A stretch of 64,000 nt of DNA from Mustelus asterias (lineage: Eukaryota). The DNA lies in the NCBI RefSeq assembly GCF_964213995.1, contig NC_135804.1:143344001-143408000 (forward strand), given 5' to 3'. Position 1 is the first letter of the stretch; each line of letters starts with the position of its first letter. The notes below the pieces were generated by a model. That model searched no databases, was not told where the DNA came from, and saw only the letters and a program-made list of their open reading frames with translations. Positions 1 through 64,000 of the stretch are shown here, piece after piece. Position numbers and translations under genes: made by a program.

Positions 1-12872: not shown

Positions 12873-13470
12873 AGACATAGAAACATAGAAACTAGAAGCA
12901 GGAGTAGGCCATTCGGCCCTTCGAGCCTGCTCCACCATTCATTTTGATCATGGTTGATCATTGAATTCAATATCCTAATTCCCCCCTTTCCCTCCCATGG
13001 GGTTGGCACGGTGGCACAGTGGTTAGTACTATTGCCTCACAGCGCCAGGGACCCGGGTTTGATTCCCGGCTTGGGTCACTGTCTGTGTGGAGTTTGCACG
13101 TTCTCCCCGTGTCTGCATGGGTTTTCTCCAGGTGCTCCGGTTTCCTCCCACAGCCTGAAAGGCGTGTTGGTTAGGGTGCATTGACCCAAACAGGCACCAG
13201 AGTGTGGCGACTAGGGGAATTTCACGGTAACGTCATTGCAGTGTCATTGTGACTAATAAATAAACTTTACTTTAGATATCCCTTGATCACTTTAGCCCCA
13301 AGAGTGATATCTAATTTCTTCTTGAAATCACACACTGTTTTGGCCTCAATTACTTTCTGTGGGAGTGAATTCCACACATTCACCATCCTCTGGGTGAAGA
13401 CATTTCTCACCTCAGTCCCAAAAGGTTTACCCCTTATCGTCAAACTATGACCCCTAGTTCTGGTGACCAG
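12873..13470 (-). mobile_element. CR1 3' fragment interrupted by a V-SINE
   Basis: catagaaacatagaaactagaagc tail at 12875; resumes at ~13275 atatcccttgatcactttagcc. Confidence 0.8.
13000..13270 (+). mobile_element. V-SINE with tail B
   Basis: ggcacggtggcacagtggttag head; ends gtggcgactagggg...gtgactaataaataaacttt. Confidence 0.9.
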
Positions 13471-13615
13471 GATCTGCATTAATCACAGTGCTAACTTCGG
13501 AGTTGGGCAATTTGAGGTGTAAAATAATAGCCTCTTTAGCTTAAAATCATAACAGCCATTGCATTACTTTACCTTCGATGGAACTTTTTATTCTGGATGT
13601 TACCTCATCACAGGA

Positions 13616-13981
13616 GGGAGGCAATGACCTCGTGGTATTATTGCTAGACCATTAATCCAGAAACTCAGTTAATGTTCTGGGGACCCGGGTTCAAATCCTG
13701 CCACGGCAGATGGTGGAATTTGAATTCAATTTTTAAAAAAAGTATCCGGAATTAAGAGTCTACTGATGACCCATTGTTGATTATTGGAAAAAACCCATCT
13801 AGTTCACTAATGTCCTTTAGGGAAGGAAATTTGCAGTCCTTACCCGGTCTGGCCTACATGTGATTCTAGAGCCACAGCAATGTGGTTGACTCTCAACTGC
13901 CCTCCAAGGGCAACTAGGGATGGGCAGTAAATGCTGGCCCAGCCAGCGATGCCCACATCCCACGAATGGATTTAAAAAAAA
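13616..13981 (+). mobile_element. tRNA-derived SINE family C, full length
   Basis: Head gggaggcaatgacctcgtggtatt...gggttcaaatcc; tail gggcaactagggatgggcagtaaatgctggcc...cccacatcccacgaatg shared with the LINE at 43533-44458. Confidence 0.85.
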
Positions 13982-13984
13982 GGG

Positions 13985-14225
13985 GGGGGCCTGAAGATTG
14001 GAGGGTGGCAAATGTTGTGCCTTTGTTTAAAAGGGGCTGCAGGGAAAAGCCTGGGAACTACAGGCCAATGAGCCTTCTATCCGTAGTGGATAAGTTGTTT
14101 GAAGATATTCTGAGAAACAGGATCTACAGGCATTTAGAGAGGCAAGGATTGATTAGGGATAGTCAGCATGGCTTTGTGAGTGGAAAATCTTGTCTCACGG
14201 ATTTGATTGAGTTTTTTGAAGGGAT
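13985..14225 (+). mobile_element. CR1 ORF2 internal fragment
   Basis: PEDWRVANVVPLFKRGCREKPGNYRPMSL...QHGFVSGKSCLTDLIEFFE. Confidence 0.9.
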
Positions 14226-14659
14226 TGTTCATGGGGAAACCTGACCTGCCTTTAACCCACCATCAAAGTCGGGAGAACAAACTTCCAAACGAATTTTCCG
14301 ATGGTGGGGAATTAACATTTTTAATCACACCCTTGCCCACCACCAATCCCAGTGCTGGTGGGAGCTGGAAACTCCCTCCTTGTATTAGTTTCAGTGAACT
14401 GTGTAATGCAGAACACACACTGAAGTGAAGAACTTGATTCCTGGAAGTCAAATTTTTGTATAGAATTAGACAGAATTTACACCGACCATACAGTCCATAC
14501 TGGCGCCTCGTCTCAACACAAGCAGGAATCCTATCTCATGCACCTATCATCTTCTCTTATCATTTTAACTCCTGTTCTTCCAGCACCTCTTTGAACTCTT
14601 CTTAAAAGTTGACTTCTTCGATTACTGGTGCACTCTGCAGCCTGAGAAAAACCTTCAAG

Positions 14660-15108
14660 TGACAAAAACACAAAAATGCTGCTAAAACTGGGCAGGTCTG
14701 GCAGCATCTGTGGAGATGTAAAATAGAGATAACAGGCAGGAACTTCTACCCCCATCTCCCACCCCCCCCCCCCCTCTCCCACCCACCTCACCCCCACCTC
14801 GCCACCAATGGCGTGATTTGTGGCAGTGGAAGACACGTGCCATTGCCTGGCAGCGAGAAGCGGGAACACCAGATCCCGCTGTTGTCAACAACATTTTCCG
14901 CGCCCTCCACCACCGGGTAACCTATGGGGGGAGTCGGAGGGTGGCAGGGTGTGCTGATGGTGGGACCGGAAGACTCTTCTTCAGAGCCATACAGATCCGA
15001 AATGCCAACTCTATTTTCTCTCCCCACTGATGCTGTCAGACCTGCTGAGATTTTCCAGCATTTTCAGTTTTTGTTTCAGATTTCCAGCATCCGCAGTATT
15101 TTGCTTTT
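14660..15108. mobile_element. Palindromic Penelope-like insertion, family 2 (inverted pLTR pair) with a GC-rich MITE-like insert at ~14736-14972
   Basis: 14660-14735 is the reverse complement of ~15005-15080; TSD aaa(a/c)ccttcaag at 14648-14659 and 15109-15120. Confidence 0.7.
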
Positions 15109-15324
15109 AAACCCTTCAAGCAAAAGATGTTTCTTCTCTCTGTCCTAAATCTCTTCAATTTAATTTTATATCCATGACCTAATTCTGGATTCTGGTCTCG
15201 CTAGGCCTTTCATCCAATCAACCGCTGTAACTTTGTCAGGAAATTGGTAGGAAATGCAGACAGTTTGGAATTTCTGTTGACCTGCAGAATATAGTGTGGT
15301 CAAATGGGAATTCCCAATGTCGGA

Positions 15325-15825
15325 ATATAGGAACCAGGAGTAGGCCACTCAGCCCATCAAGCCATTGTACTGCCATTCAGTACAACCATGGCTGATCAGA
15401 CACTTTTACTCCAATCGTCCCCATAGCTCTTTACGCAATTGTTATTCAGCAATTATCAATCCCTGCTTTAAACATATTCAATGACTGAACTTCACAACCC
15501 TCTGGGGTACAGAACTCCAAAGATTCGCAAGCCTCTGTGTAAAGAAAGTTCTCCTCAACTCAATGCTAAGGGGCTTCCCCCTTATTTTGAAATTGCGGGC
15601 CCTGGTTCGAGACTCCCCAACCAAGGGAAACATCTTGCCTGCACCTACCCTGTCTATTCCTTTAAATATTTTACAGGTTTCAATGAGATGACCTCCCATT
15701 CTTCAGAACTCTAGAGACTACAGGCCCAGTTTGCCCAATCTGTCTTCATAAGACAGTCCCGCCATCCCCGGAACAGATCTGTGAACCTTCATTGCAGTCC
15801 CTCTGTGGTAATATTCTTTCTGAGG
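15325..15825 (-). mobile_element. CR1 3' fragment
   Basis: GHLIETCKIFKGIDRV..MFPLVGESRTR..FFTQRLANLWSS. Confidence 0.85.
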
Positions 15826-15915
15826 TCTCCTTCTTGCTAAACTGAAAGGTAAATACTAGTTCTGAAGAAGATGTTGGATTGGATTTGAAACATTGGATAT
15901 TGGATTTGAAACATT

Positions 15916-16030
15916 GGGTGGGATTTTATGGCCGCACTCGCGCCAAAACCGGAAAATCCCATCCAAGGTCAACTGAACTTGCCTCGCCCGCTCTGATTCC
16001 CGTGGCGGGCAATACAGTAAAATTCGCCCC
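15916..16030. mobile_element. Harbinger-type MITE inserted in a family-2 pLTR remnant (~15855-16100)
   Basis: TIRs gggtgggattttat / gtaaaattcgcccc; flanks att/atc; internal sequence similar to 11747-11874. Confidence 0.65.
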
Positions 16031-16956
16031 ATCAACTCCATTATCTCTCACCACAGATGTTGCCCGACCTGCTGCATTTTTCCAACACTTTCTATTTCCG
16101 TGTCTCTTTCTGCCCACTGTCTCTTCCCTTCATCATTTTGAACACCTCCACCAAATCATCGTCTAATCTCCAATTCAGTGAAATCCGATTCTATTTTCAA
16201 ATTTGTCTTCCTATTTATGTCTTGTCAGTCGAGGCAACATCCCTGTAAACCTGGACTGTACCATAAAGCAGGACTGATGATGCCCATTCATTTGCACTCA
16301 ATCGGAACTCAAAGAATAATGCTGAGGACAATTCAAAATCCTATTTCTTTAAGCACCAGAAATGCTGTAGAAATGATCTCATTTTATCGGTTAAAAAGCT
16401 GTTTTCTTGAAGGCAAATCATTCTATTTGTTTTCTCTATTCCAATTTTCTCCACTCTTGAGGGCATTGATTTATGCTGGGATATGGTAAAATGGCAGAAG
16501 CTGCCCCTTCAGCACCTCACGTCGTTGGCCACTTCTAAAAATCTTTCAGTCTAGACAACATTTTTTTGGCAGGTTATTTGATCATGAGGACCATTGTGGC
16601 TGAGCCTAATCCTTTCCTCACTCAGGCACACTTCCCACAGCCACTGCACAGCAAGCATGAATAGGAAGAATGTATTTTTCCTTCTCTCTCCCTTACTCCA
16701 GGATGACCGAGACAGACTGCAACAGTGCGACTGTTCGAAGCTCCAGCTATCATTCAGGTCTGCAGGATTTGCAAGGGTTTATGCTGGGATCTCACTGGTT
16801 GTGTAGCAAAAATTCTAAATGGCGAGTAGCGTATTTATCAACCAAATCATGGGAACAGCCCAATTTATTTGTTCATTTTTATCTACGCTCATGATTGTTG
16901 GAACGGGATTGTAGCTTTTGTAAACCTGCTTTCAGATCCCCGCAGTGGCGTACTTG

Positions 16957-17320
16957 AATCATAGAACCCACGACAGTGCGGAAGAAGGCCATTCGGCCCA
17001 TTGAGTCTACACCGACTCAGTATCTTTCCCAGGCCCGCTCCTGCCCACCTGCCCTATCCCTGTACCCCCACGGACTTACCTTGGCGAATCCATCCAACCT
17101 GCACATCTTGGGACACTAAGGGGCAATTTAACATGGCCAATCCACGTAATCCGCACATCTTTGGACTGTGGGTGGAAACCGGAGACCCCGGAGGAAACCC
17201 CACGCAGACACGGGGAGAACATGCAGACGCCACACAGACAGTAACTCAAGCCAGGAATCGAACCCAGGTCCCTGGTGCTGTGAGGCAGCAGTGCTAACCA
17301 CTGTGCCACCGTGCCGCCCG
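16957..17320 (-). mobile_element. HE1/V-SINE (tail A)
   Basis: Full reverse-complement copy ending ctgtgccaccgtgccgccc. Confidence 0.9.
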
Positions 17321-17434
17321 GATTACAGATGATGCAGTTGCACTTTTTCTCTTTATTTGGATTCAAGAGCAGTACAGCTCAGCGAGTACAGCTCAGCGTT
17401 ATGCTGGTCCGTTGCACATGGTTTACAACAGGGA

Positions 17435-17687
17435 AAGTTTTAACAACACCAGGTTAAAGTCCAACAGGTTTATTTGGTAGCAAATGCCATTAGGTTTTGG
17501 AGCGCTGCTCCTTAGTCAGATGGAGTGGATATCTGCAGATATGGCAGATAACCACTCCATCTGACGAAGGAGCAGCGCTCCGAAAGCTAATGGCATTTGC
17601 TACCAAATAAACCTGTTGGACTTTAACCTGGTGTTGTTAAAACTCTGACTGTGTTTACCCCAGTCCAACGCTGGCATCTCCACATCA
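17435..17687. mobile_element. Palindromic Penelope-like mini-insertion, family 1 (inverted pLTR pair)
   Basis: Arm 17435-17536 is the reverse complement of ~17543-17645; 3' tail on the right arm only; perfect TSD ttacaacaggga at 17423-17434 and 17688-17699. Confidence 0.9.
17557..17593 (+). ncRNA. Minimal type-I hammerhead ribozyme motif
   Basis: CCAU-CUGACGA-A-GGAGC-agc-GCUCC-GAAA-GC-U-A-AUGG: stem I CCAU/AUGG, stem II GGAGC/GCUCC, palindromic AGCU stem III. Confidence 0.85.
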
Positions 17688-17719
17688 TTACAACAGGGAG
17701 CCAGCAATAGTTAAATAGA

Positions 17720-18100
17720 CGACTCACTGGTGACAGGCTCACCTCTGAGTCAAAAGGTTGTGGAATCAACCTCTACCCCAGAGATGAGGGCACATAATCA
17801 TAGGCTGACTTCTCAGTGAGTCCTAAGGGAGTGCTACACCGTTGGAAATGCTGTGTTTTTGGACGTGATATTAAACCAAGGCTGTCTGCTCAGGTAAAGA
17901 AGAGGCGTGGTGATCTTCCCCAATATATAACCCACAACTGACATCACTAATTGGATTATTGCTGTTTGTGGGACCTCGCTATGTAGAAACTGACACATGC
18001 ATTTTCTGATATTACACCAAAAACATATGCAATTGGTTGGAAACTGCAGTGGGACATCCAGCAATTGTGAATGCCGCTATCTAAATGCAAGTTCTTTCTT
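17720..18100 (+). mobile_element. Deu-domain SINE (SacSINE1/AmnSINE-like)
   Basis: ctctgagtcaaaaggttg head, gagtgctacaccgttggaaatgctg, attgctgtttgtgggacctcgct, tail gctatctaaatgcaagttctttcttt. Confidence 0.65.
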
Positions 18101-18116
18101 TATTTCAACAATACTG

Positions 18117-18435
18117 TTGATTTGATTTATTATTGTCACATGCATTCGTAAACAATGAAAAGTATTGTTTCTTGTGCAAACATACTATTCAGGAAAAGAT
18201 AAGGGGCAGAGCATAGTGTTACAGTCACAGCTAGAGTGTAGAGAAAGATCAATTTAATATAAGGTAGGTCCGTTCAAAAGTCTGATGGCAGCAGGGAAGA
18301 AGCTGTTCTTGAGTAGGTTGGTACGTGACCTCACCGCAAACTTTTGTATCTTTTTCCCGACAGAAGAAGGTAGAAGACAGTACGTCCGGGGTGCGTGGGG
18401 TCCTTGATTTATGCTGGCTGCTTTTCCGAGGCAGT
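18117..18435 (-). mobile_element. Rex1/Babar 3' fragment
   Basis: tgatttgatttattattgtcacatg end; minus-strand YCLGKAASI...TNLLKNSFFPAAIRLLNG. Confidence 0.8.
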
Positions 18436-18914
18436 ATATCTTACCGTGATGCTTTCTTCCACTAATATCATCAACAATCAATTCTGGCCTCGGAGGTCTT
18501 TTGGTTGAAAGGGTTCATTCCCCGCGCCCCTCCCTCCCCCAACACCCCCTCCACACTTTAAATCTTTTCATGGCTTTGACCACCACGTAAGGACAGCAAT
18601 TATTAAGATTATCAATGAATTTTTACAATGAATAAACATCAAAACCTGAGCCAAGATCCTATCCTGCTGCACTTCCATCCTGCCCTCTGAGAGATTTTGA
18701 ACTTGGTAAAAAAAAGGTGATGGCTTTGCCCATCTGTTGTTTTTGCTCTCTGAAACCTGGCTTTATTGATATCTGAAGAACACTCGCACAGGCGGCGATA
18801 ATTAATGGCAACGGTGGGTATTAGCGTGGAAAGTCTGTGAACGAATGTTTGGCTTTGGATTCCTTTAGGTGGCTGCTACAGACTGTCAGTCAAACGCTGC
18901 TGCAGTCGGACTGT

Positions 18915-19176
18915 TGGAATACCAATGAGATACGTATTTGCACCAGCCAGCCCCCCCGGGGGGACTTAAGTAACTCCGCAGCGCCGCCCACTCCCCGTCA
19001 TTGGTCCGAGGGATGCTTTCCACAAACCAGTCAGGAAGTGTCTATTTGATGTTCTGCTCCTGTTTGGTTTGAGAGGCTATCCGTCACAAAGATTTAAGAT
19101 GTTGCTGTTGCTACTGCTGCTGTGTAATGTCAAGTTGGCTAAGCGTAGTTCAGCAGCTAGTTGAAGGGCAGTAAGG
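18915..19176 (+). promoter_or_regulatory. Candidate Pol II promoter and first exon
   Basis: Non-repeat, locally CpG-rich; CCAAT 18922, GC box ccgccc 18984, inverted CCAAT 19000, ETS caggaagt 19032; possible donor ca|gtaagg at 19171. Confidence 0.35.
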
Positions 19177-19631
19177 AAGGTTTTTTTATTGTCAATCCGG
19201 CAGGAGAGTCTTCATCAGAGATACCGAAAAAGCAATAAATAGCACATCGAGCTTGATTTATACTTGTGGAAAAGCAAACGTTTATATAACACCTTTGACA
19301 GATTATTATATTACAACTGTGTCATTGCTTATTATTAATTCTGGACGGGCTCATTAGTGATACCATGTTAAAATGGCACAGGTGCAGGCACTGTATTAAA
19401 GATGACATTACCCATTCTTTCCTTTCATTTGGGACTAAGTCACGCAGATTAAAACTGTTAAGATCGAAATTTATTGAAACTGGCTGGGGAGAAGCACCAA
19501 ACATCAGCTGCCACAATAATGGAGACATTTAATGTGTTAAAAAGCCCTTTGCAAAAGCCTTGTCCTCCTTGCCTAATGGGGCACTGTATTGTTAATTAAT
19601 TTGAGGTTGGCCAATCCTGTTAGCGAGACAT

Positions 19632-19936
19632 TTAAACTTTATTTACTTGTGTCACAAGTAGGCTTACATTAATACTGCAATGAAGGTACTGCGCAAATCC
19701 CCTACTCGCCATACGCTGGAGCCTGTTAGGGTACACTGAGGGAGAATTTAGCATACCTAACATATCGAACCAGCATGTCTTTCGGACTGTGGGTGGAAAC
19801 TGGAGCACTCGGAAGAAACCCACACAGACACGGGGAGAACGCGCAGACTCCATGCAAACACCGCACAGACAGTGACCCAATCGAACTTGGGTCCCTGGAG
19901 CTGTGAGGCAGCAGGGCTAACCACTGTGCCACCGTT
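19632..19936 (-). mobile_element. V-SINE with tail B
   Basis: ttaaactttatttacttgtgtcacaagtaggcttacattaa...ctaaccactgtgccaccg. Confidence 0.85.
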
Positions 19937-20979
19937 CCACTCATTTAACGTGACGACGCGGTTCACAATTAAATGTGAATCTGCATTTTTAAAAAATGTC
20001 TCCATCACCAGATGATGCGATGGTTTTGTGACCAGTAGCAAAATCTGTGCCACTTTACTAGAGCACACTTGAAAGCACAGCAGAGAAGGTGCCTTTTGAC
20101 GCAACTTGCACTGATGCAGGGAGCAACCAAACATAAACTGTTCTCTCCACTGGAGTCACACAGGAGGATTTATTTAACTTTCACTTCAAATGTTTGCATA
20201 TACTTCTGTGTAAGGAAACTCTGTAAATGGAATTGGGGTTGACTGCTCATCCCACAGCACTCCTGCCATCCCTCCTTCCTCTGTGACAAGTCGGGCTCCA
20301 CTCCTTGTCGGGCATGTTTGTGGTGGGAAGACAGGGGGGGCACATAAACTATGATGGGCGGCTAGCCTACCACCTTCCTGTCCAGGCCCCCTGAAAGCGG
20401 TAGATGGGCAGGTGGGTGTCGAGATTGGCAGTTGTTTTAAAAATCACAGTTGAGGATCAATTGAGCTTGTTATCAACACTGCCCGTGCCATAATACAGAG
20501 GATGTGGCGAAGCGGAAGTGGGCAGACCATTCTTTTCACCCAACTGGTTAAAAGGTGGACAGGTGGGCGCATGGGTGGCTATGTCCTTCAGTATGTTCCC
20601 TGTGCACAGTGCACATCGGGAGCAGTTACCCCAGCAGGATGACACCTCCCCTTTGTGCCTCCTCACCCTCCAGAACTTGTTCCTCCGCCCGCGTTCCAAC
20701 CCTCCCCAGGGTGCCCGCCCCATCTCTTCTGCCACAAATGCCCGGAATCTATCTAGTCCAGGATCCATCGCTCTTCTTTCCGGGGCCTACGTGCAATCCC
20801 AGCAGCACCCACTGCTGAGCTTTGGCGCTGCTGGGAGTGCTGGAGTTGTCGGTCAATCAGATTGGTTCAGATCACAGTGAGGGAAAGAAGTCGCACCCTT
20901 TGCTTATTCAGTCTCCTCTCTGCCCCGACGTGTAATAGCTGGAGGCCACCTTTTTGTCAGCCAAATGGGTTGAAATCGG

Positions 20980-21272
20980 GGCGGCACGGTGGTTACCACT
21001 GCAGCTTCACAGCGCCAGGGACCCAGCTTCAATTCCGGCCTCAGGTCACTGCCTGTGTGGAGTTTGCACATTCTCCCCGTGCCTGTGTGGGTTTCCTCCG
21101 GGTGCTACACAGCCCCAAAAAGGTGCGGGTTAGATTGATTGGCCATGCCAATGTGTCAGGGGGTTAGCAGGGTAAATATGTGGGGCTATGGGAATAGAAC
21201 TTGGGTGGGATTGTGGTTGGTGCGGACTCGATGGGCCGAGTGGCCTCCTTCAGCACTGTAGGGATTCTATGA
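20980..21272 (+). mobile_element. HE1/V-SINE (tail A)
   Basis: V-domain; gggccgagtggcctccttcagcactgtagggattctatga tail. Confidence 0.85.
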
Positions 21273-21390
21273 AATCGGCTTTTGTAATGTGGTTGGGGTA
21301 GCAAGCAACATACCTTCTGGTAAAATTCAGCCATCAACTCTGGGCTGTGGCAAAATGAGCATATCAAGACTACTGCATATTAAAAATAAC

Positions 21391-21539
21391 GTAAGGAGTC
21401 TAACAACACCAGGTTAAAGTCCAACAGGTTTATTTGGTAGCAAACGCCACTAGCTTTCGGAGCGCTGCTCCTTCGTCAGGTGAGTGGGAGTTCTGTTCAC
21501 AAACTGGGCATAGAAAGACACACAACGTTTGTGTCTTTG
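21391..21539 (-). mobile_element. Penelope-like pLTR, family 1, tail-less, with hammerhead at 21448-21482
   Basis: Minus strand CAC-CUGACGA-A-GGAGC-agc-GCUCC-GAAA-GCU-A-GUG; ends in a short fold-back aaagacacacaacgtttgtgtcttt. Confidence 0.85.
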
Positions 21540-21862
21540 TTAAGGAATGTTAAGGAAGTTGGGTACATTCTCTTGGAAAAGAGATTTTGAAATGACCTAA
21601 TTAGTGTTTCTAACATTAGGCAAATTTGATTTTAGCGACTAACAAAGGCGTTGAAAGGATCAAATACTGAGGAACAAAGCTGAAACATTAAGGCCTGGAC
21701 TTTTCTGTTCTAAGGCCCAGAATTGGCTCTTAGATGAGGGAAGGGGGAACCAACCGTTGCATCCCCCCCCAAAACATAATTTTTTCTTACATCAGGGAAC
21801 TCCATCAATGCCCTCTACATGTGACTGATACCAGCAGGGAGGTAGGGCTCAGTACCCCACAC

Positions 21863-22180
21863 AGGGCGGCACAGTGGTTAGCACTGCTGCCTCACAGCGC
21901 CAGGGACCCGATTCAATTCCAGCCTCGGGTCACAGTCTGTGTGGAGTTTGCACATTCTCCCCGTGTCTGTGTGGGATTCCTCCGGTGCTCTGGTTTCCTC
22001 CCATGGTGCAAAGTGTGTGGGTTAGGTGGGTTGACCATGCTAAATTGACCCTCGTGTCAGGGGGATTAGCTCGGGTAAATATGTGAGGTTACGGGAGTAG
22101 GCCCTGGGTGGGATTGTGGTCGGTGCAGACTGGATGGGCCAAATGGCCTCCTTCTGCACTGCAGGAATTCTATAATTCTG
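21863..22180 (+). mobile_element. HE1/V-SINE (tail A)
   Basis: Canonical head, V-domain and CR1-like tail. Confidence 0.9.
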
Positions 22181-22799
22181 TGAATCAACCCATGCCAGCT
22201 CTGGTTCCCGGTGCCAGGAGGATGAGCATGGTGCCTGAGGCAGCAGGCCCAAAGGCAGCAGTGGCACTTCCATTGAGCAGCATTTTGGAGGGAGAGGGCT
22301 GAGTAATTAACTCCTCTCTTTTGAGGGCCCCTTAAGAGAGCCCTGGCTCCTGCAGAGCTGTGTAAAGTTGTAGCAAAGACTGTATCACTTTGGGGATGGT
22401 GTGTCCCCTAAACATGCACTACTTCTTTTTCCCTTTTTGTCGTAGAACTGGTGCCTTGCAGCAGAACTGCTGACTTTATTGGGCCTGGTAACAGCAATCT
22501 CCTCTCCTCTGCATAAAGACCCACCTTGCATTTTGAACTTGACCCTCAGGAGGACACTGAGGTACCTCATACTCAGATTAAGATAGTGAATAGAAGTTCC
22601 ACCCTCACAGTTCTCCAATGGCAAACCTGCAGAGGAAAATCCCAGCCTAAGTTTGGAGTGAAGACTGGTGAGATGGAGGATAATTTACAAGGAAAGGACA
22701 CTCAAGCGAAGAGTGTATTGGGTACTAGGATATGTTTCTGAATGGAAAAGAGATGAAGAGATATGGTAAACAGCTGGATGAAGAGCTATCACAAGCAAT

Positions 22800-22885
22800 T
22801 AAAACAGAAAATGCTGGTCAGGCAGCATCTGTGGAGAGAGAGAGAGAGAAACAGAGTTAACTTTTCAAGTCCATTGACCGTCTAC
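22800..22885 (-). mobile_element. Family-2 pLTR fragment
   Basis: aaaacagaaaatgctgg..caggcagcatctgtggagag..aacagagttaac. Confidence 0.55.
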
Positions 22886-23352
22886 AGTAGCAATGGTTTA
22901 GATGTGTAAGTCCCATTTTGGCTTGTACATTTATTATTCTCTAATTTTTGTCGGGATTATTATCAATATTATGCTGGGATGCTGGCTTGATTTACAACTT
23001 ATTTCCACCTATAATCATGACTTCATAATTTCACCCATATCTTCACAAAAAGACCCCTGATCAATATCCATACAGAGAAGGTGCATTTGGTTAGAATCAC
23101 CCCTGGCAACATTCTCACATGTGGAGTGTTGTATGCACAAGAGCACCGACTAAGCCATTTCATGATGCAGTGCTCTGGAGCTCCATCCTCTCATTGAATT
23201 TGGCCAGTTTCCCTTTGTATTTCCCCCAAAACCTCTCCTCCTTGAAGGTAATGAATGCAGTACAAGGGCCTGGCATATGTGGAGTTACTCTGGGACTGAG
23301 TACAGTATTAGTCGCACAGTGATGTAAGAGGGGAGGCACTGGTGTAGTGGTA

Positions 23353-23836
23353 TAGAAACAGAAACATAGAAGATGGGAGCAGGAGGAGGCCATTTGGCCC
23401 TTTGGGCCTGCTCCACCATTCATTACGATCATGGCTGATCATCCAACTCAATAGCCTAATCCTGCTTTCTCCCCATAACCTTTGATCCCATTCGCCCCAA
23501 GTGCTATATCCAGCCGCCTCTTGAATACATTCAATGTTTTGGCATCAACTACTTCCTGTGTGATGAATTTCACAGGCTCACCACTCTCTGGGTGAAGAAA
23601 TGTCTCCTCATCTCCATCTTAAATGGTCTACCCCAAACCCTCAGACTGTGACCCCTGGTTCTGGACTCCCCCACCAATGGGAACATCCTCCGAACATCCA
23701 CGCTGTCTAGTCCTGTTAGAATTATATAAATTTCTATAAGATCCCCCCTCACTCGTCTGAACTCCAGTGAAAACAATCCTAACCTAGTCAATCTCTCCTC
23801 ACACATCAGTCCCGCCATCCCCAGAATCAGCCTGTA
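23353..23836 (-). mobile_element. CR1 3' fragment
   Basis: GLMCEERLTRLGLFSLEFRRVRGDLIE...FFTQRVVSL; tail agaaacagaaacatagaa. Confidence 0.9.
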
Positions 23837-23870
23837 TCAGTATAAGGAGAGGCAGTGGCGTAGTGGTATT

Positions 23871-25068
23871 AGAACGTACAGGGTAAATGGTAGGAGTCTG
23901 AAGAGTGCAGTTGAACAGAGGGATCTGGGAATACAGGTACAGAATTCCCTAAAAGTGACGTCACAGGTGGATAGGGTTGTAAAGAGTGCCTTTGTTACAT
24001 TGGCCTTTATAAATCGGAGTATCGAGTATAAAAGTTGGAGTGTTATGGTAAGGTTATATAATGATGTGGAGATGCCGGCGTTGGACTGGGGTAAACACAG
24101 TAAGAAGTTTAACAACACCAGGTTAAAGTCCAACAGGTTTATTTGGTAGCAAAAGCCACACAAGCTTTCGAGGCTCTGAGCCCCTTCTTCAGGTGAGTGA
24201 AGAAGGGGCACCTGTGACATCCACCTGTGACATCACTTTTAGGGAATTCTGTACCTGTATTCCCAGATCCCTCTGTTCAACTGCACTCTTCAGACTCTTA
24301 CCATTTACCCTGTACGTTCTAATACCACTACGCCACTGCCTCCCCTTATACTGATACAGGCTGATTCTGGGGATGGTGGGACTGATGTGTGAGGAGAGAT
24401 TGACCTGAAGAAGGGGCTCAGAGCCTCGAAAGCTTGTGTGGCTTTTGCTACCAAATAAACCTGTTGGACTTTAACCTGGTGTTGTTAAACTTCTTACAAG
24501 GTTATATAAGGCATTGGTGAGGCCGAATTTGGAGTATTGTGGACAGTTTTGGTCACCTAGTTACAGGAAGGATGTAAATAAGGTTGAAAGAGTGCAGAGA
24601 AGGTTCACAAGGATGTTGCCGGGACTTGAGAAGCTGAGTTACAGAGAGAGATTGAATAGGTTGGGACTTTATTCCCTGGAGCGTAGAAGATTGAGGGGAG
24701 ATTTGATAGAGGTGTATAAGATTTTGATGGGTATAGATAGAGTGAATGCAAGCAGGCTTTTTCCGCTGAGGCTAGGGGAGAAAAAAACCAGAGGGCATGG
24801 GTTAAGGGTGAAAGGAGAAAAGTTTAAAGGCAATATTAGGGGGGGCTTCTTCACGCAGAGAGTGGTGGGAGTGTGGAATGAGCTGCCGGATAAAGTGGTA
24901 AATGCTTTAAGATTTAAGAAAAACTTGGACGGGTTCATGGATGAGAGGCGTGTGGAGGGATATGGTCCAAGTGCAGGTCAGTGGGACTAGGCAAAAAATG
25001 GTTCGGCACAGACAAGAAGGGCCAAAAGGCCTGTTTCTGAGCTGTAATTTTCTATGGTTCTATGGTTC
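23871..25068 (+). mobile_element. CR1 3' fragment interrupted by a PLE insertion
   Basis: QVDRVVKSAFVTLAFINRSIEYKSW..RLY, resuming LVRPNLEYCGQFWSP...; tail (ttctatgg)n. Confidence 0.9.
24062..24497. mobile_element. Palindromic Penelope-like insertion carrying a captured inverted copy of flanking DNA
   Basis: Tailed minus pLTR 24062-24199; 24219-24404 = reverse complement of 23787-23972; tail-less plus pLTR 24403-24497; TSD aaggttatataa at 24050-24061 and 24498-24509. Confidence 0.92.
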
Positions 25069-25390
25069 TATTGCTAGACTAGTACTCCAGAGATCCAGGA
25101 TAATGTCCTGGCGATCTGGGTTTAAATTCCACTACGGCATGGCACCTGGTGAAATTTGAACTCGAAAATAAAAAAATTAAACGTCTAATGATGACCATTG
25201 TCGATTGTCTTAAAAACCCAGCTGGTTCACTAATGTCCTTTAGGAAAGGAAATCTGCCATCCTTACCCGATCTGGCATATATGTGACTCCAGATCCAAAG
25301 CAATGTGGTTGACTCTTAATTACCTTCAGGGATGAGAAATAAATGCTGGCTCAGCCAGTGAAGCCCACATCCCATGAACAAACTAAAAAG
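25069..25390 (+). mobile_element. SINE family C body (heads stranded at ~23330 and ~23846)
   Basis: ttgctagactagtactccagag...aataaatgctggctcagccagtgaagcccacatccc. Confidence 0.8.
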
Positions 25391-25712
25391 AAGAGAATAC
25401 ATGACCCATAGTTAGGGGTCAGTCCAGTGTTGGACAGAGCTGTGTGTGCAAGCAAGCATGGAGAAAGCGTCAAGTTTGAACCCTTCACTGTATATATACG
25501 CAGTTCTTGTAGTTAATAAGTACATACAGTTAACCTATTTAAGACTACGAGAGCTTCATTAAGACGTGCCAAATGGTACTCAACACCCGACAGAAATAAC
25601 GTGTGGATTCCAGTTCCACAGGTCTCCAAAGCCATTTTGTATGCAAACCATGGCTGTGAATGTTGACAGGCTCTTATTACTGTGGACATGAACAATCCTG
25701 CACCCCCCCCTC

Positions 25713-25743
<31 letters not shown>

Positions 25744-26215
25744 GTTTACCCGGTGGCAGTGAGCCCGCCCTGTTATATCATCAGCCCAGACTGGGAATCA
25801 AATCCTACACTATGCATTTTTTCAGTGTATCTTCACACACACAGTGTGTTTTCCCTTTGGGAAATACTGGGGAAGCGGTGAAAGGATTCCTGAATTGGTT
25901 GTCAGCCTATTGAATAGCATTATAAAGGCTCCATTCTGTGGCCATCAAATCCTGATGTTGGACTTGAACCCAAAGCTTCTGGTTCAAAAGTACGGGCGCT
26001 ATCATTGTGCCATAAGACCTCCTTGCCCCCTCTGTGTGAAGCTCGGTAATAAGCTTAATCAACCTTGTTTGATTTATTCTTTCTCTTTCATTGCTCCCTG
26101 TGATTAGGCCTTTCATACACTGATGCCAATCTTTTAAAGCACTGAGCACAAATTATAATTTGGCCATCTTGCTGTAAGTTTTAGCATTGTCCCCATTCAG
26201 TCTCCCAGCTGCAAT

Positions 26216-26545
26216 TCATAGAATCATAAGATCCCTACAGTGCAAGAGGAGATCATCTGGCCCATCAACTCTCCGACAGAGCATTCCATCCATGCCCTAT
26301 CCCCGTAACCCCAAGTTGTTACCCCACTAATCCCCCTAACCGACACATCTTTGGACACTAAGGAGCAATTGAGTATGGTTAATCCACCTAACCGGTGAAT
26401 CTTTGGAGGAAACCGGAGCACCCAGTGGAAGCCCATGCGGATACAGGGAGAATGTACAAACTTCACGCAGCCAGTCTCCCAAGGTTGGAATTGAACCCAG
26501 GTCCTTGGTACTGTGAGGCAGCAGTGCTATCCACTGTGCCACTGA
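26216..26545 (-). mobile_element. HE1/V-SINE (tail A)
   Basis: Reverse-complement copy with catagaatcataagatccctacagtgca tail. Confidence 0.85.
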
Positions 26546-26713
26546 GCTGCCCTTCCAATGTCATGGTGTGCACTGTACCCTACATTGTGATTTGTGAAGA
26601 CTCTAAGAGCGCACAATGACTGTATTCTTTGTTATTTATGCACCAGCAGGGAAATGGTAACCTGCAATGGGGGTCTCCTGTCTCCCAGTACCACTCATGT
26701 TTAACCACACGGT

Positions 26714-27198
26714 ATGTGGCAGCATGGTGTCTCACTGATGTCTCACTGCGCCAGGGACCCGGGTTCAATTCCAGCCTCGGATCACTGTCTGTGCCGGGTT
26801 TGCACATTCTCCCCGGCCGGAATTTTACTGGCATGCTCACCCACACACCGCACCCCCCCCGCCCCGGAATCGGGACTGATGAGGTTCACGGAATGGCATT
26901 CTCCATTGGCCTTGGGTGAGATCTCATGAGACTCAGGCAGGCGAGGCGATAAAATTCTGGTACCCGTGTCTGCGTGGGTTTTCACCGGGTGCTCCAGTTT
27001 CCTCCTACATTCCAAAGATGTGCGGGTTAGGTGGATTGGCCGTACTAAATTGACCCTAGTGTCAGGGGGACTAGCAGGATAAATGTTTGGGGTCACGAGA
27101 ATAGGGCCTGGGTGGGATTGTGGTCAGTACTGACTCGATGGGCCGAATGGCCTCCTTCTGTACTGTAGTGATTCTATGGTTCTATTCTATGATTCTAT
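26714..27198 (+). mobile_element. HE1/V-SINE interrupted by a MITE
   Basis: ttctcccc|MITE|cccgtgtctgcgtggg. Confidence 0.85.
26815..26962. mobile_element. Harbinger-type MITE
   Basis: TIRs ggccggaattttac / ataaaattctggta; 3-bp TSD ccc deduced from the uninterrupted SINE consensus ttctccccgtg. Confidence 0.75.
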
Positions 27199-27509
27199 TG
27201 TCCATCCTACTCGTCACATCCTTAATAACTCATAGCAGATTTGTCAAACACCATTTCCCTTTTATAAATCATATTATGATTTTCTCAGTGCCCTGTATCG
27301 TGCCCCCAATAATAGATTCAAGCATTTTCCCTACTACTGCTTCCAGGCTAACTGGCCTGTAGTTTAGCTTTCTCTCCTTTCTCGAATATTGGGGCTACGT
27401 TTGCTACCTTACAGTCGAAGAAGATCCTTCCGGAATGTCGGGAATGTCAGACTGAATAAATGTTAATTTTTTTGTGTTGACAAATTGATTATTCAACTGA
27501 AGATGTGAA

Positions 27510-27720
27510 AGAAAGAAATAACTTTCACTTCTATAGCACCCTTCATGTCTTCAGAACATCCCAGATCACCTCACAGCCAATGAGTGTAGTTACTGTTGTG
27601 ATGTAGGAAACGCAGCAACCAATTTGCACTCAGTAAGCTCCAGCAAACAGCAATGAAATAATCACCAGGCCATCTCTCTTATAGAGACATTGGCTGAGGG
27701 ATAATAATTGGCTGGGATAC
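27510..27720 (-). mobile_element. Deu-domain SINE 3' fragment
   Basis: aaagaaagaaataactttcacttctatagcacc...aaacagcaatgaaataatcacc. Confidence 0.55.
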
Positions 27721-29432
27721 AAACCAATAAACCTGTGCCGTTGTCATTGCCCTCTGTGATAATGGTGCTGGGCCTTTAAGCTGTCAAGTTCAGTCCCAGA
27801 TCCTGTTTTTAGTCTGTGGGGGGTGGATTTATGGTGCCCGCTTGTTGCTGGCAGGAATGGCGTGGGCCTGGATAATCTAGTGTTGGCAGAAAAATGGGTT
27901 TAGCTCTGAGTGCCAAAGCCATTGCGATGCTCCACACCCGCCACACCGGCCCCAATCAGGTTCCAACCTGGTCTGGGCAGGAGCCTGATAATTATTCTAA
28001 AGGCCTGTTTTAATTAGTGGGTCTGTAATCCACTTCAAATCCCTCCTGCCATTCACCCCCCTCTCCAGCAGGATCTGCACCGGGTGGGTTTTGGTGCAGG
28101 TCCTGAAATCGTGAACCTGACACGCTGGACCCCAAGGGGGTCAAGGAGGTAAGTGTGTATGCCATGTGCCCTCTGCCATTGCCATGCTGCAGAGGGACCA
28201 TCCACCAAGGCTCCTGGGGGTTGGATGGACTCAGGTTGGCAGCAAGAGGTTGAATTCAGCACTTTATCATGAGATGGAGGTCTTGTGGCTGGATTGCCCC
28301 TTCTAGCCCTGGGAAAGTTGATGATGGCTTGGTGATTTCAGGCATCTCACTGATCAAAATCTTCTGTCCGTCAACTGTGAAAACTTTAAGGTGGCCTGGT
28401 CACTTTGATTTCCATGTTCGCTGGAAACTTGGCAGGCTTTCAAATCCCACCAGCACTCCATTCAGAAAAGGGTTCCCTCTTTGTCTCTCTAAGAAGCTGC
28501 AAAATTGAGAAGATCCCTTTCAAGTACTCTGACTGACAGAAGTCAGGCACTTTCACTTGGCGGGGGGGGGCATTGTTTGCTTTCCCACAGCTGCTCACAC
28601 AGTCCCATTCTTTAACACAACATTTATTTCCCGTCTCTCAGCCTTCCGAGAAAGCTGAAATCCCTTCAAACCCTTTGAAGACCCTTATTTCCATTCACTT
28701 TCAATCCACAATGCTTCTTAACTCTCCTTTGATTGACAGCTTAATGGTTTTCAGACAGCATGCAGTCAGCTTTGTTTGTTGATCTTTTGCTGCACGGTTG
28801 AATTCAACGCAAGCCCCCCCCCCCCCCCCCCCCCCCCCCGCCCCCCCACCACCCCCACTGTTTCTAACCACAATGTTTGCACAAGAGAAATTGAAAAGCA
28901 TTTAGTTACTATTGAAGTTGCCTGCAACTGTGACCATGTTTAATGGGGTTTCCGTGGAGATATTCTGGCTGGTCTAGGTGCTTCTAAGAAGAGGGAAACT
29001 GGCCAGAATTTCCATTCCTGGATAATATCCATTATTCTACCGACAAAATATCCAAGCCCAATGATCAGATTCCTGCCTGTACATTACTGCCAAGTAGCCA
29101 CTGTTTTCCACGAGAGACAGCTGAATCTTTTACTTAGATCCAGTCCTGTATTCACTGTCACGTACCCATTAGTCCTTTGCACATTTCCAAGAACTATCTC
29201 GGCAGGTTTCAGTTTTCGCAGAAGCACAGAATGTGATGTCCAAAACATGGATACAAATTTGCAGTTCCATACATCATGAGCAGAATTTGAATGACCGGGT
29301 GGGTCATTTAATGCCTGAGGAAACCTGACACTGGTTCGGGCCTCCTGTCCGTGACCATGGGCCGGCACCTTTACCGGGTCAATATTTTTGGCGCCAGTTT
29401 CAAAATCGGTCCCATTCGGTGACTCTGCATGT

Positions 29433-29843
29433 TTTTATTTTATCCATTCGTGGGACATGGGCATCACTGGCTGGCCAGCATTTGTTAAAACTGTTATTGT
29501 GTTTACCCCAGTCCAACGCCGGCATCTCCACATCAGCATTTATTGCCTATCCATAGTCGCCTGACGGCAGTTAAGAGTCAACCACATTGCTGTGGCTCTG
29601 GTGTCACATGTAGGCCAGACCAGGTAATGATGGCAGATTTCCTTCCCTAAAGGACCTGAGTGAACCAGATGGATTTTTCTGACAATTGACAATGGTTTCA
29701 TGGTCATCAGTAGATTCTTAATTCCGGATTTCTTTCATTGAATTCAAATTCCACCATCTGCTGTGGCTGGATTCGAACCTGGGCCCCTAGAACATGAGTT
29801 TCTGGATTAATAGTCTAGCAATAATAACACTAGGCCATTGCCT
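29433..29843 (-). mobile_element. SINE family C containing a 50-bp PLE stub
   Basis: Reverse complement of the 13616 family. Confidence 0.85.
29484..29533 (+). mobile_element. Ultra-short PLE family-1 3' stub (pLTR end plus tail)
   Basis: gttaaaactgttattgtgtttaccccagtccaacgccggcatctccacat; TSD cagcattt at 29476-29483 and 29534-29541. Confidence 0.8.
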
Positions 29844-29859
29844 GTTCAGATCCTATATG

Positions 29860-30392
29860 ATTTTGATTTGATTTATTATTGTCACATGTATTGGGATGCA
29901 GTGAAAAGTATTGTTTCTTGCGCGCTATACAGACAAAGCATACCGTTCATAGAGAAGGAAAGGACAGGATGCAGAATGTAGTGTTACATAGCTAGACAGT
30001 AGAGAAATATCAGCTTAATATATTGTAGGTCCATTCAAAAGTCTGATGGCAGCAGGGAAGATGATGTTCTTGAGTGGGTTGGTACATGTTTTCAGCCTTT
30101 TGTATCTTTTCCCAACGGAAGAAGGTGGAAGGTGGGGTGCGTGGGTCCTTGATTATGCTGGCTATTTTTCCGAGGCTGCAGGAAGCGTAGACAGAGTCAA
30201 TGGAAGGGAGGCTGGTTTGCGCGATGAACTGGCCTTCGTTCACGATCCTTTGTAGTTTCTTCCGGTCTTGGTCAGAGCAGGAGCCATACCAATTTGTGAT
30301 CCATCCGGAAAGGACGCTTTCTATGGTGCATCTGTAAGAATTGGTGAGAGTTGTAGTGGATGTGCTGAATTTCCTTAGCCTCCTGAGAAAGT
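29860..30392 (-). mobile_element. Rex1/Babar 3' fragment
   Basis: Minus-strand AQTSLPSIDSVYASCSLGKIASIIKDP; (tgatt)n end. Confidence 0.85.
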
Positions 30393-30518
30393 TGATGAGT
30401 GAGTAGGACTCTTTCTTGCCTCTGAGTCAGGAGGCCAAGCCCCGTTTTAGAGACCCGAGCAAAACTTGCAGTCTGACCCGTCTCGTGCAATACTGAGGGT
30501 GTGCTGTATCCTCAGAGA

Positions 30519-31186
30519 CAGGATTGCCAACCTTCCCGGATTGGCCTGGAGTTACCGGGACACAGCTTTGTGCAACCCAGGAACAAAATCATCGTGACAC
30601 TAAAACGGATTGCTTTTTATTTGTCATCGTCTCTGAACATTTCTTTTCACCATATATAAAAATATTGAAAAAGGGGGAGAAAATGCCTGTTTAGCGATCA
30701 AACATCAGCCTTTTCAAAGTAAAATTTATATATTCGTCACAAGTAAAGCTTACATTAACACTGCAATGACGTTACTGTGAAATTCCCCATGTCGCCACAC
30801 TCCGGCGCCTGTTCAGGTGCACTGAGGGAGGATTTAGCATGACCAATGCACCTAATCAGCACATCTTTCAGACTGTGGGAGGAAACCGGAGCACCCAGAG
30901 GAAACCCACGCAGACACGGGGAGAATGTGCAAACTCTGCACAGACAGTGACCCAAGCCGGGAATCGAACGCGGGTCCCTGGAGCTGTGAGGCAGCAGTGC
31001 TAACCACCGTGCCGCCCCACTGTGTCGCAATGCCGCCAATTGGGTAACGAGTTTTTGTGCTTTCTATTTGGAGTAGGAAGGCAGTGCGTCACAACGATGG
31101 ATGTGTTGGCCAACTAATGGCCGGAGTGCAGGGGCAAGTCATGCGAAACTTCCAGAAATACATTTAGTCACAAATTGGCAACCCTG
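30519..31186. mobile_element. Non-autonomous hAT-type (Blackjack-like) DNA transposon
   Basis: TIRs caggattgccaa / ttggcaaccctg; diverged 8-bp TSD ctcagaga / atcagtga. Confidence 0.65.
30718..31020 (-). mobile_element. V-SINE with tail B (nested in the hAT element)
   Basis: gtcacaagtaaagcttacattaacactgcaatg...gctaaccaccgtgccgcccc. Confidence 0.9.
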
Positions 31187-31471
31187 ATCAGTGACGAGAC
31201 TTTAAAATGAGCACCTGTCTCGGGTGAATATAAAGGATCCCTTTGCACTATTTGCAGAGAAGGGGAGTTCTCCCTGTGTGCTGATCAATATTGATCCCTC
31301 AGCCAACATCAGTGAAAAGCACATGATCTGAGTATTATCACAATGATGTTTGTGAAATCTTGCTGTGTGCAAGATAACATACTGTGCATTGCAACGGTGA
31401 CCACTCTTCAAAATGACTCTGACCCTGAAGTACTCCCTGACACTCTTGGGGATGTGAAAGTCGCTATATGA

Positions 31472-31796
31472 ATGATAGAGTCCTACAGTGCAGAAGGAGG
31501 CCATTCAGCCCGTCATTGTGGTCTGCACGGACCACAATCCCACCCAGGCCCTATCCCATAACCCCATGCATTTACCCTAGCTAGCCCCCCTGACACTAAG
31601 GGGCAATTTAGCATGGCCAATCCACCTAATCCGCACACCTTTGGACTGCAGGAGGAAACTGGAGCACCCACAGGAAACCCACGCAGACACAGGGAGAGAA
31701 CATGCACTCTCCGCACAGTGACCCAAGCCGGGTTTTGAACCCGGGACCCTGGCGCTGTGAGGCAGCAGTGCTAGCCATTGTGCCACCGTGCCACCC
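31472..31796 (-). mobile_element. HE1/V-SINE (tail A)
   Basis: Reverse-complement full copy. Confidence 0.9.
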
Positions 31797-32644
31797 TCTG
31801 CAAATTCTATTTTTATGGCTACCCATTAATTGCAGATTACTAACAACATTCACTTGCCAGTTTAATCTAACCACAACGGGGTCCCAATTGAACTTATCCC
31901 TGAAGTCACAATGTCCTTGCAAGTTTCATCAGAAGTCACGAGGAGTAAGGCAAACTGATTGGCTCACCACTGACAATAACCCTCACTTATGTAAAAGTCC
32001 ATCATATTTCACTCGAATGCTGTCCGGTTGAGTTATGAGACTCCCACACTTGTGAAGGATGGCCGCCACTTTACTACAGGTGCGATATTCTGCTTAAACT
32101 CTGCACAGCCCGACAGGAAGCTAAGATTAAAAAGGAGACGGATCGGGTCTTTGCAACAACGGATCATCGGCATTTCAGGCAAAGTGCGATGGTTATACGT
32201 TAACATTTCTTATTAATCATCCCTAGGCAACTTCTGATGTGGCATGAGCCTGAGTTCACAATCCATCCTGTCTGACAGAGTATTAGGAGGGTCCATTAGA
32301 TATCTGCTGTCTGGGTTATTGCCAACAGGATGTGATCACAACCTCGGCCCTTCTTGCCTCTTGGTGAAGTGGTCAATCTATTCAAACTACCCTGGGTGGA
32401 ATAGGCCATTTCTGAATGTTCTGCCACCTCTCTCAATTGTAACACTAAACGAGAGAGGCATAATAGCAAAATAAAAATAAAACACAGTAAAACAGGGAGA
32501 GAGAAAAATACCCCAAGGCACAGATTGGAAGGGAATGACAAATCTGCGCACAAAATGAGAGAGTAAAGCAGATATACACATAGAAACCATCGAAACCCTA
32601 TCGTACATATAGTATAGTTATATACTATAGTATATAGTATCCTC

Positions 32645-32937
32645 GGGTGGATGTAGCTGTTACTAGGGGGCATAATTGTAAGGTTCATGGTGGGAGATAT
32701 AGGAGGGATGTCCGAGGTAGGTTCTTTACTCAGAGAGTGGTTGGGGTGTGGAATGGACTGCCTGCTGTGAGAGTGGAGTCGGACACTTTAGGAACTTTCA
32801 AGCGGTTATTGGATAGGCACATGGAGCACACCAGAATGATAGGGAGTGGGATAGCTTGATCTTGGTTTCGGAAAAGGTTCGGCACAACATCGTGGGCCAA
32901 AGGGCCTGTACTGTGCTGTACTGTTCTATATTCTATA
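32645..32937 (+). mobile_element. CR1 3' fragment inserted in the tail of a minus-strand V-SINE (32580-33142)
   Basis: TRGHNCKVHGGRYRRDVRGRFFTQRVVGVWNGLP; tail ctgtactgttctatattcta. Confidence 0.85.
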
Positions 32938-33212
32938 CAGAAGGAGGCCATTCAGCCCATCGAGTCTGCACCGACAACAATCCCACCTAAACCCTATCCC
33001 CGTAACCCCACACATATACCCTGATAATTCCTCTAATTTGTGCATCCCGGGATATTAAGGGGCAATTTAGCGTGGCCAATGCACCTAACCCGCACGTCTT
33101 TAGACTGTTGGAGGAAATTGGAGCATCCAGAGGAAACCCACAATTATACGTCCACTGAGATTGGGAGAGAAAAACAGACAAGCTCATATATAAACTGAGA
33201 GAGAAGCAAAGG

Positions 33213-33460
33213 TGCAATGATTTTAATCAGGCAATTGAGGGTGGCCTGCTTGAAGATGAACACCAAAAACAGGTCCCCGATCAAGGGCCAAACCGATGGT
33301 CCAATCAGGGAGCCCCATGCTCTGTACTTAAGCAAGAGTGTCAGTTCCTCTGGCACTCCGGATGTAGACTGCTGACTGGGAGCACTCTGTCTAGTGTCGT
33401 TGGATCTTGTAAATAAAGGAATTTTGGTGAAGGGACTTCTGCCTCTGAGGACTGATTACA
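33213..33460 (+). mobile_element. Solo LTR (248 bp), probably Gypsy-type
   Basis: TG...CA termini (tgcaatga...gattaca), ccaatc box, aataaa at ~33412, perfect 5-bp TSD aaagg at 33208-33212 and 33461-33465. Confidence 0.8.
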
Positions 33461-33854
33461 AAAGGCGTACAAATACAGAGAGAAGAATGGGACTTTATAC
33501 AGATTGAGAGGGAGGAGTCTACAGAAAGAATGGATTATGCATGGATCACCTTCCGTGCTTGATAATACCTAACTGCACCTGTCTTTCACCTGTCTCGGTT
33601 GTTGATGACCTCTTGTGTTGTCAGACTGCACATCCAACAACCAGTTTTCGATGAGCTACCATTTCCTCCAGGTAATCATTGGGAAGACCGAATCATTATC
33701 TTTGGACTTCTCCATAAGCATTATACCCCTTCCACCACTTCTATTCCCCTTCCCCAGCAACTGTCTCAGGTTAAACCAGACAATTTACAATTTAACCCTA
33801 TTTAACCCAAATTTCCATAACTGACCCTATGTACCCCCTCCTGCCTCCATAACA

Positions 33855-34545
33855 TGGAAACCACAGACAAATTACAGCACAGAAAAAGGCCATTCAGCCC
33901 ATCATGTCTGCACTGGCCAGATAAAAAGAGAAACTAGCCACACATTGCAATCCCATTTCTCAGGACCTGGTCCATGTCCTTGCAGATTCCAGCACGTCAG
34001 GCACAGATCCAGGTACCTTTTAAATGAGTTGAGCATTTCAGCCTCAGCCATCAACTTAAGCAGTGAATTCCAGATGCCCACCAGCCTCTGGCTAAAAAAA
34101 AACTTTTCCTCATGTCCCCTCTAATCCATCTACCAATCACCCTAAATCCATGCTCAGCTTGCATCAGATGGAGTTTAGATGGTGACTTGATATAAGTTCC
34201 TGAGGTGGTTTGGCAGTGTGGACGTGGAGAAGATGTCTCCTCTTGTTGGAGAATCTAGAACTAGAAGGGGTGAGGGGATCACTGTTTAAAATTGAGGAGT
34301 TGCCCATTTAAAATAGAGATGGGCAGAAATCTTTTCTCTGAGGGTCGTGAGTCTTTGGAACTTTTTTCCTGAAAAGGTAGTGGAAGCAGAGTGTTTGAAT
34401 ATTTTTAAGGCAGTTGATTCTTGCGAAGAAGTGGGTGATAAGTTATCTGGGGAGGTGGAATACAGCTTTGAGATTTGAGATCAGCCATGATCTTATTAAA
34501 TGAGGAGTAGGGTTGAATGGCCTTCTCCTGCTCATTATTCACATG
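33855..34545. mobile_element. Two CR1 3' fragments (minus 33855-34150, plus 34170-34545)
   Basis: gaattccagatgcccaccagcctctgg on minus; gaatctagaactag...tcagccatgatcttatt on plus. Confidence 0.7.
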
Positions 34546-34555
34546 TTGCATGTAA

Positions 34556-34888
34556 GGGTGGCACGGTAGCACAGTGGTTAGCACTGCTACCTCACGGCGC
34601 CAGGAATCCGGGTTTGATTCCCGGCTTGGGTCACTGTCAGTGTGGAGTCTGCATGTCCTCCCTGTGTCTGCGTGGGTTTCCTCCGGGTGCTCTGGTTTAC
34701 TCCCTTAGTCCAAAGATGTGCAGGTCAAGTGGATTGGCCATGCTAAATTGCCCCTTAGTGTCAGGGGGATGAGCTAGGGTAAATGTATGGGGTTATGAGG
34801 GTCGGGCTTGGGTGGAATTGTGGTTGGTGCTAACTTGATGGGTCAAATGGCCTCCTTCTGCACTGTTGGATTCTATGATTCTATGATA
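34556..34888 (+). mobile_element. HE1/V-SINE (tail A)
   Basis: Canonical copy ending gattctatgattctatga. Confidence 0.9.
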
Positions 34889-35129
34889 TGTCCCTGGCAA
34901 TTGACATTTCAGCTCGGGGAAACAGTTTTTTCCGAACTACCCTGTTTAGGCCCCTCAGGAAAACAAACCTAGCCTATCCAATCTTTCCTCATAGCTACAA
35001 TTTACAAGCACTGACAGTATTTCTGTAAATCTCCTGTGTACCCACTCCAGTGCAATTACATCCTTCCTGTAATGTAGATGTTGCGTTCTCTGCCCCACTC
35101 AAGCTGAAATGCTCATCCATCATGCCTTA

Positions 35130-35450
35130 TTTCATGAACCAGCATCTGTTGCCCATCACTAATTGGCCTTGAGGGGAACATTTAAGAATCAACCACATTG
35201 GGTCTGGAGTCACAGGTAGGCCAGACTGGGTAAGGATGGCAGATTTCCTTCCCTAAAGGCACATTAGTGACCCAGGTGGGTTTTTGCGGAAAAACAACAA
35301 TGGTTTCAGAGTCATCATTAGACTTCTAATTCCAGAATTTTTATTCAATTCAAATGTCACCATCTGCTGTGGTGGGATTTGAACCTGTGCATTACCCTGA
35401 GCCACTGGACTACTAATCCAGTGACAAAATCATTATGTCACTGCCTCCTT
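35130..35450 (-). mobile_element. SINE family C
   Basis: ggagtcacaggtaggccagactgggtaaggatggcagatttccttccctaaagg. Confidence 0.8.
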
Positions 35451-48140: not shown

Positions 48141-49625
48141 CAAGGTAGAATGGGAAAATTGATAAGTATACAAAAGGACAAGATTAAAGTGAATGGAAAA
48201 GATTCGTACAAATCATGTGCAATGTAAAACAGATTGCTGATTCATTATGAGCCCATTATGCATTTCTATGCTGGCAACTTGCCCCACAAAGCAAACTACC
48301 ACAAGCAACAAAATAAACATAATTCCAGCCATGGTTCCATCCTCTATTCACAAGATAATTGTGGATCTCAAAAGCCATCTCGCTCACTTCATCTCATGCA
48401 TCCCAGAAAGACACACAAACGTACACATTGGAAGCAAGTTTAGGCCATTCAGCCCCTCGAGCCTGCTCCACCATTTGGTAACATTGCCTTCATATACCAG
48501 TGACTAGAATTTAAAAGCAGTTAATTGGCTGTGAAAGTGATTTGGGGCATTTGGAAAGGTGTTGTATAAATGTAGGTTTTGTCTTTCTTACATTATATCT
48601 GCATAAATGAACAGCAAAGTGACAGTGACAATAGTGAAATTGGAGACCCAGTGCTGATTCTCCCAGGACAATTAATCACAGAGCAAGCAACTGACGTTCG
48701 GGAAGTGGCTTGAAGGAAATCACTACATTTACAAAATGATTCAATTCTGCGACCAAGCTCTCCCACAACACCCCCCAAAGCTCACCTTAAAACCCACCCC
48801 AAACCCTTTCTAACCTGCCTCAGCTCCTACTCTAACCTGCTCCCCCAACTCCCTTCTAATGTTCCCCCAACACCTCATCCAATGTCCCCCCTCTCAATGC
48901 CCTCCAACCTTCCCCCAAACCCACTAACCTCCAACAATCTCCCCATCCAACCTCCCCTTCATGCCACTCTAACCTCCTCCACACCCCACCTCATTTCCTC
49001 CCCCACAACTTACCCCAAACACACACACTTAACATTTTTTGATACAAGAACGCTCTCCTGACAGTTGTTGTGCTGCTATTGACCTTCACACAGGCTTTTC
49101 AAAACAATAAAAATCAGAACCACAACGCTGGCAAAGATGAGGAGCAGCAGCGCAGTAACAAGTAACATTGACACAGACACTGACAGACCAGCTTTAGAGA
49201 AATTGGAACATTCAGCTTGACAGATCTGTTTCTTTTTTGTCAAGTCTATAGTTCTGGCTGCTCAGTCCAGACAATGAGAAACTCCTTTTACAACACAGAG
49301 GTCAGGCTACCCCAGTCCTAGACCTCGGTGTTTGGCCCATCTGCACTCCACTCTCTCCAGGTCTGTGGCATATCCATTACTCTTACCAAACTGGAGGAAG
49401 GCTCAATGGCATGTTGGAATGACAAAAGTATATTGCAAAAAGAAACACACTTTTTGTTTGTTTTAAAAGTATAATCTCAGAAATATCATTTGTCAGAAAT
49501 ATACATTAAGCCAAACAATCCCGATTTAAATCTCCGAACAACTCTCTGGATCAATGACAATTGTGGAACTGAATCATCCAGATCATTTATTGCAGATTCC
49601 AGTGAATCTGCGTTTAGAATGTATC

Positions 49626-49685
49626 GTAAGAAGTCTCACAACACCAGGTTAAAGTCCAACAGGTTTATTTGGTAGCAAATACCAT
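49626..49685 (-). mobile_element. Short tail-less PLE family-1 stub with reiterated target site
   Basis: gtaagaagtctcacaacaccaggttaaagtccaacagg...; TSD ttagaatgtat at 49614-49624 and 49706-49716 with two extra partial copies between. Confidence 0.85.
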
Positions 49686-50699
49686 GAATGTATGTAGAAT
49701 GTATGTTAGAATGTATAAACAGCCCTAAGCTGGACAGAGGGAAAATCAGCCAAGGTTACTTCTCTCAGTAGCATTGCTGAGGATTCTGGACCTCTGATGG
49801 GGTCCTCGACTCTTGTGGGTGGGCCGCTGTCTTTCATACAACAGAAACATTGGTGGCAGCCAGTTAAAAGGTGGACCGACATGGGGAGAACCCCCGCACA
49901 GACAGTAACCCAAGCTGGAAATTAAACCCAGGTCCCTGCACTAAGAGGCAGGAGGGCTAACCACTGGGCCACCGTGGCCAAGAAAACCATTGGCCAGATT
50001 CCCAGTAAATAATTACTATGCTGCTCCAATAAATGGCTTGAAACACCAAAGAGAAAAGAGTATCTTCTATGCACCAATGTATTACTTCTGTTTCACATAC
50101 TTAACCCTCTTGTTGGATCACTAAGTTGAATCACTAAGTCCTTTTGGTGCCAGTTTACAAAATTTTAATGCAATGTATTTTCATCTCCTGGAAACTGGAT
50201 TCAGACTGCCTCAGGTTGAAGTGAAGGGTTCAGCCTCCTGAGGCCAGAAAGGATAGGTAAGTGGGAAACAGTACGGCACCTTCTTCATGACATTTAAGAC
50301 CTATGTTAACAGGGCAAACATCCGTGTGTCTCCGTTACCAAACAGATTGAAGAACTGCTAATGAGCAGTCCAGAGTCCGAACCAAGAAGGAATCATTACA
50401 AAAATGAATCTCAAATCAGATACGGAATGCTAAATATAGGGAGGGAAAGGAAGATTGAGTTAAGAAAGAAAAATAGAAAGGAATAAGAAGAAATAAGTCT
50501 CCAATTAAAGTCTGAAGGAATGATAATCCAAACTCAATACTGTAACCATGAAATGGTATACTGCATTCATAGTAACTTGGTTCAAAGCAGTTTAAAATAA
50601 TTTATCAGTGCTGTGCTAATTAGTTTTCTGTGCTAACAATGTTGTTTGCCATTAATAATGAACAGTCAAATCAATGAAATAACGCTTAGGTTCAAATGG

Positions 50700-51017
50700 A
50701 TACAGAATGGAATTCCTACAGTGGAGAAGGAGGCCATTTGGCCCATCAAGTCTGCACCCACCACAATCCCACCCAGGCCTTATTCCCGTAACCACACGTA
50801 TTTACCCTCCTAATCCCCTGACACTGGGGTCAATTTAGCATGGCCAATCAACCTAACCTGCACTTCTTTGGACTTTGGGAGGAAACTGGAGCAAACCCAG
50901 AGAAAACGCAAGCAGACATGGGGAGAACGTGCAAATTCCGTACAGACAGCGACCCGAGGCCGTAAGTGAACCCAGGTCCCTGGCGCTGTGAGACAGCAGT
51001 GCTAACCACTGCGCCAC
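50700..51017 (-). mobile_element. HE1/V-SINE (tail A)
   Basis: Reverse-complement copy. Confidence 0.85.
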
Positions 51018-52011
51018 TTTGTCTGTGCTAGACCAGCACAGGAACCTCACACCTTTCAGCACACCTGACTGGAGAACCAGATGGAGAGATGCCATTCTCA
51101 CATCGTTCATGGAAGTGCAGCAATTCTGGACAGCAACCTCTGGATTTTTGAGTGCCGGTACACTCGCCTGAAGTTGCTGTCTGATCAGTGCATATGTAAC
51201 TGTTAGCACTGTTGGTTTTACAGTAAATTCTGGCCTGTGGGTTTTTGAATGTTGTTGTAAGTTTGCAAAAAAAAAGGTAAGAGTCAACTTGGCATTTTGT
51301 TTTATTCTATCTGTAGTTTGGTTATCACAGATGGCCTGAGGTTATTTTTTCCAAAGAGGATCAGTAGATGCCTCTGTGATTATATTCAGTCAGTACATGA
51401 ATATCTGAATGTAGCGGACCTACTTAGCAGCCACAAAGTGACATAACATATTCATTCCAGTCACATTACATAAAATTATGGATGGTCCGGATCAAGTTAA
51501 GGATTACATTGAATTGAGGGTTTCCTTTGCCCACCCGCCGTCAGATGCCATTGCTGAGACCTAACCAAAGCCTGTTCTCAATTGTGATCACTGAATTCTA
51601 AAGGCAAGAAACCCTCCATTTTGGGAAGAAGCACGGCATGACTTTTCTGACGCCTGAATGAGTAGAGGGAGCAAAACGTATCTGGTCTCCTCGGCGTACA
51701 ACTCAAGACATTGCTTCTTCTTCTTCATTCAAAGAGAAAAAAAAATGAGGCCCTGCTGCTTTCATTATTGTGGCCTTTGACATATCATTTTAAACCTACT
51801 GTGCCCACCAATAATTACTTTATGTGTATTCCTGGCTCAATATCAAACAGATTATTGGAGGTGAATTTTGGCATCAGGCAGGCGCCCAGTCTGCCAAATT
51901 TGAAATGTACATTGTTGCATCGGAAAATAGGTCAGTAATGTGGTAAGGATATGGAAAAAGCAAGGAGAGAATACAATGCACAATCAACATGGTGTTACAT
52001 ATAACATGTAA

Positions 52012-52848
52012 GTTGATCTGATTTGATTTACTGTTGTCACATTTATTAATATACACTGAAAAGTATTGTTTCATAGAATCATAGAATTTACAGTGCAGAA
52101 GGAGGCCATTTGGCCCATCGAGCCTGCACCGACAACAATCTCACCCAGGTCCTATCCCCGTAACCTCACATATTTACCGTCAGGGGTGACACTCACACTA
52201 AGGGGCAATTTATCAGGCCAGTCACCCTAACCTGCACATCTTTTCACTGTGGGAGGAAACCAGAGCACCCGGAGGAAACCCACGCAGACACAGGGAGGAC
52301 ATGCAAACATCACACTACAGTGACCCGAGGCCGGAATCGAATCCGGGTCCCTGGTGCTGTGAGGCAAGAGTGCTAACCACTGTGCCACCGCGCCGCCCAG
52401 ATGGCGTGCCGCCCAATTTTTTGCAAGCTATTCAGACAAGCATACCGTTGATAAAGAAGGAAAGGAGAATGTAGTTTTACAATCATAGCTCGGGTGTAGA
52501 GAGAGATCAACTTGATACAAGGTAGGTCCATTCAAAAGTTTGATGGCAGCAGAGAAGAAGCTGTTCTTGAGTGGGTTAGTACATGCCCTCAGACTTTTGT
52601 ATCTTTTTCCTGACGGAAAAAGGTGGAGGAGAGTATGTCAGGGTGTGTGGAGTCCTTGATTATGCTGGCTACTTTTCCGAGGCCGGGGGAAGTGTAGACA
52701 GTGTCAATGGATGGGAGGCTGGTTTGAGTGATGGACTGGGCTACGTTCACAACCCTTTGTAATTTCTTGCGGTCTTGGTCAGAGCAGGAGCCATACCAAG
52801 CATGATGCATCCGGGTAGGGTGCTTTCTATGGTGCATCTATAAAAGTT
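52012..52848 (-). mobile_element. Rex1/Babar 3' fragment interrupted by a V-SINE (52072-52400, minus)
   Basis: HAWYGSCSDQDRKKLQRVVNVAQSITQTSLPSIDTVYT; gaaaagtattgttt|SINE|ttttgcaagctattcagacaa. Confidence 0.85.
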
Positions 52849-53084
52849 ATTTTAATTGTGAGTTGCACTGTGTTTTTGGCTGCACATTTGCAGTCTTGCC
52901 TGATCTTAAGCTGTAAGATAAATTTCAGGATTTTCAAGTGAATCCTGGTTACCCGTTACCTCTCTATCGGATTTTAACCAGATTCCATATGCAGAGGATT
53001 AAAATTAAAAGTTGCTTTATTTAAATAAAGATGTTGAACATTTTTGCCATACGCATAAAACAATACCAATAATCCCCAGTCACT

Positions 53085-53390
53085 GCCTTACAGACAGCCG
53101 GCACTAAACAGCAGAAGTCCCTCAATTCAGTCCTTGGTCTGTGTTGAGTTAGTTGTTCTCAGCAGGGCTGATTTAATTGGCCTTAACCTCCCTGGGCTAA
53201 GGGAAACAATATTAACCAAGTTTCTCGCTCTCCTGGTAGTAGACATTGGATCAGGCCATAATCAGATTCAGCTCAGAGGCGTCCCATGGTTCAATAGACT
53301 AAAAATACACAGTTTATGTTTGCACATGAAGAATAGTCACTTGGGCAAAGTAATAAAGAGCAACTGACAACTGCTGGAGTCAGCGCCTTC
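53085..53390 (+). mobile_element. Ancient LF-SINE-like repeat (related copies at ~10930-11140 and ~49720-49780)
   Basis: ggtctgtgttgagttagttg, ctgggctaagggaaac..aaccaagtttc, atgaagaatagtcacttgggcaaag; shared with gtgaagaatagctacttaagcaaa at 11113. Confidence 0.4.
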
Positions 53391-53739
53391 AAAGAGCTGA
53401 TGACAAAAGAAAAGACCATTACATTTAGTGTCGAGTGCTGCCCAGCGTTTATAAATGTTTGTGGTATATACTCTTCAATATGTCAACCAGCATGTAAGAT
53501 AAAGCGAATGGAAGACCGGTGTGGCAGAGAACGAGATTCAAAGCTGTACTTCCCAACAATACCATTGATGACTTTTCTGGTCATCTGCATCAATTCAGCC
53601 CATAGAAGACTAGCCAAGTATGTCATTTCAGTCAGAAAGCAGTACTCAATCTGCAAAGTCTACATTTGCAATGTATCCAATGTTAATTGGTGTCTCACTC
53701 ATCTTTGTCCAACTCTCCCTTCAATTTATCTAATGTTGG

Positions 53740-56470
53740 TTTCTCTTTCAACTTAACCCAATGCTGCTTTCTCTCCACTTTATCCAATGCTGCTCTCTCT
53801 CCACTTTATCCAATGCTGCTCTCTCTTCCTCCACTTTACCCATTGCTGCTCTCTCCACTTTATCCAATGCTGGTCTCCTTAAATTCATCCAATGCTGGTC
53901 TCTCTCCAATTCATCCAGCATTGGTCATTGGACCTCTCTCTGCACTTTATCCAATGCTGGTCCCTCTCTGCACTTTATCCAATGCTGACCTCTCTCTGCA
54001 CTTTATCCAATGCTGGTCCCTCTCTGCACTTTATCCAATGCTGGTCCCTCTCTCTGCACTTTATCCAATGCTGGTCCCTCTCTGCACTTTATCCAATGCT
54101 GGTCCCTCTCTGCACTTTATCCAATGCTGACCTCTCTCTGCACTTTATCCAATGCTGGTCCCTCTCTCTGCACTTTATCCAATGCTAGTCCCTCTCTCTG
54201 CACTTTATCCAATGCTAGTCCCTCTCTCTGCATTTTATCCAATGCTGGTCCCTCTCTGCACTTTATCCAATGCTGGTCCCTCTCTGCACTTTATCCAATG
54301 CTGGTCCCTCTCTGCACTTTATCCAATGCTAGTCCCTCTCTCTGCACTTTATCCAATGCTGGTCCCTCTCTGCACTTTATCCAATGCTGGTCCCTCTCTC
54401 TGCACTTTATCCAATGCTGGTCCCTCTCTGCACTTTATCCAATGCTGGTCCCTCTCTGCACTTTATCCAATGCTAGTCCCTCTCTCTGCACTTTATCCAA
54501 TGCTGGTCCCTCTCTGCACTTTATCCAATGCTAGTCCCTCTCTCTGCACTTTATCCAATGCTGGTCCCTCTCTGCACTTTATCCAATGCTGGTCCCTCTC
54601 TCTGCACTTTATCCAATGCTGGTCCCTCTCTGCACTTTATCCAATGCTGGTCCCTCTCTGCACTTTATCCAATGCTGGTCCCTCTCTGCACTTTATCCAA
54701 TGTTGGTCCCTCTCTGCACTTTATGCAATGCTGGTCCCTCTCTGCACTTTATCCAATGCTGGTCCCTCTCTGCACTTTATCCAATGCTGGTCCCTCTCTG
54801 CACTTTATCCAATACTGGTCCCTCTCTGCACTTTATCCAATGCTGACCTCTCTCTGCACTTTATCCAATGCTGGTCCCTCTCTGCACTTTATCCAATGCT
54901 GGTCCCTCTCTGCACTTTATCCAATGCTGGTCCCTCTCTCTGCACTTTATCCAATGCTGGTCCCTCTCTGCACTTTATCCAATGCTGGTCCCTCTCTGCA
55001 CTTTATCCAATGCTGACCTCTCTCTGCACTTTATCCAATGCTGGTCCCTCTCTCTGCACTTTATCCAATGCTAGTCCCTCTCTCTGCACTTTATCCAATG
55101 CTAGTCCCTCTCTCTGCACTTTATCCAATGCTGGTCCCTCTCTGCACTTTATCCAATGCTGGTCCCTCTCTGCACTTTATCCAATGCTGACCTCTCTCTG
55201 CACTTTATCCAATGCTAATCCCTCTCTCTGCACTTTATCCAATGCTGGTCCCTCTCTGCACTTTATCCAATGCTGGTCCCTCTCTGCACTTTATCCAATG
55301 CTAGTCCCTCTCTCTGCACTTTATCCAATGCTGGTCCCTCTCTGCACTTTATCCAATGCTGGTCCCTCTCTCTGCACTTTATCCAATGCTGGTCCCTCTC
55401 TGCACTTTATCCAATGCTGGTCCCTCTCTGCACTTTATCCAATGCTGGTCCCTCTCTGCACTTTATCCAATGCTGGTCCCTCTCTGCACTTTATCCAATG
55501 CTGGTCCCTCTCTGCACTTTATCCAATGCTGGTCCCTCTCTGCACTTTATCCAATGCTGGTCCCTCTCTCTGCACTTTATCCAATGCTGGTCCCTCTCTG
55601 CACTTTATCCAATGCTGACCTCTCTCTGCACTTTATCCAATGCTAGTCCCTCTCTCTGCACTTTATCCAATGCTGGTCCCTCTCTGCACTTTATCCAATG
55701 CTGGTCCCTCTCTGCACTTTATCCAATGCTGGTCCCTCTCTGCACTTTATCCAATGCTGGTCCCTCTCTGCACTTTATCCAATGCTGGTCCCTCTCTGCA
55801 CTTTATCGAATGCTGGTCCCTCTCTGCACTTTATCCAATGCTGGTCCCTCTCTGCACTTTATCGAATGCTGGTCCCTCTCTGCACTTTATCCAATGCTGA
55901 CCTCTCTCTGCACTTTATCCAATGCTGGTCTCCCTCCAATTTATCCAATGCTGCTCTCTCTCCAATTTATCCAATGCTGGTCCCTCTCTCTGCATTTTAT
56001 CCAATGCTGCTCTCTCTCTCCAATTTACCTAATGCTGGTCTTTCTCTCCAATTTATTTAATTCTGTTCTCACTCTCTCTCTCTCTCCTCTGTGTCTAATG
56101 CTGCTCTCTCTCCAATTTATCCAATGCTTGTCTCTCCCCACTTTATGCAATGCTGCTCTCTCTCCTCTTTATTCAATGCTGGCCTCTCACTCTCAACTTT
56201 ATCCAATCCTGCTCTCTCCCTCCACTTTATCAAATGCTGGTCTCTCTCTCTCCATGTTCTCCAATGCTGATCTCTTTCCCTCCACTTTATCCAGCGCTGA
56301 TATCTTTTCTCTTCATCTAATGCTGCTCTCTCCCTCCGCTTTATACAATGCTGGTCTCTCTCTCTCTCTCTGCTTTATCCAATGCTGATGTCTTTCTCTC
56401 TCTCTCTCTGTCTCTGCTTTATCCACTGCTGGTCTCTCCCTCTCTCTCTTTCTCTCCACTATATCTAATG
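53740..56470. repeat. Minisatellite with 28/30-bp unit tgcactttatccaatgctggtccctctc(tc); homogeneous core ~53935-55925 (~70 units) and degenerate flanks
   Basis: Directly visible tandem array; variants ctgacc, ctagtc, +tc, atcgaa. Confidence 0.98.
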
Positions 56471-56662
56471 TTGGTCTCCTCTAGCATCCATTTAACACTG
56501 ATCATCCCCCTCCACCTTTCCATTCAACACTCTTGTGAGATGTTCTCTCTGCCTTGAACCCTAAACAGTAACAATAATTATCAATTCTTACTGTACATGA
56601 AAATCAAAGATAGGCTTCTTTCTGAGCACTTGTTTCATTTGTCAAGTTCCATTTCTGTACAG

Positions 56663-56708
56663 CTCTGAAAGGATTAGTTTTTCAGAGTATTTGCCAATCA
56701 TAGTCAAG
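56663..56708 (+). other. Candidate 46-nt host exon
   Basis: ttccatttctgtacag| ... aag|gtaagc; one open frame, SERISFSEYLPIIVK; gene not identified. Confidence 0.35.
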
Positions 56709-56790
56709 GTAAGCTTTTTTTCTTTTTTTTTCTTTTTTGTTAATTAATTTGTCGTTGAATTCCAAGCCCCTCTGCCTCCACTTCCCGTGG

Positions 56791-56804
56791 GTTACTATGG
56801 CAAC
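56791..56804. promoter_or_regulatory. RFX X-box-like motif
   Basis: GTTACTATGGCAAC, close to the GTTRCCATGGYAAC consensus, in unique sequence. Confidence 0.45.
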
Positions 56805-57096
56805 TCAGTAGAATCTCTGATTGCTGCCAAGCTATTGTAATACAAATGAAGAAGAATCACAGTGCTGCATTCTGATTATCTATTTAGAATCCTATTGGGA
56901 GCAGTCTGACTGCTGACAATATCTGACTGTTGACCAGTTGGCGTAGCATTTGTGCGGATCCACTTAAAACCAAATCTTCCTTGGCCCTGTTTCTGTGCGG
57001 CTGATAGTATTACTTGCAGGGGTGATTTGGATTAAATCAGAACAAACAAAATGTAAAATATCCAAACTCGTACAGAGCTGAAAGTGCAGAAATTGT

Positions 57097-57208
57097 GGGC
57101 AGAATTTTACAGCCCCTCCCGCCAGTGACCTCTTCCAGTTCCGCCGAAGTCAACGAACTCGCTGCAGTTTCTGGCGTCTCGGCAGCAGGAACCATTAAAT
57201 TCCGCACC
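57097..57208. mobile_element. Harbinger-type MITE (diverged)
   Basis: gggcagaattttac ... ttaaattccgcacc; size similar to the other copies. Confidence 0.5.
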
Positions 57209-57291
57209 TTTCCTACAATTTGTCCGGTTGTCAAAGCCGCTGCCCTGTATGAGATAATTAAAACAGTGAAGTATCAAGTTCAATCTCTTAC

Positions 57292-57575
57292 GGGTGGCAC
57301 GGTGGCACAGTCATTAGCACTGTTGCCTCACAGCACCAGGGACCCGGGTTCGACTCACGGCTTTGTGTCACTGTCTGTGCATGTTCTCTCCAGGTCTGCG
57401 TGGGTTTCCTCCGGATGCTCCGGTTTCCTCCCACAGTCCGAAAGACGTGCTGGCTAGGTGCTAAATTCTCCCCCAGTGTACCTGAACAGGCACTGGAGTG
57501 TGGCGACTAGGGGATTTTCACAGTAACTTCATTGTAGTGTTAATGTAAGCCTACTTGCGACACTAATAAATAAAC
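57292..57575 (+). mobile_element. V-SINE with tail B
   Basis: ...ggagtgtggcgactaggggattttcacagtaacttcattgtagtgttaatgtaagcctacttgcgacactaataaataaac. Confidence 0.9.
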
Positions 57576-58606
57576 CTATCCATGGTGCATTGCCTCATCT
57601 CAAGCCACTGTAGGTATGAAATGTTAGGTTTGGCCACCACATCTCTGAATTTGGGCTGATTCCCATCAGGTGACACTTTCTGGAACATGTACATGTCTGG
57701 ACATGATCTGCAGACAGGATTGGGATTGTCCCATTCTGTTCTCCGCTATGGCGTGGGTGAATTGATAGACACACAAATGAAAAATGGTGACGTGAGCACC
57801 ACTGTTGTGTGTCCACACAAGGAGAAAAACCTTGCAGCTTGTGTCAAGGACAATAATCGGGGGGGGGGGGGGAATTCTGAATGGATGTTCCGAGTGCATC
57901 TGTGAATACAGGCTAATCACAGCTGCTCTATAACTCCCATCAGTGATCTCGTTGTGAGTTTGTATCTGTGGTGTTTATGTAGTCAGGATGTGGATTGATG
58001 TTGTTGTAATTGGATTAGATGCACTCACTACCTGCATCTGGCAAGCCAGCTGCACACAGCAGGACAGGGTAACCCAGGGTTAACCAAGTGCAATGTCAGC
58101 TTATCTCACCTCTTTTGTCATTGATATTGTGCTTCAGAGCAGCGTACCTCACCAGCACTCAGGGCAAATGCTACCGATTGTCACTCTAAATAGTCACGGA
58201 GTCAGTTTTGAAATTTTCAATGAATCAATTGACTCGTTTCTTTCAAACCGTGTTGCTATCTATTTTCTGCCCCATAGTTTTTTCTTTTACTTTTTCTGAT
58301 CTCTCGAGTACACCCAGCTCCTCAAGTGAAAAGGGTGTGGACCAAAACCAGGTTTTTGAGTTCACACCTGGTCTGGGCGATGTGAGGTGATGCCTCTTCT
58401 ATCCTTTTGACTCCCCTTAGAAAGGTGATCTAATCGAACTGCTTAAACGAGTTATAGCATTTGATAGAGTGGGCAGGGGTAAGTTCTTTGCTTTGGTGGG
58501 AGAGTCCGGAACACAGGGACATAGCCTTAAAACTGATCCAGGCCATTCCAGGGTGCTGTCAGAAAGCACTTCTTCGCACAAAGTGTGAGTGGAGCTGTCA
58601 CTCCCA

Positions 58607-58890
58607 AGGTTCGATTCCCGGCTCGGGTCACTGTCTGTGTGGAGTTTGCACATTCTCCTCGTGTCTGCGTGGGTTTCCTCCGGGTGCTCCGGTTTCCTCC
58701 CACAGTCCAAAGATGTGCGGGTTAGGTTGATTGGCCAGGTTAAAAATTGCCCCTTAGAGTTCTGAGACGCGTAGGTTAGAGGGATTAGCAGGTAAATATG
58801 TGGGGGTAGGGCTTGGGTGGGATTGTGGTCGGTGCAGACTCGATGGGCCGAATGGCCTCCTTCTGCACTGTAGGGTTTCTATGATTCTAT
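58607..58890 (+). mobile_element. HE1/V-SINE (tail A), 5'-truncated, preceded by an old CR1 fragment (58400-58600)
   Basis: ggttcgattcccggctcgggtcactgtctgtgtgg...gggtttctatgattctat. Confidence 0.9.
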
Positions 58891-58894
58891 AACT

Positions 58895-59370
58895 GAAGCT
58901 TCCAAACCCGCAACCACTTCTAGGTGGAAGGACAAGGGTAGTGAATACATGGGAATACCACCACCTGCAAGTTCCCCTCCAAATCCTTCATGATCCTGAT
59001 TTGGAAATATATTTGATTTGATTTGGTTTTGATTTGATTTGATTTATTATTGTCACATGTATTAACATACAGTGAAAAGTATTGTTTCTTGCGCGCTATG
59101 CAGACAAAACATATCGTTCATAGAGAAGGAAACGAGAGAGTGCAGAATGTAGTGTTACAGTCATAGCGAGTCATATCACTGTTCCTTCACAGTCGTTGGG
59201 TCAAATACCTGGAATTCCCTCCCTAATGGCATTGTGGGTCAACCCACAGCACGTAGACTGCAGCGATTCAAGAAGGCAGCTCACCATCACCACCTCAAAC
59301 GCAACTAGGGATGGGCAATAAATGCTGGCCAGCCAGCGACGCCCATGTCCCACGAATGAATAAAAAAAGC
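58895..59370 (+). mobile_element. 3' end of the 43533-type LINE, interrupted by a Rex1/Babar tail (59013-59172, minus)
   Basis: cttccaaacccgcaaccac...ttggaaatatat|Rex|atatcactgttccttcac...gggcaataaatgctggccagccagcgacgcccatgtcccacgaatg. Confidence 0.8.
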
Positions 59371-60298
59371 TGGGTTAGTTGAAAATTTCAAAAACTGAGA
59401 GATTGATGGATTTTTGTTAAGTAAGGATATTAAAGGTTATGGAGCCATGGCAGGCAGGTTGAGTGGAGATACTGGCCAACCATGATGTACTGAATGGTAT
59501 AGCAAGCTGGAGTGGCTGAATGTGCTCATCCGGTTTCTATATTCCTATACTTGTCCTCCAGGTGTGTCAGTGCCTCCATGACAGTAGGTCAGGTAGTTGT
59601 GACCCTCTTCCCAGTTTTCCTTGACACTTCTGCAAAGATGTTGTTTCCTGACAGATGATTCCGTGATCTATCGGCTCTTGATTGTTTTAAGAGTTGCTAC
59701 TGGGAGGATTGTGTGTGTGATGGGTGACTGTTTTTGGTACCTGAGGGTCAGCAGTTAAGTTGACCATAGGCACATTTTTGATTTGATTTATTGTCACCTG
59801 TTTTGGTATACAGTGAAAAGTATTGTTTCTTGCGCACTCTACAGACAAAGCAAACCATTCATAGAGAAGGAAAGGAGACAGTGCAGAATGTAATGTTCCA
59901 GTCATAGCTAGGGTGTAGAGAGAGATCACCTGGAGAAAGGTAAGTGAAGTGGGGTAGGATTGTCGAGAGAGGATCAGATGCAAGGGCAGGTTGTTGGCTT
60001 TCAGTGGCCTCCCTTGTCTCAATGCTGGATCCCTCGATGCCTATGAATGAGGATCCCCCTTCTCCACTGCCAACCCTGACAATGTTTGCTGGTTGACGTT
60101 CATGAGACATTGGAGACCAATACGAGTCTAGTTTAATCTCGGAGCCACCATTCAATCCCAATGGACTCAGGGATGATTGGATTCCAATGACACATTGACA
60201 AGTCTCATTGCTTTCCCACTGCTGGCAGGTGAATTTTCCATGTCAGCCCCTTCCTGTCGCTCATTTAATGCAGGATACTTTTCCCGGAGTTGGAAACA

Positions 60299-61138
60299 GT
60301 AAGAGTTTTAACAACACCAGGTTAAAGTCCAACAGGTTTATTTGGTAGCAAATACCATTAACTTTCGGAGCGCTGCTCCTTCGTCAGATGGAGTGAAATG
60401 TGCTCTCAAACAGTGCATAGAGACACAAAATCAAGTTACAGAATACTGATTAGAATGCGAATCCCTACAGCCAACCAGAGCTTAAAGATACAGACAATGT
60501 GGGTGGAGGGAGCATTAAGCACAGGTTAAAGAGATGTGTATTGTCTCCAGACAGGATAGTCCGCAAGTCCAGGAGGCAAGCTGTGGGGGTTACTGATAAT
60601 GTGACATAAATCCAACATCCTGGTTTAGGCCGTCCTCATGTGTGCGGAACTTGGCTATCAGTTTCTGCTCAGTGACTCTGCGCTGTCGTGTGTCATGAAG
60701 GCCGTCTTGGAGAACGCTTACCTGAAGATCAGAGGCTGAATGCCCGTGACCGCTGAAGTGCTCCCCCACAGGAAGAGAACAGTCTTGCCTGGTGATTGTC
60801 GAGTGGTATTCATTCATCCATTGTCGTAGCGTCTGCATGGTTTCCCCAATGTACCATGCCTCGGGACATCCTTTCCTGCTGCATATCAGGTAGACAACGT
60901 TGGCCGAGTTGCCAAGAGTATGTACCGTGTACCTGGTGGATGGTGTTCTCACGTGAGATGATGGCATCCGTGTCGATGATCCGCCACGTCTTGCAGAGGT
61001 TGCTATGGCAGGGTTGTGTGGTGTCGTGGTCACTGTTCTCCTGAAGGCTGGGTAGTTTGCTGCGGACAATGGTCTGTTTGAGGTTGCGCGGTTGTTTGAA
61101 GGCAAGAAGAGGGGGTGTGGGGATAGCCTTGGCCTTGG
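60299..61138 (-). mobile_element. 5'-truncated Penelope-like element (Neptune-type) with frameshifted GIY-YIG endonuclease (60590-61130) and pLTR hammerhead (60355-60391)
   Basis: AFKQPRNLKQTIVRSKL..PCHSNLCKT (Cys-rich linker), NVVYLIC..CPEAWYIGET..LRQWMNEY..PVGEHF..EQKLI...GLN; TSD ggagttg(g/c)aaaca at 60286-60298 and 61139-61151. Confidence 0.92.
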
Positions 61139-61289
61139 GGAGTTGCAAACACAGCCTCCTGTGTGATTCTTTGGGTCCAGCTGCCCACTCCAGTGGGCTC
61201 CACTAAACTCTACCTCTGAATTTCTAATGCAGAAAATTAAAAATCCTTCTTGCTGCAAATTGCTTCCTTTGTGTGCAACCTGGTGTCCC

Positions 61290-61843
61290 CATGCTGACAG
61301 TACAGTTAAGAAAGCCCACCAATGCCTCTACTTTCTCAGAAGGCTAAGGACATTTGGCGTGTCAGCTATGACTCTCAGCAACTTTTACAGAAGCACCATA
61401 GAAAGCATTCTTTCTGGTTGTACCACAGCTTGGTATGGCTCCTGCTTTGCCCAAGACCGTGAGAAACTACAAAAGGTTGTGAACGTAGCCCAATCCATCA
61501 CGCAAACCAGCCTCCCATCCATTGACTCTGTCAACACTTTCTGCTGCCTCGGCAAAGCAGCCACCATAATCAAAGACCCCATACACCCCGCGCATACTCT
61601 CTTCCACCTTCTTCCATCGGGAAAAAGTAAGTCTGAGATCACATACCAACTGATTCAAGTACAGCTTCTTCCCTGCTGGCATCAGACTTTTGAATGGACC
61701 TACCTTGCATTAAGCTGATCTTTCTCTCCATTATGACGGTAACACTACATTCTGCACTCTCTCATTTCCTTCTCTATGAATGGTATACTTTGTAGAGCAC
61801 AAGAAACAATACATGTGACAATAATAAATCAAACCAAATCAAA
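61290..61843 (+). mobile_element. Rex1/Babar LINE 3' fragment
   Basis: VKKAHQCLYFLRRLRTFGVSAMTLSNFYRSTIESILSGCTTAWYG...IIKDPIHPAHTLFHLLPSGK; tail aataaatcaaaccaaatcaaatc. Confidence 0.9.
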
Positions 61844-61944
61844 TCTTCACCTCCACTCTGCATTTGGCAGCAAGACATTCAGCTGCTTTGATCTAGCTGA
61901 ACAGAATTCCAGCCCAAACCCATTGATATGTTATTGGTACCCAC

Positions 61945-62300
61945 TTTTTTTTTATTCATCCATGGGACATGGGTGTCACTGGTTGACCAGCATTTATTGC
62001 CCATCCCTAGTTGCCTTTGGAAGGCAGTTGAGAGTCAACCACATTGCTGTGGCTCTGGAGTCACATGTAGGCCAGACCGGGTAAAGACGGCAGATTTCCT
62101 TCCCTCAAAGACATCAGTGAACCTGATGTCGATTGTTGGAAAAATCCATGGTCATCAGCAGATTCTTAATTCCAGATATTTTTCTTTGAACTCAAATTCC
62201 ACAATCTGCCCTGGGTGGGATTCGAACCCGGGTCCCCAGAACATCAGCTGAGTTTCTGGATTAATAGTCTAGTGATAATACCACTGGGCCATTGCCTCCC
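61945..62300 (-). mobile_element. SINE family C
   Basis: Full reverse-complement copy ending gccattgcctcccc. Confidence 0.88.
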
Positions 62301-63196
62301 CTCCAAAGAAGCTTCTCAAAACATAGCTTTCCAACCAAGCCTTCGTTCACTCTCCAATCCCTCCTATTACCTTTGCTTTTTCTACTCTGTCAGAGCACCC
62401 GATTATGTTCCCCTGTGTCAAAGATGCAATGTCAGTGTGAGTTATTGTTAGTTATCCATTCTTGGCATGGTGAATGGTACAGGGAGGAGAAATCATTAAA
62501 GAAAGAAGTAGGACAAAAAAGAAAGCAAATTAATCTTCTTTTGTAGACAGTCGACTATTCTAGAATATATTCTCTCTCTCTCTGCAGTCAGAGGGTTACA
62601 ATATCAGCAAGAAATAAAGTGGAGGCTGTTCCCTATAGAGAAGGAAGAAAAATAATCAGTTGACTGGTTTATGCACTTCCTAACACACACATTACAGACT
62701 CCAGGTGTGTGGTTAGCCACTCAGCTGCCAAACAGTGAAGGATTAAGATGACTGAAAGAGAAAAGAATCAACTGACATTAGCAACATTATCTGCAATCCC
62801 CTACCAACCTTGGCATTGAAACCAATGTCGATTTGCAACCCAACTTGAAGCTGCTTGATAATGAATGATTGGTAGGTGTCTTTGTATCAAGGCATGACTG
62901 ACGGATCATGTGGGCACAATGTCATCCCTCCCACTGCTCACATCGTTGGTGGCAAGATGTTGACTTTCTGTAAAATCGCCCTTATTATTTTCTTCCCAAT
63001 GTGGGATGGATGTTTTGTTCGCCGAGATTAAGGCTCAGAATATAGTCACGCAACAGAAAGATGCACATGTGTCAGAGATCAGTCAGTTTTAAGAGGCAGA
63101 TTAAAGCGACATGCTGAATGAAACTCTCCCAATCTCTGAAGTTGGCGAGTTTGCTGCATTACTGCACCATAGTTCGAAGTTGAGATCCTTATAAGA

Positions 63197-63555
63197 TTTT
63201 TTTTATTCATTCGTGGGACGTGGGCATTGCTGGCTGGCCAGCATTTATTGCCCATTCCCAGTTGCCTGAGGGCAGTTGAGAGTGAACTACATTGCTGTGG
63301 GTCTAGAGTCACATGTAGGCCTGATTAGGTAGTGATGGCCGATTTCCCTCCCTAAAGGACATCAGTGAACCGGATGAGTTTTTCCAACAATCAACAATGG
63401 TTTCACGGTCATCAGTAGATTCTTAATTCCAGATATTTTTATTGAATTCACATTCCATCATTGCCGTGGCAGGATTCGGACCCTAATCCCCAGAACATTA
63501 GCTGAGATTCTGGATTAATAGTCGAGCGATAATACCACAAGGCCATCACCTCTCC
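63197..63555 (-). mobile_element. SINE family C
   Basis: Full reverse-complement copy. Confidence 0.88.
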
Positions 63556-63919
63556 AATGCTGAATGAAGGCACGTCATCTGGAGTAGCACAATTTGCCAA
63601 CTATCGTTACAGGCCAGTTATTCGTGGGTTCCATTCCTGTTTTTTATTCGGTGATTCCTGCTGGAAAATGTATTTTGGAGTTATTGGTACAACATAGCAT
63701 GGGATTGTGGGAGTTTGCAGTAACGCCCCATCCAGTCCGAAATCTTGTAAACTCGAATCCTGAATCGCAACTGAAGGAATAGCCAGATGAGTGAGGTACC
63801 ACGGTGACTGTCATTCATCACATTGCACCGTGATTCAGAGCAGAGAGAGCAAAAATAAATGAATAACCTGTTCAATCAACACCTGTAAGGTGGCAAAACA
63901 CATTGTGAAGATTGGAAAT

Positions 63920-63992
63920 ACGAAATAAGAACAAAAAAAGCCTGGAAAACTCAGCAGGCCTTGCAGCATCTGTGGAGGGAAACAGAGTTAAG
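63920..63992 (-). mobile_element. Family-2 pLTR fragment
   Basis: ctggaaaactcagcaggccttgcagcatctgtggagggaaacagagttaa. Confidence 0.55.
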
Positions 63993-64000
63993 GGCAATAT

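Follow-up and report, generated by a model that had tools for sequence, protein, structure and literature searches.

The origin of the head-to-head inverted ends of Penelope-like elements (PLEs) is stated to be open in PMC8557442 and PMC11167929 (statements on the literature, here and below, refer to the sections of each source that were covered). One such insertion in the shark Mustelus asterias carries, at its point of inversion, an inverted copy of DNA from beside its own landing site, which raises the question of where the junction between the two ends was made and by which polymerase. The insertion lies in a 64,000-nucleotide stretch of contig NC_135804.1 (assembly GCF_964213995.1, positions 143,344,001–143,408,000, forward strand), here termed the window, in whose coordinates all positions are given.

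Architecture of the insertion and identity of its ends

The insert is 436 bp long and is enclosed by a 12-bp direct repeat, AAGGTTATATAA, identified in a repeat search of positions 22800–25600 and located on the plus strand at 24050–24061 (left) and 24498–24509 (right). Inside this target-site duplication (TSD) lie, in order, a tailed Penelope end (pLTR) of 138 nt on the minus strand (24062–24199), of which 24062–24099 form the 38-nt tail; short fold-back pieces; an inverted copy, 186 bp long, of left-flank DNA; and, on the plus strand, a tail-less Penelope end of 95 nt (24403–24497), whose first two nucleotides (24403–24404, AC) are common to the capture and the right arm. The two arms are complementary at 95 of 95 nt (24100–24194 against 24403–24497), and the coordinates given in the initial annotation for an inverted pair with a spacer inside a 12-bp TSD hold. 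No open reading frame (ORF) is present in this copy (24062–24497). The arrangement is real in the assembly, and the insertion is apparently young. Among the five inverted repeats of the window (at least 40 nt, at least 90% identity, at most 5 kb apart), the longest is that between 24219–24404 and 23787–23972, the remaining four being the arm pair and dispersed repeat copies.

The 12-mer is found only once where other copies of the host repeat join position 24049 to 24498, in short-read contigs from three of the four runs mapped for such empty-site joints (X19, 9; X20, 6; X21, 2; X22, 0). Its single presence in these empty paralogous copies marks the 12-mer as duplicated target DNA. Runs X19 and X20 represent one sample, which may be the source of the assembly; in all, 943 joints were counted on a 2-kb stretch in the short-read contigs.

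The published PLE pattern comprises an inverted 5′-truncated copy, a 30–40 bp tail on one end and a short TSD (PMC3846280, PMC8557442). Two relatives within the window, at 60.3–61.1 kb (60296–61138, minus strand) and 36.9–37.6 kb (36951–37612), run from the same terminal repeat into the end of an ORF with a GIY-YIG-like domain; both are 5′-truncated PLE copies with TSDs of 11–13 bp that reach the endonuclease region, and in the longer insertion, at 60296–61138, the terminal repeat follows the ORF end. This ORF end has two cysteines between its VVY and YIG motifs (VVY-x-x-C-xxxx-C-xxx-YIG) and a later HxxxxxH, and a CCHH type of GIY-YIG domain is described for PLEs in PMC8557442. Atlas matches at 0.94–0.96 were to GIY-YIG clusters in which the family is carried by 17–42% of members, while Pfam assigned none of its families to the 182-amino-acid GIY-YIG-like piece. 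The longest PLE copies traced in the window end before the reverse transcriptase (RT). A scan for the terminal repeat returned no loci in metagenome contigs and none in viral contigs.

Both arms carry the minimal hammerhead motif of PLEs, a putative ribozyme with the features given in PMC4209133. In the left arm (24158–24196, minus strand) the motif consists of CUGAAGA, an extra A, a 7-bp helix II, GAAA, a palindromic AGCU and three of four helix I pairs; the second motif, in the right arm (24401–24439, plus strand), has only two of the four helix I pairs. The motif scan recovered both arms and five other pLTR copies, with one extra match outside any pLTR. Rfam gave no hammerhead match, and the left arm is predicted to fold no better than shuffled sequences (z 0.32). 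Judged by sequence, the arms agree with the pattern of endonuclease-bearing (EN+) PLEs on every feature that could be tested (GIY-YIG CCHH, inversion, tail and TSD), and the earlier assignment of the ends as Penelope-like is borne out by CCHH relatives, a one-sided tail and a hammerhead motif. That the insert represents two 5′-truncated Penelope-like ends, head to head within one 12-bp target duplication, is here taken jointly with a host-repair origin of the 186-bp copy, and this combined reading is moderately probable.

BLAST within the window identified 11 related ends at eight insertions. Five of the 11 aligned ends are tailed and six are tail-less, stopping 38 nt earlier. Each of the three inverted pairs combines one tailed with one tail-less arm, and two of the three solo tail-less ends have their own TSD (49.6 kb and 60.3 kb). 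TSDs of 8–13 bp are present at seven of the eight insertions.

The captured flank segment and its source

The captured segment (24219–24404, minus strand) is the reverse complement of 23787–23972, identical at 182 of 186 nt in an ungapped alignment (BLAST, E 1e-88). The four mismatches agree exactly with the earlier count, as does the distance of 77 bp between the end of the source and the TSD. The source (23787–23972, plus strand) runs from the terminal part of a minus-strand LINE through a SINE head into the beginning of a plus-strand LINE. The first of these host repeats is a LINE 3′ part (23360–23833, minus strand) with homologues in the window, and contigs of its family depart at the position matching 23834. 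The second, a SINE head of about 30 bp (23840–23870, plus strand), has a body that resumes near 25063, and run X1 has loose ends at 24321 and 24351. The third is the LINE that received the insertion; its left part (23871–24061, plus strand) resumes at 24498 and extends to about 25064, and it is this repeat that contains the empty-site joints from 24049 to 24498. We take the first and third repeats to be LINEs of the CR1 type, and the second is labelled a SINE on our assumption.

Runs X19, X20, X21 and X1 were mapped for departures from the segment. Multi-copy contigs leave it at positions matching 23834, 23840 and 23870 of the source, as fits a junction of three repeats, and within the window only the source and the copy match the core 23810–23900 over its full length; a donor among generic repeats elsewhere is thus unlikely, in agreement with the initial annotation. 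The summed depth over the SINE-head part, 1,182–2,033 in X19, derives from multi-copy pieces and speaks neither for nor against uniqueness. A 30-nt direct repeat of the SINE head (23324–23353 and 23840–23869, 83% identical) flanks the minus-strand LINE and may be an old, unusually long target duplication. The copied DNA consists of dead repeats, and we propose no function for it.

The mismatches, at source positions 23814, 23848, 23893 and 23959, are all transitions, two of them at CpG. At 23848 the source is derived (all three in-window relatives have G), whereas the copy is derived at 23814 (one of one relative) and at 23893 (two of two relatives). At 23959 the relatives, which are about 70% identical, read T and A. 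At this site both passes over the flank described below (at 24219 and 24232) carry T, against C in today's source. Independent decay of two CpGs on one strand is rather unlikely, only one more CpG of the source, copy and arms having decayed; damage to this base in the template, or copying from another allele, would explain the shared T. Capture and source disagree at 4 of 186 positions, compared with 0 of 107 for the arms and TSD, which is not a significant difference (Fisher p 0.30).

Junction tracts and a candidate mechanism

Each base of 24198–24404 can be traced to the left arm or the left flank, the successive pieces overlapping by 2, 1, 6, 2–3 and 2 nt. The first tract, of 12 nt in element sense (24198–24209, plus strand), is the reverse complement of 24180–24191, which confirms the fold-back noted earlier, and corresponds to a 2-nt primer and 10 new nucleotides; the surrounding 24170–24214 form a hairpin with a predicted energy of −13.5 kcal/mol. 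A second tract, CACCTG (24209–24214, plus strand), is inferred from its match both to the element end at 24190–24195 and to the flank at 23964–23969. The same position begins a 13-nt first pass over the flank (24209–24221, plus strand), which is repeated at 24222–24234 and shares its CpG-site change with the long copy. The aborted start proposed in the initial annotation is therefore present, with the corrections that it is 13 nt long and that its first 6 nt also match the element end. The second pass, 24219–24404, overlaps the first by (A)TC. An origin of 24209–24221 in a later tandem duplication of 13 bp is unlikely, since it would require an exact start at the junction and a chance match to the next bases of the source.

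At other loci in X19, X20 and X1, the fold-back start 24190–24209 leads into an ordinary right arm; X1 is a different organism, and one of its contigs with this junction has a depth of 159. The first tract is thus a recurrent junction of the family, situated at the 5′ edge of the hammerhead, and fits either a host polymerase or an RT.

The capture appears to have landed at CAGGTG (23964–23969, plus strand), a microhomology shared with the element end. On the top strand this word occurs only at 23964 and 24190 between positions 22001 and 26500. Among 995 start points in 23050–24049, 23969 gives the sole 6-nt match to the fold-back on the last 15 or the last 25 nt of the left arm. Over a 2-kb range the matches number 3 (last 15 nt) and 8 (last 25 nt) in 1,995 start points, and against the whole 138-nt arm they rise to 30 of 995; this test was set up after the match had been seen. 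The 6-nt match accounts for a capture that starts 80 bp from the break rather than beside it. The right arm begins 3 nt (ACC) upstream of the fold-back point.

The flank of the landing site is copied inside the junction, and neither a master element nor a finished cDNA could have supplied it; the junction must then have been made at the target. For this insertion, the sequence suggests that the head-to-head mirror structure was assembled at the landing site. Assembly there would favour priming from both nicks followed by end joining over the self-priming on an antisense template by which palindromes are explained in PMC3846280. The locus is one clean example, and its worth lies in this evidence that a head-to-head junction forms at the target.

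The capture was probably, though far from certainly, the work of host break-repair synthesis during the joining, at the target, of two cDNAs that had been primed separately. Every template is on one strand and the copied segment is inverted, and this puts the event in the hairpin class of templated insertions (PMC7165422). From the pieces we infer a direction, timing and set of enzymes as follows. Nicks staggered by 12 bp would allow the top strand to prime a cDNA at the tailed start site (24062–24199) and the bottom strand to prime one at the tail-less site (24497–24403), leaving two cDNA 3′ ends that share no good homology. The top-strand end would prime on element DNA through 2 nt and halt after 10 nt; a second priming, through 1 nt, would write a 5-nt tract, ACCTG. 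The new CACCTG end could then pair with the nearest CAGGTG on its own strand (23964–23969), bared by resection of the bottom strand. Seven nucleotides would be written on the flank before the end slipped back through (A)TC and copied 183 nt away from the break. On release it would join the right cDNA through 2 nt (AC/GT), and fill-in and ligation would finish the arms and the TSD. We favour a Pol theta-like enzyme for the short tracts and, for the 183-nt tract, a processive enzyme of the Pol delta type.

For the right arm, a second cDNA primed on its own is a better reading than the jump back to the element that the initial annotation had proposed. Solo tail-less ends with their own TSDs indicate independent priming of such ends, and in the anole the PLE protein cleaves both strands and extends each of them, starting at two adjacent RNA sites whose spacing equals the tail (PMC11167929). 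The earlier proposal that templates were switched several times in one integration otherwise stands in part: a local copy and several switches are present, most likely made during integration. A local transcript, also proposed as a template, is less likely, given that the step preceding the capture produced element-sense sequence, for which the template was DNA.

Several points count against the host-synthesis model. The 6-nt match needs a further, hypothetical 5-nt re-priming, and a direct 1-nt jump with a coincidental match is possible. The junctions can also be read in reverse, as an invasion of the left flank by the right cDNA through 2 nt, a weaker priming. A simple template on the same strand does not explain the T that both passes share at 23959. 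The long capture occurs at only one of the eight insertions, and its divergence is 4 of 186 against 0 of 107. The yeast data on which the analogy draws come from nuclease breaks and not from retro-integration.

Alternative origins and comparison with known systems

As the initial annotation acknowledged, the polymerase cannot be told from sequence alone, and the most probable of the alternatives, itself unlikely, is that the element's own RT made all the jumps (from RNA to its own cDNA, to flank DNA and to element DNA) in one integration. The enzyme would prime from both nicks and land on target DNA through short words of its own end (CACCTG). The jumps do begin at the end of the cDNA, where the RT is located, and the same fold-back start recurs at other loci, in contigs of X19, X20 and X1 that pass through 24209 into a normal right arm. 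Self-priming and template jumps have been inferred for PLEs by Arkhipova et al., and dissociation of the growing cDNA with pairing to nearby DNA is cited by Zumalave et al. for templated insertions of L1. PMC11167929, however, reports cleavage and first-strand extension, second-strand synthesis and repair being unvalidated there, and Nam et al. (PMC10191854) hold DNA polymerases responsible for the L1 cases. Synthesis over 183 nt of flank also requires an opened flank, which points to host resection, and the pattern matches that of breaks made with no RT involved (PMC7165422, PMC11724301). The broader proposition, which we regard as similarly doubtful, would be that this shark Penelope family completes its insertions with its own telomerase-related RT, acting as an end-joining polymerase that is DNA-templated and hops between microhomologies, and that inverted copies of host DNA near the target are in this way systematically written into the germ line. 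The description of these elements in the initial annotation as agents of local inverted duplication is too strong for a window in which one of eight insertions has such a copy and for a by-product also seen with L1.

The timing of the capture could be different. A perfect 95-bp palindrome with a short spacer is a plausible break site, and such a simple head-to-head palindrome might have been inserted first, a later cut at its hairpin centre being mended with DNA from nearby; other loci in the short-read contigs do have simple junctions that begin at the same point. The right arm, starting 3 nt (ACC) upstream of the fold-back point, is nevertheless not the remnant of a simple junction, and templated fillers are also found at solo insertions that have no palindrome (49.7 kb and 21.5 kb). 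Under later repair, moreover, the divergence of the capture should not exceed that of the arms; the trend, which is not significant, runs the other way (4 of 186 against 0 of 107). This sequence of events is improbable. Slightly less probable still is a template other than the broken end itself, either the homologous chromosome or a local plus-strand transcript. An allelic template would account for all four differences together, including the T of both passes and the family-state G at 23848, and co-insertion of a pre-mRNA has been reported once for L1 (PMC10191854). An allelic difference of 2% over 186 bp is high, however, and the copy is derived at 23814 and 23893, as expected from decay after insertion. 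For a transcript, the neighbouring tracts are DNA-templated, and no host coding exon was found: none of 120 scanned ORFs (of the 193 non-repeat ORFs of at least 55 amino acids) reached the Pfam cut-off and one gave a weak match below it, in a scan that is weak for short exons.

An assembly artefact from fold-back chimeric reads is very improbable. None of the 32 contig pieces listed per mapping bridges the private junctions (beside 248,988 and 1,770 further pieces in the two mappings, with pieces of at most 60 nt in the second), a result from contigs fragmented at repeats that has low power and, for the five runs together, does not amount to support for an artefact. A chimera would be expected to be an exact mirror from one turning point, not five ordered pieces. 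The four transitions between copy and source, two of them at CpG, have family polarity on both sides, and the perfect TSD has its empty form in paralogous repeats.

The insertion resembles the EN+ PLE insertions of PMC3846280 and PMC8557442 in its head-to-head arms, 38-nt tail on one arm, 12-bp TSD, hammerhead motif and GIY-YIG relative, and differs from them in having insertion-site DNA at the inversion point and in this copy being devoid of an ORF. Host DNA between pLTRs is described in PMC3846280 as spacers and an NRPS gene, with no copies of the adjacent flank in the sections covered. No report of flank capture in PLE junctions was found in literature other than supplements and most subscription papers (among the latter the older Evgen'ev and Arkhipova reviews), and the sections covered of PMC9977147, PMC6155905 and bioRxiv 10.64898/2026.07.22.740005 contain nothing on PLE junctions.

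Closely similar outcomes are known for human L1. Fold-back inverted duplications of 52–220 bp were described by Nam et al. (PMC10191854) in three cases, with one more combined with twin priming (0.3% and 0.1%, respectively), a like by-product accompanies about 0.3–0.6% of L1 insertions, and inverted duplications from resected ends arise at L1-induced breaks (bioRxiv 10.1101/2024.12.14.628481). The present insertion shares with this class an inverted copy of neighbouring DNA of similar size within a TSD that is kept, and 2-bp microhomologies at the joints; host synthesis is proposed for both. In the L1 fold-back class, however, the free reciprocal genomic end folds back and the duplication abuts the target site, whereas here element sequence flanks the copy on both sides: it lies between two cDNAs and was apparently primed by element sequence, across the cDNA and TSD. 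Templated insertions of L1 (22 cases, mostly shorter than 250 bp and within 15 bp of the site; bioRxiv 10.1101/2024.08.27.596794) likewise use a local genomic template of less than 250 bp, and twin priming likewise joins two cDNAs by microcomplementarity; here, the source lies 77 bp from the TSD, and the arms are two copies of one element end, begun at two fixed sites, rather than copies of two parts of one RNA.

HO-induced breaks in yeast (PMC11724301) and Pol theta insertions (PMC7165422) resemble the present junction in microhomology-primed hairpin synthesis, aborted rounds and capture through about 2 nt. They are made at nuclease breaks with no cDNA, and their tracts are mostly 3–30 bp for Pol theta and up to about 150 bp in yeast, against 183 nt here. 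Aborted rounds that build a longer microhomology are a signature of Pol theta, whose primary tracts rarely exceed 10 bp (PMC7165422) and whose tracts extend to about 30 nt (PMC11724301). Its templated insertions are iterated short tracts of 3–30 bp with templates typically within 30 bp (PMC7165422); the tracts of 10, 5 and 7 nt are within this range of lengths, the 183-nt tract and its distance are outside it, and Pol theta on its own is a poor fit for this tract. In yeast, fold-back inversions span 2 to about 150 bp, have inverted microhomologies as their priming sites, need Pol32 and show a median capture microhomology of 2 bp (PMC11724301). The outcome is thus already known for human L1 and for yeast breaks, and what is new is the sandwiched arrangement in a PLE. 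Also new is the start of the capture at CAGGTG, common to the element end and the flank.

Templated filler is present at four of the eight insertions in the window, the other three having short fillers, at 17.5, 21.5 and 49.7 kb. An inverted pLTR pair of an older subfamily (17423–17699), with a perfect 12-bp TSD, has fold-back pieces of 8–9 and 7 nt copied from the end of its tail-less arm. A solo tail-less end at 21391–21538, for which no convincing TSD was found, has a 9-nt fold-back at its 5′ end. The solo tail-less end at 49614–49716, with an 11-bp TSD, has direct copies of the TSD of 8 and 10 nt at its 5′ junction, a filler that resembles direct-repeat templated insertions. The arms of an inverted pair at 42179–42425, of the same subfamily as 24062–24497 and in the opposite order, are joined directly with no filler, inside a TSD of about 10–12 bp with one mismatch. 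The genome contains very many such junctions, and their fillers could document, in natural insertions, the final step of PLE integration. The window also has two weak tRNA-like Rfam matches, at 8969–9041 (plus strand, 32 bits) and 46484–46556 (minus strand, 36.5 bits), which are probably pseudogenes or SINE heads.
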